Positions 1-64,000 of a DNA stretch of 64,000 bases are shown in pieces (positions within the stretch are counted from its first letter, which is position 1; each line of letters begins with the position of its first letter). The notes below the pieces were generated by a model, which was given only the letters and a program-made list of their open reading frames with translations, ran no database searches and had not been told where the DNA came from. This DNA is from an uncultured bacterium (GTDB lineage: Bacteria; Krumholzibacteriota; Krumholzibacteriia; JACNKJ01). A program made the position numbers and the translations under genes. Where the stretch lies: contig CAVOFT010000001.1 of assembly GCA_963695095.1 (NCBI GenBank), positions 1,952,001-2,016,000 of the forward strand, written 5' to 3'.

Positions 1-1800
1 ACGGGCCTGGGCGATCCCTACCTGAGCCAGCCGCTCGTCGCCGCCGCGGCCCTGCGCGCGCAGACGAGGCACGCCGGGGACCTCCGGCTCCTGCTGGCGA
101 GCGAGTTTCTCCTGCGCACGGTGCCCGGCGACGCGCCCGCGCTGACCCTCGACGCCGACGACGGCCTCGGCTTCCGCCCCCTCGCCCTCGACAGGGCCTT
201 CCCCGTCGACTACGGGAGTCCCGGCCTGAAGAGCCTGACCCTCCGTCTCGAGCGCGCCGACGGCGAATCCGCCTACGCGCGCTTCACCCTCGACGTCCGC
301 GATCAGCAGGCGCCGCCCTACGACGAGCTCTGGCCCCTCACCGCCGAGACGCCCTACGCCGGCGGCCTGGCCAGCGGCCAGGCCTTCGTCTACCGGGCGC
401 CGGGGCATGCGGCGGTCGAGAATCCCGTGATCGTTGTGGAGGGCTTCGACCTCGACAACGTGATGGGCTGGGACGAGCTCTACGATCTGCTCAACCAGCA
501 GAACCTGCTCGAGGATCTGCGCGCGGAGGGCTACGACGCCATCGTGCTCAACTTCACCGAGTCCACCGATTACATCCAGCGCAATGCCTATCTGCTGGTC
601 ACGCTGCTCGCGACCGTGCAGGCCGCGCTCGCCGATCCCGAGCAGGACATCGCCCTCATCGGCGCCAGCATGGGGGGGCTGGTCTCGCGCTACGCCCTCG
701 CGGCGATGGAGCAGGCCGGCCAGCCGCACCGCGTGCGCAGCTTCATCAGCTTCGACTCGCCGCAGATGGGCGCCAACATCCCGCTCGGCATGCAGTACTG
801 GCTGGATTTCTTCCGCATCGAGTCCGAGGAGGCCGGCCACCTGCTCAGCCGCCTCGACACGCCGGCCGCCCGGCAGATGCTCGTCTACCACCACACGAAC
901 CCGCCCGGCGGCACGGGCGAGGCCGACGCCCTGCGCGGCGTGCTCGCCGCCGAGCTCGTGGCGCTGGGCGACTACCCCGCCGACCTGCGCAAGGTGGCCA
1001 TCGCCAACGGCAGCGGCGCCGGCGCCACCCAGGGCTTCGCCGCCGGCGAGCAGATCGTCAGCTACGAGTACGCGAGCTGGCTGGTCGACATCATCGGCAA
1101 CGTCTGGGCGGTGCCGGACGGGGCGAGCCACATCATCTTCGACGGCGAGATCGACCGCATCTGGCCCCTGAACGACGACGCGCTCAGCGTCACCGTCAGC
1201 GGCACCCTGCCCTTCGACAATGCCCCCGGCGGCGCGCGGGCCTCGATGGCCGAGATGGACGCCACCCAGGCCCCCTACGGCGACATCGTCGCGCTCCACG
1301 ACGCGCACTGCTTCATCCCCACCGTGAGCGCGCTCGCGCTGGCCACCGACGATCCCTTCTTCGACATCGCGGGCGCGGGGGACCTCTCCGCGCTGACGCC
1401 CTTCGATGCCGTCTACTTCCCCGCGGCCAACCAGGACCACGTGCTGGTGACGGCCGAGAACAAGGCCTGGTTCATGGTCGAGATCGCGGCGACGGCCAGC
1501 GGCCTGCCGATCGCGCCCGCGCCGGCGGCCCTGGCCCTGGCGGCCTGGCCCAATCCCTTCCGGCCCAGCGTCACCCTGAGCTTCACGCTGGCGGCGCCGG
1601 CGGCCGTCGAGCTCAGCATTCACGATGTGGCGGGCCGGCGCCTGCGCAGGCTCGAAGCGGGCAGCTTCGCCGGCGGCGAGCAGCGCCTCGCCTGGGACGG
1701 CCGCGACGATGCCGGCCGCAGCCTGCCCAGCGGCGTCTACCTCGCCCGCCTGAGGGCGGGGGACGCTGCCGAGAATCTGCGGCTGCTCAGGCTCCGCTAG
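1..1800 (+). CDS. Alpha/beta-hydrolase (lipase/esterase-like) with C-terminal FlgD-Ig/secretion-tail domain; 5' truncated by window edge
   Basis: Frame is open from position 1; GASMGG nucleophile elbow; C-terminal WPNPF...IHDVAGRRLRRL...WDGRDDAGRSLPSGVYLARL. Confidence 0.75.
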   Translation, partial: TGLGDPYLSQPLVAAAALRAQTRHAGDLRLLLASEFLLRTVPGDAPALTLDADDGLGFRPLALDRAFPVDYGSPGLKSLTLRLERADGESAYARFTLDVRDQQAPPYDELWPLTAETPYAGGLASGQAFVYRAPGHAAVENPVIVVEGFDLDNVMGWDELYDLLNQQNLLEDLRAEGYDAIVLNFTESTDYIQRNAYLLVTLLATVQAALADPEQDIALIGASMGGLVSRYALAAMEQAGQPHRVRSFISFDSPQMGANIPLGMQYWLDFFRIESEEAGHLLSRLDTPAARQMLVYHHTNPPGGTGEADALRGVLAAELVALGDYPADLRKVAIANGSGAGATQGFAAGEQIVSYEYASWLVDIIGNVWAVPDGASHIIFDGEIDRIWPLNDDALSVTVSGTLPFDNAPGGARASMAEMDATQAPYGDIVALHDAHCFIPTVSALALATDDPFFDIAGAGDLSALTPFDAVYFPAANQDHVLVTAENKAWFMVEIAATASGLPIAPAPAALALAAWPNPFRPSVTLSFTLAAPAAVELSIHDVAGRRLRRLEAGSFAGGEQRLAWDGRDDAGRSLPSGVYLARLRAGDAAENLRLLRLR

Positions 1801-1878
1801 GCCGGCCAAAAGATGCTGCTCAGCCGGGCGCCGTTGCGCTAGAGTGGCCCCGGTCTTCTCCCCAGAGGTGGCGTCCGC

Positions 1879-2634
1879 ATGCGCATCCTGCTCAGCAACG
1901 ACGACGGCATCCATGCGCGCGGGCTGGCCGCCCTGCGCGAGGCGCTGGCCCCGCTCTGCGAACTCTGGGTGGTGGCGCCCGCCTCCCAGCAGAGCGCGAG
2001 CAGCCACAGCCTCACCCTGCACACCATCCTGCGCCGGCACCGCATCGAGGAGCGCGTCTTCGCCGTGGACGGCACGCCGGCCGACAGCGTGCTGATGGCG
2101 ATCAACGGCCTCATGGCGGCGACGCCGCCGGATCTCGTGATCTCGGGCGTCAACCACGGGCCGAACATGGGGGAGGACGTGCACTACTCGGGCACGGTGG
2201 CGGCAGCCATCGAGGCGGCGATCCTCGGCGTGCCGGCCCTGGCCGTCTCGGTGGCGGCCTTCCGGGAGCAGATCTTCAGCGGCGCCACGCAGTTCATCGC
2301 CGACCTGGTGACCCGGCACCCCGAGGAGCTGACGCGGCCCGGCACCCTGCTCAACGTCAACGTGCCCAATCTGCCGGCGGCGGCGATCCGCGGCGTGAGC
2401 ATCACGCGGCTGGGCAGCCGCTACTACGGCGATGTCATTCTGCGCAAGGAGGACCCGCGCGGGCGCGAGTACTTCTGGATCGGCGGTGAGGAGCCCACCT
2501 GGCGCGAAGGGGACGACTCGGACTTCCACGCCGTGCACAGCCGGCAGGAGATCTCGGTCACGCCGCTGGCGCTGGATCTCACGGACCACGGCGGCCGGGC
2601 TGCGCTGGCCCACTGGGCCGAGCGCCGGCCATGA
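1879..2634 (+). CDS. surE: 5'/3'-nucleotidase SurE
   Basis: MRILLSNDDG, GTPADS, SGVNHGPNMG, YSGTVAAA motifs. Confidence 0.97.
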   Translation: MRILLSNDDGIHARGLAALREALAPLCELWVVAPASQQSASSHSLTLHTILRRHRIEERVFAVDGTPADSVLMAINGLMAATPPDLVISGVNHGPNMGEDVHYSGTVAAAIEAAILGVPALAVSVAAFREQIFSGATQFIADLVTRHPEELTRPGTLLNVNVPNLPAAAIRGVSITRLGSRYYGDVILRKEDPRGREYFWIGGEEPTWREGDDSDFHAVHSRQEISVTPLALDLTDHGGRAALAHWAERRP

Positions 2635-3302
2635 GCGGGAGCGCAGGAATGGGTCGGGGCGAGCTCTTCGCCGTAGCCCGGGAGCGGATGGTCGCCCGCT
2701 TGCGGGTGCAGGGCCTGGCGGGGGAGGAGGTGCTCGGCGCCATGGCCGAGCTGCCCCGGCATCTCTTCGTGGATGCCGCGCTGGGGAGTCGAGCCTACGG
2801 CCGCGACGCCCTGCCGATCGGTTACGGGCAGACGCTCTCCCATCCCGAGATCGTGGCCCGCATGACCGAAGCCCTGCTGGTCGAGCCCGGGCAGAAGGTC
2901 CTCGAAGTCGGCACCGGCTCCGGGTACCAGGCCGCGCTCCTCGCCAGCCTGGGCCTGCGGGTGTGGACGCTCGAGCGCATCGCGGGCCTTCTGGAGCGCG
3001 CGCGCCCCCTCTGGGCCCGCCTGGGCCTGGAGACGCTGATCGTGGCTCGCCACGGCGACGGCTACCGCGGCTGGCCGGAAGCCGGCCCCTTCGGGCGCAT
3101 CATCGTGACGGCGGCGCCCCGCGCGGTGCCGACGGCCCTGCTGGGGCAGCTGGCCGAAGGGGGCCTGCTCGTCACCCCCATGGGCGGCGAATCCGATCAG
3201 CGCCTGCTGCGCTTCCGCCTGCAGGGTGAGCGGGCCTTCCGGGAGGATCTCGGCGCCTGTTCCTTCGTGCCGATGCTGAGCCGGACCCTGGGGGCCGGCT
3301 AG
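2631..3302 (+). CDS. pcm: Protein-L-isoaspartate O-methyltransferase
   Basis: LPIGYGQTLS, VLEVGTGSGYQAA, GDGYRGWPEAGPF; ATGA overlap with surE. Confidence 0.95.
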   Translation: MSGSAGMGRGELFAVARERMVARLRVQGLAGEEVLGAMAELPRHLFVDAALGSRAYGRDALPIGYGQTLSHPEIVARMTEALLVEPGQKVLEVGTGSGYQAALLASLGLRVWTLERIAGLLERARPLWARLGLETLIVARHGDGYRGWPEAGPFGRIIVTAAPRAVPTALLGQLAEGGLLVTPMGGESDQRLLRFRLQGERAFREDLGACSFVPMLSRTLGAG

Positions 3303-3318
3303 GGGCGGGGAAAGGCCC

Positions 3319-3347
3319 TTTACACCCGTGGGGCCATGACTTATGTT
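3319..3347 (+). promoter_or_regulatory. Putative sigma70 promoter for tRNA-Pro
   Basis: TTTACA-17 nt-TATGTT, 11 nt upstream of the tRNA. Confidence 0.55.
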
Positions 3348-3358
3348 TGCAGCCGTGT

Positions 3359-3433
3359 CGGGGTGTAGCGCAGCCCGGTTAGCGCGCCTCGTTCGGGACG
3401 AGGAGGTCGGAGGTTCAAATCCTCTCACCCCGA
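3359..3433 (+). tRNA. tRNA-Pro(CGG)
   Basis: Cloverleaf: CGGGGTG/CACCCCG acceptor stem, CCTCG-TTCGGGA-CGAGG anticodon arm, TTCAAAT T-loop. Confidence 0.96.
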
Positions 3434-3467
3434 CCCTTTTTTTTCGCTCAGTCCCCCGGAGTACGCC

Positions 3468-4322
3468 GTGGCGGGCGATTTCGAATCCGTCTATGTCCGG
3501 GAGATTTCGAGAATCCCCGTCTTGGGCCCCGAGAAGGAGCGCGCGCTGGCCCGCCGGCTGCGCGACGGGGATGCTGATGCCCGACGGGAGCTGATCGTCA
3601 GCAACCTCCGGCTGGTGCTCAGCATCGCGCGGTCTTACGCGGGGCGCGGCGTCGGCCTGATGGATATCGTCGAAGAGGGCAACCTGGGCCTCATCCGCGC
3701 CGTGGAGAAGTTCAATCCCGATCGCGGCTTTCGCTTCTCCACCTATGCCTCCTACTGGATCAAGCAGGCCATGGCCCGCGCAGTGGCCAACCAGGGACGG
3801 ACCATCCGCATCCCTTTCCATGTCTACCAGCTCGTGAATCGCTACACGCGCTTGATGGTCCGCGAGAGCCAGGCAGCGAGCAGTTCCGATGCGGAGCTCG
3901 CGCGGCGCCTGCACTGCACCGAGCGCAAGGCCCACCTGCTGCGCAATCTCGTGATGGGGATCCTCTCGCTCGACCTGCTGATGAGCCAGGGCGCGATGAA
4001 GGAGCTCTATGCGGCGGAAGAGAACCGTGTGGGCCAGACGCCGGAAGATGTCGTTGCCCTGCAACTCGAGCACGAGCAGGTGCACCGTCTCATGGACAAG
4101 CTGTCGGAGCGCGAGCGCGCCGTCCTGCGCATTCGCTACGGCTTCGAGTCCGCTGGGGAGTTTCAAACGCTGGAGGAAACGGGGCGCGCCTTCGGGGTCA
4201 CGCGCGAGCGCGCCCGCCAGATCGAGATGAAGGCCTTGCGGAAGCTGCGCTTGCTCCTGCTGAGCGAGGAGGCAGGCAACGGCGAGGTTGGTGAACAGAG
4301 CCCCCGTAGCTCAGGCGGATAG
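3468..4322 (+). CDS. RNA polymerase sigma-70 factor, group 2/RpoS-like (no region 1.1)
   Basis: [68 protein letters not shown] before GTG. Confidence 0.9.
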
Positions 4323-4372
4323 AGCAGCGGTTTCCTAAACCGCGTGGGCAGGTTCGAGTCCTGCCGGGGGTA
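4300..4372 (+). tRNA. tRNA-Arg(CCT)
   Basis: GCCCCCG/CGGGGGT acceptor stem, GCGGT-TTCCTAA-ACCGC anticodon arm, TTCGAGT T-loop. Confidence 0.95.
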
Positions 4373-4410
4373 CCTGATCGGGATGGGTAGGGGCATGGGC
4401 GGTGGGCATG

Positions 4411-4533
4411 AAAAAACGAGGGGCTCACCGCTGAGTACGTATGACTACCCACCCTTCAGAGGCTCGTGCGGCAATCGCTTCGCTGAGATGCATGAGGATA
4501 CGGGGTCACGTACTCCCAGTAGAGCCCACTCGC
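4411..4533 (-). ncRNA. Candidate ~120-nt rod-shaped ncRNA of unknown family
   Basis: Long-range pairing (GGGCTC/GAGCCC, GAGTACG/CGTACTC, TGAC/GTCA), ending in T6, directly downstream of a consensus promoter. Confidence 0.6.
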
Positions 4534-4539
4534 GAACGA

Positions 4540-4568
4540 AGGTTAGCAGCGAGGTCAAGGGCTGTCAA
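4540..4568 (-). promoter_or_regulatory. sigma70 promoter for the candidate ncRNA
   Basis: TTGACA-17 nt-TAACCT on the minus strand. Confidence 0.7.
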
Positions 4569-4669
4569 CGCGGTCCGGCAATATTTTGCGCTATGATGCG
4601 CGTATCCGTAATCCCTGCGTAATGAACGCGTTATCCTGGCTGAAATATCGCCATTCCGTCACCAGGCCG

Positions 4670-4702
4670 AAATAAATAGGCGCCCCTCCAGGAAGGGCGC
4701 CT
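4670..4702 (-). terminator. Rho-independent terminator after the small ORF
   Basis: AGGCGCCCTTC-CTG-GAGGGGCGCCT followed by ATTTATTT. Confidence 0.7.
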
Positions 4703-4734
4703 TAGGTATGGAAAGCCATTGGGTCCTCTTGAAC

Positions 4735-4788
4735 TTAGTCTCGCAACCACCAGAAGAGATCCAGCAGTCCGCAGAAGAACACCAACAT
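4735..4788 (-). CDS. 17-aa hydrophobic peptide MLVFFCGLLDLFWWLRD
   Basis: AAGGAAAGGAGGAG RBS just before ATG; TAA stop; flanked by sigma54-type promoter and terminator; below the ORF-track size cutoff. Confidence 0.6.
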   Translation of the reverse strand: MLVFFCGLLDLFWWLRD

Positions 4789-4840
4789 GGGTTCTCCTCC
4801 TTTCCTTCAGGACCTCGGCCGAGATGTCCGCATCGTGCCT

Positions 4841-4856
4841 TGCAAGGCCCGTGCCG
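4841..4856 (-). promoter_or_regulatory. Putative sigma54 -24/-12 promoter for the small peptide gene
   Basis: CGGCACG-GGCC-TTGCA versus consensus TGGCACG-N4-TTGCW. Confidence 0.6.
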
Positions 4857-4875
4857 TTGCCAAGCAATCCTCGGT

Positions 4876-7372
4876 CTAGCTAGCGATCCGCATGAATACA
4901 AAGGAGATATCGTCGCTCTGGGCACCCTCGCCGAAGCGGGTGAGCTCGTCCAGAAGCTGGTCGGAAAGGCCTTCTAGACCTTCATCCGTGCGCGATTGCA
5001 GCCAGCCCGCCAGGCGCTCCTCGCCATAGGACTCCTGCTGGCGGTCCAGCTGATCCTCCAGCCCGTCCGAGCGCAGGAAGAGCAGGTCCCCCGGACGCAG
5101 TTGCAGCACCCCCTGCAGGTAGGACTGCCCCTGCTCCACCCCCAGCAGCTGACCGCCGCGCCGCAGGCGCTCGAGGCGCCCTTCCCGGCGGAGGAGCCAG
5201 GGCGCGGGCATGCCGGCATTGCAGTAGCGCAGAAGCCCGCTGTCGCGCTCCACCTGCCCATAGAAGAAGCCCGCGAAGGTGCCATGCCGGCGCGCCCGAT
5301 CAGCAACCAGCCGGCCGAGCGACTGGTTCATGCCGGCCAGGACCTGGGCGGGGGCGAGACCGTCGGCGGCCTGGGCGTGGAAGGCCACGGCCACGGAGGA
5401 GATCAGCATCGCCGCCGGGACGCCATGCCCCGTCGCATCGCCGAGGGCGAGACCCAGCCGGCGTTCGTCGAACTCGAGGAAGTCGTAGTAGTCCCCGCCC
5501 ACTTCGCTGCTGGTCCGCATGCGGCCCGCCAGCTCGATCCAGGGCAGGCGAGGCGTGCGGCGGGGGAGGAGGTCGAGCTGGATGCTGCGGGCCAGCTCCA
5601 TCTCGCTGCGCAAGCGCTCCTCCCGGGAGGCCAGGGCGACAAGACTCAGGTTGCGCAGGTGCAGTTCGAGCGGGGCAACCAGCCGCTGCAGGCCTTCGAT
5701 GATCTCCGCGTCGTAGAGCGCCCGGCGCCGGGAAGGACCGAGCACCAGCAGCGCCGGGCGATCGCTGTCGCCGCTGAGGCGAAGCAGCAGGGCCCAATCG
5801 TGGGCCTTGCAGTAGGGGAGGGCCTCCGGGCCCAGCAGGCTCCGCGCCCAGTAGGGGTCCCACTGCTCCGCAGCGAGGAAGCAGCGCTTGCCCAGCAGGG
5901 CCTCCTCGAGAGTGCCAGGCAGGCTGTAGCCGGCGCCAGCGTCGGGGACCGTGATGGAGGCCGGGGAACCGCCCTCGCTTACCCAGCGATCCTGGACGCG
6001 CCAGCTGCCATCGTCCTCGCCTTCCAGCCAGAGCAGCCAGGTGGATTCCGCCTCCCAGCCCAGCCGCGGCAGGAGCGCTCGGCTCAGCTCGCGCCGGCAG
6101 GTGAAGTAGCGCGGGGGCGCGAGCCAGCGCAAGCAATCCTGAAAAGGCGCTTCGCTGCCCTCGCGACTGCGGCGCAACAGGCGGCGGCGCAGGGGCACGA
6201 CCATCGGCAGCGCGATGAGCAGAGCGAGGGTGTCGAAGACGAGGTCTTCGGGAGCGCTTGCTGTCCCGGGGCGCAGCGCGTGCAGCCCGAGTCGAACGAG
6301 GAGGAAGAGGCCGATCAACAGGGCGCTCGCGATGAGGAGCCGGCGCAAACGCGCGGCGCGGTGATAGAGGGCCGGCAGGTCCGGTCCCAGGATGCCCAGG
6401 GCGAAGCTGAGCGGCAGGAGCGTGAGCGACAGGGGAATCCAATCCGCTAGCCCCAGGCGCCGTCCCGGCAGGACCTGGTGCAGTAGCTGGAAGACGACGA
6501 GGGGAAGCAGTCCGAAGAGCGCGGCGATGAGCACGAGGCGGATGCGCCGTCGCTCACGGCGATGCTTGCGCCGGAAGGCCTTGAACACGAGGACGCCGAG
6601 GCCGAGCAACAGCAGGAGGCCGCTCTGGATGGCGGCGACCTGCTGCAGTGTCCGCGCCGGGGCGGCCGTGCCCGCGATCGGAAGATCGGCGAGGATCGCC
6701 GAGGCCGACCACGAGGGCGAGCAAGAGGGGGGGCAGGTAGATCAGCAGGCGCAGGACCAGAGGCCGCGCTCGCCGCTCCGGAAAGAGGATGATGAAGTGG
6801 AGCCAGACCGCGGGCAGCAGCAGGGCGAACACGTCGGCCTTCCACTCCAGGAAGGTCGCCGCCGCACCGGGCCCCGGCCGGGGATCGAGCGCGAAGAGCG
6901 AGCCGATGAGCAGGGTGAGCAGGAAGAAGAGCCTGGCCAGGGGGTCGCGGCGACGGCCCTGCACCCAGTACCCGATGAGGAAGACGGCGATGGCCGCAAG
7001 TGTGCGCAGGCTCAGGCCGAAGCGGCGGCCGAGATCGGGCGGGCGCAGGGATAGCGTCTGCTCGAGGCGTTCGCTTCCGCGCTGCACCTCGAGGCGGATG
7101 GGGCCGGCTCGTGCGCCCGCCACCAGGGCGGCGCTGGCCTCGGCGTCCCGGCGGGGACTGTGGCCGTTGATGCGCAGGAGGCGATCGCCGGCTTGAAGCG
7201 ATGCCTGCCCTTCCCCGGCGGGCGCGTTGGGTATCACCCGCAGCTGCCTGAGGCGGAAGGGGAGCTCCGGCCCCTGCCAGCGCTCGCTGAGGCCGGCGGC
7301 GGCCAAGAGGATCAAGGCGACGAGGGCGAGGGCGGGCAGGGCGCGCCGAAGCCCCAGAAAGAACCTGGCCAT
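4876..7372 (-). CDS. Membrane-bound PP2C/SpoIIE phosphatase with N-terminal PDZ-like domain; split by a +1 frameshift near 6700
   Basis: LQAGDRLLRING (PDZ), multiple TM helices, EVGGDYYDF, GDATGHGVPAAM, SDGLED, DDISFV; ORFs 6554-7372 and 4876-6609 join. Confidence 0.85.
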
Positions 7373-7505
7373 GCCTGCATTTCAACTGCGGCCGCGGGTT
7401 TTGTCAACGGCAGTGACCACGCTAGCTTGCAGCCTGCGCCCGGGCGTGCTAAATTCTCGCTCTTCATTCCTCGCGCCCGCGCGGGCGCCAGCCCGGGAGA
7501 TCCGC

Positions 7506-8207
7506 GTGTCTGCTGCTAAACGACTGACCAAGAGGCAGTTGAAGGATGACAAGTTCGTCGACGTGGTCCTGCTCTATGGGGAGAAGCTGCGTGAGCACCA
7601 GCGCCTGATCCTGGGCGGCCTGCTGATCGTCCTGGTCGTGATCATGGGCGTGAGCTGGGGGCGGCGCGCGCTCGAGTCGGGCTCCTCGGAGGCGCAGCAG
7701 GCCTATTCAGCGGCGCTGAAGAAGCTGGAAGCCGCCATGCGCGTCGACGATGCGAAGGGCTATCTCGTGGCGCAACAGGCCTTCGAGGGCGTGCGCGCCA
7801 AGTATGCGCGCAAGGACGTCGGGCACTGGGCCCTCTACGGCATCGCCTATTGCAAGGAGCAGGCGGCGGACTACCAGGGCGCTGAAGCGGCCTTCCGCGA
7901 GTACCTCGAGGCCCAGCCCCGCGGGGAGTTCGCGCTGGCGGCTCGCCTGGGCGTCGCCAGCTGCAGCGGCAGCGTCGGTCGCGTGAAGCCGCAGGCCGAT
8001 ATGCTCCTGGAGGCGGCCGCCGACAAGTCGGTGGACGAGGCCCAGGCCGATGCCTGGCGCTTCCAGGCCGGCCAGATCTACATGGACGCGGGCTATTTCG
8101 ATCTTGCCCGTGATCTCTTCCAAGAGCTCAAGACGCGCGCGGACGAGCCGACTCGTCTCGAGATCGAGCAAGCGCTGAAGGCGCTGGCAGCCCTGCCGAC
8201 GGCTTGA
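7506..8207 (+). CDS. Membrane-anchored tetratricopeptide-repeat protein (YfgM-like)
   Basis: KRLTKRQLKDDKFV N-terminus, one TM helix, TPR-like helices; upstream TTGCAG-17-TAAATT. Confidence 0.7.
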   Translation: MSAAKRLTKRQLKDDKFVDVVLLYGEKLREHQRLILGGLLIVLVVIMGVSWGRRALESGSSEAQQAYSAALKKLEAAMRVDDAKGYLVAQQAFEGVRAKYARKDVGHWALYGIAYCKEQAADYQGAEAAFREYLEAQPRGEFALAARLGVASCSGSVGRVKPQADMLLEAAADKSVDEAQADAWRFQAGQIYMDAGYFDLARDLFQELKTRADEPTRLEIEQALKALAALPTA

Positions 8208-8374
8208 GTCGGCTCCCGCCCGCGCGCCAGGTCCGCGCTTTGCATTGACGCGCCTTGGAAAAGCTGGAATCCTCCCTCAGCGTCGCCGCTGTCGAGCATC
8301 GACAGTCGTGCGGCCATGGGATTCCGCTGGCAGGGCCCGAGCTTTGCTCGCAGGCGTATCGTCGAGGGCGAGCC

Positions 8375-8785
8375 GTGACGCAGCGCACTCCTGAATTGGA
8401 CTTCGAGAGCGATCCTCCGGTCGCACCCGACAGCGTCGACCGCTGGATGGGGGCCATCGCCTACGTCACCGTCTTCTGCTTCGTGCCCTATCTCCTGCGA
8501 CCCGATCGCCCGCATCCGCGCTTCCACGCCAAGCAGGGGATCTTGCTGCTCTTCCTCGAGGTGGTCGCGGGCCTCGCGCTCTGGGTCATGGAGATGACCG
8601 TCGGCCGCATTCCCTTCCTCGGACTGCTGATCCTGGTCCTCGCGCGCCTGGCCGTCTGGCTGCCCATCCTGGGTCTGGCTCTGCTCGGCTTCACGCGGGC
8701 CCTGGCGGGGGAGATGCTGCCCTTGCCCTGGATCGGAAAGTTCGATGACGTGGTACCCGATGCCCCGGATCTGGCGCAGCACTAG
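8375..8785 (+). CDS. Small membrane protein, DUF4870-like
   Basis: AIAY..., RFHAKQGILL, IPFLG, LPWIGK pattern. Confidence 0.65.
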   Translation: MTQRTPELDFESDPPVAPDSVDRWMGAIAYVTVFCFVPYLLRPDRPHPRFHAKQGILLLFLEVVAGLALWVMEMTVGRIPFLGLLILVLARLAVWLPILGLALLGFTRALAGEMLPLPWIGKFDDVVPDAPDLAQH

Positions 8786-8797
8786 GCTCTCGGTAGA

Positions 8798-8825
8798 ATG
8801 GCGCATAATGTATATTATGTTAACC
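8798..8825. other. dif: dif site (XerC/XerD chromosome dimer resolution site)
   Basis: ATGGCGCATAA-TGTATA-TTATGTTAACC, 23/28 identical to E. coli dif GGTGCGCATAA-TGTATA-TTATGTTAAAT; intergenic. Confidence 0.88.
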
Positions 8826-8866
8826 ACTCCTCTTCGACTTGATACCGGCTGAACCGCTGCCTCCCA

Positions 8867-10699
8867 ATGAGCGTTCAGACCCTTCCCGCCCTGCTCTTCC
8901 ATGCCACGCGCAAGCATTCCAATCCCAAAGCGTTCCAGCGGGTAGTGAATGGAATCTCGGAGGTCGTCTCGGCCGCCGAATTCGAGGGCAATTGCCTGCG
9001 CGTCGCCCTCGGGCTCGCAGGCAGAGGCCTGCGGCCCGGGGATCGCATCGCCATCCTCGCCCGCAGCAGCGTGGACTGGGCGCTCTGCGATTTCGCCATC
9101 CAGCTCCTGGGTGCCGTGTCGGTGCCGATCTACCCGACCTTGCCGGCCCCGGCCGTGGCCCGGATCCTCGCGCATGCCGGCTGTCGGGCCGCCTTCGTCG
9201 AAGACGCCGAGCAAGCGGCGAAGGTCCTGCCCCTTGCGACCGGCCGGGCCGAGGGCGGTCAGCCCGCAATCGCCGTGCTGATTCAATTCGGAGGCGAGCC
9301 TGCGGCCGGCGTCGATGGCCTCGCTGTACTCGCCGCCGAGGGCGCGGCCCGCGGCGAGGCTGCTGCGGAGCGGCTGCGCGAGGATGCTCTGGAGATACCC
9401 GAGGAGGCGGACTGCACGCTGGTCTACACCTCGGGCACCAGCGGCGAGCCAAAGGGTGTCCTGCTCACTCACCGCAACATCCTCAGCAACGTCCAGGCGG
9501 CTCTGCAGGTGATCCCGTTGAACGAGGAGGACACGGCCCTCAGTTGTCTGCCCCTGAGCCATCTGCTCGAGCGCACGGCGGGCCTGCACGCCATGATGCA
9601 CGCCGGCGCGTCCATCGCCTATGCGCAATCCCTGGAGAGCCTTGGGCAGGATCTCCTGGCTGTGCGGCCGACCGTGATGATCGCGGTGCCGCGGATCTAC
9701 GAGAAGATGTACGGACGCCTGCACGCCCGCGCCATGGCCGGCGGCTACCTGCAGCGGCGGCTCTTCGCCTGGTCGCGGCGCGTGGGCGCCGCCTGGACGA
9801 GCCGCCGCCTGGGCGGGACTCCCCCGCAGCTGCCGCTGCGCATCGCCCATCGCCTTGCCGATCGTCTCGTGTTCGCCCGTCTGCGCGCGCGCACAGGCGG
9901 GCGCCTGCGCTTTTTCGTCTCGGGCGGCGCACCGCTCGCACCCGAGATCGGCAGCTTCTTCTACGCGGCCGGCTTGCCGATCCTGGAGGGCTACGGCCTG
10001 ACCGAGACGAGCCCGATCATCAGCGTCAACAGCAGCGCCGGACTGCGCTTGGGCAGCGTGGGCAAGGCCCTGCCCGGCGTCGAAGTGCGCATCGCTGCGG
10101 ATGGTGAGATCCTCACTCGCGGACCGCATGTGATGCGCGCTTACTACCGCGATGAGGAGGCGACGCGCGCCGCGCTCGACGACGCGGGCTGGTTCGCCAC
10201 GGGCGACATCGGCGAGCTCGACGCCGAGGGCTACCTGCGCATCACCGATCGCAAGAAGGATCTCCTCGTGACTGCCGGCGGCAAGAACGTCGCCCCGCAG
10301 CCGATCGAGGTCCGCTTCAAGCAGGATCGCTTCATCAGCGAGTGCGTCCTGATCGGCGATCGCCGCCCCTTCATCGCCGCGCTGATCGTGCCCGACTTCG
10401 CAGCCTTGCGCAGCGCCGCGGCGCAGAAAGGGATAGCCGTCTCATCGGCCACCGCTCTGGCGACAGACCCGCAGGTGCTCAGGCTCTTCGCGCGCCGATT
10501 GGCGCGACTGAATGCGGACCTTGCCCCCCATGAGAAGGTCAGGGCCTGGCGGCTTCTCGATCACGAGCTGACGCTGGATGCCGGCGAGTTGACCCCATCG
10601 CTGAAGGTGCGTCGACGGCAGGTCCTGGAGCGCTATGCGGCCGTGGTCGAGGGGATCTACGCCGGAACGGTCCCTCCCACCGGAAGCAGCCCGCGCTAG
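8867..10699 (+). CDS. fadD: Long-chain fatty acid--CoA ligase
   Basis: YTSGTSGEPKG, EGYGLTE, GWFATGDIG, DRKKDLLVTAGGKNVAP, ELTPSLK. Confidence 0.9.
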   Translation: MSVQTLPALLFHATRKHSNPKAFQRVVNGISEVVSAAEFEGNCLRVALGLAGRGLRPGDRIAILARSSVDWALCDFAIQLLGAVSVPIYPTLPAPAVARILAHAGCRAAFVEDAEQAAKVLPLATGRAEGGQPAIAVLIQFGGEPAAGVDGLAVLAAEGAARGEAAAERLREDALEIPEEADCTLVYTSGTSGEPKGVLLTHRNILSNVQAALQVIPLNEEDTALSCLPLSHLLERTAGLHAMMHAGASIAYAQSLESLGQDLLAVRPTVMIAVPRIYEKMYGRLHARAMAGGYLQRRLFAWSRRVGAAWTSRRLGGTPPQLPLRIAHRLADRLVFARLRARTGGRLRFFVSGGAPLAPEIGSFFYAAGLPILEGYGLTETSPIISVNSSAGLRLGSVGKALPGVEVRIAADGEILTRGPHVMRAYYRDEEATRAALDDAGWFATGDIGELDAEGYLRITDRKKDLLVTAGGKNVAPQPIEVRFKQDRFISECVLIGDRRPFIAALIVPDFAALRSAAAQKGIAVSSATALATDPQVLRLFARRLARLNADLAPHEKVRAWRLLDHELTLDAGELTPSLKVRRRQVLERYAAVVEGIYAGTVPPTGSSPR

Positions 10700-11349
10700 T
10701 AGCCGCCCTGGCTGGGTGCGAAGCTCTGGCTGGGCTCGGCGAACTTCGCTGCATCGTCGAGCTTGTCGCAGTAGGCCTTCATCTCGGCGTAGCTCTGCAG
10801 CAGCTTCTTCTCATCCGGATTGTCGACAACGCGCAGACGGCGCATGCCGGGCAGGAAGAACTGGACGGTAAGCTGCGAAGCCATGAGGCCATGCTCCGTG
10901 GCCTCACGTTGCTGCCGTGGCAACTCGACGTAGCAGTTGACGAAGTCCTGGCTGGCGGCGACCACCGCCGGCCGCCGGTAGAGCTGAGGCAGGAGGAAGA
11001 GGCAGTCGGCGCAGGTGTGATCGAAGACGTAGAAGGCAAGCGGCCGCCCGGTGTCCTTGGCCTTGCGCACGGCCGTGCTGAGCTCGTTGTAGAAGTAGAC
11101 CCGGGTCGGATGCCGCCGCAAGTGCCCCTTCGCTGCGAAGCTGATCTCGCGATCCAGGTTGGGATTGTCGTCGTTGAGGGCGTTCTGATCGAAGATCCAC
11201 TGGCGATAGACATGCCCCTCGTCCCAGAGCGAATCCCGCGCCGCCCCGAGTTCCTTGCCGAGCAGGACATCCTTGGCTTGCGGCGCCGGAGCGGCGAGCA
11301 AGAGGCCCCCGAGGAGGGCGAGAGCGGTAAGCTGGCGAAGGTCGCGCAT
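10696..11349 (-). CDS. Secreted thioredoxin-fold-like protein
   Basis: Signal peptide; 'AKDTGRPLAFYVFDHTCADC' CxxC context. Confidence 0.55.
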   Translation of the reverse strand: MRDLRQLTALALLGGLLLAAPAPQAKDVLLGKELGAARDSLWDEGHVYRQWIFDQNALNDDNPNLDREISFAAKGHLRRHPTRVYFYNELSTAVRKAKDTGRPLAFYVFDHTCADCLFLLPQLYRRPAVVAASQDFVNCYVELPRQQREATEHGLMASQLTVQFFLPGMRRLRVVDNPDEKKLLQSYAEMKAYCDKLDDAAKFAEPSQSFAPSQGGY

Positions 11350-11421
11350 GGCGTGTCTCTCCAGGGTAGCGTGGAAATGATCGTGAAGCTTACTCCGCCG
11401 GACCGCTCTCGAGCAAGGCCC

Positions 11422-12466
11422 TCAGGCGCGCAGGGTTTGCCCGCGCAGGGACGCGATCAGCGTTGCCTCGAGCAGCTCCCGCGCCTGGCCGGCGCCGCCG
11501 CGCTTCAGGCGGACATCGAGCTTCTGCAAATTCAGCAACCAGGCCAGAAGTTCCCGCTTGCTGAGCTTGCTGGCCCGGGCGACGAGTTCCTGCGCCCGCT
11601 CCGGCCAGAGGCCCAGCGCGGCCGCGGCAGCCGCCTGCGACCCGCGCGCCTCCAGGAGCAGCCGCGCTCGCAGCAGCTGCGTGAACGTGAAACTGAGGGC
11701 GCCGATCAGGGGGATCGGCTCTCCCCCCTCGGCGAGGATGCGCGCCAGGGAAGCCATCGCTTCGCCCTGGCTCTCCGGGCGCAGGAGTCCCGCCAATCGC
11801 CAGACGTCTTCCGCGCGCTGATGCCCGACGAGCTGCTCGAGCTCCCGCCGGCCGAGCTTCTGGCCCGGCGCCGTCCCGAGTCGCAGCTTCTCGATCTCGC
11901 TGGCGAGCTCGCCCGGATCCGGAGGCAGGGCCGCGACGAGACGGGCCGGAAGATCGGCGTCGAAGTCGAGTCCCGCCGCGCGCAGGCGGTTGGCTGCCCA
12001 GGCCGTGAGCGCGGCCTCGCCCGCCAGCTCGATCTTCAGCGCGAGCCCACCCTGCTTGACGATGCGGTTCTTCGCCGCCATGGAGCTGCGCCAGATTGGA
12101 CGCGCTCAGGCAGATCACGTTCTGCCCAGGCGGCTCGGCGAGGTAGCGGGCCAGGGCTGCGCGGATCTCCTCCCCGAGCTTCTTCCCCACCTCCAGGACC
12201 ACGAGCTTGCGGGGATCGAAGAAGGAGTAGCTGCGCAGGAGCACCTCGACGGCCGACCAGTCCGAGCGGCTGTCCAGACTGCGTTCTTCGTAGGAGAAAT
12301 CGCGGCTGGCGGCGGGCACGCAGGCGTCCCGCAGCAGGGCGACCGCCTCGCGCCGCAGCAGGTCGCTCTCCGCGGTGATGAGGTAGCTGGGGCGCAGGCC
12401 CCGCGCCAGATCCGCGCGCAGCGCGGCCAGCGGATCCCCGAACGCGCTCGGCCGCCGACCGGGCAT
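11422..12466 (-). CDS. holA: DNA polymerase III delta subunit; +1 frameshift near 12082
   Basis: YLITAESDLLRRE, YSFFDPRKLVVL, LASEIEKLRL, DVRLKRG; downstream of lptE as in the usual synteny. Confidence 0.85.
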
Positions 12467-12467
12467 G

Positions 12468-12989
12468 CTACCACTCCCCGAAGACGGCATTGAGAGCGGC
12501 ATCGACAATCTGCTCGATGGCCTTCTCCTCCGCGCGGTCGCGGGTGAGCTCGGCGCCGGCCGCACTGCCTTCGACGAAGAAGCTCTCGCTGCCGGTGAAG
12601 CGGCGATTGCTCCAGAGGGCCTCCCCCGTCGCGCTGCGCTGGAAGCTCAGCTCGAGCACGATCGTCAACTTGTACTCGTCGGCGCTGCCGGCCTCGCTGA
12701 TGGAGAAGGGCGCCTCGCTATAGCGAACGACGCTGCCGCTGAGGAGGATAGTCCTCCTGGCCGCGGGGCACCAGGCGCATGCCGCCGTCGGCTTCCAGCG
12801 CTTCGCTGAGCGCAGTCGTGGCCAGCAGTTCCAGATCCGGCTGCGCCGTGCGATTCTCGAGGAACGGCACGGCGACGCTGCCCGTCAGGGCCCGCCCGCG
12901 GCTGCTGCCGTGGTAGTAGCCGCAAGCGGTGGAGAGGAGAAGGATGAGGCCGCTCGCGCAGGCGACGCGCAGGCGCCAGGGCAGCCGTT

Positions 12990-12993
<4 letters not shown>
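12468..12993 (-). CDS. lptE: LPS assembly lipoprotein LptE; +1 frameshift near 12747
   Basis: Lipobox LSTAC-GY, VAVPFLENRT, C-terminal helix AIEQIVDAAL; upstream of holA. Confidence 0.8.
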
Positions 12994-14415
<1,422 letters not shown>

Positions 14416-14422
14416 CTGGACC

Positions 14423-15370
14423 TCAATCGCCCTGCGCCGCCATTGCCTGGTACCAGGCGACGGTGCGCCGCAGGCCTTCCTCGAAGGTGACCACCGGCTC
14501 GTAGCCGATCAACGCGTGGGCGCGACTGATGTCCGCCTGGGAGTGGTCGACATCGCCCGCGCGCCGCGGCCCGAACTCCGGTTCGCAGCTCACGCCGAGC
14601 AGTTCGCGAATCTGATCGAAGAGATAGCGAACCGAGAAGGAGCCGCCGCAGGCGACGTTCACCGTCTCCCCCGCCGTGCGCGCCGCGGTCATCGCGGCCA
14701 GATTGCCGGCGACGACGTTGTCGATGTAGGTGAAATCCCGCGTCTGGCTGCCGTCGCCGTCGATGCGAGGCGAGCGGCCGGCCAGCAGCTCGCGCGCAAA
14801 GAGCGGCAGCACCGCCGCGTAGGGCGAGTCCGGATCCTGGCGGGGACCGAACACGTTGAAGTAGCGGATGCTGAGGGTTTCCAGTCCGTACACGGCGCTG
14901 AAGGCGCGGCAGTAGTGCTCGCCCGCCAGCTTGCTCACGGCGTAGGGCGACATCGGCTGTGGCGTCAGATCCTCGTGCTTGGGACTGACCTCGACGTTGC
15001 CGTAGGCGGAGCTGCTGCCCGCGTAGATCACGCGGCGCACGCCCGCATCGCGGGCGGCCTCGAGGACGTTCAAGGTGCCCGTCACGTTCACCTCGTTCGA
15101 GGCCAGCGGCTCCTTTACCGAGCGGGGCACGGAGGCCAGCGCTGCTTCGTGGAAGACGTAGTCGCAGCCCTGCATGGCGCGCCCGACGGCCTCCGCGTCG
15201 CGCAGGTCGGCCACTTCGAGGCGGATGCGGTTGCGGTGCTCCGCGAGATTGCCCTCATGTCCGGTCGAGAGGTTGTCAAGGACGACCACCGCGTTGCCGT
15301 CCGCGACCAGGGCGGCGACGATGTGGCTGCCGATGAAGCCGGCGCCGCCCGTAACGAGAATCCTGGCCAT
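14423..15370 (-). CDS. NAD-dependent nucleotide-sugar 4-epimerase (WbpP-like)
   Basis: GGAGFIGS, SVPRSV, SPYAVSK, YFNVFGPRQDP. Confidence 0.9.
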   Translation of the reverse strand: MARILVTGGAGFIGSHIVAALVADGNAVVVLDNLSTGHEGNLAEHRNRIRLEVADLRDAEAVGRAMQGCDYVFHEAALASVPRSVKEPLASNEVNVTGTLNVLEAARDAGVRRVIYAGSSSAYGNVEVSPKHEDLTPQPMSPYAVSKLAGEHYCRAFSAVYGLETLSIRYFNVFGPRQDPDSPYAAVLPLFARELLAGRSPRIDGDGSQTRDFTYIDNVVAGNLAAMTAARTAGETVNVACGGSFSVRYLFDQIRELLGVSCEPEFGPRRAGDVDHSQADISRAHALIGYEPVVTFEEGLRRTVAWYQAMAAQGD

Positions 15371-15379
15371 CCGCGCCTC

Positions 15380-16693
15380 CTAGAGTCGAAAGATCTTGGG
15401 CGACTCGACGCCCTTGAGCACATTGCGCGTATCGACCACCAGCGGCACGGCGGCAAGCAGCGACCGGTAGTCGACCTGAGCGTGGTTCGTGATCACCACC
15501 GCCACATCGACGCCCTTCAGGTCGGCGGGCGCCAGTGCTCGGCGGGGCACATCGGCCAGCTCCGGAATCACGGCCGTGATCCAGTCATCGTGGAAGCTCA
15601 CCTGTCCGCCCTTGGCCTGCAGCAGCTTGATCACGTCCAGGGCCGGGCTTTCCCGGTAGTCGTCGATGTTCGCCTTGTAGGCCACGCCGAGCACCAGGAT
15701 GTTGGCGCCGTTGACGGCCTTCTTCTGCGAGTTGAGCGCGTCGGTGACGACTTCGACCACATGATCCGGCATGTGGCTGTTCACCTCGCCGGCCAGCTCG
15801 ATGAAGCGGGCCTCGAAGCCGTGCAAACGCGCCTTCCAGCTCAGGTAGAAGGGGTCGATGGGAATGCAGTGGCCGCCCAGGCCCGGGCCCGGATAGAAGG
15901 GCATGAAGCCGAAGGGCTTGGTGGCGGCGGCGTCGATGACGTCCCAGACGTTGATGCTCATGCGGCTGCAGATCAGGGCGATCTCGTTGACGAGACCGAT
16001 GTTCACCGAGCGGAAGGTGTTCTCCAGCAGCTTGACCGTCTCCGCCACGCGACTCGAGGAGACGGGGATCACGGTGTCGATGGCGCGGGCGTAGAGGGCG
16101 ACGGCCACTTCCGTGCAGGCCGGCGTGATGCCGCCCACCACCTTGGGGATGTTCCGCGTCTGGTACTTCTCGTTGCCGGGATCGACGCGCTCCGGGCTGA
16201 AGGCGAGGAAGAAGCTCTCCCCTACCCGCCGGCCCGTGGCCTCGAGCTTGGGCAAGATGACCTCGTCGGTGGTGCCGGGATAGGTCGTGCTCTCGAGGAT
16301 GACGAGGGTGCCGTCGCTCATGTGGCGAGCGATCTCGTCCGTCGCGGCGACGATGTAGGAGATGTCCGGGTCGCGCGTCTTGCCCAGCGGCGTCGGCACG
16401 GCGATGTTGATGGTGTCGATGTCCTTCAGCAGCGCGAAGTCCGTGGTCGCTGCCAGCAGCCCCGCCTTGACGAGCGGCGCCAGGGTCTCCGACGGCACGT
16501 CCTGGATGTAGCTCTCGCCCCGCCCGATCGCATCCACCTTGCGCGCATCGAGATCCACGCCCAGCACCCGCATGCCGCTCTTGGCGAACTCGACGGCCAG
16601 CGGGAGCCCGACGTAGCCCAGGCCGATCACAGCGCAGTGCGCCTGGCCGGCGGCAATCTTTGCCTTCAACGCTTCGAAATGGGACATGCTCAC
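15380..16693 (-). CDS. UDP-N-acetylhexosamine 6-dehydrogenase (WbpA-like)
   Basis: GLGYVGLP, ESTTYPGTT, SPERVDPGN, GPGLGGHCIPIDPFYL. Confidence 0.9.
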   Translation of the reverse strand: MSMSHFEALKAKIAAGQAHCAVIGLGYVGLPLAVEFAKSGMRVLGVDLDARKVDAIGRGESYIQDVPSETLAPLVKAGLLAATTDFALLKDIDTINIAVPTPLGKTRDPDISYIVAATDEIARHMSDGTLVILESTTYPGTTDEVILPKLEATGRRVGESFFLAFSPERVDPGNEKYQTRNIPKVVGGITPACTEVAVALYARAIDTVIPVSSSRVAETVKLLENTFRSVNIGLVNEIALICSRMSINVWDVIDAAATKPFGFMPFYPGPGLGGHCIPIDPFYLSWKARLHGFEARFIELAGEVNSHMPDHVVEVVTDALNSQKKAVNGANILVLGVAYKANIDDYRESPALDVIKLLQAKGGQVSFHDDWITAVIPELADVPRRALAPADLKGVDVAVVITNHAQVDYRSLLAAVPLVVDTRNVLKGVESPKIFRL

Positions 16694-16759
16694 TTCCTGC
16701 TCGGGAGCCGGGGCGCAGCCGGCCGCTGGGCGGCGGGCGGCGCTTGGCCGGATCTCAGT

Positions 16760-17110
16760 TTATTCGATAGAGTTACGACTACTCCTCAGCGTGCGGCCCA
16801 ACTCCCGCAGCTCCACGCTGAGGCGGATCAGCCGGTAGAGGAGGACGAGGAGAAGCAGCCCGATACCCAGCGGCAAGAGCCATGCCCGGGATCCGTAGTC
16901 GGCCAGGAAATGGGCGCGCAGCAGGCGCAGCGCGCTGGCGAGCAGCCACAGGAGCCCGCCGCAGAGCAGCGCGAGCGTGACCGCTTGCACCATCTTGGCC
17001 GCGAATTCCTCGCCGAGACGCCGGCTCCGCCGGAAGCGCCCCAGATCGGCCGCGCCGCGACGTGAGGATCGCCGGCGCGACGAGCCGCCGAAGCGGCTCG
17101 CGGCCGTCAT
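16760..17110 (-). CDS. Hypothetical two-TM membrane protein
   Basis: Two hydrophobic helices; ATGA overlap with the upstream small ORF. Confidence 0.55.
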   Translation of the reverse strand: MTAASRFGGSSRRRSSRRGAADLGRFRRSRRLGEEFAAKMVQAVTLALLCGGLLWLLASALRLLRAHFLADYGSRAWLLPLGIGLLLLVLLYRLIRLSVELRELGRTLRSSRNSIE

Positions 17111-17322
17111 GGGCCGCCCTCGCCGGCGCTGCGCCGGCTTTCGATTTCTTCGTAGTCAGCATCCTGGATGTCAGCCTCTTTGAAGGGAACAGCCGGGGGC
17201 CGGCTGGCGTCGGGGGACTGGGCTCCAGGGGCCTGCCGCTGCTTGCCCCCCCCGAATGGGCGCAGGAGCCTGCGCAGCAGCAAGAAGCCCAGGAGGACGA
17301 GGATGAGGCGTAATATCCACAT
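17107..17322 (-). CDS. Small membrane-anchored hypothetical protein
   Basis: MWILRLILVLLGFLLLRRLL...IQDADYEEI. Confidence 0.6.
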   Translation of the reverse strand: MWILRLILVLLGFLLLRRLLRPFGGGKQRQAPGAQSPDASRPPAVPFKEADIQDADYEEIESRRSAGEGGP

Positions 17323-17330
17323 GGTGTAGG

Positions 17331-17404
17331 TACGCCCGGCAGGATTCGAACCTGCGACCCCTTGCTCCGGAGGCAAGTGCTCTATCCAACTGAGCCACGG
17401 GCGC
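17331..17404 (-). tRNA. tRNA-Arg(CCG)
   Basis: GCGCCCG/CGGGCGT acceptor stem, CTTGC-CTCCGGA-GCAAG anticodon arm. Confidence 0.96.
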
Positions 17405-17454
17405 AGCGGGTCGAAGTTAGGGGATCTCCCGCGGCTTTGCCAGGTAAATCTGGC

Positions 17455-19164
17455 TCAGGCGCCGGCCGCACGGGCGAGCAGGCGCCCGGCGAGGGCGAGG
17501 GTGTCCGCTTCGGGCTCGGACTCCCCCAGCATGCGCGCGATCTCGCGCAGGCGCTCCTCGCCGCTCAAGGCCAGCACCTGCGTGCGCGTGCGCTCGCCGG
17601 CGAAGTCCTTGCGCACGCAGAACTGGCGGTCGGCCGCCGCGGCGAGGCGGGCCTGGTGCGTCACGAGCAGGACCTGACGCCGGCGCGCGAGGGCGGCCAG
17701 TTCCTGGCCCAAGGTAGCGGCGAGGTCGGCGCCGATGCCCGCGTCCACCTCGTCGAGGACGAGGACCGGCACTGCCGCCTCGCGCGCCTGGGCCGGCCCC
17801 CTCTCGATGAGATGCCGGGCGAAGGCAATCCGCGACAGCTCGCCCCCGCTGGGCAGCTCGCCCAGTCCACCCTCGGGCAGATCCGGATTCGGGCGGACGA
17901 GCACCTCCACCCGGTCCATCCCCCACTCGCCGGCCCGAAAACCGGCGTCCGGCAGGCGCACCCAGCCCTCGGGGTCGGGAATCGGCGTGACGGCGATGCG
18001 CAGGGTGGCGCGGGCGAGGCCCAGAGCCGCCAGGCGCGCCTGCCAGCGCGCACCCAGGTCGGCAGCGGCGCCCTGACGCCGCTGGCTGAGCGCCAGGGCG
18101 GCAGCGGCCAGGCGGGTCTCGGCGGCCTCGCGCTCGCGCGCCCGCTCGCCGAGGAGGCGGTCCTGGTCGCCGAGCTGATCGAGCAGCTCCTGCTGCTCGG
18201 CGGCCCAGGCCAGGATGGCCTCCAGCTCCCGTCCGTGCTTGCGCTCCAGGGCCGTCAGGCGGCCCAGGCGTTCCGCCAGGCGCTCGCCCTCCCTGGCCTC
18301 CAGGATCGAGCTCTCCGCTCGCGCGCGGAGGCCGCGCACGAGCTCCTGCAGGGCCTCGTCAAGGAAGGGGCCGGGAAAGTCCAGCGGCGCCTCGCCGAGG
18401 CGCTCCAGGCGCTCCAGGAGGCCCTCCACGGCGCTGAGGCCTTCCTTGAGCCCCCCCTTGCCGTCGATGGCCTGCACCAGCGCGCGGTAGGTCTCCTGCA
18501 GGCGAGTGGCGTTGCGCAATCGCCGCTCCTGTTGCTCGAGCTGCTCCCGCTCGCCCGGCCGAGGCGCCAGGGCCGCGATCTCCTCGAGCTGATAGCGCAG
18601 GTAGTCCTCGTCGCCCCGCAGGGCCGTCAGGCGCGTCGCCAGTTGCTCCTCGTGCTGGCGCAGCCCGCGCAGGGTGGCCAGCTCCGCCTGGTAGCTCGCG
18701 ATCAGGGCAGCGCTGTCGGCGTACTCGTCCAGGAGCCGCCGCTGCGCCTCCGCCTCGACGAGGTCGAGTTGCGCATGCTGGTCCTGGCGCTCCAGGAGCA
18801 GCCCCCCCAGCTCCTTCAGCCGGCGCAGGGGCAGCGGGAAACCGTCGCAGCTGGCCGAGCTGCGGCCATCAGCGCGCAGTTCTCGGCGAAGGAGGAGGCC
18901 CTCCTCCCCCAGCTCGAAGCCCAGCGCCCTCAGCTGCGTGAGCTGGTCGGCCTCCGGCGCGAAATACGCCTCGACGACGGCTCGCTCCGCGCCCGGGCGA
19001 ATCCAGTCGGCGCGGCCGCGCGCCCCCGTCACCAGGGCGAGCGCAGCCAGCAGGACGGACTTGCCCGCGCCCGTCTCGCCGCTGAGCACGTTCAGGCCCG
19101 CCGCGAACTCGAGAGTGGCCGCCTCCACCACGAGGAGATTGCCGATGCGCAGGTGCGTGAGCAC
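17455..19164 (-). CDS. recN: DNA repair protein RecN
   Basis: SGETGAGKS, SGGELSRI, VLDEVDAGIG, VTHQ, EIARMLG. Confidence 0.95.
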   Translation of the reverse strand: MLTHLRIGNLLVVEAATLEFAAGLNVLSGETGAGKSVLLAALALVTGARGRADWIRPGAERAVVEAYFAPEADQLTQLRALGFELGEEGLLLRRELRADGRSSASCDGFPLPLRRLKELGGLLLERQDQHAQLDLVEAEAQRRLLDEYADSAALIASYQAELATLRGLRQHEEQLATRLTALRGDEDYLRYQLEEIAALAPRPGEREQLEQQERRLRNATRLQETYRALVQAIDGKGGLKEGLSAVEGLLERLERLGEAPLDFPGPFLDEALQELVRGLRARAESSILEAREGERLAERLGRLTALERKHGRELEAILAWAAEQQELLDQLGDQDRLLGERAREREAAETRLAAAALALSQRRQGAAADLGARWQARLAALGLARATLRIAVTPIPDPEGWVRLPDAGFRAGEWGMDRVEVLVRPNPDLPEGGLGELPSGGELSRIAFARHLIERGPAQAREAAVPVLVLDEVDAGIGADLAATLGQELAALARRRQVLLVTHQARLAAAADRQFCVRKDFAGERTRTQVLALSGEERLREIARMLGESEPEADTLALAGRLLARAAGA

Positions 19165-19166
19165 GC

Positions 19167-20045
19167 CTACCTCCCGTCCGGCGTCCCCCAGCCCAGCTTC
19201 TCACTGACGAGGCCGTAGTAGCTGAAGTCCAGCGGCAGCGCGATGCGCAGAGGCTTTGCCGGCGCCCGGCGGATGCGGATCTCGTCGCCGCTGCCGAGCC
19301 CGAGCGCGATGAGGCCGTCCAGGGTGAGCGTCGCCTCGCCGCTGCGCTGGCCGATGGCGACGACCAGCTCCTCCTCGCCGCCAACCAGGATGGGGCGGAT
19401 CGACAGCGCATGGGGGCAGATCGGCGTGGCGACCAGGGCATCCATCGTCGGGTGCACGATGGGGCCGCCCGCGGAGAGCGAGTAGGCGGTGGAACCGGTC
19501 GGCGTCGCCACGATGAGCCCGTCGGCGCGATAGCCGCCCAGGTGCTGTCCGCCCACGGCGATCCGGAATTCGACGAGGCGGTTGCCCTGGCTCATGTGGA
19601 CGACGGCATCGTTGAGGGCGAGCAGTTCCCGCTGAGCGGCGCCGGCATGGCGCAGCGTCGCGCCCAGGCGCATGCGCTCCTCGACGCGATACTGGCCGGC
19701 CAGGATCGCGCCAAGCGCCCCTTCGAGGTCCTCCAGCTTCAGCAGGGTGAGGAAGCCCAGGCTGCCCAGGTTGATGCCCAGGAGCGGCGCGCTGGCCGCC
19801 TCGAGGTCGCGCGCCGCGCGCAGGAAGCTGCCGTCGCCGCCGAACACGAGAAAGAGCTCGCAAGCCGCCGCGAAGTCCTGCACGCGCGCGCCATGGGCGG
19901 GGCGGCCGAGCCAGGGCCCTGTCGCGCTGTCCAGCAGGACCTCGCTGCCCGCCGCCGCCGCCACGGCAAGGGCGCGTTCGACGACGCCCCGCGCCCCCGG
20001 CGCTTCACGGTTCACGATAATGCCGAGGCGGCGAATCGGCTCCAT
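19167..20045 (-). CDS. nadK: NAD+ kinase
   Basis: GGDGSFL, NLGSLGFL, NDAV, DGLIVATPTGSTAYSLSAGGP. Confidence 0.96.
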   Translation of the reverse strand: MEPIRRLGIIVNREAPGARGVVERALAVAAAAGSEVLLDSATGPWLGRPAHGARVQDFAAACELFLVFGGDGSFLRAARDLEAASAPLLGINLGSLGFLTLLKLEDLEGALGAILAGQYRVEERMRLGATLRHAGAAQRELLALNDAVVHMSQGNRLVEFRIAVGGQHLGGYRADGLIVATPTGSTAYSLSAGGPIVHPTMDALVATPICPHALSIRPILVGGEEELVVAIGQRSGEATLTLDGLIALGLGSGDEIRIRRAPAKPLRIALPLDFSYYGLVSEKLGWGTPDGR

Positions 20046-20800
20046 CAGCGGCCTCCCCGGCCGGCGGCTGCCGCCCGCCGCCGCGCCAGCATGAAGTACT
20101 CCCGCTGGCGCTGGTCCGGCCCCGGTTCCACGGGCTCGCTGAGGAGCGGCTCCCAGCCCTCGGTCTGTGCGCAGTCGAGCACTTCCGCGAGCAGGCGCTC
20201 GGCGAGTTGCGGGTCGCGCAGGCGGCCCCCCGCCGTGAGCGCGGCCGGCGGCGCCTCGAACTGCGGCTTGACCAGGGCGATGAGCAGGGCCTCCGGCGCC
20301 AGCGGCAAGCGCAGTTTCGGCAGCACGCTGCGCAGCGAGATGAAGGACAGGTCCAGCAGCAGGATGTCGCAGGGAGCGGGCAGCTCGGTCACGGCACGGA
20401 TGTCCTGCGCCTCGAGCGCCGCCAGCCGTGGCTCTCCGCGCAGATCGACGGCCAGCTGGCCGCGCCCCAGTTCGACGGCGAGCACGGAGGCCGCACCCCG
20501 CTCGAGGGCGAGCTGGCTGAAGCCGCCGCTGGCCGCCCCGCCGTCCACGACGTGGCGCCCGCTGAAGTCGACGCCCTTGCCCTCGAGGAAACGGCGCAGC
20601 TTGTCATAGCCGCGGCCCACGCGCTGCCGGCTGGCCGCCGGCGCCACGCGGATCTCCTGCTGCGGGCCGACCAGTTCCGCCGGACGGGTGATGACTGCTC
20701 CGGCTACGCTGACCAGGCCTTCGAGGATGAACTCGCGCCCCTGATTGCGGCTGCGCACGAGCCCTCGCTCGACGAGGGCCCGATCCAGGCGGGTGCTCAC
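20045..20800 (-). CDS. tlyA: TlyA-family rRNA 2'-O-methyltransferase
   Basis: S4 domain RLDRALVERGL, DLSFISL, LVKPQFE; dxs-tlyA-nadK-recN synteny. Confidence 0.92.
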   Translation of the reverse strand: MSTRLDRALVERGLVRSRNQGREFILEGLVSVAGAVITRPAELVGPQQEIRVAPAASRQRVGRGYDKLRRFLEGKGVDFSGRHVVDGGAASGGFSQLALERGAASVLAVELGRGQLAVDLRGEPRLAALEAQDIRAVTELPAPCDILLLDLSFISLRSVLPKLRLPLAPEALLIALVKPQFEAPPAALTAGGRLRDPQLAERLLAEVLDCAQTEGWEPLLSEPVEPGPDQRQREYFMLARRRAAAAGRGGR

Positions 20801-22713
20801 TGCGGCCGGCCGCCGGCACGCCGGTCCGCGAGCAGCCGGTCCCCCTGCAGGGCAGCCTCGACCCGGGCGGCGATGCTCGGGCCGTCCAATCCCGCCTGCG
20901 CGAGCAGTGCCCCCCGCGGGCCCTGTGGGCTGAAAGCCGCCGGCAGACTCAACGACAGCACGCGCGGGCCCCAGCCGCGTTCGCGATAGAAGCGCAGCAC
21001 GGCCTCCCCGAAGCCCCCCACCGGGCTGGCCTCCTCGACCGTGACGATCAGATCGCTTGCCTCCGTGAAACGCCCCAGCGCGTCCGTGTCCAGGGGGGCC
21101 AGGAAGCGCGCATCGACGAGACCCGGGTCCAGGCCGCGCTCGGCGAGCAGCGTCGCCGCCTGCGCGCAGGCGGCCACCATGCTCCCCAGCGCCCAGAGCT
21201 GAGGCCCCTTGCCCTCGCGCAGGACGCGGCTTCGCCCCAGCGGCAGCGCCAGCAAGGGCGCTCGCTCGGCCAGGCCCCAGGCGGCGCTGCGCGGATAGCG
21301 CAGCGCGATCGGCCCTGCCTCGTGCGCGACGGCCGTGGCCAGCATGCGGCGCAGTTCATTCTCATCGCCGGGCGCCATCACCGTCATCCCGGGCACGAGG
21401 CTCAGGTAGCCGAGGTCGAGCACGCCATGGTGCGTGGGCCCGTCCTCGCCCACCAGACCCGCGCGGTCGAGGGCGAAGATCACGGGCAGCTTCTGCAGGG
21501 CGACATCGTGGATGATCTGATCGAAGGCGCGCTGCAGGAATGTGGAGTAGATCGCCACGACGGGCCTGAGCCCGTCGGCAGCCAGGCCGGCGGCGAAGGT
21601 GACGGCGTGCGGCTCGGCGATGCCGACGTCGAAGAAGCGCTCCGGGAAGCGGGCGGCGAAGGCCGCGAGGCCCGTGCCCTCGGCCATGGCGGCGCTGATC
21701 GCCACGACGCGGGGATCGGCGGTTGCCAGCTCCACCATCGCCTCGCCGAAAGCCTGCGTGTAGCTGATCGGCGCCGGCGAGTTGTCGCCGAGCTTGGCGC
21801 CGGTCTCGCGCACGAAAGGCGCGAAGCCATGGTACTTCGCCGGATTCGATTCGGCGAAGGAGCAGCCCTTGCCTTTGCGCGAGAGCACGTGCAGGAAGAC
21901 GGGTTCCTCGATATGCGAGAGCTGGCGCAGGGTGCGCACGAGCAGGGGGATGTCATGGCCATCGAGGGGGCCGAAGTACTTGAAGCCGAAGTCCTCGAAG
22001 AAGTTGCTGGGCAGTACCATGTGCTTGAGGCCGTACTTGGTGCGGCTGGCCAGGGCCCGCAGCCGCTTGCCGACACGCGGCACGCCGCCCAGCGCCCGCC
22101 AGGCGCGGCCCTCCAGGCGCAGGAAGGTGCGCGTCGCCGTGAGTCGGGTCAAGATCCGGCTGATGGAGCCGACGTTGGGCGAGATCGACATCTCGTTGTC
22201 GTTGAGAATGACGAGGAGCCGCCCGGCGTGCGCACGCGTGTTGTTGATGGCCTCGTAGACCATGCCGCCCGTCGCGGCGCCGTCGCCCAGGATCGCGACC
22301 GTCTGCCGCTCCTCGCCGCGCAGGCGCGCGCCCTGCGAGAAGCCGAGCGCGGCGCTGAGCGCCGTGCAGGCGTGGCCGGCGCCAAAGTGATCGTAGGGGC
22401 TCTCGCTGCGCTTGAGAAAGCCGCTGAGGCCGCCCTCCTGCCTCAGGGTGCCGAAGCGTTCTCGCCGCCCGGTCAGCAGCTTGTGGGCATAGGCCTGATG
22501 GCCCGTGTCCCAGACGAGGCGCGTGCTTTCCTCCGGGAAGACATGCTGGACGGCGATCGCCAGATCCACCGCCCCCAGGCTGGCGGCGAGGTGGCCGCCG
22601 TTCTGGGCGCAGACGCGGATGATCTCTTCGCGGATCTCTTCGGCGAGCCGAGGCAGTGCCTCCACGGGGAGCGCGGCCACGTCGCGGGGGCTGTGGATAC
22701 CATCCAGGAGCAT
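20797..22713 (-). CDS. dxs: 1-deoxy-D-xylulose-5-phosphate synthase
   Basis: GGHLAASLG, WDTGHQAYAHK, LNDNEMSI, DRAGLVGEDGPTHHG. Confidence 0.97.
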   Translation of the reverse strand: MLLDGIHSPRDVAALPVEALPRLAEEIREEIIRVCAQNGGHLAASLGAVDLAIAVQHVFPEESTRLVWDTGHQAYAHKLLTGRRERFGTLRQEGGLSGFLKRSESPYDHFGAGHACTALSAALGFSQGARLRGEERQTVAILGDGAATGGMVYEAINNTRAHAGRLLVILNDNEMSISPNVGSISRILTRLTATRTFLRLEGRAWRALGGVPRVGKRLRALASRTKYGLKHMVLPSNFFEDFGFKYFGPLDGHDIPLLVRTLRQLSHIEEPVFLHVLSRKGKGCSFAESNPAKYHGFAPFVRETGAKLGDNSPAPISYTQAFGEAMVELATADPRVVAISAAMAEGTGLAAFAARFPERFFDVGIAEPHAVTFAAGLAADGLRPVVAIYSTFLQRAFDQIIHDVALQKLPVIFALDRAGLVGEDGPTHHGVLDLGYLSLVPGMTVMAPGDENELRRMLATAVAHEAGPIALRYPRSAAWGLAERAPLLALPLGRSRVLREGKGPQLWALGSMVAACAQAATLLAERGLDPGLVDARFLAPLDTDALGRFTEASDLIVTVEEASPVGGFGEAVLRFYRERGWGPRVLSLSLPAAFSPQGPRGALLAQAGLDGPSIAARVEAALQGDRLLADRRAGGRPQ

Positions 22714-22743
22714 CGTCTCGGCTTTCGCGGGCGTTGGGTCACA

Positions 22744-23175
22744 CTACCAAGGCCAGGCATCGAGCGCAAGCAGGGCGCGTTCCACCAGGCGGCCAAGCAT
22801 GGCCCCCGCCAGCAGGGCCACCCAGGCCCGCACCGGACTTTGCCCGAGGAGGGCGCTGAGCCGGTGTTCAAGGGAGAAACTCGAGCCCAGTTCCATCAGG
22901 ATGCCGGCCTGCTGCCCGGCGGCGCGCTTGACGCCCGAGGTGTCGTAGAGGATCACCGCCGTGTAGCCCAGGCTGACCGCCGTGTACACGCTGCTCCAGC
23001 CCGTGGCCCGTGCCAACTGCAGGCTCAGGCAGCCGGCGAGCAGGGGATGCAGGCTCGGAAAGCTCTCGAAATCGGCGAGGCGTCCCGGGCGCCAGCGGCG
23101 CGCGCGCAGCGAATGGAAGGCGAGCTTGAGCAGCTGCCCCAGGGCGCCCGTGAAGGCAAGCGGCGCGAGGATCAT
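22744..23175 (-). CDS. Divergent PAP2 family membrane protein (DUF212-like)
   Basis: FPSLH, YDTSGVKRAAGQQA; typical position between ispA and dxs. Confidence 0.75.
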   Translation of the reverse strand: MILAPLAFTGALGQLLKLAFHSLRARRWRPGRLADFESFPSLHPLLAGCLSLQLARATGWSSVYTAVSLGYTAVILYDTSGVKRAAGQQAGILMELGSSFSLEHRLSALLGQSPVRAWVALLAGAMLGRLVERALLALDAWPW

Positions 23176-24065
23176 CAGGAGCGCCTCTCCACCAGGCGCC
23201 TGGCGAGGTCGCGCAGCGGCTCGGCCGCCTCGCCTGGCGGCAGGAGCGCCAGGGCCCGCGCCAGTCGCGCGGCGCACTCCTGCCGCGTCGCCGCCGCGCC
23301 TTGCACCGCGGTCAGGGTGAGCTTGCCCTGCGCCCGATCCTTGCCCGGGGTCTTTCCCAGTTCCTCGCGGCTGGCCTCGTCGTCGAGCAGGTCGTCGATG
23401 GCCTGGAAGGCCAGGCCGAGTTCGCGCCCCACCTCCCCCAGGGGCCTCAGGGCCGCCGGCGACAGACGACCCAGGCGTCCGCCAAGCAGGAGGCTGACGC
23501 GGATCAGCGCCGCCGTCTTGCGCGCGTGGATCCACTGCACCTGGTCGAGGGCGCTCATGCCGGGCGGGGGTTCGAGATCCCCCGCCTGCCCGCCCACGAG
23601 CTGGAGCGGACCGGCGGCGGCGGCGAACTCGGCGAGCGCTGCCAGCGCGCTCGCCCGCGGGAGCTTGGCCGTGGCGACTGCGGACAGGAGTTGGGCGAAG
23701 GCCGCGGCCTGCAGGGCGTCGCCGGCCAGGATGGCCATCGCCTCGCCATAGACGCGGTGGCAGGTCGGCCGGCCGCGGCGCAGATCGTCGTCGTCCATGG
23801 CGGGCAGATCATCGTGGATGAGCGAATAGGCATGGAGCATCTCGAGGGCGGCACCGCCGGCGAGGGCCACGCCTTCGTCGTAGCGGCCCAGCAACATGCC
23901 GCCGGCCAGCAGCTGCGCGCGCAGGCGCTTGCCTCCACCCAGGAGCCCGTGGGCCATCGCCGCGCGCAGTCGGGGATGGCAGTCCGCCGCCGGCGGCAGC
24001 GCGGCCGCCAGGGCCGGCTCAAGGGCCTCCAGGTAGGCGGCCAGGGTGGCGGCGGCCTTCGTCAC
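23175..24065 (-). CDS. ispA: Farnesyl/geranylgeranyl diphosphate synthase
   Basis: GGKRLR, SLIHDDLPAMDDDDLRRGRPT, FQAIDDLLD, GKTPGKD. Confidence 0.93.
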   Translation of the reverse strand: MTKAAATLAAYLEALEPALAAALPPAADCHPRLRAAMAHGLLGGGKRLRAQLLAGGMLLGRYDEGVALAGGAALEMLHAYSLIHDDLPAMDDDDLRRGRPTCHRVYGEAMAILAGDALQAAAFAQLLSAVATAKLPRASALAALAEFAAAAGPLQLVGGQAGDLEPPPGMSALDQVQWIHARKTAALIRVSLLLGGRLGRLSPAALRPLGEVGRELGLAFQAIDDLLDDEASREELGKTPGKDRAQGKLTLTAVQGAAATRQECAARLARALALLPPGEAAEPLRDLARRLVERRS

Positions 24066-24943
24066 GCCAGCCGCTCCGCCAGGCCCTGCCGGCGCTGGCA
24101 GGCGATGAGTGTGTTGCGCAGGAGCATGGCCACGGTGAGCGGCCCCACGCCGCCCGGCACGGGCGTGATCGCCGCCGCCTTGGCGGCGATGCCTGCGAAA
24201 TCGCAGTCGCCGACGAGGCGGTAGCCGCGCGGCGCGCTGGGGTCCTCGACGCGGTTCATGCCCACGTCCACCACCACCACGCCCGGCTTCACCCAGTCCG
24301 CACGCACCAGCTCCGGGCTCCCCACCGCGGCAATGAGAATGTCCGCCTCGCGGCAGCGCAGAGGCAGGTCGCGGCTCGCGCTGTGGCAAACAGTGACCGT
24401 CGCATCGCCGAGAGCGTGCTTCTCGAGGAAGAGCAGCGCCGCCGGCTTGCCCACGATGAGGCTGCGGCCGAGGATCACGACGTGCTGACCGCGCGTCGGC
24501 ACGTCGCTGCGTCGCAACAGCTCCCGGATTCCTGCCGGCGTGCAGGGCGCGAAGCCGGGCAGCCCGGCGACCAGGCGGCCGAGATTGAGCGGGTGGAAGC
24601 CGTCCACATCCTTGTCGGGATCGAGCCGGAGCATGGCCTCGCCCGCGCTCAGACCGGCGGGCAAGGGCAGCTGGAGGATGATGCCGTCGGCGGGGCCCGC
24701 GCTCAGCGCGGCCAGCTCCCGGCCCAGCTCCGCCTGGCCGATGGCTGCCGGCAGCTGGCGGTGCTCGCCGCTGATACCCGTCAGCGCGCAGGCCCGCATC
24801 TTGTTGCGGATGTAGACATCGCTCGCCGCGTCGGCGCCCACCTGGACCACGGTCAGGCGCGGCGGCGCCGGGAGCGCCGCCACGCCCTCCCCGATCTCGG
24901 CCAGCAGCGCGTCCCGGATACGATTGCCGTCCAGCAGTCTCAT
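24062..24943 (-). CDS. folD: Methylenetetrahydrofolate dehydrogenase/cyclohydrolase
   Basis: KDVDGFHPLNLG, PCTPAG, GRSLIVGKP, TPVPGGVGPLT. Confidence 0.96.
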   Translation of the reverse strand: MRLLDGNRIRDALLAEIGEGVAALPAPPRLTVVQVGADAASDVYIRNKMRACALTGISGEHRQLPAAIGQAELGRELAALSAGPADGIILQLPLPAGLSAGEAMLRLDPDKDVDGFHPLNLGRLVAGLPGFAPCTPAGIRELLRRSDVPTRGQHVVILGRSLIVGKPAALLFLEKHALGDATVTVCHSASRDLPLRCREADILIAAVGSPELVRADWVKPGVVVVDVGMNRVEDPSAPRGYRLVGDCDFAGIAAKAAAITPVPGGVGPLTVAMLLRNTLIACQRRQGLAERLA

Positions 24944-25746
24944 GGCCCCTCTCCCGCGCCCGGGGTCCCGTCCGCCAGGGGGAGATCGATGCGCTGGATC
25001 GCCAGGGCCCGCCCGCTCGCTTCGAAGTCGACAAGCACTCCCTGCAGGCGCGGCTCGCCGGTGGCTACTTCGAAGCGGCGCAGGTTCTGGTGCAGGAAGC
25101 GATGGAGCACCGCCGCGCTGTCCATGCCGATGATGCCCCCGTGGGGACCGGTCATGCCGGCATCGCTGAGGAAGGCCGTCCCCTTGGCGAGGATGCGCTC
25201 GTCGGCTGTCTGCACGTGCGTGTGCGTGCCGATCACCGCCGTCACCCGGCCATCGAGGTAGTGCGCCAGCGCCGCCTTCTCGCTGCTCGCCTCCGCATGC
25301 ATGTCGACGAAGACGGGACCGCCCCGCCACTCCGCGAGCACGGCATCCGCGCAGCGGAAGGGGCAATCCACGGGCTGCATGAAGACGCGACCGATCAGGT
25401 TGAGCACGAGCAGTTCGCCCCCGCCCGGTAGGGGCAGCACGGCGCACCCGCTGCCCGGATTGCCCGGCGGATAGTTGTGCGGGCGCAGCGCCTCCCGGCC
25501 GCCGCCGGCCAGGTAGGCCGCGCCGTCGCGATTGTCGAAGCTGTGGTTGCCGCCCGTGCACAGGTCGACGCCGGCGCCCCGCAGATCGCGCAAGATCGCC
25601 GGTGTGAAGCCGGACCCGGCCGCCGCGTTCTCGATGTTGGCGATCACGAGCGCCGGGGCCAACTCGGCGCGCAAGCCCGGGAGCAAGCTCGTCAGCGCCC
25701 GCCGGCCGGGGCGGCCCATGATGTCGGCGATGAAGAGCAAGCGCAT
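24940..25746 (-). CDS. ymdB: YmdB-family metallophosphoesterase
   Basis: DIMGRPGR, NIENAA, GNHSFD, DMHAEASSEK, GTHTHVQTAD. Confidence 0.9.
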   Translation of the reverse strand: MRLLFIADIMGRPGRRALTSLLPGLRAELAPALVIANIENAAAGSGFTPAILRDLRGAGVDLCTGGNHSFDNRDGAAYLAGGGREALRPHNYPPGNPGSGCAVLPLPGGGELLVLNLIGRVFMQPVDCPFRCADAVLAEWRGGPVFVDMHAEASSEKAALAHYLDGRVTAVIGTHTHVQTADERILAKGTAFLSDAGMTGPHGGIIGMDSAAVLHRFLHQNLRRFEVATGEPRLQGVLVDFEASGRALAIQRIDLPLADGTPGAGEGP

Positions 25747-25801
25747 GGGGGCTACCTCGCGCCCGTCTCCCGCCGCAGCGCCGGCGGCCGGTCAGGGCAA
25801 G

Positions 25802-25978
25802 AAAATTCCCCACGCATTGCCGTGCGAGAATCTACCGCATGGGCCAAAGTTCCCATGGGGGAAGACCACACGACCGGTTCAGGTCGCCCGCGGGCACCAT
25901 CGGTCGGTCGGATTCGGCCTTCCAAAGTGAAGGTGTTGGCTCAGACGCTGTCTTCCCGCTCGAACACGGTAGGGAATC
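25802..25978 (-). ncRNA. ssrS: 6S RNA-like ncRNA plus downstream hairpin
   Basis: Canonical position after zapA; closing stem CTACCG/CGGTAG, GGGAAGAC/GTCTTCCC helix; own promoter TTGCCC-18-TATACT (extended -10) at 25986-26015. Confidence 0.7.
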
Positions 25979-26022
25979 TACAGGGAGTATACCAGGGCCT
26001 TCCGGTCCAGGGCAAGCTGCCC

Positions 26023-26334
26023 TCACTCATGGCCGCCAGCCGCCTCGCCCCGCGGCTCGTCGTCGAAGAGGCGCAGCAAGCGCGCCGCCTTTTCCTCCAC
26101 GGCGGGCCCATTCGACTCACGCTGCCCACGTTCGCGATGGAGTTCGTCCGCGATAGTGAAGGCCGCGAGGATGGCGATGCGCAAGGGCGAAACCTGCCGC
26201 CCGCTGGCCGCGATCTCCTTCATCGTCCGATCGACGTAGTCGGCGAGCTGCCGGATATGCTCGGCATCGGCATCCCCGCGCACGCGGTAGTCGTTGCCGA
26301 AGATGCTCACCTGGACGCGCGCTTCACTGGACAT
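26023..26334 (-). CDS. zapA: Cell division protein ZapA
   Basis: VSIFGNDY, LADYVDRTMKEI, IAILAAFTIADEL; follows pheT. Confidence 0.9.
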   Translation of the reverse strand: MSSEARVQVSIFGNDYRVRGDADAEHIRQLADYVDRTMKEIAASGRQVSPLRIAILAAFTIADELHRERGQRESNGPAVEEKAARLLRLFDDEPRGEAAGGHE

Positions 26335-26364
26335 CGCCACCTCCCGGTGCCGCGCTGCGGCTGC

Positions 26365-26622
26365 TTAGAGTTCGAGCAGCTCGAACTTCGCCAGGATGCC
26401 GTCCACGCGCCCGCGCAGGGAGTGCAGGTCGGCGCCATGGTGCTCAGCCTCCCCGAGACGGCCCTGCAGGCGCTGCAATTCCTCATGCATGCCGGACTTC
26501 TCCGCCTCGAGCGCCTGCAGCCGGGCTTGAAGGTCCTGATTTTCCCGGCTCACCTGCTGAAGGCGCTCCAGGGCCTGGCCGATCTTCTGCTCGAGGATGT
26601 CGAGATTCGAAAGCTCGCTCAC
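26365..26622 (-). CDS. ZapB-like coiled-coil protein
   Basis: Heptad repeats LEQKIGQALERLQQ; between pheT and zapA; GAGG RBS before GTG. Confidence 0.7.
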   Translation of the reverse strand: MSELSNLDILEQKIGQALERLQQVSRENQDLQARLQALEAEKSGMHEELQRLQGRLGEAEHHGADLHSLRGRVDGILAKFELLEL

Positions 26623-26662
26623 GCTACACCTCATGCTGTCGTGCAAGTCCGAGGCGATCTTG

Positions 26663-29062
26663 TCACGATCGCAAGCTGACCCGCAAGGTTTTGTTGAGCG
26701 CCGCCAGGATGCGCTCCAGCAGCTTCTCGACCGGCTTGTCCGTCAGGGTCCCCTCCGCGGAGCGGAAGCTGAGCCGAACCGCCAGACTCGCCTGTCCCGC
26801 GGGCAGCTCGCTGCCGCGGTAGATGTCGAAGAGCTCGCAGGACTCGAGGAGCTTGCCGCCCGCGCTCTCGATGCAGGCCGCGACGGCCTCCCAGCGCATC
26901 GTGTCCGGCACCAGCAGCGCCAGATCTCGCCGCAGGGCCGGATACGCGGGCAGCGGCGCATAGCGCACGGCCGGCGTGTCGGCGCGCAGCGGCGAGAAGA
27001 ACTCGCCGACGAAGACCTCGCGCTTCTGCTTCATCTCGGTCAGCAGCGAAGGACGCAGCAGTCCCCCTTGCCCCACCAGGGCCTCGCCTTCATGCACGCG
27101 GAAGCAGGCGCCGCGCACGAAGTAGGGATCGGCCTCTTCGTAGCTGAAGCGCAGGTCGCGGCGCTGGGCCGCGCCCCAGGCGAGCACGATGCCGCGCAGG
27201 TCGGCCAGGGAGAGCGCCGCGCTGGCCCGGCTCCAGTGCGGCGGGGCCGTGTGCCCCGTCAGCAGCACGAGCAGCTGTCGCGTCTCCAGAGGCAAGCGCT
27301 CCCCCGCCCGGGCCTGGTAGACGCGGCCGTACTCGTACAGGCGCAGCTCGTCCTGCCCGCGATGGCAATTCGTGAGCAGGACCTCGAGCATGCCCGGCAG
27401 CAGGCTGGTGCGCAGCACCGCATTGAAGCTGACCAGCGGATTGCGCAGGAGCACCGCCGCCCGCCGCGCGTCCTCGGCGGCCAATCCCAGCGCGTCCAGA
27501 TGGCGGCGATCCATGAAGCTGCTGGTGAGCACCTCCTGGCAGCCGCAGCCGACGAGGAGGGCATGCAGCGCGGTCTCGGCGCGCTCGTGGGCGCTCAGGG
27601 AGCCATAGAGGCTGTTCCGCACCCGGTTTTCCCGGGGCAGCGCGCCGAAGCCGTGCAGACGCGCGACCTCTTCGATCAGATCCACCTCGGCTTCGAGGTC
27701 GCCGCGGAAGTCGGGCACGCTGACCTGCAGGCCATCGCCGGCGGACGCAGCCGGCAGTTCCAGCCGGGCGAGCAGGCCGGCGATCTCCGTCGCGCTGAGG
27801 GCGGTACCCATCAGGGCATTCACACGCGCAGGGCGCAGCACGATGCGCCGCACCGGCCGCGGCGTCGCCTCCTGGTCATCCGCCACGGCGGCGGCCTCGG
27901 CCCCGGCCAGGTCCACGAGCAGGGCCGTTGCGCGCGCGCTCGCCAAGGCCGCCGTCGAGCCCGCCGTGCCCCGCTCGAAGCGGTAGGACGAATCCGTGCT
28001 CAGATCGTGCCGGCGCCGGCTGCCGCGGATCGCGCGTGGCGCGAAGACTGCACTCTCCAGGACCAGCTCGCGCGTTGCGTCGGTCACCTTCGAGGCATCG
28101 CCGCCCATCACGCCGGCCAGGGCGACGGGCGATTGGCCGTCGGCGATCACGAGATCCGCCGCCGTCAGCTGCAGTTCCTCCTCGTCCAGGGTGAGCAGCC
28201 GTTCGCCCACCGCGGCGCGCCTGACGACGATGCGGCCGTCGCGCAGACAGGCCGCATCGAAGGCATGGAGGGGGTGACCGGTCTCGAAGAGGACGTAGTT
28301 CGTGATGTCCACCACGTTGTTGATCGCGCGCTTGCCCAGAAGGGCCAGCCGGCGCTGCAGCCAGGCGGGGCTGGGGCCGACCGCGATGCCCCGCAGCCGC
28401 CGCGCGATGTAGCGCGGGCAGCCCGCCGGATCCCGGATCTCCACGGGCACCGGCGGGAGCGCCGTCAGCGCTGCGGGAGGGACGTCGGTCACGGGCGGGC
28501 GCAAAGGGCTCGCGTAGAGCGCGGCCACTTCGCGGGCGACGCCGAGGACGCCGAGCTGATCGGGCCGATTCGGCGTCACCTCGATCGTCAGCAGCCAGTC
28601 CTCCTCGCCGAAGTGCGCGGCCAGCGGAGTCCCGGGCGCGGCGTCGAAGGCGAGTTCCATGATCCCGCCGGCATCCTCGCCGAGGCCGAGTTCGCGGGCC
28701 GAGCAGATCATGCCCTGGGACAGCTCGCCGCGCAGCTTGCCCTGCTTGATCAGCGTGCCATCGGGCAGGCTCGCCCCCGCCGGAATGACCGCCACTTCCA
28801 GGCCGGCGCGCACGTTGGGGGCGCCGCAGACGATCTGCAGGGGCCGCTCGGCGCCGATGTCCACGCTGCAAACAGAAAGCTTGTCCGCGTTCGGGTGCCG
28901 CTCGCTCGCGAGCACACGGCCGATGCGCAGAGCCGCGAAGGGATTGGGCCGGTGCTCGAGGCTCTCCACGTTGAGACCGAGCATGGTGAGATCCTCGGCC
29001 AGCCGGGGCGCCGCCACCGGGACGTCGACGTACTCGCGCAGCCAGTTCAGGCTGATCAGCAT
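26663..29062 (-). CDS. pheT: Phenylalanine--tRNA ligase beta subunit
   Basis: ISLNWLREY, HPNADKL, CGAPNV, TPNRPD, INNVVDITNYV, FDX-ACB tail. Confidence 0.97.
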   Translation of the reverse strand: MLISLNWLREYVDVPVAAPRLAEDLTMLGLNVESLEHRPNPFAALRIGRVLASERHPNADKLSVCSVDIGAERPLQIVCGAPNVRAGLEVAVIPAGASLPDGTLIKQGKLRGELSQGMICSARELGLGEDAGGIMELAFDAAPGTPLAAHFGEEDWLLTIEVTPNRPDQLGVLGVAREVAALYASPLRPPVTDVPPAALTALPPVPVEIRDPAGCPRYIARRLRGIAVGPSPAWLQRRLALLGKRAINNVVDITNYVLFETGHPLHAFDAACLRDGRIVVRRAAVGERLLTLDEEELQLTAADLVIADGQSPVALAGVMGGDASKVTDATRELVLESAVFAPRAIRGSRRRHDLSTDSSYRFERGTAGSTAALASARATALLVDLAGAEAAAVADDQEATPRPVRRIVLRPARVNALMGTALSATEIAGLLARLELPAASAGDGLQVSVPDFRGDLEAEVDLIEEVARLHGFGALPRENRVRNSLYGSLSAHERAETALHALLVGCGCQEVLTSSFMDRRHLDALGLAAEDARRAAVLLRNPLVSFNAVLRTSLLPGMLEVLLTNCHRGQDELRLYEYGRVYQARAGERLPLETRQLLVLLTGHTAPPHWSRASAALSLADLRGIVLAWGAAQRRDLRFSYEEADPYFVRGACFRVHEGEALVGQGGLLRPSLLTEMKQKREVFVGEFFSPLRADTPAVRYAPLPAYPALRRDLALLVPDTMRWEAVAACIESAGGKLLESCELFDIYRGSELPAGQASLAVRLSFRSAEGTLTDKPVEKLLERILAALNKTLRVSLRS

Positions 29063-29071
29063 CGCTCGCTC

Positions 29072-30085
29072 CTAGAACTGGGAGAGGAAGCGCAGGTCGT
29101 TCTCGAGGAACAGGCGGATGTCCTCGATGCCGTGCCGGAGCATCGCGATGCGCTCCACCCCCATCCCGAACGCAAAGCCCGTCACCTGCTCGGGGTCGTA
29201 GCCCGCGGCGGCGAAGACGTGCGGGTGCACCATGCCGGCGCCCAGCACCTCGATCCAGCCCGTATTGCCGCAGATGCGGCAGCCCTCGCCGCCGCAGCCG
29301 AAGCAGACCATGTCGGCCTCGGCGCTCGGCTCCGTGAAGGGAAAGAAGTGCGGCCGAAAGCGCAAGCGCGCCTGGCGGCCGAAGTACTCGAAGGCGAACT
29401 GCTGCAGCGAGGTGACCAGGTCGCCCATCGTCACGCCAGCATCGACATAGAGACCTTCCACCTGATGGAATTCCGCGGCGTGCGAGGCATCGATCGCCTC
29501 GTTGCGGTAGACGCGGCCGGGCACCACGATGCGCAGGGGAGGCGGATGCGTCTCCATGTAGCGGAGCTGGACGGGGCTGGTGTGCGTGCGCAGTAGCACC
29601 TCGTCGTCGACGTAGAAGGTGTCCTGCGCGTCGCGGGAGGGGTGATCCGCGGGGAAGTTCAGCTTCTCGAAGTTGTAGGCGTCCAGTTCGACCTCGGGGC
29701 CGTCCGCCACCGAGAAGCCCATGCCGCGGAAGATGTCGACGATCTCCGCGAGGGCGACCGCGAGCACATGCCGCCGCCCCCGCCAGGGGGCCCGCCCCGG
29801 CAAGCTGGGATCGAAGCCCGGCGGCAAGGCGCTCTCGGCGCGCAGCAGCAGCGCCGCTTTCGCCTCCGCGATGCGCGTCTCCACCTCGGACTGGAAGCCG
29901 TGAATGGCCTTGCCGAGCTCCGGTCGCTCCGCCGGCGCCGCGGCGCTCAGGCGCTGGAAGAGCCCGGCCAGGATTCCCTTCCGGCCCAGGTAACGCACGC
30001 GAAAGGCCTCCAGCGCCCCTTCGTCGCCCAGCCGCGCAGCATCCGCGGCGAACGCAGCCCGCAACTCAGCCAGCTCGGCCAGCAC
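29072..30085 (-). CDS. pheS: Phenylalanine--tRNA ligase alpha subunit
   Basis: LLRTHTSPVQ, FHQVEG, FPFTEPS, GFAFGMGVER. Confidence 0.97.
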   Translation of the reverse strand: MLAELAELRAAFAADAARLGDEGALEAFRVRYLGRKGILAGLFQRLSAAAPAERPELGKAIHGFQSEVETRIAEAKAALLLRAESALPPGFDPSLPGRAPWRGRRHVLAVALAEIVDIFRGMGFSVADGPEVELDAYNFEKLNFPADHPSRDAQDTFYVDDEVLLRTHTSPVQLRYMETHPPPLRIVVPGRVYRNEAIDASHAAEFHQVEGLYVDAGVTMGDLVTSLQQFAFEYFGRQARLRFRPHFFPFTEPSAEADMVCFGCGGEGCRICGNTGWIEVLGAGMVHPHVFAAAGYDPEQVTGFAFGMGVERIAMLRHGIEDIRLFLENDLRFLSQF

Positions 30086-30094
30086 GGCTTCTCC

Positions 30095-30460
30095 CTAGCT
30101 GGCTTGCGCCAGCTCGGCCTGCACTTTCTGCGCGAGCAGGCGGAAGGCCGGCGGATCGTTCACGGCCAGCTCCGCCAGCTGCTTGCGATCGAGCTCGACG
30201 GCCAAGCGCTTCAGGCCCGAGATGAACTTGCTGTAGCTGAGACCGTGCTCATGGACCGCCGCGTTGATGCGCACGATCCAGAGCCGCCGGAACTGGCCCT
30301 TGCGGTCGCGCCGATCGCGGTAGGCATAGACACCAGCCCTGTGGACGGCTTCCGTACCCTGGCGGATGCTGTTCTTGCGCTTGCCCAAGTAGCCCTTGGC
30401 GCGGGTGAGCATGCGCTTGCGGCGGGCGCGCGAGGCGACGTTGTTGGTAGCGCGGGACAT
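30095..30460 (-). CDS. rplT: 50S ribosomal protein L20
   Basis: YAYRDRR, FRRLWIVRINAA, YSKFISGL. Confidence 0.97.
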   Translation of the reverse strand: MSRATNNVASRARRKRMLTRAKGYLGKRKNSIRQGTEAVHRAGVYAYRDRRDRKGQFRRLWIVRINAAVHEHGLSYSKFISGLKRLAVELDRKQLAELAVNDPPAFRLLAQKVQAELAQAS

Positions 30461-30518
30461 ACTGGTTCCTCCTCGTGGATGCTGCTTGGTCTGGGGAAAA
30501 CGCGCCGGAGCCGGCCAG

Positions 30519-30716
30519 CTACTCGGCCAGGATCATGCGCTTGATGCGGGCGCTATCGGCCGGGCTGGCCAGCGTGGCATCGCGCAGGTTGCGCTTCCGC
30601 TTCGCGCTCTTTTTGGTCAAGATGTGGTTTGCGAAGGCCTTGTTGCGGCGAATCTTGCCCTTCCCCGTCGTGCGGAACCGCTTCCGGGCGGCCCGATTGC
30701 TCTTCATCTTGGGCAT
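30519..30716 (-). CDS. rpmI: 50S ribosomal protein L35
   Basis: [26 protein letters not shown]. Confidence 0.97.
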
Positions 30717-30766
30717 GTGTCCTCCTCACCGGCCTCTGGCCGGCGCGTTGCGGTTCTCCCGAGCGA

Positions 30767-31345
30767 TCACTCGGCGGCGTCGGCGCCCGGGCTCTCCTCG
30801 CGGGCCTTGGCCGGCCGCTTCTCGCGCTCGCTCGCCGGGGCCACGATCATCACGACCGTCCGACCCTCCTGCTTGGGCTCCTGCTCGATCTTGCCGTGCT
30901 CTGCCAGATCGGCGATCAGGCGGTCGAAGGTCTGCATGGCGAAGTCCATGTGGCTCATCTCGCGACCCCGGAAGCGCAGGGTCACCTTGACCTTGTCCCG
31001 GTGCTCCAGGAAGCGGATGATGTTGCGCACCTTGAACTCGTAGTCGTGATCGTCGGTCTTGGGCCGGAACTGCACTTCCTTGATCACGACCGTGTGCTGC
31101 TTCTTGCGCGCTTCCTTGGCCTTCTTGCTCTGCTCGTACTTGTACTTGCCGAAGTCCATGATCCGACACACCGGCGGCCGGGAGGCCGGGGAGACTTCGA
31201 CCAGGTCCAGGCCCCGCTCCTGGGCCATTTCCATCGCCGCAGAGGTGGCGATGATGCCCACCTGCGCGCCGTTCTCGTCGATCAGACGGATCTCGGGAAT
31301 GCGGATCCTTTGGTTCACGCGGGGTTCGTCGGAATCGCGGCGGAT
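30767..31345 (-). CDS. infC: Translation initiation factor IF-3 (ATC start)
   Basis: RVNQRIR, LDLVEVSP, PPVCRIMDFGKYKYE, FRGRE; GGAGGT RBS 6 nt before an in-frame ATC. Confidence 0.95.
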   Translation of the reverse strand: MRRDSDEPRVNQRIRIPEIRLIDENGAQVGIIATSAAMEMAQERGLDLVEVSPASRPPVCRIMDFGKYKYEQSKKAKEARKKQHTVVIKEVQFRPKTDDHDYEFKVRNIIRFLEHRDKVKVTLRFRGREMSHMDFAMQTFDRLIADLAEHGKIEQEPKQEGRTVVMIVAPASEREKRPAKAREESPGADAAE

Positions 31346-31365
31346 AGAGTTACCTCCTGCAAATG

Positions 31366-31472
31366 GAAAAAGGGGAGCGGATGCAAAGGCACCCACTCCC
31401 CCTGACGGAGTCCCTGGGACGCTGATCGACGCACGCCAGGGTGGCCGTCAGGTGAGAGTCGCCTCTGCTTTC
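31366..31472 (-). promoter_or_regulatory. L20-leader-like attenuator upstream of infC-rpmI-rplT
   Basis: AAGCAGAGGCGACTCTCACCTGACGG...CCGTCAGG helix overlapping terminator GGGGAGTGGGTGC-CTTT-GCATCCGCTCCCC-TTTTT. Confidence 0.65.
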
Positions 31473-31498
31473 GCCGTATGCGGTTGTAAGGCAGCAGA

Positions 31499-33425
31499 TT
31501 AACGCTTGGCGGCGATTTCGTCAAGGGCCCGTTGCACGAATTCCTCGGGCCGCAGGCTCCCCTCGTCCCCCTGCCGGCGGCTGCGCACCGAGACGCTGCC
31601 GTCCTCCAGCTCCCGGGAGCCGACCACCAGCATGTAGGGGATCTTCTGGAGCTCCGCCTGGCGGATCTTGTAGCCCACCTTTTCGTCGCGGCCGTCGAGC
31701 TCCGCCCGCAGGCCGGCGGCGCGCAGGTCCGCCTGCACCCGGGCTCCGTACTCGCGGAAGGGCGCGCTGACCGGCAGCACGATGACCTGGATCGGCGCCA
31801 GCCAGAGCGGGAACTCGCCGACGTAGTGCTCCGTGAGCAGGGCGATGAAGCGCTCCAGCGAGCCGAAAAGGGCGCGGTGGATGATGTAGGGGTGCTTGTG
31901 CTGCCCATCCTCGTCGACGTACTGCACGTTGAAGCGCCGCGGCAGATTGAAGTCGAACTGGATCGTCGTCGTCTGCCAGTCGCGGCCCAGGGCGTCCTTC
32001 AACTTCATGTCGATCTTGGGGCCGTAGAAGACCGCCTCGCCCTCCATGCGCTTGACCGGGAGCTGGACCCGGTTCACCGCCTCGCGGAGCGCGTGCTCCG
32101 CGGCTTCCCATTCCTCGTCCGTGCCGATGTACTTGCCCGGATTGCCGGGGTCGCGCACGCTCAGCTCGGCGCGAAACTCCGTGAACCCGAAGGAGCGCTG
32201 CAGCTCCTGGGCGAAGACGATCAGGGCCGTCACCTCGTCGACGAGCTGCTGGGGCCGGCAGAAGATGTGCGCGTCGTCCTGGGTGAAGCCGCGCACGCGC
32301 AGGAGGCCGTGCAGGGTGCCGCTGCGCTCGTAGCGGTAGACGGTGCCCAGCTCGGCGATCCGCAGGGGCAGCTCGCGATAGCTCTTGAGATCGTTCTGGA
32401 AGATCAGGATGTGGCCCGGGCAGTTCATCGGCTTGACCACGTAGAGCTGATCGTCCTGCTCGAAGGTGTACATGTTGTCCGCGTAGAAATCGAGGTGCCC
32501 GCTGGTCCGCCACAGCTCGCCCCGGAAGATGTGCGGGGTGACCACGAGCTGGTAGTCGCGCTGCTTGTGCTCGGCTTTCCAGTGGTTCTCGATCACCTCA
32601 CGGAGGATGGCGCCCTTGGGGTACCAGAAGGCGAGACCGCCGCCCGCTTCCTCCTTGATGCCGAAGAGCCCCAGCTGCTGGCCCAGCTTCCGGTGGTCTC
32701 GCTTGGCCGCCTCCTCGAGCACGTGCAGGTAGTTCTCGAGATCCTTGGCCTTGAACCAGCTCGTGCCGTAGATGCGCTGCAGCTGCTCGCGCTGCTCGTC
32801 GCCCTTCCAGTACGCGCCGGCCACGCTCATCAGCTTGAAAGCCTTGATCAGCCCGGTGTCGGGCACGTGGGGCCCGCCGCAGAGATCGACGAAGGCCCCC
32901 ACCGTGTAGAAGGAGATCGGCGTCTGGGCCGGCAGCTCCCCCACGTGCTCGACCTTGAAGGGCTGTCCGTGCTCGCGGAAGAACTGCGCGGCCTCGTCGC
33001 GGGGCAGCACCCGCTTGGCGAAGGGCAGCTTGCTGCCGCGCCAGTTCCTTCATCTTGACCTCGATGCGCTCGAGGTCCTCCGGCGTGAAGGCGCGCTCGA
33101 CGAGGATGTCGTAGTAGAAGCCGTTCTCCACGTCGGGGCCGAAGGCGAACTTCGCTTCCGGATACAGCTCCTGCACCGCCCAGGCCATCAGGTGCGCCGT
33201 GCTGTGGCGCAGCACCTTGAGGCTATCCTCGTCCTGCTCGGTGAGCACCTCGAAGCGGCCGCTGCTGTCGATCTCGCTGTGCAGATCCAGCAGGCGCCCG
33301 TCGAGCCTGACGGCGACGGCCCGGCGCAGCAACCCCTCGCTCACCGCGCGGATCGCATCGGTCACGGGCAGCGGGGCGGCCAGGGTCAGGGTCGCATCGT
33401 CCGGTAGCGTCAATGTCACGGTCAT
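31499..33425 (-). CDS. thrS: Threonine--tRNA ligase; +1 frameshift near 33033
   Basis: TGS domain, RHSTAHLMA, DLCGGPH, RDHRKLG, KPMNCPGH, RVRGFTQDDAH, HRALFGSLERF. Confidence 0.96.
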
Positions 33426-33497
33426 GTCGGTCCTCACTACGATAGAGGTGCCGCGTGCGGAGAGGGCCAGACCTCTGGCCTGGCCCTCGGCGGTCGG

Positions 33498-33571
33498 TGG
33501 GCGCTGCTGGGATCGAACCAGCGACCTCATGCGTGTCGAGCATGCACTCTAACCAGCTGAGCTAAGCGCCC
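33498..33571 (-). tRNA. tRNA-Val(GAC)
   Basis: GGGCGCT/AGCGCCC acceptor stem, CATGC-TCGACAC-GCATG anticodon arm; TTGACA upstream. Confidence 0.93.
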
Positions 33572-33621
33572 GTAGCTGCGTACGATATAATCGAGGTGTC
33601 CCCCGGCTGTCAAGGGGGTGG

Positions 33622-34696
33622 CTAGGCGACGGGCACGGCTTCGCCGACGATGCGCAGGCGCGGCGCGCCCTTGCGGAAGCTCAGCGCCCCGTCGGCGCCG
33701 AGGTCGACGTGCAGGTGGTCGCCGTAGCGAAGCTGCCCGGTCGCCACCAGGTTCGCCAGCGGGTAGACGAGGTAGCGCTCGATCGCCCGCTTGATGTGCC
33801 GGGCGCCGTACTTGCGATCGACGCCCTCCGCGAGCAAGAAGCCCTTGCCGGCATCGCTGAGCTCGAAGGAGAACTTGACGTCGCCGGCGGCCTGCATGAT
33901 CCGCCGCTGGAGCTGGGCCAGCTCGATATCGAGGATGCGCCGGACGTGCTCCTCGTTGAGGTTGCGAAAGACGACGACACTGTCGATGCGGTTCATGAAT
34001 TCCGGCGAGAACTTCCGCCGCGCGGCGTCGAGCACGGTGGCGTAGATCTGGTGATCGAAGTCGGGATCGGCGGTCGCTCCCCGCGGATCGCCGAAGCCGA
34101 TGCCGCCGGCGAAGAGCTTGTCGATGCGATCAGCGCCGATGTTGCCGGTCATGTAGATGACCGTGCGCGTCATGTCCACTTCGGTGTTGTCGCCGAGCGT
34201 CAGGCGCCCCTTGTCGAGGATGCCGAGCAGGAGGCTCCAGAGCGTGTCGCTGGCTTTTTCGATCTCGTCGAAAAGGATGAAGGTGAAGTCCATCTCCGGC
34301 GTGCGATAGCGCTCCAGGTTCGTCTGCGAGAAATAGGGCGTCGTTTCGCGGTGGCCCGAGATAGCCGGGCGGCGAACCGATCAGGCGGCTGATCTCGTGG
34401 CTGTGGGCGTACTCGGCGCAGTCCACCTTGAGCACCGCGTGCGCGGTGCCGAAGAGGATCTCGCTGGCCGCTTCGACGATGCGCGTCTTGCCGCTGCCCG
34501 TGGGGCCGAGGAAGAGGAAGTTCCCGATCGGGCGATTGGGAGGGAACAGGCCGGCGAGGAAGATCTGATAGAGGCGCGCGATGCGCTCCACGGCCCGATC
34601 CTGCCCGACGATCCGCTCGCGCAACTGCTGTTCGAAGCGCTCGGCAGCAAGCGACTTTTTCGTGGGATCCAGGATGCTCTTCGTTGCGGTGCTCAC
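33622..34696 (-). CDS. Stand-alone ClpA/ClpB second-AAA+-domain ATPase; +1 frameshift near 34355
   Basis: IVGQDRAV, FLFLGPTGSGKT, LIGSPPGYLG, LFDEIEKA, G.LTLGD, PEFMNRID, YGARHIKR; GGAGG RBS before GTG. Confidence 0.88.
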
Positions 34697-34733
34697 GATG
34701 CGGGGACCTCCTGCTGCCGTTCCGGCGGGCATC

Positions 34734-34750
34734 AGCAAGCGGCCTGCCAA
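34734..34750 (-). promoter_or_regulatory. Putative sigma54 promoter of the Clp-D2 ATPase
   Basis: TTGGCAGG-CCGC-TTGCT; palindromes 120-200 bp upstream. Confidence 0.65.
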
Positions 34751-35028
34751 GGTCAGCCCTGCCCACCGGGCCGGGAAGCACGAGAAATCCTCGGCCAAGC
34801 CGAACCACATCTGATTGGCATTGCCCGGCTTCGCCACCGGACCCGCAGTGCCGAGCTGTCCCGCTCGCGGGAATGAAATGCCCGCAGCCAGGCGCAGGCG
34901 CCGCAGGCAGCATTTCATCGCGCACGGTGTTGCAATGCCCGGCTGCAATATCCAATGCTCGCGCAGCAACGCGAAAGGCGGGCACCGCCCTGGGGCAGCA
35001 CCCGCCTCTCTGCACCCTGGCGCCAGGT

Positions 35029-36930
<1,902 letters not shown>

Positions 36931-37213
36931 GACCTCTCCTTCCCCGTAGGGATCGCTCGTTTCCAGGACTGCATAGGGAAGAGTCGTGCCAGCCTGGCAA
37001 CATCCGAGAAACGGCCCTAACTAACTGCAATCATGCCGCCTAGGGGGCCGGCCTCCGGCTGCGCTCTCAGCGGGCCAAGCCTGGTCGGCCAATCTGGCGC
37101 TTTCACTGCCAGGATGTCGCGCCACGGATTGCCGCCCTGTCCGCCCTGGCAGTCAGGCCTTGTCTCGGCGACAAGCCGGGGATACCCTGCCGGCGACGCC
37201 TCAGGAGGGCTCC

Positions 37214-38569
37214 GTGAAAGCACCACCTTGGACCCTGGGCCGCAGCGGCGTGAAGCTCGTCGACTGCTTCCGGCGCACGGATGCCCTGGCCGTCTATCCG
37301 GTTCTGATGGCCGCCGAGCGCAGTGCGGCCGCCGAGCAGCAAGAGCGGCAGTGGGCTGCCCTGCGCGCCCTCATCGAGCATGCCTGCCGCCGCGTGCCCT
37401 ACTACCGACGCCTCTTTCGCGAACGGGGCCTCGAGCCCGAGGATTTCCGCGAGCCCGGGGATCTGGCCCTGCTGCCCCGGCTCACCAAGGAAATCATCCG
37501 AGCCGAGGGCGAGGCCATGCTGGCCGAGAACTGGCGCTCCTATCAGCCCCGGCCGAAGGCGACGAGCGGGTCCACCGGCGTGCCACTGCGCTACTGGATC
37601 GATCGGCGCAGCCACAGCTACCACTGGGCCGCCATCTGGCGGGCCTGGGCACTGAGCGGGTTCAGGCCCGGCGACCGCTGGGCCGCGCTCTCGGGCGGGG
37701 CGCTGGTACCCGATCACGTCGACTTCAAGCAGAGCCTCTATCTCTGGCTCAATGGCGCCTTGCACTTGCCCAGCTACCACCTCAGCGAGGAACTCCTGGA
37801 GCGCTATGCCCGCCTGCTCGCGCGCCGGCCCCTGCCGCTGCTCTACGCCTATCCGAGCAGCCTGCGTCTCTTCGCTCGCTACCTGGCCCAGAGCGGACGC
37901 CGAATCGCCATCCAGCACTTCTTCACGACCAGCGAAGTCCTGCCCCCCGCCTGGCGCCGCGAGATCGAAGCGGCCACCGGCGGCCGGGTGCACGATATCT
38001 ACGGCAACAACGACGGCGGCATCCTCGCCTGGGAATGCGAGGAGCACAGCGGCTACCATCTCAACATGGAAGGCGCCTTCGTCGAGATCGTCGACGAGGA
38101 GGACCGGCAGCTGTCGGTGGGCCAGTCAGGCGAGATCCTGAGCACGAATCTCCTGAACTACGCCATGCCCTTCCTGCGCTATGCGCCCGGCGACGCGGGC
38201 AGCCTCGCCCCGGCCGGCTGCGCCTGCGGCCGCAGTCTACAGCGCCTGGCGGGCATCGAGGGCCGCATCCGCGACGTGATCGTGACCGGCTCCGGACGGC
38301 AGGTGCACGGCGCCTTCTTCAACCACTTCGAGCCCTTCTACCGCGCCGAGTGGCTCGAGGCCTTTCAGGTTCACCAGCAAGAGCCCGGCGCGCTTCGCCT
38401 GCTGCTGAAGTCGAATCGCCCTCCCCGGCCGCTGGAACTGGACGCCCTGCGCGCCGCCCTCGTCCAGGGACTTGGGGTGGAGACGCGGATCGATCTCGTG
38501 CTCGTTGATGAGATTCCCCGGGGCAAAGCCGGGAAGCATCGGCTGATCGTCTCGGAGCTTGCGGATTAG
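37214..38569 (+). CDS. Phenylacetate--CoA ligase-like/CapK-family adenylate-forming protein
   Basis: VPYYRRLF, TSGSTGVP, AYPSSL, AMPFLRYAPGD, GKHRLI; AGGAGG RBS. Confidence 0.85.
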   Translation: MKAPPWTLGRSGVKLVDCFRRTDALAVYPVLMAAERSAAAEQQERQWAALRALIEHACRRVPYYRRLFRERGLEPEDFREPGDLALLPRLTKEIIRAEGEAMLAENWRSYQPRPKATSGSTGVPLRYWIDRRSHSYHWAAIWRAWALSGFRPGDRWAALSGGALVPDHVDFKQSLYLWLNGALHLPSYHLSEELLERYARLLARRPLPLLYAYPSSLRLFARYLAQSGRRIAIQHFFTTSEVLPPAWRREIEAATGGRVHDIYGNNDGGILAWECEEHSGYHLNMEGAFVEIVDEEDRQLSVGQSGEILSTNLLNYAMPFLRYAPGDAGSLAPAGCACGRSLQRLAGIEGRIRDVIVTGSGRQVHGAFFNHFEPFYRAEWLEAFQVHQQEPGALRLLLKSNRPPRPLELDALRAALVQGLGVETRIDLVLVDEIPRGKAGKHRLIVSELAD

Positions 38570-38594
38570 GGGTCCTGGCCGCCACTCCCCGCGG

Positions 38595-38676
38595 TGCCGG
38601 AGCCGGGACTCGAACCCGGATGGCTTGCACCGGGGGATTTTAAGTCCCCTGCGTCTGCCCGTTCCGCCACTCCGGC
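38595..38676 (-). tRNA. tRNA-Leu(TAA)
   Basis: GGGGA-CTTAAAA-TCCCC anticodon arm, long variable arm. Confidence 0.95.
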
Positions 38677-38690
38677 CCAAGATTCTGCGG

Positions 38691-38761
38691 AGGCGGCACC
38701 CGGATTCGAACCGGGGATAGCGGTTTTGCAGACCGTCGCCTTACCCCTTGGCTATGCCGCC
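38691..38761 (-). tRNA. tRNA-Cys(GCA)
   Basis: GGCGGCA/TGCCGCC acceptor stem, CTGCAAA loop, U73 discriminator. Confidence 0.95.
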
Positions 38762-38809
38762 TGAAATCCGAGACCCCCTCCTCACCGGAGGCGATGTGCC
38801 CGTGCGATC

Positions 38810-38884
<75 letters not shown>

Positions 38885-38897
38885 CCAAGACCTGCTA

Positions 38898-38926
38898 TGA
38901 ATAGGACAAAGCCCCGGCACTGTCAA
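38898..38926 (-). promoter_or_regulatory. sigma70 promoter of the Gly-Cys-Leu tRNA operon
   Basis: TTGACA-17 nt-TATTCA, overlapping the glgA stop codon. Confidence 0.65.
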
Positions 38927-40495
38927 GTGGCCAGGGCTGGGCCGGAACTCGAATCCCGGGCTTGGCTACTGCGAATCCGCGCCAGCAAGCGAGCGACCTC
39001 TGTGTCCTGCCCCCGTCGCGCGGCCAGGGCCGCCGCGTAGAGCAGAAGATAGTCGCCGGCGCTGCGCTCCCAGCTGAAATCCAGCGCCATGATCCGCTGG
39101 CGCACGGCGAGCAGCGCCTGCGGCCGGTCATGCAGGGCGAGCGCAGCCTCGATGGCGGCCAGGAGTTGCTCGGCCTCCGGCTCCTCGAAAACGAAACCGC
39201 GGCCGCCCTCCGGATCGCTCGCCAGATCGCTGACCGTATCGGCCAGCCCGCCCGTCTCGCGGACGATCGGCAGGGTGCCGTAGCGCATGCTGTAGAGCTG
39301 ATTCAGGCCACATGGCTCGTAGCGGCTGGGCATCAGGAAGAAGTCCGCCCCGGCCTCGATCCGGTGCGCGAGCGCCTCGTCGAACCTCAGGACAACTTTG
39401 ACCTTATCCGGGTAATCCACTGCCATAGCAGTAAATATGGCTTCAATCTCAGGGCTGCCGCTGCCCAGGACGGCAAGCTGGAGCGGCAGGGCCATCAGCG
39501 CTTCGGCGATGGGCCCGAAGAGGTCGAAGCCCTTCTGGTGGACCAGCCGCGAGACGATGCCCAGCAGCGGCCGCTCGGGGCGCTGGGGTAGCCCAAACTC
39601 CGCCTGGAGCGCCGCCTTGTTCGCGGCCTTGCCCGCGGTGACCGTGGCCTCGCTGTAGGTCTGGGCGAGCCAGGGATCGCCGGCCGGCGACCAGGCCGCC
39701 GTATCGATGCCGTTGAGGATCCCCACGAGGCGATCCCGCCGCAAGGCCAGCACGCCCTCCAGGCCATGGCCGTACTCGGGCAGGCTGGCGATCTCCTCCG
39801 CATAGCGCGGGCTCACGGTGGCCACCAGGTCCGCCCCCAGGATGCCCGCCTTCATGCAGTTGAGCTGTCCCCAGAACTCCCAGGCGCTGCCGTAACCGGC
39901 CTCGTGGGGCGAGAGCCCCGCCCGGGCCAGGAGGGGCAAGGGGAATGAGTCCCTGGTAGGCCAGGTTGTGGATGCTGAAGACGGTCGCCGCCCCCGCGAG
40001 CGCCGGGCTCTGCCCCCAGTGCCGATCACGCAGGAGCGGCAGGGTCCCGCTGTGGAAGTCATTGCTGTGGAGGATGTCGAGCGGCTCCCTGCGCGCGGCC
40101 AGCCAGTCGAGGGCGGCCACCCCGAAGGCCAGGAAGCGCTCGCCATCATCGGGGAAGGCCTTGCCGGAGTCCGGGTCGGTGTAGACGCCCGGGCGATCGA
40201 AGTAGCGCGGGATGTCGATCGCGACCACCTCCAGGCCCCGCGCCAGCTCCAGCGTCCAGGCGCGGTAGCGCGAGGGCGCTCCCGCCGGCTGGAAGGGGAT
40301 GGGGCCCTCGTGGTCGGACTGGAAGTCGTGTCCGCCCCTGCGCACCACCTGATGCATGGGCAAGATGAGGCGCAGCACATGGCCGCGCGCGGCCAGCGCC
40401 TGGGGCAGCGCGCCGGCCACATCGCCGAGCCCCCCCACCTTGGCGAAGGGGAGCGCCTCCGCGGTGACGAAAGCGATGTGCAGGGACGGCTTCAC
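38923..40495 (-). CDS. glgA: Glycogen synthase; +1 frameshift near 39946
   Basis: KVGGLGDV, FSIHNLAYQG, GILNGID, SRLVHQKG, PSRYEPCGLNQ. Confidence 0.95.
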
Positions 40496-40503
40496 CGGAG
40501 GCG

Positions 40504-41517
40504 CTAGTCCGAGTCCGGCGGGCTGAGCTCGAGCCGGCGCAGATACTCCGCGGCGTCCTCGGGCGGCGTCGGGTTGATGTAGAAGCCGCTCCCCCATTCG
40601 AAGCCCGCGACCTTCGTCAGCTTCGGCATCAGCTCGAGGTGCCAGTGGAAGTGCCAGTCGGCGCCGGTGTTGATGGGCGCCGTATGCAGGACGTAGTTGT
40701 AGGCGGGCTGATCCAGCGCCAGGTTCAGCTTGCGCAGGACCGTGCTCAGAACGCGGGCCAGGTCCAGGCGCGCGGCCTCGCCCATCCGATGGAAGTGGGG
40801 CTCGTGCCGGCGGGGCAGGATCCAGGTCTCGAAGGGAAAGCGCGCCGCGAAGGGCGAAATGACGAGGAAGTGCTCGCTCTCCATGATGATGCGCTGGCCG
40901 TCGAAGAGCTCCTGGTCGATGATGTCGCAGAAGATGCAGCGCTCCTTGATCTCGAAGTGCCGCCGTGTGCCTTCGAGCTCCTCGACCACGCGCTTGGGGA
41001 TGATCGGCGTTGCGATCAGCTGCGTATGCGAGTGCTCGAGGCTGGCGCCCGCCTCCTCCCCGTGGTTCTTGAACACGAGGATGTAGCGGAAGCGAGCGTC
41101 CTGGGCCAGGTCGATCTGTCGGAGCTGGTAGACCTCCAGCACGGCGGCGATCTGCGCCACGCTCAGGTCGGCGAAGCTGCGGTTGTGCTCCGGCGAATCG
41201 ATGATCACTTCATGGGCGCCGATGCCGTCGACGACGTCATAGAGCCCGACGCCGCGCCGCTTCAGCTCGCCTTCGATGATCAGGGCCGGGAACTTGTTCG
41301 GGACCACGCGCACCTGCCAGCCGGGCGTGTCCCGCTCGCCCCGCGGGCGCAGGGCGAAGATCTCCGGCGGCGTCTTGTCCTCGTTGCCGGGACAGAAGGG
41401 GCAAAAGCCGCCGTGACTGACCGGAGACCGATGCGGAAAGTCCATCGGTCGCTTGCCGCGTTCGCTGGCGATGATCACCCAGCGGCCGACGACGGGATCC
41501 TTGCGTAGCTCAGGCAT
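40504..41517 (-). CDS. galT: GalT-family hexose-1-phosphate nucleotidyltransferase
   Basis: CPFCPGNE, PNKFPAL, GAHEVII, GASLEHSHTQ, GFEWGSG. Confidence 0.88.
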   Translation of the reverse strand: MPELRKDPVVGRWVIIASERGKRPMDFPHRSPVSHGGFCPFCPGNEDKTPPEIFALRPRGERDTPGWQVRVVPNKFPALIIEGELKRRGVGLYDVVDGIGAHEVIIDSPEHNRSFADLSVAQIAAVLEVYQLRQIDLAQDARFRYILVFKNHGEEAGASLEHSHTQLIATPIIPKRVVEELEGTRRHFEIKERCIFCDIIDQELFDGQRIIMESEHFLVISPFAARFPFETWILPRRHEPHFHRMGEAARLDLARVLSTVLRKLNLALDQPAYNYVLHTAPINTGADWHFHWHLELMPKLTKVAGFEWGSGFYINPTPPEDAAEYLRRLELSPPDSD

Positions 41518-41528
41518 CGGAATCCCGC

Positions 41529-42116
41529 CTAGCGCTCAAAAATCCAGGAGTCCTTGTAGCCCGCTTCGATGAGCATCCGTCTGAGGGCGACCGCCTCGTC
41601 GCGCCCGGCATAGCCGCCCACGAGCACCTTGTAGAAGGGATCCAGCCACAGGATGCGCACCGGCTGCTCGAGCTGGGCGTCGGCGGACAGGGCATGCTCC
41701 TCTGCGCTCGGCCGGCTGGGGCTGGCGAAGATCTGCACGTAGAAGAGCGGCGTGGACGGCGCGCTCGAGGCCGTCTCCACGGGCGGCGGCGTCGCCGCCG
41801 GCGGGGCGCTCGGCGCCGCGGCGGGGGGCACGGCTGCCCCGGCAGCAGCTGGGGGCGCGGCGCTGGCCGCCGCTTCTTCCAAGGCGAAGGTCTCGTCGAG
41901 CACAGGCAGGTCGGGCTCGGCGAGCACGGCATCGGCCTCCGCGGGCGGAGGCGGCTCCTCGGCGAGGAAGTCGTAGGTCAGCGTATCGCTGGCGGCGCTG
42001 CTCACTTCCGCCACCGGCTCCATGTCCAGCCACGGATCGGCATGAAAGGTCTGCTTCGGGCTGCAGGCGGCCACCAGGACGCAGCCGCCCAGCAGGATCA
42101 TGACGCCTTTGCGCAT
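41529..42116 (-). CDS. SPOR-domain lipoprotein
   Basis: Lipobox VAAC, Pro/Ala linker, FYVQIFA...YKVLVGGY...GYKDSWI. Confidence 0.82.
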   Translation of the reverse strand: MRKGVMILLGGCVLVAACSPKQTFHADPWLDMEPVAEVSSAASDTLTYDFLAEEPPPPAEADAVLAEPDLPVLDETFALEEAAASAAPPAAAGAAVPPAAAPSAPPAATPPPVETASSAPSTPLFYVQIFASPSRPSAEEHALSADAQLEQPVRILWLDPFYKVLVGGYAGRDEAVALRRMLIEAGYKDSWIFER

Positions 42117-42210
42117 CGGTCTCGCCTCCCTCTGCTGACCGCCCATGGCGATGAGCGGCGGCAGGATAGCAACCGCCCCCAGGGCTGGCAACAGGATTCC
42201 CCCCGCCCGC

Positions 42211-43461
42211 TCAGGCGGAGAGCAGGGATGCGTAGAGGCCCAGCGTTTGCGCGAGCACCGCGTCCGGCGCGAAACGGCTGCGCGCGTCCCGATACGCGGC
42301 CCGACCCCGCTGTTCGCGCGCGGCGGCATCGCTTGCCCAGTCGGCGATCGCCGCCTGGAGGGAATTCGAATCCCCGGCGCGAAAGACCCAGCCCGTCAGG
42401 CCATCCTGGACGAGTTCGGGTGTGCCGCCCAGATCGCTCGCGATGATGGCCCGGCCGAGAGCCAGCGACTCCAGCACGGACAGCGGCGCGTTCTCGTACC
42501 ATTCGCTGGGCAGGACGCAGCCGTCGGCGGCGAGGATGAGGGCAGGCACTTCTGCCCGCGGCTGCCGGCCGAGCCAGCGCAGGCGCTCGCCGAGCCGAAG
42601 CTCGGCGGCCAGGCGCCGCAGCGCCGGCTCCGCAGGGCCGTCGCCGACGAGCTGCAGCTCGATGGGCTGCGGGCAAGCGGCCACCGCCTTCAGCAGGGTG
42701 GCCAGGCCCTTCTCGGCGCTGATCCGGCCCACCCATAGCAAGACCGGGCGAGCTTGCGTGGGCGGTGGCAGGTAAGGCGCCGCCAGCACCTCCGTGGCCA
42801 AGGGGAGCGCATTGGGCAGCCAGCTGATGCGCGCGGCCGGCAGGCCGCCGACGATCATCTGTTCGCGCAGAAAGCGGCTGGGCGCCGTATAGTGCGTGAC
42901 GCCGCGGCGGTAGCTGCCGAGCAGACGATGCAGAACGGCCTCTGCGAAGAGGACGCTGCTGGCTGCGAGCGAGCCATCCTTGCAGCGATGGCCGAGCAGC
43001 GGCAGCGGCCAGCGGCCGCGACAGGCCAGGCAGGGCCGGCCCTCGCGCAGGCAGGTGTAGATCGGGCAGAGCAGCTTGTAGTCGTGCAGGGTGAGCAGGA
43101 CGGGAATGCCCCGCGCCCGCGCGGGACCCAGGATGGCCGGCGTGAGCTGATGGTAGATGTTGTGCGCGTGGATGAGCTGCGGCCGGCGCCGATCCAGGAG
43201 CGCCGCGAAGCGGCGCCGCGCGTCCGCGTTGTACACCGTGCGCAGGGCCTCGCCCGCCTTGCGCGCCAGTGAGCGGGGCGCGTGGTAGTCGATGGCGGGC
43301 ACCCAGAGGTCGGCATCGGGCGAGGGGACATTGCGGGGATCGGCCATGCCGAACAGGCCGACCTCGTGCCCGTCTGCGCGCAGGGCATCCGTCAGACCGA
43401 GGCAGACGATCTCCGCGCCGCCCTTGGGGTAGAGGAACTTGTTCACCTGGAGGATGCGCAT
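42211..43461 (-). CDS. Glycosyltransferase family 4
   Basis: NKFLYPKGGAE, GRISAEKG, PSEWYENAPLSVLE. Confidence 0.9.
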   Translation of the reverse strand: MRILQVNKFLYPKGGAEIVCLGLTDALRADGHEVGLFGMADPRNVPSPDADLWVPAIDYHAPRSLARKAGEALRTVYNADARRRFAALLDRRRPQLIHAHNIYHQLTPAILGPARARGIPVLLTLHDYKLLCPIYTCLREGRPCLACRGRWPLPLLGHRCKDGSLAASSVLFAEAVLHRLLGSYRRGVTHYTAPSRFLREQMIVGGLPAARISWLPNALPLATEVLAAPYLPPPTQARPVLLWVGRISAEKGLATLLKAVAACPQPIELQLVGDGPAEPALRRLAAELRLGERLRWLGRQPRAEVPALILAADGCVLPSEWYENAPLSVLESLALGRAIIASDLGGTPELVQDGLTGWVFRAGDSNSLQAAIADWASDAAAREQRGRAAYRDARSRFAPDAVLAQTLGLYASLLSA

Positions 43462-44549
43462 CAGCCCTGCCCTCCCAGGCGCAGCAGGAGCCGCCGGTAG
43501 CGGGCGGCGAAGCGCGTCGGAGCATGAGCCACCGCCAGCTCTGCGCGGAGCGCGCCGCGCAGGGCGGCCGGCGGCGGGGCGTCCAGGTAGGCGTCGATGG
43601 CCGCGGCCCAGTGCAGCGGATCCTCGCCCGGCAACAGCAGGCCGCGCCCACCGGCCAGGAGGGCCGGCAAGGCCCCGTGGGGCGGCGCGGCCACCGGCAC
43701 CTCGCTCAGCAGGGCCTCGAGCACGCTGAGCGGGAGGGCCTCCTCCTCGCTGCTCAGCACGAAGAGATCGCTGGCGGGCAGGAGCTGAGCGACGTCGTCG
43801 CGCTGGCCGAGCAGGCGTAGCGCATCGCCGAGTCCGAGGGCCGCGGCCTGCGCCTCGAGCGCGGGCCGGGCAGGGCCGTCCCCCACCAGAGTCAGGCGCA
43901 GTGGCCGCCGCGCTCGCAGCAGGGCGAGCACCGTGAGGAGGCGGTCCAGGCGCTTCTCGGGCCGCAGGGCGGCGACGCAGATCAGCTCCTTGCGCGCCGA
44001 GGCTCGTTCCGCCGCGGCCGGCGCGGCGCGGAAGGCCTCCAGCTGCGGCACGGGGTTGGGAATGCGCGTCCAGTCGCCGCGCGCAAGGCCTTCCCGCTCG
44101 ATCAGGGCGGCCTCTTGCCAGGGGCCGAGCGTGGCCAGGTGCGGGCTGAGTCCCAGGAGCAGGCGATTGTAGGGTCGGAAGGCGCGCAGGCGCCCCTGGG
44201 CGGAGCTGTGCACCGGTGAGAGCGCCGGCAGGAAACCCGTCAGCGCGGCCGCCAGCCGTCCCCAGAAGAGACAGTCGTGGTGGTCCTGGATGTACAACAG
44301 GTCCGGCTGTTGCCGTCGCAGCAGCCGCAGGAGGGCGGGCAGCGCCCGCGGGGAACGCGTATCGTCGAGGCCGGCCACCGTCGCCGGCACGCCGGCGGCC
44401 ATCAGCTCCGCGCCAACGGAGCCGGGCGACTTCAGGAAGCAGAGGTGGAGGGAATCGCCGGCCTCGTGCAAAGCCAGCAAGAGGCTGGCCAGCACCCGCT
44501 CACCGCCGCCAAGGGCGAGCGTCGACGCCAGCACGAGCAGGCGCTGCAC
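43461..44549 (-). CDS. Glycosyltransferase family 4
   Basis: GGGERV, ALRPEKR, SSEEEALPLSVLEA. Confidence 0.85.
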   Translation of the reverse strand: MQRLLVLASTLALGGGERVLASLLLALHEAGDSLHLCFLKSPGSVGAELMAAGVPATVAGLDDTRSPRALPALLRLLRRQQPDLLYIQDHHDCLFWGRLAAALTGFLPALSPVHSSAQGRLRAFRPYNRLLLGLSPHLATLGPWQEAALIEREGLARGDWTRIPNPVPQLEAFRAAPAAAERASARKELICVAALRPEKRLDRLLTVLALLRARRPLRLTLVGDGPARPALEAQAAALGLGDALRLLGQRDDVAQLLPASDLFVLSSEEEALPLSVLEALLSEVPVAAPPHGALPALLAGGRGLLLPGEDPLHWAAAIDAYLDAPPPAALRGALRAELAVAHAPTRFAARYRRLLLRLGGQG

Positions 44550-44556
44550 GGACAGC

Positions 44557-45198
44557 TCAGGACGGCGGTTCGTAGGGCCGCTCGCGCAGGTTGACGGGAC
44601 AGCCGAGTGCGTAGATCGACCTCCCCACCCGGGCCGGGTTGCCATAGACCACGGTCTCCGGAGGCACGTCGCGCGTGACCACGGACCCGCTGCCCACCAG
44701 CGCGCGCGCACCGATCCGCACCATCGGCAGGATGGTGACATTGACCCCGATCTGGGCGCCCGCCTCGATGATGGGTCCGCGCATGCACTCGCCCGACTGT
44801 GGACAGCCCGGATGCGGGTCGTTGGCGATGGTGACGCCCGGCGCCAGGAAGGCGCCGTCCCCGATCTCCGTGAATTGCGCAATGTAGCAGTTGCTGTGGA
44901 TCTTCACCCCGTTGCCGATGCGGCAGCCATAGTCGATCACGGTGTTGTTCCACACCGCCAGGCGCTCGCCGATCTCGTTCTGTTCGCGGATGACGACGTG
45001 GTGGCCGGTTTCGAGACCCGCGCCGATGCGGCTCCCTTGATAGATCACGGTGCCCGAGCGCAGGTAGGCGCCGGCGCCGATCACGAGCTCGAGCGCAACG
45101 CCCTTCCGCCCGGTCGGATAGCCGAGCAACACGCCCGCATCGAGATGGCGGGGCGAGTCCAGGCGCACGTATTCGGGGATCCGCAGCTCGTCCGGCAC
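44557..45198 (-). CDS. Hexapeptide-repeat sugar N-acetyltransferase (WbpD-like)
   Basis: LbH repeats; GSGSVVTRDVPPETVVYGNPAR. Confidence 0.88.
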   Translation of the reverse strand: MPDELRIPEYVRLDSPRHLDAGVLLGYPTGRKGVALELVIGAGAYLRSGTVIYQGSRIGAGLETGHHVVIREQNEIGERLAVWNNTVIDYGCRIGNGVKIHSNCYIAQFTEIGDGAFLAPGVTIANDPHPGCPQSGECMRGPIIEAGAQIGVNVTILPMVRIGARALVGSGSVVTRDVPPETVVYGNPARVGRSIYALGCPVNLRERPYEPPS

Positions 45199-45212
45199 GG
45201 CAGGCTCCCAGG

Positions 45213-46244
45213 CTAGAAGGCGCGGCTGAGATTGTACTCGATTTCGACGCTGCGTCCACCCTCGCGCATCGACGCGCAACCGGCTTCCAGGGCGCAGACG
45301 ACCTGGTGGCCATGCTCGAGACCGGACCGGCAAGGCAAGCCCTGGCGGATGCACTCCACGAAATGCGCGGTCTCGGCCTTCAGCGGCTCGCCGTCATCGA
45401 GCTTGGGGATGTGGATGTCCCCGAAGCGATAGGCGAGCTGGAACTCGCCGAAGGTGTCGTAGTGGCGATGCACGTCCACGCCCTTGTCGTAGACGCGGAT
45501 CTTCTCGATGTTCGATGTATCGTCGTAGACGAGCATCTTCTTGGAGCCCACCACGGTCGTGCGGCGGATCTTGTTCGGATCCAGCCAGCTGACGTGGATG
45601 TTGGCCAGCCGCCCGCCGGGAAAGCCGTAGGTCAGGAAAGCGACGTCCTCGATACCCGGCTGGATGTAGCTGTGGCCGACACCCTGCACGCGCTCCGGCT
45701 CGGCCTCGAGCAGATAGGTGAAGATGGACAGGTCGTGGGGCGCGAGGTCCCAGACGACGTTGATATCGTCCTGGAAGAGGCCCAGATTAACGCGCGTGGC
45801 ACTGATGTAGTAGACCTCGCCCAGCTCGCCGGAATCGAGCAGCTCCTTGATCTTGAGCACGGCGGGCGAGTAGATGAAGGTGTGGCCGACCATCCCGACC
45901 AGGTTCTTCTCGCGGGCGGTCTTAACGAGCTGCAGGCTGGCTTCGGCGCTGTTCGTCAGCGGCTTCTCGACGAACACGTGCTTGCCGGCCGCGAGCGCCT
46001 CCCCGGCCAGCTTGGCATGGCTGGTCACCGGCGTGGCGATCACGATGGCATCGATACCGGGATCGTCCATCAGCACCCGGTAGTCCTGCGTCGTTTCCAG
46101 ATAGGGGTACAGCTTCTCCATGTGCTGGAGTCGCTCCCGCGAGAGATCGCTGACCCTGGTGACGCGCGCGCCGGGCAGATTCACGAAGTTGCGGACAAGG
46201 TTGGGTCCCCAGTAGCCGGCGCCGATGACGCCCAGGGTGATCAT
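45213..46244 (-). CDS. Gfo/Idh/MocA oxidoreductase (WbpB-like)
   Basis: GAGYWGPN, GKHVFVEKP, WDLAPHD. Confidence 0.9.
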   Translation of the reverse strand: MITLGVIGAGYWGPNLVRNFVNLPGARVTRVSDLSRERLQHMEKLYPYLETTQDYRVLMDDPGIDAIVIATPVTSHAKLAGEALAAGKHVFVEKPLTNSAEASLQLVKTAREKNLVGMVGHTFIYSPAVLKIKELLDSGELGEVYYISATRVNLGLFQDDINVVWDLAPHDLSIFTYLLEAEPERVQGVGHSYIQPGIEDVAFLTYGFPGGRLANIHVSWLDPNKIRRTTVVGSKKMLVYDDTSNIEKIRVYDKGVDVHRHYDTFGEFQLAYRFGDIHIPKLDDGEPLKAETAHFVECIRQGLPCRSGLEHGHQVVCALEAGCASMREGGRSVEIEYNLSRAF

Positions 46245-46335
46245 GCGCTTGCCTCCATGGCGGGCCGGGCCGTTGCCGCTCCGGACCGCTCCGCACTAGA
46301 GCCGTTCATGCCAGGGGTTATAGCAAGATCGGCGC

Positions 46336-47064
46336 TCAATAGCCGCCAACGCCGAAAACGACGACGGGGATCGTCCTCAGCAGGATCTTCAGGTCGAGCA
46401 GGAAGGACCAGTGCTCCATGTAGTGGATGTCCAACATGACCATTTCGTCGAAGGGCACCTGGCTGCGGCCACTTACCTGCCAGAGGCCGGTGATCCCCGG
46501 CTTCGCCTGCAGTCGCTGCTTGTGCCACTCCTGGTAGTAGTCCACCTCGTACTCGATGGGAGGCCGCGGGCCGACGAGGCTCATGTCCCCCCGGAGCACG
46601 TTGAAGAGCTGGGGCAGTTCGTCCAGGCTGCTCTTGCGCAGGAAGCGCCCGAGGGGCGTAACGCGCGGATCGGCCGTCAGCTTGAAGGCTCGGCCGCCCT
46701 CCCGCTTTGCCCAGCCGTTGATGAGTCGCTCCGAATAGGCCCGGTGGATGGAATCGTCGTTGCGATGCACCATCGTTCGGAACTTGTAGAAATCGAAGCG
46801 CCTGCCGTCCACCCCCACGCGGCGCTGCGTGTAGATCGCCGGGCCGCGCGAACTCAGCCGCGTGGCGAGGTAGAGCGCCAGGAACAAGGGGGAAAGTAGC
46901 AGAATCCCGATCGCGGCCACGGTAGCGTCAAACGTCCGCTTGGCGAGGATCCCTCGCTGGTAGGCGCTGGCAGCTGCAGGTGACCAAATCAGCGTCAGCT
47001 GGGGGTGTAGGGCAACCCCATAGGCCTCCGCTGCGGAGCCGGCCACCATCGAAGTCTTTTTCAA
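46336..47064 (-). CDS. Polyprenyl-phosphate sugar-1-phosphate transferase (priming transferase)
   Basis: [33 protein letters not shown]. Confidence 0.92.
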
Positions 47065-47220
47065 GCTCGAACTCCTCGATGAACAGCTGAGATGCGATTC
47101 AAGCCTGGCAGAACTAGGCGTTAGCGATCAGGCGATCGGGCCTCCTTGGCTCAGGGGACTGTCACATGGGGATGTCTTTTCCTCCGGTCGCCGTCGAGTA
47201 TAGCATAGCCTTCCGAACGA

Positions 47221-48390
47221 CTACCAGAGCAAAGGAGCGTTTCCACGGGCGCCGGCCCCCAGGCCGCGGCGGCTACCAGTTCGCATCTTGCTGGTATTCA
47301 AGAGGATAGCTTCCCAGCTGGCGGTGAGCGCCGCAGGATTGTGCCTGCTGCGCAGATACTCCTGCGCGCGGCGCCGGCGCTCACCGAGCGGCGCCGGGGC
47401 GGCGCTCAGGGATTCGCAGAGCCTTTCGCGCAGCCCCGACAGCGTCGGCGCCGTCAGTCCCAGGGCGGCATCCCCGAAGAGACCGTCCGGATCGACGCTG
47501 GCGACCACATCCAGACCCTGCTGCCAGGCCGCCAACACGGTATTGGGGAAGCCCTCGTGCGCCGATGTGATGAGCAAGACCCGACAGCGCCGGTAGACCT
47601 CCGGCAGCGCGGCGGGCGGAACCGCCCCCAGGTAGTCCACATTGGGCAGCGCGCGCAGCGCCGCCTGGATGCCCCGCGCATAGTGCTCATGTCCCCGCGC
47701 CTCCCCGCCGAAGACGACGAACTGCTGCTGCGGTAGGCTGGCCGCCAGGCTGAGTAGCCATTCGGGTCGCTTCACCGCGCGCAGGTTGCCGCCCCAGAGC
47801 ACCGCCGTTCCCGCCGGGCTCGCCTGGGCCCGCGCGGGGTCCAGCTCGGGGAAGGAGCGGACGACGGTCCCCTCCCGCCCGATCGCTCGCCGGAGTGCCC
47901 GCTGCTGGCCCTGCGTCTGGACGACCAGGTGGTCCGCCCCGGCCAGACCCAGGCGGTGCAGCACGCGATCCTGCGGATGCGGGAGCAACTCGCTGCCGGC
48001 CTCCAGGTCGCTGTCGCTCGCGACGGCAAAGACGAAGCCGATGCCAAGCAGGCGGGTCGCCAGCCAGCCGAGCCCCGTCAGCTCGGCGGCGCCGCGCTGC
48101 AGGAGCACGTCGCTGCCGCGGGCGCGCAGGAAGGCGACGAGGGCGCTGCCCTTCGGATGCAGCAACTTGACCAGGGGCAGGCCGCCCCGCGGGTAGATTG
48201 GCCAAAGCCGGCAGCCCTCCGGGGCGCCGGCCGCCTCCTCATCCTGACTGACGATGACGTCCACGCGATGCCCGCGGGCGGCCAGCGCCCGCCCCAGCGC
48301 GACGAGCTGCCGCTCCGCGCCCCCTTGCCCCTGGGCCGCCTCATCGCGAAAGGCGGCGCCGGCCGTCGGCGCCAGGATGGCCAGTCTCAC
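47221..48390 (-). CDS. Glycosyltransferase family 4
   Basis: GGAERQ, KRPEW, SAHEGFPNTVL. Confidence 0.85.
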   Translation of the reverse strand: MRLAILAPTAGAAFRDEAAQGQGGAERQLVALGRALAARGHRVDVIVSQDEEAAGAPEGCRLWPIYPRGGLPLVKLLHPKGSALVAFLRARGSDVLLQRGAAELTGLGWLATRLLGIGFVFAVASDSDLEAGSELLPHPQDRVLHRLGLAGADHLVVQTQGQQRALRRAIGREGTVVRSFPELDPARAQASPAGTAVLWGGNLRAVKRPEWLLSLAASLPQQQFVVFGGEARGHEHYARGIQAALRALPNVDYLGAVPPAALPEVYRRCRVLLITSAHEGFPNTVLAAWQQGLDVVASVDPDGLFGDAALGLTAPTLSGLRERLCESLSAAPAPLGERRRRAQEYLRSRHNPAALTASWEAILLNTSKMRTGSRRGLGAGARGNAPLLW

Positions 48391-49877
48391 GCGCCCGGCT
48401 TGCGCGCGAGTTGCGCGGGAATGGCGCTCCGCCGGACGGGCCGAGCGCAGTCCTGGAACATGACGCCCGCGAGGAGGAAGAGCAGAATCGCCGAGTACTC
48501 CGCGTGGAAGATCTGGTCGGTTGTCAGCGCTTGCACGTACTGCGTCAGGAAGACACCGACGAAGACCATCACTTCCATCCTGCCGATGCTCGGGTGGATC
48601 AGCTGCCCGTTGAGCAGATGGACCACGCGCCGCACCATCAGGAAGAGCATGGCCACGTACAGGATGACCAAGAACGGCCCCCCCTCCACCCACATGCGGA
48701 TGTAGGAATTGTGCGCGGAAGTGATGTTGTGGGCGAACTCCGTCGTCACGGTGTTGCCATGGAAGGTGAAGTACTTCGTGTAGTAGTGCCCGAACCAGCC
48801 GAAACCCGTCCCCAACACGGGGAAGCGCTTCGCCATTTCCCAGGCCGTCAGCCAGACGATGTAGCGGTCGTTCACGGTGCGCGAGTTCGCCAGCCGTTCC
48901 TGGAAGACGCTCGACTCCGCGATGTGCTGCCAGTTGAAGGCCACCGCGACGGTGGACACCGCGATCAGCAAGATCAGCGGCCGCCGAAAGCGCTTCTCGA
49001 CCAGGCCCAGGAAGACCAGCGTGGCGAAGTAGCCCATCCAGACCGAGCGGCGGTAGGTCCAGTAGGTCACGAAGGTGTGGATGACCAGGATGATGAAGGC
49101 CGCCACCCGGCTCAGCGGCCGCCGCGCGCTGAACATCTGGTAGAAGAAGAAGACGATGCCCCCCACCATCACCGTGCCCAGCACCTGCGGGCTTTCGAAG
49201 GGGCCCTGGATGCGATCCGCCAGCGCGCCCTCCTGCTGCCAGCTCAGCTCGCCCGTGGCGGTGAAGAAGCTGTACTCGGTGTAGTGCTCCTGAAAGCCCA
49301 GCACGGCGCAGTAGAGCGTGACGATGCCGATGGTCCAGACCAGGGGGCGGATCTCGCGCTGCGAGGTGAGCAGGTTCTTCGCCAGGAAGAAGACGATGAA
49401 GGGAGCCAGGATCTGGTCGAAGATCTGCTGGGCGGCCGTGATCGGGTCGAAGCCGCGAAAGATGCCAGGCAAGAGCAGCACGAAGATGGCGAGCAGGATC
49501 CAATCCATCGGCACCATCCGGTGCAGGCTGCGCATGCGCACGGCCACCTGGAAGAGCAGCACCATGAACAGCAAGAGCGAGGCGACCCGGTCGATGGTGA
49601 TATCGGGAATGCCCGCGCCCATGTCGACGCGAATGAAGTTCGCCAGGATCGGCGTCGATCCGATCCAGATCAGGAACACCAGCATGGTGTTCCTGACCAC
49701 CGCGTACAGCACGAAGGGGATCGTCGCCACGACCAGGATCTGGATCCACTCCCCGGCGAAGAAGGCGATTCCGAGCAGGAGGCCGATGCTCGCGGCGATG
49801 AGGAGGGTGGCGTCGAAAGGCAGCCAGCCATCGAGACGGCGCCAGAGGGAGGGCTTCTGGAAGACAACCCGGTACAT
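48387..49877 (-). CDS. O-antigen ligase/Wzy polymerase family
   Basis: About 11 TM helices, RIQGPF, AHNSYI. Confidence 0.85.
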   Translation of the reverse strand: MYRVVFQKPSLWRRLDGWLPFDATLLIAASIGLLLGIAFFAGEWIQILVVATIPFVLYAVVRNTMLVFLIWIGSTPILANFIRVDMGAGIPDITIDRVASLLLFMVLLFQVAVRMRSLHRMVPMDWILLAIFVLLLPGIFRGFDPITAAQQIFDQILAPFIVFFLAKNLLTSQREIRPLVWTIGIVTLYCAVLGFQEHYTEYSFFTATGELSWQQEGALADRIQGPFESPQVLGTVMVGGIVFFFYQMFSARRPLSRVAAFIILVIHTFVTYWTYRRSVWMGYFATLVFLGLVEKRFRRPLILLIAVSTVAVAFNWQHIAESSVFQERLANSRTVNDRYIVWLTAWEMAKRFPVLGTGFGWFGHYYTKYFTFHGNTVTTEFAHNITSAHNSYIRMWVEGGPFLVILYVAMLFLMVRRVVHLLNGQLIHPSIGRMEVMVFVGVFLTQYVQALTTDQIFHAEYSAILLFLLAGVMFQDCARPVRRSAIPAQLARKPGA

Positions 49878-49878
49878 G

Positions 49879-50553
49879 CTAGAGCCGTCGATAGAGGAAG
49901 TCGGGAATCGGGTAGTCCTGCTTGTTGAAGATCAGGCCCGTGATGGGGATTCCCGCCGCTCTGAATCCGCGCAGGGTCTGCTGCATGATCTCCCGCTTCG
50001 TTCGCCGGTAGCTGGCCAGCAACAGGACCGCATCACTGCGCCGCGCCCACAGCTCGACGTACTTGTCGCAGCCGGGCCGGCCATTGAAGACCACCGCGCG
50101 GTAGTACCGTGTGGCATCGGCCACGAAGGCGTCGGCCCGCTCTTCCGCCAACTTGACGAAGCTGCGGGGCAGGCGCCCGGCATGGACGGCAGCGAGGTCG
50201 ATCAACTCCGTCGCGAAGGGCAGCATCTTGAAATCCACTTCTCCACGCAGATACTCGCTGAGCCCTTGCTCGGGCAGGCCGGCCGTATCGCGGATCGTGG
50301 GGCGGATGATATCCCCGTCCACGAACAGGCACTCCTCGCCCTCGCGCATCGCCAAGTAGTAGGCAAGGCCCCAGCTCACGGTGCTGACGCCCTCACCCTG
50401 CCCACTGGCGCCCATGTAGATGAAGGGCCGCTTCGCGTCCAGCATCGGGCGCAGGGCGGAGTAGAGCGCTTCCAATTCGGGCAGCACCCGCGGGTGGAAG
50501 TGGCCGGGCTCCGGTCGCTGGCCGGCGCTGCTCTCCTTGATGAAGTGCTTCAT
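49879..50553 (-). CDS. CpsD/CapB-like tyrosine-kinase domain protein with degenerate Walker A
   Basis: GASGQGEGVST, FVDGDIIRP, GLSEYL, GLIFN. Confidence 0.75.
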   Translation of the reverse strand: MKHFIKESSAGQRPEPGHFHPRVLPELEALYSALRPMLDAKRPFIYMGASGQGEGVSTVSWGLAYYLAMREGEECLFVDGDIIRPTIRDTAGLPEQGLSEYLRGEVDFKMLPFATELIDLAAVHAGRLPRSFVKLAEERADAFVADATRYYRAVVFNGRPGCDKYVELWARRSDAVLLLASYRRTKREIMQQTLRGFRAAGIPITGLIFNKQDYPIPDFLYRRL

Positions 50554-50561
50554 GCCTCCCC

Positions 50562-51950
50562 TCAGAGCTTCCTGAAGCTGGCCAGCACCGGCAGACCGGT
50601 GAGGTCTTCCAGCTCTGCGCGCTTCTGGAAGGTATGGGTGGTCGCTTCCTTCATGAAGGCGATGGCGACCGCCAGGATGAGTGCGAAGAGGGGAGCGACG
50701 ACCGCGTGCACGACCTTCGGCGTCAGTCCCTCGATGCCGCCGATCACCGGCGGCCCCAGCTGGATGATCTGGTTTTCCAGGAGCGACTGCGCTTCACTGG
50801 CCTGGGTATCGCTGTACTTCGTCACCAGCTCGCCATAGAGGCGCCATTGCTGATCGATGTAGGCATCGAAGTACTCGAGCTTGGCGGCATTGGCGGGAAT
50901 GTGCTCGAGCTGACTCTGGAAACCCGCGATCGCGTCATCCAGGATCGCCTCGCCGGCGCGCATGTCGAGCAGGCGGGCTTCGTGCTGCCTGACCACGTCA
51001 ATCAGGCTGCCGGCGAATTCCCGCTCGGCGATGGCCAGCTCCTCGCGCTTGAGGCGGACCAGACGGTGCTCGCTCGTGTAGCGAGCCTCCAGTTCGGCCA
51101 GATCCAGCCGCAGGTCGCTGACGACGAATTCGAGCTTGCTGACCAGCCGGTCATCGCGCAGGGTCGCCGGCAGCACGGCGCTTTCCGGCGCGGCCAGGTA
51201 CTGGCGCTCCTGGGCGATCTCCTGCTCGAAGATGCCGCGGTCGATGCGCCGCTTGGCGCGATCGCGGCTGAGCTGCGCCACCGTCTCCGCCAACGAGATT
51301 TCTTGGTGCGACCAGTTGTAGAGCTCGGTCCCCTCCTGCAATTCGGCCTTGGCGTCCTTTGCCGTGCGAATCCGCTCTTCGACGGACTGCAAAGCCTCTT
51401 CGAAGTAGGTGCGGCCGTGGCTCTCGCGGGAGACGCGCCGGAACTCCTCCAGGAAGCTGCGTCCGTAGATGTCCGCGATGGCAATGGCCGTGTCCGCATC
51501 CGCGTCCCGGACCAGGATGTTGATGATGTCGGTCTCCTGGACAGGCAAGACTTCCACCATCGTGGCCAGGCCGGCGGCGATCTCCTGCGTGCGCGACAGC
51601 GGCGGATCGCCCCAGCCCCGCAGTGCGTCGAACTGCCGCGCCGCCACCGTCAGGACGCCCTGGCTGCGGCCCATCTCCGCGATGGAGTTGATCTCCTCTT
51701 CCCACTCGAGGCGCCCGATGTAGCGGATGGCGGCCTGCTGCGGGAGCGATCGATTGACGAAGAACTTCACCGAGGCGATGTAGAGCCGCTCGCGCAGGGC
51801 CAGGCCCCAGAGAATCGCGGCCAGGAGCACGATGAACGAGCCGATCACGGTCCACTTGTGCAGGAAGAGAACCATGTAGAACTCGCGCAGCGAGACCTGG
51901 TGCGCAACTGGCGGCTGGATGTGGATGACAGGGGTTTCTGGCGCGTCCAT
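50562..51950 (-). CDS. Polysaccharide co-polymerase (GumC/Wzz-like)
   Basis: Two TM helices flanking a coiled coil; ELEDLTGLPVLASF end. Confidence 0.82.
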   Translation of the reverse strand: MDAPETPVIHIQPPVAHQVSLREFYMVLFLHKWTVIGSFIVLLAAILWGLALRERLYIASVKFFVNRSLPQQAAIRYIGRLEWEEEINSIAEMGRSQGVLTVAARQFDALRGWGDPPLSRTQEIAAGLATMVEVLPVQETDIINILVRDADADTAIAIADIYGRSFLEEFRRVSRESHGRTYFEEALQSVEERIRTAKDAKAELQEGTELYNWSHQEISLAETVAQLSRDRAKRRIDRGIFEQEIAQERQYLAAPESAVLPATLRDDRLVSKLEFVVSDLRLDLAELEARYTSEHRLVRLKREELAIAEREFAGSLIDVVRQHEARLLDMRAGEAILDDAIAGFQSQLEHIPANAAKLEYFDAYIDQQWRLYGELVTKYSDTQASEAQSLLENQIIQLGPPVIGGIEGLTPKVVHAVVAPLFALILAVAIAFMKEATTHTFQKRAELEDLTGLPVLASFRKL

Positions 51951-51963
51951 GGCTGTCCACCGG

Positions 51964-52728
51964 TTAATTCTGGTAGTAGAGCTCCAGCTCCTTCTGGAGA
52001 GCGTTCATCAACAGAACGCCATCCAGTCCGAAGCGCAACATCACCATGTTGTTCCCGAAGGCCGCCATCATGAAGTCGCGGACATTCGCGACTCGGCTCC
52101 TCGGCACGACGACGATGTCATAGCGCTGGAGCGGGAGGTCCGGCAGCACCGACTTCCCCTCCAGCAACTTGGCGAAGTCCACCTCGAAGACCTGCGCGTC
52201 CGCGCCTGGATTGCGGCGGATCACGAGGATCTGCTTCTTCTGGCCGTCGCGCGTGAGGCCGCCACAGGCCGAGAGCACCCCCGCCAAGGTCAGCGGCTCG
52301 GCGCTGGCCAGCATCGGATTGCGCACTTCGCCCAGTACGAAGACGTGCTGGCTCCCCATCTCGACGAGGTGGATGAAGGTCTGAGGATCCACCAGGTAGT
52401 GGGCGAGCTTGCTCTCGACCTCCATCTTGAGCTGCTCCAGGGTCAGGCCCGCGGCCAGCAGCGGCTCATCGACCAGCGGCAGGAGCAGGCGTCCGTCCGG
52501 GGTCACCTTCGCGTTCGTGTCGAGCGCGCTCTCCCCGAGGAAGGTGATGCGCAGGAGATCGCCCGGTCCGAGGACATAGCGGGGCTGGGGCAGACGCACC
52601 GTGTCCTGGCCTGCCGACGTCGTTTCCGGCAGGGTCCGCATCTGGACCAAGGGGCGTTGCGAACCGCAGCCACCCAGCAGCCCCTGGCAGAGCATCCCGA
52701 TTGCGATCCATGCATGTAACTTGTTCAT
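51964..52728 (-). CDS. Polysaccharide export lipoprotein (Wza/SLBB)
   Basis: Lipobox LLGGC, YVLGPGDLL, VTPDGR, VLGEVRNP. Confidence 0.88.
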   Translation of the reverse strand: MNKLHAWIAIGMLCQGLLGGCGSQRPLVQMRTLPETTSAGQDTVRLPQPRYVLGPGDLLRITFLGESALDTNAKVTPDGRLLLPLVDEPLLAAGLTLEQLKMEVESKLAHYLVDPQTFIHLVEMGSQHVFVLGEVRNPMLASAEPLTLAGVLSACGGLTRDGQKKQILVIRRNPGADAQVFEVDFAKLLEGKSVLPDLPLQRYDIVVVPRSRVANVRDFMMAAFGNNMVMLRFGLDGVLLMNALQKELELYYQN

Positions 52729-52799
52729 ATGCAATCCATTGCGTATCATCCCGCGATCCCGGCAGCACTGGAACGGGTCAGGCTCGGGACGAGGGAAGC

Positions 52800-52816
52800 T
52801 GCAAGTGGAATGCCAG
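52800..52816 (-). promoter_or_regulatory. Putative sigma54 promoter upstream of wza
   Basis: CTGGCATT-CCAC-TTGCA. Confidence 0.6.
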
Positions 52817-52828
52817 CCATCCCTCGCA

Positions 52829-54328
52829 TCAAGGTTTCTCCAGTGTGTAAATCCTTACCCCTTGCAGCGTTGCGCAGTCGCTAGGCAGGTAGCCATCCAG
52901 GCTGGCCAGGAGTTGCGACTCGCTCCCCCACTCCCAATCACGCGCACTGACCAGCCGCAACCGCGACGGGGAGCCGAGCCCCTCGAGCCTGCTGGCGATC
53001 TGGGCCGGTCGCATGCCCGGCCACAGCAGGGCGGTCGCCGCCTTACCCCGGTAGTAGTACAGGAAGGGCTCCCCCACCACGGCCACCACGATAGGCAGGG
53101 CCTCCTCCACCGCGCTCAGGCGCTCGGCTGCGCCGCGCACGTCCTCCTTGGCGTAGCCGGGATGCCAGTAGTGCTGGCCGAGCCCAGTGCCCAGGACGCC
53201 GGAAAGCAGTAGTATCGCCGACCACCGCATCCAGCGCCAGCGCAGTTGCCCGAGCCCATGGGCCAGGAGCAGGAGCAGCAGGGGCCAGACCATACTCACG
53301 TAGCGGACGTTGTAAACCTTAAAGTTCTTCAGCGCCAGGAAACTCGCCAATCCGAGGGTGACGGCGATCACCACCGCGAACTCGAGCCGCCGCCCGCGCA
53401 GTGTTGTGAAGCCGACGACCAGCGGCAGGCCGATGGCCAGGCCGGCCAGGGCCAGAGCGGGCAGATGGGCGCCGACGGCGACACCGGCTCCCCGGTGCAG
53501 TTCCTCCAGGCTCGGACCGTAGCTGAAACCCGCCACCAAGCTGAAGATCGTGTAGGGCAGGGCCATCGGCGTGAAGGTCGTCTCGCCGCGCAGGGGTGCT
53601 GCGTCCCAGGCGGGGGCATTCGTGACCAGGCGTTGAGGCGCCATCTGCTCCACGAAACTGATCAGCCAGGGCAGGCAGAGCAGGATCAGGATCCCCGCGG
53701 CCGCCGCAAGCCAGGTCAGCAGCCGCCGGCGGTGCCCCGAGGCTCCGATCAGCAGCGCCAGGCACAAGCCCGCCAGGAAGAGCAGGAAGCTCAGGTTCGC
53801 CAGCGTGCCCAGCCAGGCGGTGAGCACGAGACCCAGGAAGGCGCCCCGCCCCGGCCGGCCGGTCCCGCGCCAACCCTCTGCCGCGAGCAGGCAGGCGGGG
53901 GCGAGCAGGAGCACCAGGCTGTAGTTGCGCAGCTCCTGCCCGTACCAGATGGCGAAGGGACTGATCGCCGCCAGCAGACCCGCCAGGGCCGCCGTTCCTG
54001 CGCCGGAGACGCGTCTCGCCCATGCATGGAGAGGCCAGACGGCCGCCGCGCCGAGCAGCGCCGAGAGCAGGCGCAATGTCTCGCCGGGCAGCAGGGGCGC
54101 AAGCAGGGCGGCCAGCCCGTTGTAGAGCGGGCCGTGCAGGTCGGCAAAGAAGTGGCCGGCATCCACTGTGCGCAGGTGGTGCACCGCCTTCAGGGTGTAG
54201 AGCTCGTCCACCCAGAAGCCCCAGGCAGTGAGGTGGTAGACGCGCAGGATCAAAGCCAGCAGCACCAGCCCGGCGGGGAGCCAGGGGCCGTGCAGCCAGG
54301 CCGACGGGGTACGAGCTGGGCTGTGCAA
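52829..54328 (-). CDS. GT-C membrane glycosyltransferase (ArnT/PMT-like)
   Basis: FWVDELYT, HGPLY, SPFAIWYGQELRNY, many TM helices; start codon uncertain. Confidence 0.8.
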   Translation of the reverse strand: MHSPARTPSAWLHGPWLPAGLVLLALILRVYHLTAWGFWVDELYTLKAVHHLRTVDAGHFFADLHGPLYNGLAALLAPLLPGETLRLLSALLGAAAVWPLHAWARRVSGAGTAALAGLLAAISPFAIWYGQELRNYSLVLLLAPACLLAAEGWRGTGRPGRGAFLGLVLTAWLGTLANLSFLLFLAGLCLALLIGASGHRRRLLTWLAAAAGILILLCLPWLISFVEQMAPQRLVTNAPAWDAAPLRGETTFTPMALPYTIFSLVAGFSYGPSLEELHRGAGVAVGAHLPALALAGLAIGLPLVVGFTTLRGRRLEFAVVIAVTLGLASFLALKNFKVYNVRYVSMVWPLLLLLLAHGLGQLRWRWMRWSAILLLSGVLGTGLGQHYWHPGYAKEDVRGAAERLSAVEEALPIVVAVVGEPFLYYYRGKAATALLWPGMRPAQIASRLEGLGSPSRLRLVSARDWEWGSESQLLASLDGYLPSDCATLQGVRIYTLEKP

Positions 54329-54330
54329 GG

Positions 54331-55098
54331 CTAGTAAGCGCCTCGCCGGGCGATGATGGCCGGCAGGGTGCGCAGCAGGATCTTGGCATCGAAGAGGAAG
54401 CTGCGCAGCTTGACGTACTCCATGTCCAGCCGCATCCACTCCTCGAAACCGATGCTGCTGCGGCCGGAAACCTGCCAGAGACAGGTGATGCCGGGCGTCA
54501 CCTCCAGGCGCCGGTAATGCCAGGGCTCGTACAGATCGACCTCGCAGGGGATCTGCGGCCGCGGCCCCACCACGCTCATGTCCCCTTTGAAGACATTGAA
54601 GAGCTGCGGCAGCTCATCCAGGCTGCTCCGGCGCAGGAAGCGCCCCAGCGTGGTGATCCGCGGATCGTCACGGATCTTGAACATGGGGCCCTCGGCTTCG
54701 TTGAGGTAGCGGAACTCCTCCTTGAGCGACTCCGCATCGGCGACCATCGAGCGGAACTTGTAGCAGATGAAGTGTCGCCGATTGCGGCCGACACGGATCT
54801 GGCGGAAGAAAAGGGGGCCATTGCTCTCGAGTTTGATCAGGACGGCCAGGGGCACCATGAGCGGCAGGAAGAGCAGGATCCCGCCGGCGCTCAAGCAGAG
54901 GTCCAAGACCCGCTTGCTGACCCGGTAGTGCCAGGGGTCGCGAACCGGAAAGCTGATCAGATCGCCGCCGCGATCTGGGCCGGGCGCCTGGGACTGCACG
55001 GCGACCGGAGCGACGGCCGCATGGGTTTCTGGGGGGCTGAGCAGCGATCCTCTGGAAGCCATTGCTTTCGACCTCGGGTGTCCGACTGGCTGCGACAC
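54331..55098 (-). CDS. Second priming sugar transferase
   Basis: [36 protein letters not shown]. Confidence 0.92.
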
Positions 55099-55243
55099 AG
55101 GGTGGAGTGCCGATGCCGGCGAAGCGGCATTAGGGCAGGCACTCCTGACTACGAGAGCGATAGCAAGCGATCGATAGGGCCTCCAGGGCGTTCAACTCAA
55201 AGCTTATTCTACCAGAGTGCCGCGCCCCCTGTAAAGCGGTCCC

Positions 55244-56341
55244 CTAGTAGGCCGCGCGCACGGCGGCACAGACGGCGTCGATCATGGGCTCGCTCATTTC
55301 CGCAAACATGGGCAGGCTGAGGATCTCGGCGGCACCGCGCTCCGCCTCAGGGAACTGCCCGGCGCTCCCCAGGTGCTGGAAGGCCGGCTGACGGTGCACC
55401 GGCTGCGGGTAGTGATAGCCGAAGCCGATCCCTGCCCCCTCCAGCGATGCCGCGATCGCCGCCACGCGCGGACTACGAATTACAAAAAGGTGAAACACGG
55501 GCTCGTGTTCCGGCCGCTCCCAGGGCAGGCTGAGATCCTCCAGACCCTGCAGACGCTCGCGATAAGCCGCGGCCACGGCGCGCCGCCTGGCGTTCCAGTC
55601 GTCGAGGTGACGGAGTTTCACCCGCAGGACTGCCGCCTGCAGGGCGTCCAGCCGGCTGTTCGTGCCCAGGCGCTCGTGGTGGTACTTGCGGGGGCTGCCG
55701 TGATCGCCGATCTCCCGCACCGCCCGCGCGTGTTCGGCGCTGGCCGCCAGGACCGCGCCGCCGTCACCATAGGCGCCCAGGTTCTTGCCCGGGTAGAAGC
55801 TGAAGCCGGCCAAGGGCGCCAACGCGCCGCAGCGACGGCCGTGGTAGCGCGCCCCGTGGGCCTGGGCGGCGTCCTCGATCACGAGGAGTTCATGCCGGGC
55901 CGCCATCGCGAGCAGGGGATCCATGTCCACCGGGTCTCCATAGAGGTGCACGGGCATCAGCGCCCGCGTGCGCGGCGTGATCGCCGCCTCCACCTGCGCG
56001 AGATCCAGGTGGTAGCTGCGTCGCTCCATGTCCACGAGGACGGGACTCGCCCCGGCCAGGGTGATCGCCTCCACCGTCGCCACGAAGGTGTTCGCCGCCG
56101 TGATCACCTCGTCGCCGGGGCCCAGCCCCGCCGCCCGGCAGGCCAGCTGCAGCGCATCGGTGCCGTTCGCCACGCCGACGGCGTGCTCGGCGCCGCAGTA
56201 GGCGGCGAACTCCGTTTCGAAGTCGCGCAGGGCGGCCCCGCCGATGAAGGCGCCGCGCTCCATGATGGCCGTCAGTTCCGGCAACAACTCGGCCTTGATC
56301 GCCTGGTATTGCGCCTTGAGATCCAGAAAAGGCACCGGCAT
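55244..56341 (-). CDS. DegT/DnrJ/EryC1/StrS aminotransferase (WbpE-like)
   Basis: VPFLDLKAQY, NGTDAL, EDAAQAHGA, SFYPGKNLGAYGDGG. Confidence 0.93.
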   Translation of the reverse strand: MPVPFLDLKAQYQAIKAELLPELTAIMERGAFIGGAALRDFETEFAAYCGAEHAVGVANGTDALQLACRAAGLGPGDEVITAANTFVATVEAITLAGASPVLVDMERRSYHLDLAQVEAAITPRTRALMPVHLYGDPVDMDPLLAMAARHELLVIEDAAQAHGARYHGRRCGALAPLAGFSFYPGKNLGAYGDGGAVLAASAEHARAVREIGDHGSPRKYHHERLGTNSRLDALQAAVLRVKLRHLDDWNARRRAVAAAYRERLQGLEDLSLPWERPEHEPVFHLFVIRSPRVAAIAASLEGAGIGFGYHYPQPVHRQPAFQHLGSAGQFPEAERGAAEILSLPMFAEMSEPMIDAVCAAVRAAY

Positions 56342-56528
56342 GGTCCCCACTTCCCTTCCGCAGACTGCGACCGCCGCCCGCGCCGGCGGGTCCGCCCCGC
56401 GCCTGCGGCTGTCATCCTCTTCGCGAAAGCAGCCGGAGTGCCAGCGACGGCGCCGCTGCCCCCTGCCACATTGACGCCCCCGAAGGCGGGTGATAGCGTA
56501 GCAATTCTCGCCCGAAAGGAAAGCCCCC

Positions 56529-57716
56529 ATGCTGCGTGTAGCGATGGTCGCCTACACCTACTACGCGTCCGATCCCCGCGTGCGGCGCGAGGCCGAGGCC
56601 CTGGCCGAGCGCGGCGACGCCGTGGAGGTCTATTGCCTGCGCCGGCGCGGGGAGCCGGCCGGCGAGGACTGCCGCGGCGTCCGCGTCCGCCATCTGCCCA
56701 TGGCCCGCTACCGGGGCGGCAATGCGCTCCTGTACATGGGCAGCTATTGCCGCTTCTTCCTGCTCGCCGCCTGGACGCTCGGCTGGCGGCACCTGCGCCG
56801 GCCCTACGCCCTCGTGCACGCCAACAACATGCCGGACTTCATGGCCTTCACCGCCCTCGTGCCGCGGCTCGGCGGCCGCCCCCTCATCCTGGACATCCAC
56901 GATACGATGCCGGAGATCTACCAGGGCAAGTTCGGCGTGGGCGCGCGCCACCCGCTCATCCGCTTGCTGCGCTTCCAGGAGCGCGCCAGCGCTCGCTTTG
57001 CCAGCCGCGTGCTCACCTCCGAGCACACGAAGCGGGAGGCCCTCATCGGGCATGGCCTGCCGGCCGCGAAGATCGAGGTGCTGCTCAACCTGCCGGATCC
57101 CCGGCTCTTCCCGTCCTCGCCGCCGCGCCCCGCCCGCTCCCCCGCCGAGGGCTTCCGGCTCGTCTTTCACGGCACCCTTGCCGAGCGCCTCGGCGTCGAT
57201 CTCGCTCTGCGCGCCGTCGCCCTGCTCGGCGATCGGATTCCGGACCTCCGCCTGGACATCATCGGCGACGGGGATCAGCGGCCCCGTCTGCTCGCCCTCC
57301 GCGACGAGCTGGGCCTGGACGGCCGCGTCCGCTTCAGCGACGGCATGGTCCCCGTCGAGGAGCTGCCGGGCCTGCTCGCCGAAGCCGACCTCGGCGTGAT
57401 CCCCACCCGCGAGGAGATCGGCACCCGCTACATGCTGCCCACGAAGCTCCTCGAATACGCGGCCCTCGGCATACCGACGGTGGTGGCGCCCACCCACACA
57501 ATCCGCTATTACTTTGACGACGCGCAGGTGGCGTTCTTCTCGCCCGGGAGCGCCGACTCCCTGGCCACGGTCATCTACGATCTCTACGCGGACCCCGAGG
57601 CGCGTCGGCGCCTCGCGGCGGGTGCCGCCCGCTTCGCTGAGCGCTTCGCCTGGGAGCGGCACAAGCAGGTCTACACCGACCTGGTGGACGCGCTCTGTGC
57701 CGGTGGGAAGGAGTAA
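56529..57716 (+). CDS. Glycosyltransferase family 4
   Basis: DPRVRREAEAL, HANNMPD, LPTKLLEY. Confidence 0.88.
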   Translation: MLRVAMVAYTYYASDPRVRREAEALAERGDAVEVYCLRRRGEPAGEDCRGVRVRHLPMARYRGGNALLYMGSYCRFFLLAAWTLGWRHLRRPYALVHANNMPDFMAFTALVPRLGGRPLILDIHDTMPEIYQGKFGVGARHPLIRLLRFQERASARFASRVLTSEHTKREALIGHGLPAAKIEVLLNLPDPRLFPSSPPRPARSPAEGFRLVFHGTLAERLGVDLALRAVALLGDRIPDLRLDIIGDGDQRPRLLALRDELGLDGRVRFSDGMVPVEELPGLLAEADLGVIPTREEIGTRYMLPTKLLEYAALGIPTVVAPTHTIRYYFDDAQVAFFSPGSADSLATVIYDLYADPEARRRLAAGAARFAERFAWERHKQVYTDLVDALCAGGKE

Positions 57717-57719
57717 GCC

Positions 57720-59378
57720 ATGTACCTCGAGTTCTTCGGCTTGCGCGAGAAGCCCTTCAACGTCACGCCGGATCCCCATTTCCTCTACATGTCGCCCAGC
57801 CACCAGGAGGCCTTCGCCAACCTCCTCTATGGCGTTCGCGAGCGCAAGGGCTTCATCCTCGTCACGGGCGAGGTGGGCACGGGCAAGACCACCCTGCTGC
57901 ACAGCTTGCTGGCCAGCCTCGACAACGACATTCGCAGCGTCTTCGTCTACCACACCGGCATGGAATTCACGGATCTCCTCGAGACGATCCACCATGAGCT
58001 CGCCATTCCCATGACTGCGGTCACCCGCGCCTCCCTGCTGCAGAGCCTCAGCCGCTATCTCATCGAAGAGCTCGGGGCCGGCCGCAACGTGGCCTTGATC
58101 ATCGACGAGGCCCAGAACCTCACGCCCGAGATCCTGGAGAATCTCCGCCTGCTGTCCAACCTAGAGACGGCCAAGGACAAGCTCCTGCAGATCGTCCTCG
58201 TCGGGCAGCCGGAGCTCGAGGAAAAGATGGCCCTGCCCCAGCTGCGCCAGCTCAAGCAGCGCATCGCCGTGCACGGCATCATCCACGCGCTCAGCCCCAC
58301 CGAAAGCCGCGCCTACCTGCGCCACCGCCTGGCGGTAGCCGGCGCGCCGAACCAGGGCGCCGGCATTTTCAGCGAGGAGGCGATCAGCCATCTGATCCAC
58401 GCCGCCGGCGGCATCCCCCGCCAGCTGAACCTGCTCTGCGACAACGCCCTGCTCATCGCCTATGCCGACGGTTCGCGCGAGGTGCTCAGCGGCCATGCGC
58501 GCGAGGCGATCCGCGATCACGGCGTGGCGACGCCGAGCGCCCGCCGCCGCGTCAGCGAGGGGGCGCCCGCAGCCGTCGCCGCTCCGCCGCCGCCACCGCA
58601 CCGGCTGCGCAGCTGGCGCCTGCCGGTCCTGCTCGCCGCCGCTTTCCTGCTGCTGGCGATGATCTACGCGGGTTACCGCCTCGGCGCCCGCGGCGGCGAG
58701 AGGCCGCCGCGCCCGACGCAGAGCGCCGCCCCCCGCCCCGATCCGGCGGCGCCCGCCGCCCCGGTCGCCGCCCTCGCCGCGACGGACTCCAGCGTCCAGG
58801 CCCCCGGCGGCACGCGTCCCGGCGCCGAACTCATCCCGGCTAGTCCTCCAGTCGCCACGCCCAGCGCTGCAGCCGCGCGCGCCGCCCGCGTGGACAGCAT
58901 GCGCAGCGCGCGCAGTCGGGTCCCGGCCGAGCGAGCGATCGCGCCACCCACCCTGCCGGCTGCCACGCCCGTGCCCGCGCGCATCGAAACGGCCAGCCCC
59001 CCAGCGGCCGAAATCCAGGTTCCCCGCGAGTACGGTGAGCCGGCCCGGCCGAGCGAGGCGCCGGACGAACCCGTCGGGTCGCCGCCCCCGCTTGTCACGC
59101 AGGGCCGCGCCCCCGGACCCGACCTCCTCGGCGAGTTCTGGCGAGCCGGCAATCTCGTCGACCTGCAGGCAGTGCTGGACCGGGCGCCGCGGCGCCCCTA
59201 CACTGTCTTGCCGGGGGACCACTTCATCGCCGTCGTCTATGCAGCCACCGGTCGCCAAGACATGCTCGTCCTCGAACTCATCGAGCGGATGAATCCCCAT
59301 ATCACCGATTTCGACCTGATCCAGCCCGGCTGGGTGCTCTACTTGCCGGATCTCAGCGAGCAGGAACCCGGCCCCTGA
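57720..59378 (+). CDS. ExeA/PrsA-like AAA ATPase with TM helix and C-terminal LysM-like domain
   Basis: MYLEFFGLREKPF, GEVGTGKT, IDEAQNL, LVGQPEL, GGIPR; C-terminal YTVLPGD...NPHITDFDLIQPGWVLYLP. Confidence 0.88.
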   Translation: MYLEFFGLREKPFNVTPDPHFLYMSPSHQEAFANLLYGVRERKGFILVTGEVGTGKTTLLHSLLASLDNDIRSVFVYHTGMEFTDLLETIHHELAIPMTAVTRASLLQSLSRYLIEELGAGRNVALIIDEAQNLTPEILENLRLLSNLETAKDKLLQIVLVGQPELEEKMALPQLRQLKQRIAVHGIIHALSPTESRAYLRHRLAVAGAPNQGAGIFSEEAISHLIHAAGGIPRQLNLLCDNALLIAYADGSREVLSGHAREAIRDHGVATPSARRRVSEGAPAAVAAPPPPPHRLRSWRLPVLLAAAFLLLAMIYAGYRLGARGGERPPRPTQSAAPRPDPAAPAAPVAALAATDSSVQAPGGTRPGAELIPASPPVATPSAAAARAARVDSMRSARSRVPAERAIAPPTLPAATPVPARIETASPPAAEIQVPREYGEPARPSEAPDEPVGSPPPLVTQGRAPGPDLLGEFWRAGNLVDLQAVLDRAPRRPYTVLPGDHFIAVVYAATGRQDMLVLELIERMNPHITDFDLIQPGWVLYLPDLSEQEPGP

Positions 59379-59396
59379 GCGGCGAGGTAGCGAGGC

Positions 59397-59852
59397 GTGA
59401 GTAAGACCTTCAAGGCACTCCAGCGCGCTGCCGCCGAGCATGCACGCCGGCAGCGCCCGGATGCGGACGAGGCGCAGCCCGTGCCGGAGGATCCCCCGCC
59501 TCCCTCGGCGGCCATGGCCCGGCTCTATGCCATCACCCATCCCCCGGGCGCGGCGGCCGCGCGGCCCCCGGCGCCGGATGGGAGCCAGGCGCTGCGCAGC
59601 GAAATGGATCCCCAGCTGCGCGAACTGCTGGAGATCAGCTTCCGGCCCGGCTGTCCCGATCTGCAAGTCGGCGCTGATGGCTGGGTACGGGGCCGGCTGG
59701 ATCGCGAGGCTCTGATCGCCCTGCGCCGGCGCCACGCCCTCCTGCACTGCCTGCAAAAGAGCGATCAGGAGAGCTTCTGGTTCTGGGGCTCTGCGCGCGA
59801 GGCAGCCGCCCTGGCGGAGGCCGCCGGCTATCCACTGGACGCGGACACCTGA
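59397..59852 (+). CDS. Hypothetical protein
   Basis: ORF with RBS directly after the ATPase; N-terminus SKTFKALQRA. Confidence 0.55.
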   Translation: MSKTFKALQRAAAEHARRQRPDADEAQPVPEDPPPPSAAMARLYAITHPPGAAAARPPAPDGSQALRSEMDPQLRELLEISFRPGCPDLQVGADGWVRGRLDREALIALRRRHALLHCLQKSDQESFWFWGSAREAAALAEAAGYPLDADT

Positions 59853-59883
59853 TCACCGCGTGTTCCCTCGGCAGCCGCGCGGT

Positions 59884-60732
59884 TCAGGGGGCGCCGGCCG
59901 GCGGCAGCGGGCTCCCCGGGCGATAGGCGCTGAGCTCCGAGGTGAAGGCGCCCACCGGCGCGCGCGCCTTGAGCTTCACCGGCAGGCGCCGTGCATCATC
60001 GCTGAGGTAGATGAGCATCCGCCCCTCGGACTTGAAGAGGCCTTGACTCTGCAGGGTCGGCTCCAGCACGAGACAGTTGAAGCTGCCCAGCGCCGTCTCC
60101 ACGCGTTCGCGCCCGGTGACGCTCACGCGCAGGGGGTAGCTCTTCTTCCCGTCATGGACAGGAATGTGCAGCACCATTCCCTCGCTGAGGGCGAAGGCGC
60201 GAATGTAGAAAAGTGCGCTCAAGATATCCTGACTGCCCGGCATCAAGGCCGCCTCGCTGCCGTCGGCGTAGCGGGCGATGCCCTCCTCGTGCAGGTACTC
60301 CGCCTGGAAGTCTGCCTTGTAGTCGCCCTCACGCAGCTGCTTGGCGAAGCGCAGGCTGTGGAGGCGCTCCAGATCGAGCAGGGAGCTGATCTCGTCCCGC
60401 ACCTTGTAGACGGCATCGATCCACTGCGCCGAACGCGCGCGCGAGACCAGGCCGAGCGCGGGTCGGCCGCGGTGCACTTCCACGCCGCGCGTCTCCAGGC
60501 GGGCGCGCCCGACGCTCACCACCCCGTACTGAAGCTCGAAATCGAAGACCTCGCCGCTGCCGAACGGTAGCGCGCCCGGCTGCAGCATTCCTTCGCTGCC
60601 ATCGGGGTACTGCACCCGGCAGGCGCCCGGCGCCAGGGAATCCGCCGGCGCCTGCGCCCAGCCCGGCCCGGCCAGAGACGCCGCGATGGCGACCGCGAGC
60701 AGGCAGCACCGGACGCCAAGGGGATCATTCAC
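59884..60732 (-). CDS. DUF3108-like exported protein
   Basis: Signal peptide, PFGSGE, YKVRD, QDILSALFYIR, DDARRLPVK. Confidence 0.75.
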   Translation of the reverse strand: MNDPLGVRCCLLAVAIAASLAGPGWAQAPADSLAPGACRVQYPDGSEGMLQPGALPFGSGEVFDFELQYGVVSVGRARLETRGVEVHRGRPALGLVSRARSAQWIDAVYKVRDEISSLLDLERLHSLRFAKQLREGDYKADFQAEYLHEEGIARYADGSEAALMPGSQDILSALFYIRAFALSEGMVLHIPVHDGKKSYPLRVSVTGRERVETALGSFNCLVLEPTLQSQGLFKSEGRMLIYLSDDARRLPVKLKARAPVGAFTSELSAYRPGSPLPPAGAP

Positions 60733-61498
60733 CGTTCTCCTCGCCGGCAATGACGCCGCGCTCGATGCCCCAGTGCAGGGCGTGCTTCAGTCCCACCTGC
60801 AGAGCCGACAGCGCGCAGAGCAGGAGACCGTGCGGGCCGTCTCGCCAGCCCTGCTGCCAGACCGCCATCCGCAGAAAGCGGGCCGGCGGCCGCAACAGCA
60901 CGCGGTCCAGGCCCGCCCGCTTGCCCTCGCGCGCGAGCTGGCGCGCCCCGGCGCGCGCATAGCGCAGCATGCGCTCGAGGTAGTCGTCAATGTCCCGATA
61001 GCTCTCGTGTTCCAGCGCCGCCTCCAAACGGCCGTAGCCGGCGTCACAGTGCAGCTCTTCGTGGACAAGCGCCTCCCGGTAGCGGCCCGCGTCCCGCTCG
61101 AGCAGGCGCAGGACCCCGTCGCGGTCCCAGCCGGCGTGCCGGATCTCGCGGCCGAGGAAGCGGCTGCGGCGCGGGATCCAGTAGGCCTGAGCGGCAGGCG
61201 CCGCCAAGGTGGCGTCGATCTCCCGGCGCAGGGCCTCCCCGACGCGCTCGTCCGCATCCAGAATCAGCACCCAGCCCGGCGCCAGCTGCCCCAGGCCCCA
61301 GTTCTTCTGATCCGCCGGCGAGCGGTAGGGCCGCTGCCGGAACTCCGCGCCCGCGGCCCGGGCGATGCGCTCCGTGCCGTCCGTGGAATGGGAATCGACG
61401 ACCAGGATGCGCTCGGCCCAACCCGCCACCGAAGCCAGACAGGCGGGCAGGTTGCGCTCCTCGTTCCAGGTCGTGATCAGTACTTGCGGCCCGGTCAC
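60725..61498 (-). CDS. GT2 LPS glycosyltransferase (LgtF/KdtX-like)
   Basis: NEERNL, DSHSTDGT, QKNWG, LDADE, VHE. Confidence 0.88.
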   Translation of the reverse strand: MTGPQVLITTWNEERNLPACLASVAGWAERILVVDSHSTDGTERIARAAGAEFRQRPYRSPADQKNWGLGQLAPGWVLILDADERVGEALRREIDATLAAPAAQAYWIPRRSRFLGREIRHAGWDRDGVLRLLERDAGRYREALVHEELHCDAGYGRLEAALEHESYRDIDDYLERMLRYARAGARQLAREGKRAGLDRVLLRPPARFLRMAVWQQGWRDGPHGLLLCALSALQVGLKHALHWGIERGVIAGEENGE

Positions 61499-62496
61499 AG
61501 GCTCTCGCGCTCCGCGTGCAGGTCCCGCAGCCTTGCAGACACCTCGGCGGGCGTCAAGCCGTTCATGCAGGGGTGTCCCGCGAGGGGACAGCGCGTCAGT
61601 CCGCAGGGGCTGCAGGGCAGTTCGCGGCGCAAGATGGGGTGCGCGGGCGCTGCCACGGACCAGATCGCCGGATCGCTGGGCCCGAAGAGCGCCAGGCTCG
61701 GCGTACCCAGAGCGACGGCGATGTGGCGGGCCCCCGAATCGCCGCTGAGCAGGAGGTCCGCGTGGCGCAGGGCCGCCACCAGCCCGGGGACATCCGTCGC
61801 CGGCAGCAGCGCGGCGCCGCTGGCCGCCGCGATCTCGGCGAGCAGCGTCTGCTCGCTCGGCGCTCCCAGCAGGACGACACGCCAGCCCGCCGCGCGCCGA
61901 TCGCGGATCAGCTCGGCGTAGTGGCCCGCCGGCCACTGCTTCGCCGGCCAGGTCGCCCCCGGCGCAACCAGCAGACAGGGGCCATCGCCGGCAGGGAGCG
62001 GATTCCGCTCGCCGGCCGGAGCGGGCGGCAGGCGCAGGCTCAGGTCGCCAGGCGCGATGCCGAGGCTCTCCACCAGCCGGAAGTGATTGATCGGCGCATA
62101 GGGCCGGCCCCGCTCCGTCGGCCAGCCGCGGTCCACCTTCTCGGTGTAGAAGTAGTGGCGGTGGCGCACGCGATAGCCATGGCGCCGCGGCGCGCCGCTG
62201 GCCCAGGTGAAGAGCGCGGAAGTGCTGCTGCCCTGCAGATCGAGCACCAGATCGTAGCGCTCGCCGCGCAGGCGATGCGCCCAGCGCAAGTCGCTCAGCC
62301 ACCGCGGTCGGGCCCGGCGCGGATAGGCGAGCAGGCGGTCGCAGTCCGCGCTGCCGGCGAGCAATGGCGCGAGTTCCCTGTCCACCAGGTAGTCGATGCG
62401 GGCTGCCGGGTAGTGGCGCCGCAGCGCGGCGAGCAGAGGGGTGGCCAGCAACACGTCGCCCAGGGCCCGAAAACGCATCACGAGAATGCGCTTCAC
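61495..62496 (-). CDS. GT9 heptosyltransferase-family protein
   Basis: ALGDVLLATP, PGATWPAKQWP, GDSGARH, LFGPS. Confidence 0.88.
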   Translation of the reverse strand: MKRILVMRFRALGDVLLATPLLAALRRHYPAARIDYLVDRELAPLLAGSADCDRLLAYPRRARPRWLSDLRWAHRLRGERYDLVLDLQGSSTSALFTWASGAPRRHGYRVRHRHYFYTEKVDRGWPTERGRPYAPINHFRLVESLGIAPGDLSLRLPPAPAGERNPLPAGDGPCLLVAPGATWPAKQWPAGHYAELIRDRRAAGWRVVLLGAPSEQTLLAEIAAASGAALLPATDVPGLVAALRHADLLLSGDSGARHIAVALGTPSLALFGPSDPAIWSVAAPAHPILRRELPCSPCGLTRCPLAGHPCMNGLTPAEVSARLRDLHAERESL

Positions 62497-63521
62497 GTGC
62501 GCTCCAGGAGCGCCGCCAGGCTGGCGAAGGCCTGCTCGGGACTGATATCCGCGAGGCAGAAGGGATCCGGGCAATGGTCCCTGTGGCAAGGGCGACAGGG
62601 CGCGGCGAGGGCGAGCAGTTCCGCGTGCGGGCTCTCGTCATAGGGGAACCAGATGGCCGGATCCGTGGGGCCGAACAGAGCCAGGGTGGGCAGTCCGAGC
62701 GCGATCGCCAGGTGCATGATGCCGCCGTCGCCCGTCACCAGGGCGCGACAGGCTGCGAGCAGGCCCATCAGCGGACGCAGCTCCAGCTCCGGCAGGATGA
62801 CGACCTGCGAATTGCTCAGGGCGCGGATGCGCTCCAGGCGCGCGCGCTTGCCCGGCTGCCCCAGGAAGACGGGTCGGCAGCGCCCGTCCATGCGCAGCAG
62901 CGCGGCAAGGCGCACGAAGTAGTCCTCGGGCCACTCCTTGGCCGGCTGACTGGCGCCCGTGAGAATGGCGACCGTGCCCTTGCCCAGCCCGCGATCCTCG
63001 AGCATGCGGCGGCCGGCCGCCAGCTCGGCGGGCGCCACGCTGAGCCGAGGCGGGCTGAGCGCCTGGGGCCCCGCGATCGCCTCGACGAAGCGCAGGTGAT
63101 GCCGCGGCGCCGAGTCGCCCGGCTCGCCACCCGGCGGGCGCAGCGTGTAGAGCAGCGAGCGCGGAAAGCGCCCCCGCCCCACCCGCGTCGGCGCCTGGCT
63201 GAGGGCGCTGATCCAGGCGCTGCGCGGATTGCCGAACAGGTCGATGACGAGGTCGTAGCGTCCGCGCAGGCGCGGCAGCAGGCTCCAGACGCTCTCGCCG
63301 AGTTCGTCATCGCCGCGGCGCAGCGCGTGCACGGCCCGCAGCTCGGGCGTGCGCGCGAGCACCTCGTGGTAGGGCGCCTCGCAGAGGTAGTCGATGGCCG
63401 CGCCCGGGAAGGCCCGCCTGAGGGCCGCCAGCACGGGCAGGGTGAGGATCACATCCCCCAGGAAGCGCAGCCGCGTGACGAGGATCGCGCTGGGCTCGCC
63501 CTTGCCGAATCGGGTCTTCAC
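62493..63521 (-). CDS. GT9 heptosyltransferase-family protein
   Basis: FLGDVILTLP, KEWP, GDGGIMHLA, LFGPT. Confidence 0.88.
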   Translation of the reverse strand: MKTRFGKGEPSAILVTRLRFLGDVILTLPVLAALRRAFPGAAIDYLCEAPYHEVLARTPELRAVHALRRGDDELGESVWSLLPRLRGRYDLVIDLFGNPRSAWISALSQAPTRVGRGRFPRSLLYTLRPPGGEPGDSAPRHHLRFVEAIAGPQALSPPRLSVAPAELAAGRRMLEDRGLGKGTVAILTGASQPAKEWPEDYFVRLAALLRMDGRCRPVFLGQPGKRARLERIRALSNSQVVILPELELRPLMGLLAACRALVTGDGGIMHLAIALGLPTLALFGPTDPAIWFPYDESPHAELLALAAPCRPCHRDHCPDPFCLADISPEQAFASLAALLERT

Positions 63522-64000
63522 CGGCCCTGTTCCTCCTCGGCGATGTGGGTCGCAGCGGCCAGCAGATCCCCGCAGACTTGCGCGCCGGCGCCGCCGCCGG
63601 CGGCCTGTGTGGCCATGCCCTGCCCGCTGAGCACCAGCACGGGCTTGAGCCCGGCCGCCGTGGCGAGAGCGATATCCTCCGCCTTGTCGCCGATCATCCA
63701 GCTGCCGGCCAGCTCGAGGTCCAGATCGCGCGCCGCGCGCCGCAGCAGGCCCGGCTTGGGCTTGCGACAATCGCAATCCTGTCGGTAAGCGGCCACGCTG
63801 CCCTGCGGATGGTGCGGGCAATAGTAGGCGCCATCCAGGCCGAGTCCGGCTGCAGCCAGCAGGGCGGCCAGGCGGGCTTGCACGGCGGCGAGTTCCGGCT
63901 CCCCGAAGCGGCCGCGGGCGATGCCCGATTGGTTGCTGACGAGCACGAGCGCCAGGTCCAGCTCGCGCAGGCGGCGCAAGGCGGGCAGGGTCCAGGCGAA
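63518..64000 (-). CDS. gmhB: D,D-heptose-1,7-bisphosphate phosphatase; 5' truncated by window edge
   Basis: VSNQSGIARG, YYCPHHP, CDCRKPKPG, MIGDK. Confidence 0.9.
   Translation of the reverse strand, partial: FAWTLPALRRLRELDLALVLVSNQSGIARGRFGEPELAAVQARLAALLAAAGLGLDGAYYCPHHPQGSVAAYRQDCDCRKPKPGLLRRAARDLDLELAGSWMIGDKAEDIALATAAGLKPVLVLSGQGMATQAAGGGAGAQVCGDLLAAATHIAEEEQGR

Follow-up and report, generated by a model that had tools for sequence, protein, structure and literature searches.

The apical domain of the SRP (4.5S) RNA, with its conserved internal loops, is read by a protein and for that reason fixed in sequence. 6S RNAs are about 150-200 nt long, and some bacteria carry second 6S-like RNAs. 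In enterobacteria, the small RNAs that depend on sigma-E and sigma-S are established as repressor arms; they use short single-stranded seeds, usually with Hfq. The Krumholzibacteriota and the genomes labelled Latescibacterota are uncultured, and in full-text literature searches no paper paired either name with non-coding RNA terms, one CsrA survey excepted. That survey mentions Krumholzibacteria.

Here, we analysed a stretch of 64,000 nt (the window) from a genome of the Krumholzibacteriota, in which a short element next to an alternative sigma factor gene had been described from its letters as an RNA gene. We propose that this RNA is a new family within the bacterial small structured RNAs and regard its locus as an unusually informative one. 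It offers a concrete entry point to stress-sigma control outside the model phyla.

Organization of the locus

In the window, surE, pcm, tRNA-Pro(CGG), a sigma factor gene and tRNA-Arg(CCT) follow one another, while the RNA, a gene for a micropeptide and a gene for a PP2C phosphatase converge from the other side. The features are as follows.

3359-3433: tRNA-Pro(CGG), which precedes the sigma factor gene
3468-4322, plus strand: sigma factor gene, group 2, RpoS/RpoD-like, 284 aa, with Pfam regions 1.2, 2 and 4
4300-4372, plus strand: tRNA-Arg(CCT), convergent with the RNA, with 38 nt between the two 3' ends
4411-4533, minus strand: RNA gene, about 123 nt; the 5' end is deduced from the promoter and the 3' end is the U6 run at 4416-4411
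4540-4548, minus strand: extended -10 box of the TGn type (TGC followed by TAACCT at 4545-4540), 17-nt spacer from the -35 box
4563-4568, minus strand: -35 box TTGACA, read from the sequence
4678-4702, minus strand: intrinsic terminator of the micropeptide gene, an 11-bp stem then a U-rich tail
4735-4788, minus strand: micropeptide gene, 17 aa (C-terminus DLFWWLRD), preceded by a strong Shine-Dalgarno sequence
4841-4856, minus strand: candidate sigma-54-type promoter of the micropeptide gene (GGCAC-N5-TTGCA; GG-N10-GC), read by eye
4876-6609, minus strand: PP2C (SpoIIE-type) phosphatase gene (Pfam SpoIIE, E 5.5e-43), whose homologues often carry a GAF domain

The stop codon of the sigma factor gene lies inside the tRNA-Arg gene, and the top NCBIfam matches of its product are RpoS models, under their cut-offs.

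Promoter, strand and extent of the RNA gene

The preliminary description had read TTGACA, 17 nt and TAACCT directly ahead of a sequence that pairs end to end and finishes in T6, with no credible ORF. On the minus strand this reading is borne out, and the pairings listed there occur in the minimum-energy fold. The AUG inside the window's copy of the RNA is missing from most homologues and the copies differ by indels of 1-11 nt, so that no conserved ORF exists among the homologues compared. In total, 41 homologous sequences were collected, 32 of them distinct after removal of duplicates. All 32 carry, at the same place, TTGAC(A/G) (TTGACA in 31 and TTGACG in one), a spacer of 17-18 nt and a TAnnnT or TATACT-type box, and all 32 end in a U-run. 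The 11 sequences from the window's own family (f1) have TGC-TAnnnT without exception, and the other families mostly TATACT or TATAAT after an 18-nt spacer. A consensus promoter scan of the window did not list the promoter because TAACCT agrees with TATAAT at only three of six positions; its support rests on conservation among the homologues instead. The RNA gene thus appears to have its own strong promoter, predicted to be of the sigma-70 family type.

The minimum-energy fold of positions 4535-4411 on the minus strand is one rod of -53.7 kcal/mol (z-score -3.40), and none of 200 dinucleotide shuffles folds as stably. The plus strand folds about equally well (z -3.37), so that the energy is uninformative here, and the assignment to the minus strand comes from the promoter, from the U-tail and from the G-U pairs of the homologues. 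One pair is U-G in 34 of the 49 distinct sequences of the model alignment described below, which would be an A-C mismatch on the other strand. The gene is present in one copy in the 3.64-Mb genome that holds the window (2 contigs, 93.5% complete). On these sequence features we take the element to be a true RNA gene, its product non-coding, about 120 nt long and of an uncatalogued family, its end formed by the basal helix and the U-tract; taken jointly with the function proposed below, this is given about an even chance.

Homologues and their distribution

By BLASTN, 14 of 61 related genomes contain the element, among them all 11 of family f1. When one genome per prokaryote species was scanned with a conserved 28-nt core, 28 loci were recovered, assigned, where the taxon is stated, to Candidatus Krumholzibacteriia/Krumholzibacteriota, to Latescibacterota and once to Chitinivibrionia. 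We then searched with a covariance model, R1, built from a MAFFT alignment with a hand-drawn structure, which was used because MAFFT put the 3' strand of the basal helix in the wrong place. Against R1, itself built partly from the window copy, that copy scores 88.2 bits over 4418-4533.

With strict filters, R1 matched 52 of 151 genomes of the phylum, once each. Leaving out the genome of the window, the matches fall in f1 (9/9), f4 (19/33), f5 (15/17) and f8 (8/9); under the same filters there was no match in f2 (0/61), f3 (0/5), f6 (0/9), f7 (0/6) or f9 (0/1). Searching five near-complete f2, f3 and f6 genomes with the RNA model at E<=1 also returned none. The RNA lies at the expected place, at 17.5-30.4 bits, in all five of the checked f4 genomes that the strict filters had missed, and the f4 misses therefore largely reflect model sensitivity. 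In f7, both loci inspected show, at the equivalent position, a rod of about 115-125 nt together with a TTGACA promoter and a terminator, in a strongly diverged, AT-rich sequence that reaches 11.9 bits in one locus and gives no correct match in the other. A pattern scan of metagenomes yielded 119 stretches; among the 80 listed, 10 were accepted by the model at E<=0.001 (one, at 23.5 bits, being doubtful), so that about nine members were gained. The remaining listed stretches failed the model at this threshold and are chance matches in coding DNA.

Homologues with promoter, rod and U-tail are thus single-copy per genome in at least five families of the Krumholzibacteriia (f1, f4, f5, f7 and f8). 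The proposed family is marked by a TTGACA promoter, covarying basal helices, a fixed apical domain with the GCG-AA-GC...GCYGC hairpin, a U-tail and a WW micropeptide gene upstream. RNA databases would thereby gain a new family, with a model and alignments that cover 49 distinct sequences.

Structure and sequence constraint

The alignment produced with the model comprises 61 matches, corresponding to 49 distinct sequences. Standard pairs fill 88.3% of its cells, as against 35.9-45.2% when the partners are slid by 1-3 columns, and 22 of the 37 pairs show changes on both sides; none of 500 shuffles attains the observed values, although an alignment fitted to R1 leans towards R1's own structure. 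Independent single-sequence folds agree with the model on the rod, and the 5' and 3' ends pair in the minimum-energy folds of all 32 distinct homologues.

The compensatory changes are confined to the five basal helices (1-5). Among the eight pairs of apical helices 6 and 7, none has changed on both sides and five are invariant. The majority of the 34 invariant alignment columns fall within the apical domain, whose two features are:

4450-4500, minus strand: apical domain of about 50 nt, made of UAUCC/GGGUG, UCA/UGA, an internal loop with A opposite CUC, and a hairpin; nearly invariant in sequence
4468-4483, minus strand: bulged GC hairpin GCG-AA-GC-loop-GC-CGC, the most conserved element, fully paired in 49 of the 49 distinct sequences

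The hairpin loop has 4 nt (GGUU, GAUU, GCUU or ACUU), or 6 nt (GAUCUU) in f4, and one G-C pair of the hairpin becomes G-U in 14 of the 49 sequences. One of the f7 loci retains the bulged GC hairpin; the 'invariant' domain is nevertheless much changed in f7 (11.9 bits), and the constraint is therefore not absolute. One metagenome variant, read by eye, has the UCA/UGA helix altered on both sides, from C-G to A-U.

Further pairings of the apical letters were considered. A pairing of GCU with the AGC just 5' of the hairpin fails in f4. GCY with GGC, whose third pair is U-G in 23 sequences, C-G in 13, U-A in one and unpaired in 12 (n=49), appears the better candidate but is unproven. The largest internal loops, in the window fold as in the homologue folds, are about 4 by 4 nt, and a large central bubble is absent.

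With covariation limited to the base and a fixed apex, the rod needs only helicity, while the apical 50 nt or so need their exact sequence, partly on both strands. This pattern would fit sequence-specific recognition of a folded element.

Relation to known RNA families

The 4227 models of Rfam 15 matched only seven tRNAs at gathering score in the whole window. At E<=10 over 4250-4900 no match overlapped the element, and at E<=5 the RNA was also unmatched in six diverse homologues. Identity with SRP RNA is rejected, as RF00169 gives no match at the element (E<=10) and the genome has its own SRP RNA at 2316337-2316436 of contig C1 (70.9 bits, with the usual apical motif). Identity with 6S RNA is likewise rejected: at E<=10 the element is matched by neither RF00013 nor RF01685, its fold lacks a large bubble and there is a separate 6S candidate. 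The latter had been noticed after zapA:

25803-25978, minus strand: 6S candidate, just downstream of zapA
26077-26316, minus strand: zapA

It is a full-length match to RF00013 with 35.8 bits (E 3e-5), short of the gathering score of 46.4; with default filters, RF00013 and RF01685 matched nothing in the whole genome, this candidate included. A Y RNA is ruled out by the absence of a Ro/TROVE gene, of a tRNA-like module and of any Rfam match; the TROVE profile (PF05731) had no match in the genome of the window (93.5% complete), and a control matched 2 of 14 genomes. A dispersed repeat of the REP/MITE kind is ruled out too, by the single copy in this genome and the one match in each of the 52 matching genomes.

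Much of the preliminary description therefore withstands these analyses. A structured, independently promoted RNA outside the known families had been proposed, and Rfam leaves it unmatched in the window and in six homologues while the promoter is kept in 32/32. The exclusion of SRP RNA, the 6S candidate after zapA, the lack of a 6S-type bubble and the single copy were found as stated or anticipated there, and the covariation for which it had asked is present in the basal helices only.

The genome of the window, 93.5% complete, contains no match to Hfq (PF17209) and none to ProQ (PF04352), which removes two usual sRNA partners and names none.

Conservation of the neighbouring genes

A convergent tRNA-Arg(CCT) recurs in 8 of the 9 f1 loci scanned, in 9 f4 loci and in both f7 loci. 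Behind this tRNA, f4 and f7 have apt and the sigma gene. The phosphoribosyltransferase was considered as a PyrR-like RNA binder; this was ruled out, the protein being an ordinary adenine phosphoribosyltransferase. The PP2C gene lies upstream on the strand of the RNA in all 14 f5/f8 loci and in 9 of 11 further loci from f1, f4 and f7; it is convergent, after inversion, in the remaining two of the 11. In two loci from different genera (L080 in g10 and L085 in g52), the segment with the peptide gene and the RNA is inverted as one unit between unchanged flanking genes. In f5 and f8, the genes downstream of the RNA vary and the RNA is retained.

A gene for a WW micropeptide, ending in (L/I/V)D(L/I)(L/F)WWL(R/K), was found 177-374 nt upstream of the RNA and on the same strand in 30 of 38 loci, these 38 being the loci, of 41 tried, in which the script found the RNA core. 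The called peptides are hydrophobic and 15-26 aa long in 26 of these 30; the other four calls differ, one being an over-long frame of 34 aa. The GG...TTGC spacing of the candidate sigma-54-type promoter also precedes the peptide gene in f5/f8 and in f2. The conserved locus thus consists of a GAF-PP2C gene, a sigma-54-type promoter with the WW micropeptide gene, the RNA, a convergent tRNA-Arg(CCT), in some cases apt, and an RpoS-like sigma gene.

Full-length orthologs of the sigma factor occur only in f1, f4, f5, f7, f8 and f9 (E 1e-64 to 1e-180, mostly about 270-350 aa). In f2, f3 and f6 the best matches are only RpoD-like (E 1e-39 to 1e-54, the reading frames being mostly of 546-781 aa). All five families that bear the RNA hold the sigma ortholog, and f2, f3 and f6 (75 genomes) gave neither. 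In the single genome of f9, the sigma gene is present and the RNA unmatched, on a contig that ends 575 nt past the sigma gene. As related genomes are not independent, the co-occurrence of RNA and sigma may reflect one evolutionary split.

The peptide is distributed differently. The motif D-L-(L/F)-W-W-L-(R/K) is carried by 99 of 151 genomes, in nearly all of them once, against two genomes for a reversed-pattern control. It is found in 47 of 61 genomes of f2, a family without RNA matches, where the PP2C gene and the peptide gene are followed by a terminator and unrelated convergent genes in the place of the RNA (10 loci, by eye); searching three whole f2 genomes with the RNA model gave no RNA. 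The peptide is thus kept in f2 without the RNA and does not need it.

These results qualify the two ties that had been suggested for the RNA. The tie to the sigma factor gains indirect support in that the RNA faces tRNA-Arg(CCT) and the sigma gene in three families and co-occurs with the latter in five, and it is weakened by f9, which has the sigma gene without an RNA match. The peptide gene as a neighbour held for the 30 loci above and not for f2, where it stands without the RNA. As a partner by base pairing, it was not supported (see below).

Complementarity to neighbouring mRNAs and RNA library data

We compared the duplex energies of the RNA and the peptide mRNA with dinucleotide shuffles and found no excess, with a mean z of 0.09 over 30 loci. 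The RNA and the presumed start region of the sigma gene gave z values of -0.84 to +0.82 in eight f1 loci, again without excess over shuffles; the wrong sigma frame was chosen in at least three of the eight, making the effective number smaller. Long antisense action on the neighbours is therefore unlikely. Because the duplexes spanned whole molecules, the test excludes long complementarity only and not seeds of 6-8 nt such as CCUCUG, and short-seed pairing with the neighbouring mRNAs is possible.

Four public RNA libraries were examined, as contigs. In two libraries from two studies, short contigs cover 4410-4534 with 2-3 differences and also take in 36-37 nt of the promoter; read-through or carried-over DNA could account for them. 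A third study contributes two long contigs that span several genes, in which the tRNA, RNA and peptide regions are retained and 4534-4736 is replaced by 209 unrelated letters; this indicates two islands of conservation and not transcription. None of the library contigs shows a start, an end or a strand, and they were not counted as evidence for transcription or habitat.

Proposed function and alternatives

The explanation that we consider the best, with chances that we judge about equal for and against, is an RNA gene whose product is a trans-acting riboregulator of the sigma/PP2C stress module, read by a protein. A protein would recognize the invariant, partly double-stranded apical domain, the RNA acting as a ribonucleoprotein or as a sequestering RNA, and the variable rod would serve as a stable handle and terminator only. 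The partner could be the sigma holoenzyme, the phosphatase or another protein. A protein-bound riboregulator is favoured because the pattern of constraint resembles that of folded RNAs read by proteins, and because of the linkage to sigma. Judged from its conservation, the RNA looks like a functional ribonucleoprotein RNA, tied physically and phylogenetically to a stress-type sigma factor, a PP2C phosphatase and a micropeptide gene. If its partner is the sigma holoenzyme, this would be a new mode of RNA control over a sigma factor. We think it rather unlikely that the RNA is a dedicated subunit of, or decoy for, the RpoS-like sigma, or for the PP2C switch controlling it; in that case, a protein of the module would read the AA-bulged hairpin, the RNA would set the level of free alternative holoenzyme and the switch would also receive input from the WW micropeptide, whose gene has a sigma-54-type promoter. 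Regulatory RNAs directed at sigma would then include a second kind, one without the promoter-mimicking bubble of the 6S type.

It is possible, though doubtful, that the RNA is instead a base-pairing sRNA, produced by or together with the RpoS-like sigma and serving as the repressor arm of its regulon, whose invariant C/U-rich letters (CCUCUG, CUGCUCUC) would block the translation of several mRNAs by pairing at their purine-rich ribosome-binding sites. It adjoins the sigma gene and co-occurs with it, the invariant CCUCUG is partly within an internal loop, and ribosome-binding sites are GGAGG- or GGGGG-like, for instance before the peptide gene. In addition, a C stands directly 5' of the -10 box in 23 of 32 promoters when the rows are read individually (15/32 in the script's fixed-position tally, which is lower because the spacer is 18 nt in most rows outside f1); a C at this place is typical of RpoS-type promoters in E. 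coli and is taken here as a lead only. However, the conserved 50 nt or so include both strands of helices that do not covary and go far beyond what a seed requires, the rod itself pairs most of the C/U-rich letters, the genes for Hfq and ProQ are absent from the genome of the window, and the whole-duplex energies give no target in the two neighbouring mRNAs. We consider improbable a decoy of the 6S type, which would mimic an open promoter, occupy the polymerase with the neighbouring alternative sigma and be released by synthesis of a product RNA. The rod shape, the strong promoter, the linkage to and co-occurrence with the alternative sigma gene and the existence of second 6S-like RNAs in some bacteria would agree with it. 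Nonetheless, the RNA has no large central bubble, with internal loops of about 4 by 4 nt at most, its conserved part is the apical hairpin and not a bubble, RF00013 and RF01685 are unmatched at E<=10, a full-length 6S candidate already exists after zapA, and about 120 nt is short for a 6S RNA.

Two further readings are disfavoured. That the RNA is a type I antitoxin, or another antisense partner of the mRNA for the hydrophobic micropeptide, is suggested by the gene for a hydrophobic peptide of 15-26 aa lying 177-374 nt upstream on the same strand and by the two staying joined through inversion. It is very improbable, given that complementarity is not above shuffles (mean z 0.09 over 30 loci), that both genes are single-copy, class-wide and fixed in their neighbours, unlike the patchy, multi-copy type I systems, that the peptide is present in 47 of 61 f2 genomes where the RNA was not found, and that the peptide gene has its own terminator and a candidate sigma-54-type promoter. 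The reading with the least to commend it, which we regard as barely credible, is that there is no RNA gene of this kind at all and that the element is a long terminator or palindrome between convergent genes, a repeat, or a diverged SRP, 6S or Y RNA. Its position between convergent transcription units, the equal folding of the two strands and the absence of the promoter from the scan output could be read in this way. Against it, the element is single-copy with a promoter kept in 32/32, the apical sequence is fixed while the stems covary, the G-U pairs suit the minus strand only, the element persists in f5/f8 despite different downstream genes, and SRP RNA and a 6S candidate lie elsewhere in a genome from which the Ro/TROVE gene is absent.

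Comparison with known systems

Among the described systems, type I antitoxin RNAs likewise adjoin a tiny hydrophobic peptide gene; the RNA studied here differs from them by the lack of a complementarity signal, by a single-copy, class-wide, syntenic locus and by the presence of the peptide without the RNA in f2. With the Y RNAs of Ro/Rsr it shares a length of about 100-120 nt, ends paired in a long stem and proposed protein binding at a conserved helix, but its genome (93.5% complete) has no TROVE/Ro gene and the RNA has no tRNA-like module. Like the sRNAs of the sigma-E and sigma-S regulons, it has its own promoter, an intrinsic terminator and a genetic tie to an alternative sigma factor and a stress-signalling phosphatase; unlike them, it keeps about 50 nt fixed, paired strands included, in a genome without an Hfq or ProQ gene. 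It resembles 6S RNA (SsrS) as a strongly promoted rod with a possible tie to sigma and departs from 6S and 6S-Flavo in having no central bubble, a length of about 120 nt and no match to RF00013 or RF01685. Compared with SRP (4.5S) RNA, its conserved letters differ, RF00169 is unmatched at E<=10 and the true SRP RNA (70.9 bits) is encoded elsewhere; the two nevertheless have in common a single-copy rod of about 100-120 nt, a freely covarying basal stem and an apical domain fixed in sequence.

A micropeptide gene beside the phosphatase gene

The GAF-PP2C phosphatase gene is followed by a promoter of the sigma-54 type (GG-N10-GC) and then by a gene coding for a conserved micropeptide of 15-26 aa, with the C-terminal end (L/I/V)D(L/I)(L/F)WWL(R/K). 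This gene is also found in loci L048-L102, extracted from other genomes. The window features are:

4841-4856, minus strand: micropeptide promoter
4735-4788, minus strand: micropeptide gene
4678-4702, minus strand: micropeptide terminator

The motif was detected in 99 of the 151 genomes of the phylum, at about one per genome, and its carriers include f2, a family lacking the rod-shaped ncRNA. No family name was found for the micropeptide. The micropeptide is probably a small membrane protein, partner of the phosphatase. In L048-L054 (families f5/f8), a strong conserved hairpin, CGGUGUUCCCG ... CGGGAACACCG, lies directly 3' of the stop codon of the micropeptide gene. A U-run is missing after it in f8. 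This f5/f8 hairpin could serve RNA stability or processing, or be bound by a protein.

Ends and possible relatives of the RNA

Termination of the rod-shaped RNA seems to be achieved by its own basal helix together with the U-run in f1 (the family of the window), f5 and f8. In L078-L090, L100 and L101 (f4, f7), the interval from the rod to tRNA-Arg holds a separate hairpin with an A-run on one side and a U-run on the other, which has the appearance of a bidirectional terminator. In L016, L017 and L018 of genus g3, the covariance model of the RNA gives a second, weak match (18-20 bits; about 1472-1605, minus strand). In all three genomes the match has about 20 nt in common with the RNA, from the apical 3' strand (GCCGCAC.AGCCUCUGAAGG), and may represent a diverged paralogue or chance.

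The window also contains a 6S RNA candidate:

26077-26316, minus strand: zapA
25803-25978, minus strand: 6S RNA candidate, full length, immediately after zapA

Standard annotation would overlook this candidate because it scores 35.8 bits, below the Rfam gathering score of 46.4.

The sigma factor gene between two tRNAs

The RpoS-like sigma gene is flanked by tRNA-Pro(CGG) and tRNA-Arg(CCT). Nine f1 loci were scanned, and 7 of them keep this tRNA-sigma-tRNA order; in the window it reads:

3319-4372, plus strand: promoter-like site, tRNA-Pro(CGG), RpoS-like sigma, tRNA-Arg(CCT)

A single promoter-like site (3319-3347) precedes the three genes. The sigma and tRNA-Arg genes overlap at 4300-4322, with the sigma stop codon falling within the tRNA. 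No terminator-like site was found on the plus strand of the window between tRNA-Arg and the RNA gene, and read-through would therefore yield antisense RNA. Upstream, the genes are ordered surE, pcm, sigma factor (1879-4322, plus strand), similar to the surE-pcm-nlpD-rpoS neighbourhood of E. coli; this order is in keeping with an RpoS-like role of the window sigma factor.

Follow-up and report, generated by a model that had tools for sequence, protein, structure and literature searches.

Comparative evidence for an unannotated micro-operon encoding a tandem-tryptophan peptide beside a membrane PP2C phosphatase gene in the Krumholzibacteriota

Introduction

Genes of 14-22 codons escape standard annotation, and the locus described here raises the question of whether one of them has been passed over on the minus strand of an uncultured Krumholzibacteriota genome and, if so, what its product might do. 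The window that we analyzed is the whole 64,000-nucleotide stretch of contig CAVOFT010000001.1 (positions 1,952,001 to 2,016,000). A preliminary description of this sequence had proposed a complete small transcription unit on the minus strand at 4856-4670, consisting of a sigma-54-type promoter, a strong Shine-Dalgarno (SD) sequence, an open reading frame of 17 codons (ORF1) and its own terminator, and had read it as encoding either a small membrane protein or toxin, or as an orphan Trp/Phe-sensing attenuator. If the peptide acts as we propose below, the locus would offer a concrete handle on the control of membrane PP2C phosphatases in organisms that cannot yet be cultivated.

Anatomy of the Locus

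The proposal of a complete unit holds, and each of the elements that had been named is present on the minus strand where it was placed (Table 1). The inspection also revealed a second, shorter frame (ORF2) between ORF1 and the terminator, which the preliminary description had overlooked.

Table 1. Features of the locus and of the gene upstream of it, with positions in the window.
Feature	Position	Strand	Basis or remark
Membrane-anchored PP2C (SpoIIE-family) phosphatase gene, upstream of ORF1	4876..6609	-	Pfam SpoIIE
Sigma-54-type -24/-12 element, CGGCACG-GGCC-TTGCA	4841..4856	-	GG 4855-4854 and GC 4843-4842, spaced by exactly N10
Short 5' palindrome / stem-loop in leader, CATCTCGGCCGAGGT	~4812..4826	-	Sequence
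Shine-Dalgarno region of ORF1, AAGGAAAGGAGGAG	4793..4806	-	Sequence
ORF1, 17 codons + TAA, MLVFFCGLLDLFWWLRD	4735..4788	-	ATG at 4788, TAA 4737-4735
SD-like AAGAGGA of ORF2	4724..4730	-	Sequence and f1 alignment
ORF2, 5 codons + TAA, MAFHT	4702..4719	-	Sequence and comparison across loci
Intrinsic terminator, stem-loop 4702-4678 then U-rich tail ATTTATTTCG	4668..4702	-	11 pairs, 8 of them G-C, loop of 3

Taken singly, these elements do not exceed chance. A scan for terminators returned 1 site where shuffled sequence would give 0.7, the loose pattern GGCAY-N6-TGC occurs 301 times in the genome, and GGCAC-N5-TTGC occurs 28 times on the two strands of the 7.2 Mb. The case for a unit is made by conservation: all four elements (box, SD, frame and hairpin) are kept in 11 of 11 loci of the same family (f1), which were retrieved by DNA similarity. 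Judging from the comparison with relatives, the locus is a genuine unannotated micro-operon and its predicted product represents a real new family of small proteins.

Among public sequencing runs, none was found that contains half of the words of 4380-4900. In the four sequencing runs analyzed, one contig of 8,235 nt from an RNA library covers 4736-4856 and 4411-4534; it is no proof of a transcript because it is long enough to be derived from DNA. Stretches without coverage carry no weight in either direction.

A Peptide Conserved at the Amino-Acid Level

A motif search of 208 genomes of the phylum found D-x-[FL]-W-W-L-[RK] in 168 of them, once in 164 and twice in 4, and the reversed-pattern control returned 15 matches in 14 genomes. 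The peptide gene is found in eight of nine families of the phylum (f1 to f9), where it is single-copy and syntenic. Three of these families were reached independently of the pattern, namely f1 (11 loci) by DNA similarity, f8 by similarity of a non-coding RNA (ncRNA), and f9 by phosphatase synteny; the pattern had missed f9, which carries a W-W-M variant. A micro-gene that occurs in one copy and one place across nearly a whole candidate phylum has comparative support exceeding that of most proposed bacterial microproteins.

Across the family, the peptides are 14-22 residues long. Their N-terminal half is hydrophobic and variable in length and sequence, and the C-terminal core, D-[LI]-[FL]-W-W-[LM]-[RK] followed by 0-2 residues, is essentially invariant. 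Basic residues predominate after W-W-L (R, RK, RR, RRR, KKR), and in the longer peptides of f2 and f6 the N-terminus is acidic and the hydrophobic core spans 10-12 residues.

The codons of 68 loci indicate at which level this conservation acts. The Leu after W-W is written with all six Leu codons and never replaced by Phe, though the search pattern permitted TTY, and the residue that follows is Arg (60) or Lys (8) only, although Asn, Ser, His and Gln were also permitted. The invariant Asp is encoded by GAT in 35 loci and GAC in 33, and the stop codon is TGA in 39, TAA in 16 and TAG in 13. The tandem TGG TGG is invariant in 68/68 loci, but this was demanded by the search pattern; it is kept as well in the 11 f1 loci obtained by DNA similarity. 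The codon use of ORF1 shows selection on amino acids, and a constraint at the RNA level only is ruled out by the turnover of synonymous codons under a conserved amino-acid sequence. We infer that ORF1 is translated.

Searches of Pfam and NCBIfam with 13 family peptides of 21-22 residues, at E up to 10, gave no family match; below threshold, Pfam returned transmembrane-like entries (CydS, E 0.022; VEGFR-2 TMD, E 0.034) and NCBIfam none. In an exact look-up, 0 of 10 peptides of 21-22 residues from other loci were present in a collection of ~15 billion predicted proteins. A strict motif scan of 185,579 species genomes yielded 9 matches, of which 7 belong to the same family. Of the other two, one lies inside a Corynebacterium gene and is attributed to chance, and the other, an ORF of 28 codons in a Woesearchaeota MAG, has no phosphatase in its vicinity; we did not accept it as a relative and set it aside because ~1.6 chance matches are expected by our own estimate. 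Small genes were not a subject in a sample of titles and abstract openings from the Krumholzibacteriota literature, and a literature search for a small protein or small open reading frame together with sigma-54 or PP2C returned nothing relevant.

Promoter and Leader

The preliminary description had suggested looking in related genomes for conservation of the frame, the ribosome-binding site and the -24/-12 box, and all three are kept across the phylum. The strict pattern GGCAY-N6-TGC occurs, at a spacing to the ATG that corresponds between loci, in 11/11 f1, 13/13 f4, 8/8 f6 and 3/5 f7 loci, as well as in 1/5 f5, 0/1 f8 and 1/25 f2 loci. With the pattern relaxed to GG-N10-GC, the box is found in 55/68 loci and is kept in 7 of 9 families, f2 having it in only 12/25 loci. 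In reversed sequence of the same 68 loci, the strict pattern occurred in 1/68 and the relaxed pattern in 6/68. That about half of the f2 loci lack a recognizable GG-N10-GC box counts against the reading that we prefer. Consistent with such a promoter, a profile search of the genome found rpoN (one Sigma54_DBD match, 217 bits) and ~20 strong Sigma54_activat matches representing genes of sigma-54 activators (bEBP), the nearest at 12718-14415 of the window on the minus strand. From the position of the box, transcription would start at about 4831-4829.

The DNA upstream of the box still belongs to the phosphatase gene, of which it forms the 3' end. Conservation there, as a sign of an activator binding site, is confounded, since the region codes for the end of that protein.

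The short 5' hairpin of the preliminary description stood in part. The palindrome is present, by eye in 8/11 f1 loci, and its sequence varies on both arms (ATCTCGG/CCGAGAT, TCCCGG/CCGGGA, TCCCTGG/CCAGGGA, GGAATCC/GGATTCC). It was not recovered as a structure, being absent both from the RNAalifold result for the f1 alignment and from the minimum-free-energy fold of the single sequence.

An SD-like site precedes the assigned start of ORF1 in 68/68 loci, 9 of the 68 starts having been set by eye to correct a wrong automatic choice of SD. In f1 the site reads AAGGAGG, in f4 GGAGGTGATC, and in f7 AAGGAGGT or AGGAGGTG. The possibility that codon choice in ORF1 keeps the SD paired received no support, as the native pairing probability (0.62) equals that of synonymous recodings (0.62); the recodings gave a z-score of -1.1 for mean energy, which is confounded in that synonyms were drawn uniformly and not by GC content.

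ORF2 and the Terminator

The ORF2 stop codon and the terminator stem share one base, the last of the codon and the first paired one of the stem. In 11/11 f1 loci, ORF2 has exactly 5 codons of non-conserved sequence, and its ATG is preceded at 5-7 nt by GAGG or GGGG. An automated criterion found ORF2 in 40/44 loci of f1, f2 and f6 taken together, against 11.4 expected from spacer shuffles, so that its placement there is non-random; the other families have it in 2/24 loci against 3.0 expected. ORF2 takes one of three forms: in f1 it has an SD of its own, in most f2 and in 4/8 f6 loci it overlaps the ORF1 stop by ATGA, and in the third form it follows after a short gap. Its length across families is 4-14 codons, and the stop lies either inside the 5' arm of the terminator stem or directly against it.

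The terminator itself is supported by pairs that are kept after two-sided changes, 9 in the f1 alignment, most of them in this stem. The f4 alignment holds 7 pairs with two-sided changes. Long-range 5'-3' helices and, in f4, a helix of codons 2-3 with the W-W codons have one-sided changes only and for this reason were not counted as structure.

ORF2 is absent from f4, f5, f7 and f8, and its role is therefore not essential to the function of the peptide. The distance between the ORF1 stop itself and the hairpin is only 8-12 nt in f5 and f8. In f4 and f7, stop and hairpin are 27-52 nt apart (from the 13/18 loci in which the hairpin was correctly called), and the peptide core is equally conserved. 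In E. coli, the ribosome represses almost completely a terminator that follows a gene at a distance of a few bp (PMC4824070). With its end on the first base pair of the terminator, ORF2 would be a clean natural test of how ribosomes control intrinsic termination or mRNA decay.

Neighboring Genes

The phosphatase upstream has a Pfam SpoIIE domain at residues 381-575 (E 5.5e-43) and, by Kyte-Doolittle hydropathy, four predicted hydrophobic N-terminal (transmembrane) helices within residues 25-140. In 66/68 loci, the peptide gene is preceded on its own strand by a PP2C gene, the exceptions being one contig end and one inverted neighbor; by tblastn, it was beside the peptide gene in 29/31 loci, and it was upstream and on the same strand in 36/40. 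This gene order suggests a possible partnership of peptide and phosphatase. The family f3 has related PP2C genes, but no W-W ORF follows the best match in the 4 genomes inspected; the best f3 matches are followed by a co-oriented gene that is ruvX/yqgF-like by eye.

Downstream, the next Pfam-supported gene is convergent in 40 of the 44 loci that have one; in the other 4 it is co-oriented and comes each time from a different, unrelated family. This arrangement makes an attenuator unlikely, contrary to the Trp/Phe-sensing function that had been offered as one interpretation. A link of ORF1 to the candidate ncRNA downstream, which that interpretation had mentioned, is not supported: the ncRNA has its own promoter (TTGACA-N17-TAACCT) and, among the families compared (f1, f4, f6 and f8), lies downstream of the peptide gene only in f1 and f8. 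It occurs in 0/19 f4 and f6 loci, and an Rfam search of window positions 3500-6000 at E up to 10 gave no match over it.

Possible Function of the Micro-Operon

Overall, we put the chance at somewhat better than even that the locus is a micro-operon whose functional peptide acts on or with the adjacent phosphatase and whose mRNA has a translation-sensitive terminator. Of the earlier interpretation, the part that proposed a small membrane protein appears to be the best reading. The sigma-54 promoter would drive an mRNA of ~160 nt with a strong Shine-Dalgarno sequence. Because an enhancer-binding activator is required, the promoter would be silent by default, and the peptide would be produced only when a sigma-54 activator fires. 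Translation of ORF1 would give a 17-residue peptide, and the released peptide would be the functional product, most likely a microprotein at the membrane interface that acts on the membrane-anchored PP2C phosphatase encoded immediately upstream, or cooperates with it. The basic tails and the layout of the f2 and f6 peptides are compatible with such a location. The role of ORF2 would be positional and not that of its product: with the ORF2 stop on the first base pair of the hairpin, a ribosome finishing ORF2 would have to melt the hairpin, and 3'-end formation or the stability of the small mRNA may thereby depend on translation.

Several observations weigh against this model. The peptide has 14-15 residues in four families, which is too short for a membrane-spanning helix. 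Where the downstream gene is convergent, read-through of the terminator has no evident benefit. In addition, an invariant C-terminus joined to a variable N-terminus is also what would be expected of a ribosome-arrest peptide.

Such a peptide is the first alternative to be weighed. D-x-x-W-W-L-R would cause ribosomes to stall close to the ORF1 stop, this would set re-initiation at ORF2 and hence the state of the hairpin, and the released peptide would be functionless. The conservation of the C-terminus over an N-terminus that varies in length and sequence, the tandem Trp codons, the ATGA coupling of ORF2 to ORF1 in most f2 loci, the abutment of the ORF2 stop on the terminator, and the ORF1 stops of f5 and f8, only 8-12 nt from the hairpin, would all suit this scheme. 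There is also a precedent in PepNL, a peptide of 14 residues that acts at the stop codon (PMC11890864). TnaC and PepNL resemble ORF1 in being very short ORFs with a conserved C-terminal segment by the stop and an involvement of Trp. ORF1 differs from them in that no conserved gene lies downstream, where the neighbor is convergent in 40/44 loci and a regulated gene would be expected, and in that neither the stop codon nor its spacing from the motif is constant. The W-W pair is followed by 2-4 residues before the stop and three stop codons are in use, which leaves no fixed register; the stop-codon read-through of PepNL, by contrast, is specifically UGA-dependent (PMC11890864). Furthermore, the core is no less conserved in f4 and f7, which have no ORF2 and a stop 27-52 nt from the hairpin. 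We regard ribosome arrest as the function of ORF1 as unlikely.

A more far-reaching idea, which we consider distinctly unlikely, is that the locus forms a self-contained module. The W-W peptide would be a ligand or autoinducer-like signal read by the PP2C phosphatase, whose output would feed back on the sigma-54 promoter, and the placement of ORF2 on the terminator would provide a translation-gated choice between a stable short RNA and read-through. If true, the module would be a ComRS-like peptide circuit made from entirely different parts, and it would represent a new use of a mini-cistron in coupling ribosome traffic to 3'-end formation.

In another reading, the peptide would be a signal that is secreted or released from the membrane, sensed directly or indirectly by the adjacent phosphatase, and subject to sigma-54-dependent feedback on its own promoter, as in ComR/ComS. 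The host belongs to the FCB group and is presumably a diderm; if so, a peptide without a signal sequence would have two membranes to cross. The resemblance to type II ComS/XIP of streptococci is nevertheless worth describing. There, a tiny ORF with its own inducible promoter follows a sensor or regulator gene, and the mature pheromone consists of the C-terminal 7-8 residues with a required W-W (PMC5131902). Similarly, ORF1 is short, immediately follows a gene of the membrane-sensor type and has a predicted inducible promoter of its own, and its conserved part is the C-terminal 7-10 residues, which start at the invariant Asp and contain W-W. Unlike ComS, ORF1 is found in another phylum, has a PP2C neighbor instead of ComR/Rgg, a sigma-54 promoter and a basic tail after W-W, and no export or import genes were seen with it; the neighborhood examined contains no ComR/Rgg-type receptor, exporter or processing gene. 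The likeness comes down to one short motif plus gene order; it is a resemblance and not homology. We consider signaling of this kind improbable.

A type I toxin, that is, a small hydrophobic peptide that damages membranes and is held under tight transcriptional or antisense control, was among the functions first proposed. ORF1 is small, hydrophobic, Trp-rich and cationic in its tail, and a very strong SD is combined with a promoter that would be silent by default. However, type I toxins typically have a patchy and multicopy distribution, and this gene is single-copy and syntenic in 8/9 families, that is, phylum-wide. The plus-strand antisense promoter that had been suggested (TATGAT, 4592-4597) exists, but in only one of three genomes of the genus, being absent from the other two, and a sigma-70 scan of 4100-5100 gave 0 sites for an antisense promoter. 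The f1 alignment contains no conserved antisense RNA element, and the spacer is not conserved. A toxin is thus very improbable.

Weakest of all, and scarcely credible to us, are a trpL-like attenuator sensing Trp or Phe and a purely non-coding sRNA with an incidental ORF, for which speak the tandem Trp codons before a terminator and a faint Rfam likeness to Caulobacter CC2171 (RF01867; 22.8 bits, E 0.04), and against which stand the lack of a co-oriented operon downstream, a terminator that folds independently (one single-sequence fold and one alignment fold contained no helix competing for its 5' arm), the synonymous turnover with amino-acid conservation, and a CC2171 gathering score of 75 bits, far above that of the match, in which only the SD and terminator align.

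Comparison with Known Systems

Returning to the preferred reading of a peptide that acts on or with the phosphatase, the closest functional analogs may be small membrane-protein regulators. MgrB, which acts on PhoQ, is an enterobacterial regulator of a sensor. Regulators of this type share with ORF1 a very small hydrophobic peptide, an inducible unit of its own, and a presumed action on a membrane signaling enzyme. The ORF1 peptides, at 14-22 residues, are shorter than familiar examples of the type, the putative partner is a PP2C phosphatase instead of a histidine kinase, and the promoter is of the sigma-54 type; the partnership is read from gene order only, and the empty Pfam and NCBIfam searches give no sequence relationship.

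For ORF2, the pyrBI and pyrE attenuators of E. coli are relevant as translation-sensitive intrinsic terminators. Ribosomes repress a terminator that lies near a stop codon (PMC4824070). The geometry of ORF2 is of this kind, in that a ribosome terminating there would have to open the hairpin. ORF2 differs in being a dedicated mini-cistron without a conserved product, located after another small ORF and usually with no co-oriented gene beyond it.

Finally, the transcript predicted here would be short, stand-alone and bounded by a terminator, with a -24/-12 promoter, and in these respects it would resemble Qrr and GlmY, which are sigma-54-dependent small non-coding regulators. It differs from them in carrying a strong SD and an ORF that is conserved at the amino-acid level.

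Structure of the Unit and Its Conservation Among Close Relatives

On the minus strand between 4856 and 4668 we found every element named in a preliminary description of this DNA, namely a sigma-54-type box, a short palindrome, a Shine-Dalgarno (SD) sequence, a 17-codon peptide gene with a Trp-Trp (W-W) core (ORF1), and a terminator hairpin, as well as a five-codon mini-ORF (ORF2) absent from that description. The GG (4855-4854) and GC (4843-4842) of the box have the GG-N10-GC spacing of sigma-54 promoters, and transcription would start near 4830. Base pairing in the stem starts at the final A of the ORF2 stop. The gene upstream on the same strand has 577 codons and encodes a SpoIIE/PP2C domain at residues 381-575 (E 5.5e-43) and four hydrophobic helices within residues 25-140. 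Downstream follow a conserved non-coding stretch, a tRNA-Arg(CCT) gene, and a convergent RpoS-like sigma factor gene with pcm.

Features of the unit and its surroundings, in window coordinates
Feature	Position	Strand	Detail
Sigma-54-type box	4856-4841	minus	CGGCACG-GGCC-TTGCA; sequence reading
Short palindrome	~4826-4812	minus	CATCTCGGCCGAGGT; sequence reading
SD of ORF1	4806-4793	minus	AAGGAAAGGAGGAG; sequence reading
ORF1	ATG 4788, TAA 4737-4735	minus	product MLVFFCGLLDLFWWLRD
Second SD-like site	4730-4724	minus	AAGAGGA
ORF2	ATG 4719, TAA 4704-4702	minus	five codons, MAFHT
Terminator hairpin	4702-4678	minus	11 pairs (8 G-C), then ATTTATTTCG
Spacer, terminator to ncRNA -35 box	4569-4677	minus	
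ncRNA	~4411-4568	minus	candidate structured RNA, ~120 nt
ncRNA -35 box	4568-4563	minus	TTGACA
ncRNA -10 region	4548-4540	minus	TGCTAACCT
tRNA-Arg(CCT)	4300-4374	plus	
RpoS-like sigma factor ORF	3468-4322	plus	
pcm	2631-3302		
Nearest sigma-54 activator gene	12718-14415	minus	NtrC-like response regulator

Taken singly, these elements are not beyond chance: one terminator-like site was observed vs. 0.7 expected from shuffles, the loose pattern GGCAY-N6-TGC occurs 301 times in the genome and is not commoner than neighbouring spacings, and GGCAC-N5-TTGC occurs 28 times in 3.64 Mb at 70% G+C. The case for the putative unit stands on comparison with relatives. A DNA similarity search of 41 related genomes returned a match in 10 of the 11 other genomes of the window genome's own family (f1 of the phylum families f1-f9), the single exception being 77% complete. 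Box (GG-N10-GC), SD, frame, and hairpin are kept in all 11 f1 loci, the window's included, which bears out the unit as first described. In these loci ORF1 has 16-18 codons and ends in D-[IL]-F-W-W-L-[RK]-[DG]-stop, while ORF2 has exactly five codons but is free in sequence (MAFHT, MLCHG, MPFER, MIDSS, MTTVH, MKTVT, MKFDT, MISDL, MVFDF, MVFGT, and MVFDI). The f1 alignment contains nine predicted pairs with two-sided, pairing-preserving changes, mostly within the hairpin.

Distribution of the Peptide Gene

A strict pattern scan of one genome per species (185,579 species) gave nine matches, seven of which belong to the window peptide's family. A match inside a Corynebacterium gene was not counted as a family member. 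Another, at locus L028 (match at 701-727; MKNKIIYAFSLMLSFTVLYLDIFWWLRD), comes from a Woesearchaeota MAG; it is an ORF of 28 codons whose last nine residues are identical to those of the window peptide. Its contig is archaeal with 29% G+C, and a PP2C gene was not found nearby; because about 1.6 chance hits are expected in the strict scan by our own estimate, this match may be a coincidence.

A looser pattern, D-x-[FL]-W-W-L-[RK], matched 168 of 208 genomes of the phylum, all of one class (164 once, four twice), vs. 15 matches in 14 genomes for the reversed-pattern control. In the sole f9 genome, MLPIAIFLIIDIFWWMR is encoded about 370 nt beyond the best PP2C match; the pattern missed this gene because of a Leu-to-Met change only. 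In four f3 genomes, a W-W ORF was not found after the best PP2C match, and a co-oriented gene directly follows. Three of the four second hits were examined, and two of them lie inside longer reading frames and are chance-like. Locus L095 (genome G174, contig C99) is a second, SD-preceded copy of 23 codons (MTPEILFGLMVVDILWWLRKINH) in a genome that also has a standard copy; the phosphatase gene was not found upstream within this locus, which is the sole clear paralogue among the loci examined.

Pattern matches and promoter boxes by family (pattern-match counts omit the window's own genome; strict box, GGCAY-N6-TGC; relaxed box, GG-N10-GC)
Family	Genomes with pattern match	Loci compared	Strict box	Relaxed box
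f1	10/11	11	11/11	11/11
f2	82/91	25	1/25	12/25
f3	0/7			
f4	30/43	13	13/13	13/13
f5	19/23	5	1/5	5/5
f6	8/10	8	8/8	8/8
f7	6/8	5	3/5	5/5
f8	12/13	1	0/1	1/1
f9	0/1			

Coding Evidence and Novelty of the Peptide

We compared 68 loci from seven families, a set largely drawn with the motif and composed of uncultured MAGs, among which relatives do not count as independent samples. Four motif hits were left out: the second G174 copy and, as parts of long ORFs, L032/L099 and L098. Start codons are inferred, nine of the 68 having been set by eye from the SD. Since most loci were retrieved with the pattern, its fixed letters are no proof of coding, and the coding test is which of the permitted codons actually occur. 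After W-W, where eight codons (YTN) were permitted, all six Leu codons are used (TTG 29, CTG 22, TTA 7, CTC 4, CTT 4, and CTA 2) and the two Phe codons in none of the 68 loci. The next residue is only Arg (60) or Lys (8), through eight codons, although the pattern also permitted Asn, Ser, His, and Gln, and the residue after Asp is Leu or Ile, never Val, Met, or Phe; Asp itself is encoded by GAT in 35 loci and GAC in 33. Such codon choice bears the mark of selection acting on the peptide rather than on an RNA sequence. Loci found independently of the pattern, in f1 (DNA similarity), f8 (via the neighbouring ncRNA), and f9 (synteny), are concordant, and the ORF1 frame is the only one that stays open across this region in all 11 f1 loci. 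Overall, ORF1 is very probably a real, translated, and conserved small gene.

The peptides in the set have 14-22 residues. Those of f4 and f7 follow MLPI(4-7 hydrophobic)D-L-[FL]-W-W-L-[RK], those of f5 follow MRIxL[IV]DL[LF]WWL with three basic residues in four of five loci, and that of f8 is MPKIYFIDLLWWLRR, while the longer f2 and f6 peptides (20-22 residues) combine an N-terminus that is acidic or polar with 10-12 residues of hydrophobic core. The tail after W-W is LRK (25), LR (16), LRR (8), LRD (7), LKD (3), LRRR (3), LK (2), or, once each, LKG, LKK, LRRK, and LKKR, followed by TGA (39), TAA (16), or TAG (13).

Thirteen peptides of 21-22 residues matched no Pfam or NCBIfam model, with two sub-threshold, transmembrane-like hits only, none of 10 peptides looked up is present in a collection of 15 billion proteins, and Rfam gave nothing above threshold. 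Nothing was found in the literature on this phylum's small genes and such microproteins, the phylum literature being sampled in part. ORF1 is a bacterial microprotein gene, but of a new family, with a putative sigma-54 promoter, a fixed phosphatase partner as predicted by gene order, and an unusual terminator-abutting mini-cistron.

Promoter and Neighbouring Genes

Measured from the ORF1 ATG, the strict box lies 47-56 nt upstream in f1 and 67-96 nt upstream in the other families, and the reversed-sequence control matched in 1 of 68 (strict) and 6 of 68 loci (relaxed). Ten of the 12 relaxed matches in f2 are at a consistent distance. About half of the f2 loci (e.g., L065, L079, L080, and L083) lack the GG-N10-GC box and keep CTCAAG/CTAAAG at the expected transcript start; their promoter may have been swapped, or the box may be too degenerate for the pattern used. 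The genome encodes rpoN and about 20 sigma-54 activators, the nearest of which, with a sigma-54 interaction domain, is about 8 kb from the unit.

For 29 of the 31 loci of a first batch, a tblastn search with the window phosphatase gave a match next to the peptide gene, the misses being one chance motif hit and one contig end. In a second batch, 36 of 40 loci had PP2C upstream in the same orientation, the others being two chance hits, the second G174 copy, and one locus with the phosphatase gene downstream and convergent. Within the 68-locus set, the PP2C gene adjoins as expected in 66. On the downstream side, the two longest ORFs after each unit were compared with Pfam (122 ORFs, 66 loci), and a family was assigned in 44 loci. 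The downstream gene is convergent in 40 of these, encoding a sigma factor (f1), an AhpC/TlpA-like thiol protein (f2), a phosphoribosyltransferase (f4 and f7), or FG-GAP proteins (f6), and co-oriented in four, with four different gene families. The convergent orientation places the unit at the end of a transcription block, with no conserved gene for it to control in cis, and this weighs most heavily against any attenuator reading.

ORF2 and the Terminator

ORF2 was scored where a start (ATG or GTG) located after the ORF1 stop and before the hairpin led to an in-frame stop no more than 5 nt ahead of the stem or 12 nt into it. By this criterion it is present in 40 of 44 loci of f1, f2, and f6 (11/11, 23/25, and 6/8), vs. 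11.4 expected from spacer shuffles, and in 2 of 24 loci of f4, f5, f7, and f8, one on a mis-called hairpin, vs. 3.0 expected. In three of the four misses (L041, L043, and L076) ORF2 is visible by eye, the automated finder having taken the wrong stem, and L077 has no in-frame stop for it. Three constructions of ORF2 occur: it has an SD of its own (f1), its start overlaps the ORF1 stop as ATGA/GTGA (most f2 loci and 4 of 8 f6 loci), or its start comes 1-5 nt after that stop. Its length is 4-14 codons, most commonly five, and its sequence is not conserved. Where ORF2 is missing, the ORF1 stop lies 8-12 nt before the hairpin (f5 and f8) or 27-52 nt from it (f4 and f7, in 13 of 18 loci, those with a correct hairpin call). 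A stem TTCCCG...CGGGAA is common to f4, f5, f7, and f8, and many f4 and f7 loci (e.g., L049, L055, and L061) share the loop GGGGTGT; this conservation exceeds the needs of a plain terminator.

In the available text of one Escherichia coli study, a Rho-independent terminator a few base pairs after a gene is almost completely repressed, and termination efficiency rises with distance from the gene, which its authors attribute to the ribosome (PMC4824070). On this precedent, a ribosome that completes ORF2 would be expected to keep the hairpin from forming or to open it again. What read-through towards a convergent gene would achieve is the hardest part of the finding to explain.

Proposed Mechanism and Alternatives

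We lean slightly towards the following mechanism as a whole. The unit would be silent until a sigma-54 activator fires, whereupon the strong SD would give efficient translation of a short mRNA. The product would be a released peptide, placed at the membrane interface by its hydrophobic N-terminal half, Trp pair, and basic tail, where the membrane PP2C phosphatase of the adjacent upstream gene may be its target or its partner; this partnership, its basis being gene order, is a tentative part that we rate at somewhat under an even chance. In f1, f2, and f6, ORF2 would bring ribosomes onto the foot of the terminator, and what becomes of the transcript, in termination efficiency or in stability of its 3' end, would follow its translation.

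It is possible, though unlikely, that ORF1 encodes an arrest or leader peptide instead, which would account for both the invariance of the C-terminus and the link between ORF1 and ORF2; PepNL, with 14 residues, is a precedent (available text of PMC11890864). However, the motif-to-stop register varies, all three stop codons occur, some families have a distant hairpin and no ORF2, and a regulated gene is lacking. Less likely again is a ComS-type signalling peptide: ORF1 is a small ORF after a sensor gene, and type II ComS has a C-terminal W-W motif (available text of PMC5131902), but the resemblance consists of this one motif and that layout, and neither a ComR-type receptor nor a transport gene was found in the neighbourhood examined. 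The type I toxin proposed in the preliminary description is improbable, as it fits poorly with a single-copy, syntenic, phylum-wide gene, and the convergent antisense promoter suggested with it is not conserved. A Trp/Phe-sensing, trpL-like attenuator, also proposed there, or a pure sRNA can practically be set aside, since the convergent neighbours (40/44 loci) and the codon evidence contradict both.

The Neighbouring RNA and Spacer

The candidate structured RNA just downstream of the unit has a sigma-70-type promoter (TTGACA-N17-TAACCT) and folds as a single long rod ending in a T-run at 4416-4411 (-53.7 kcal/mol, z -2.6). Its apical 33 nt are nearly invariant in 11 f1 genomes and one f8 genome, and its stem contains 10 pairs with two-sided changes. 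Among the f1, f4, f6, and f8 loci compared, it lies downstream of the unit in f1 and f8 only, with none in 19 f4/f6 loci. It has no Rfam match at E up to 10, and a 6S (RF00013) match was not found in the genome at E up to 1, while the SRP RNA is located elsewhere; the RNA is a candidate new sRNA or divergent 6S-like RNA. Short contigs of two RNA libraries cover it (172 nt, 4410-4533; 151 nt, 4412-4524), a weak hint of expression. The RNA-library data, which consist of contigs, reveal no ORF1 transcript.

Farther on, the tRNA-Arg(CCT) gene shares its strand with the RpoS-like sigma factor ORF, which as listed runs 23 nt into it, and pcm lies just upstream of that ORF, a pcm-rpoS arrangement known from proteobacteria. 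The spacer between the terminator and the ncRNA -35 box has the same length, 109 nt, in each of the genus's three genomes, and its sequence is divergent except for a common ATTACG box.
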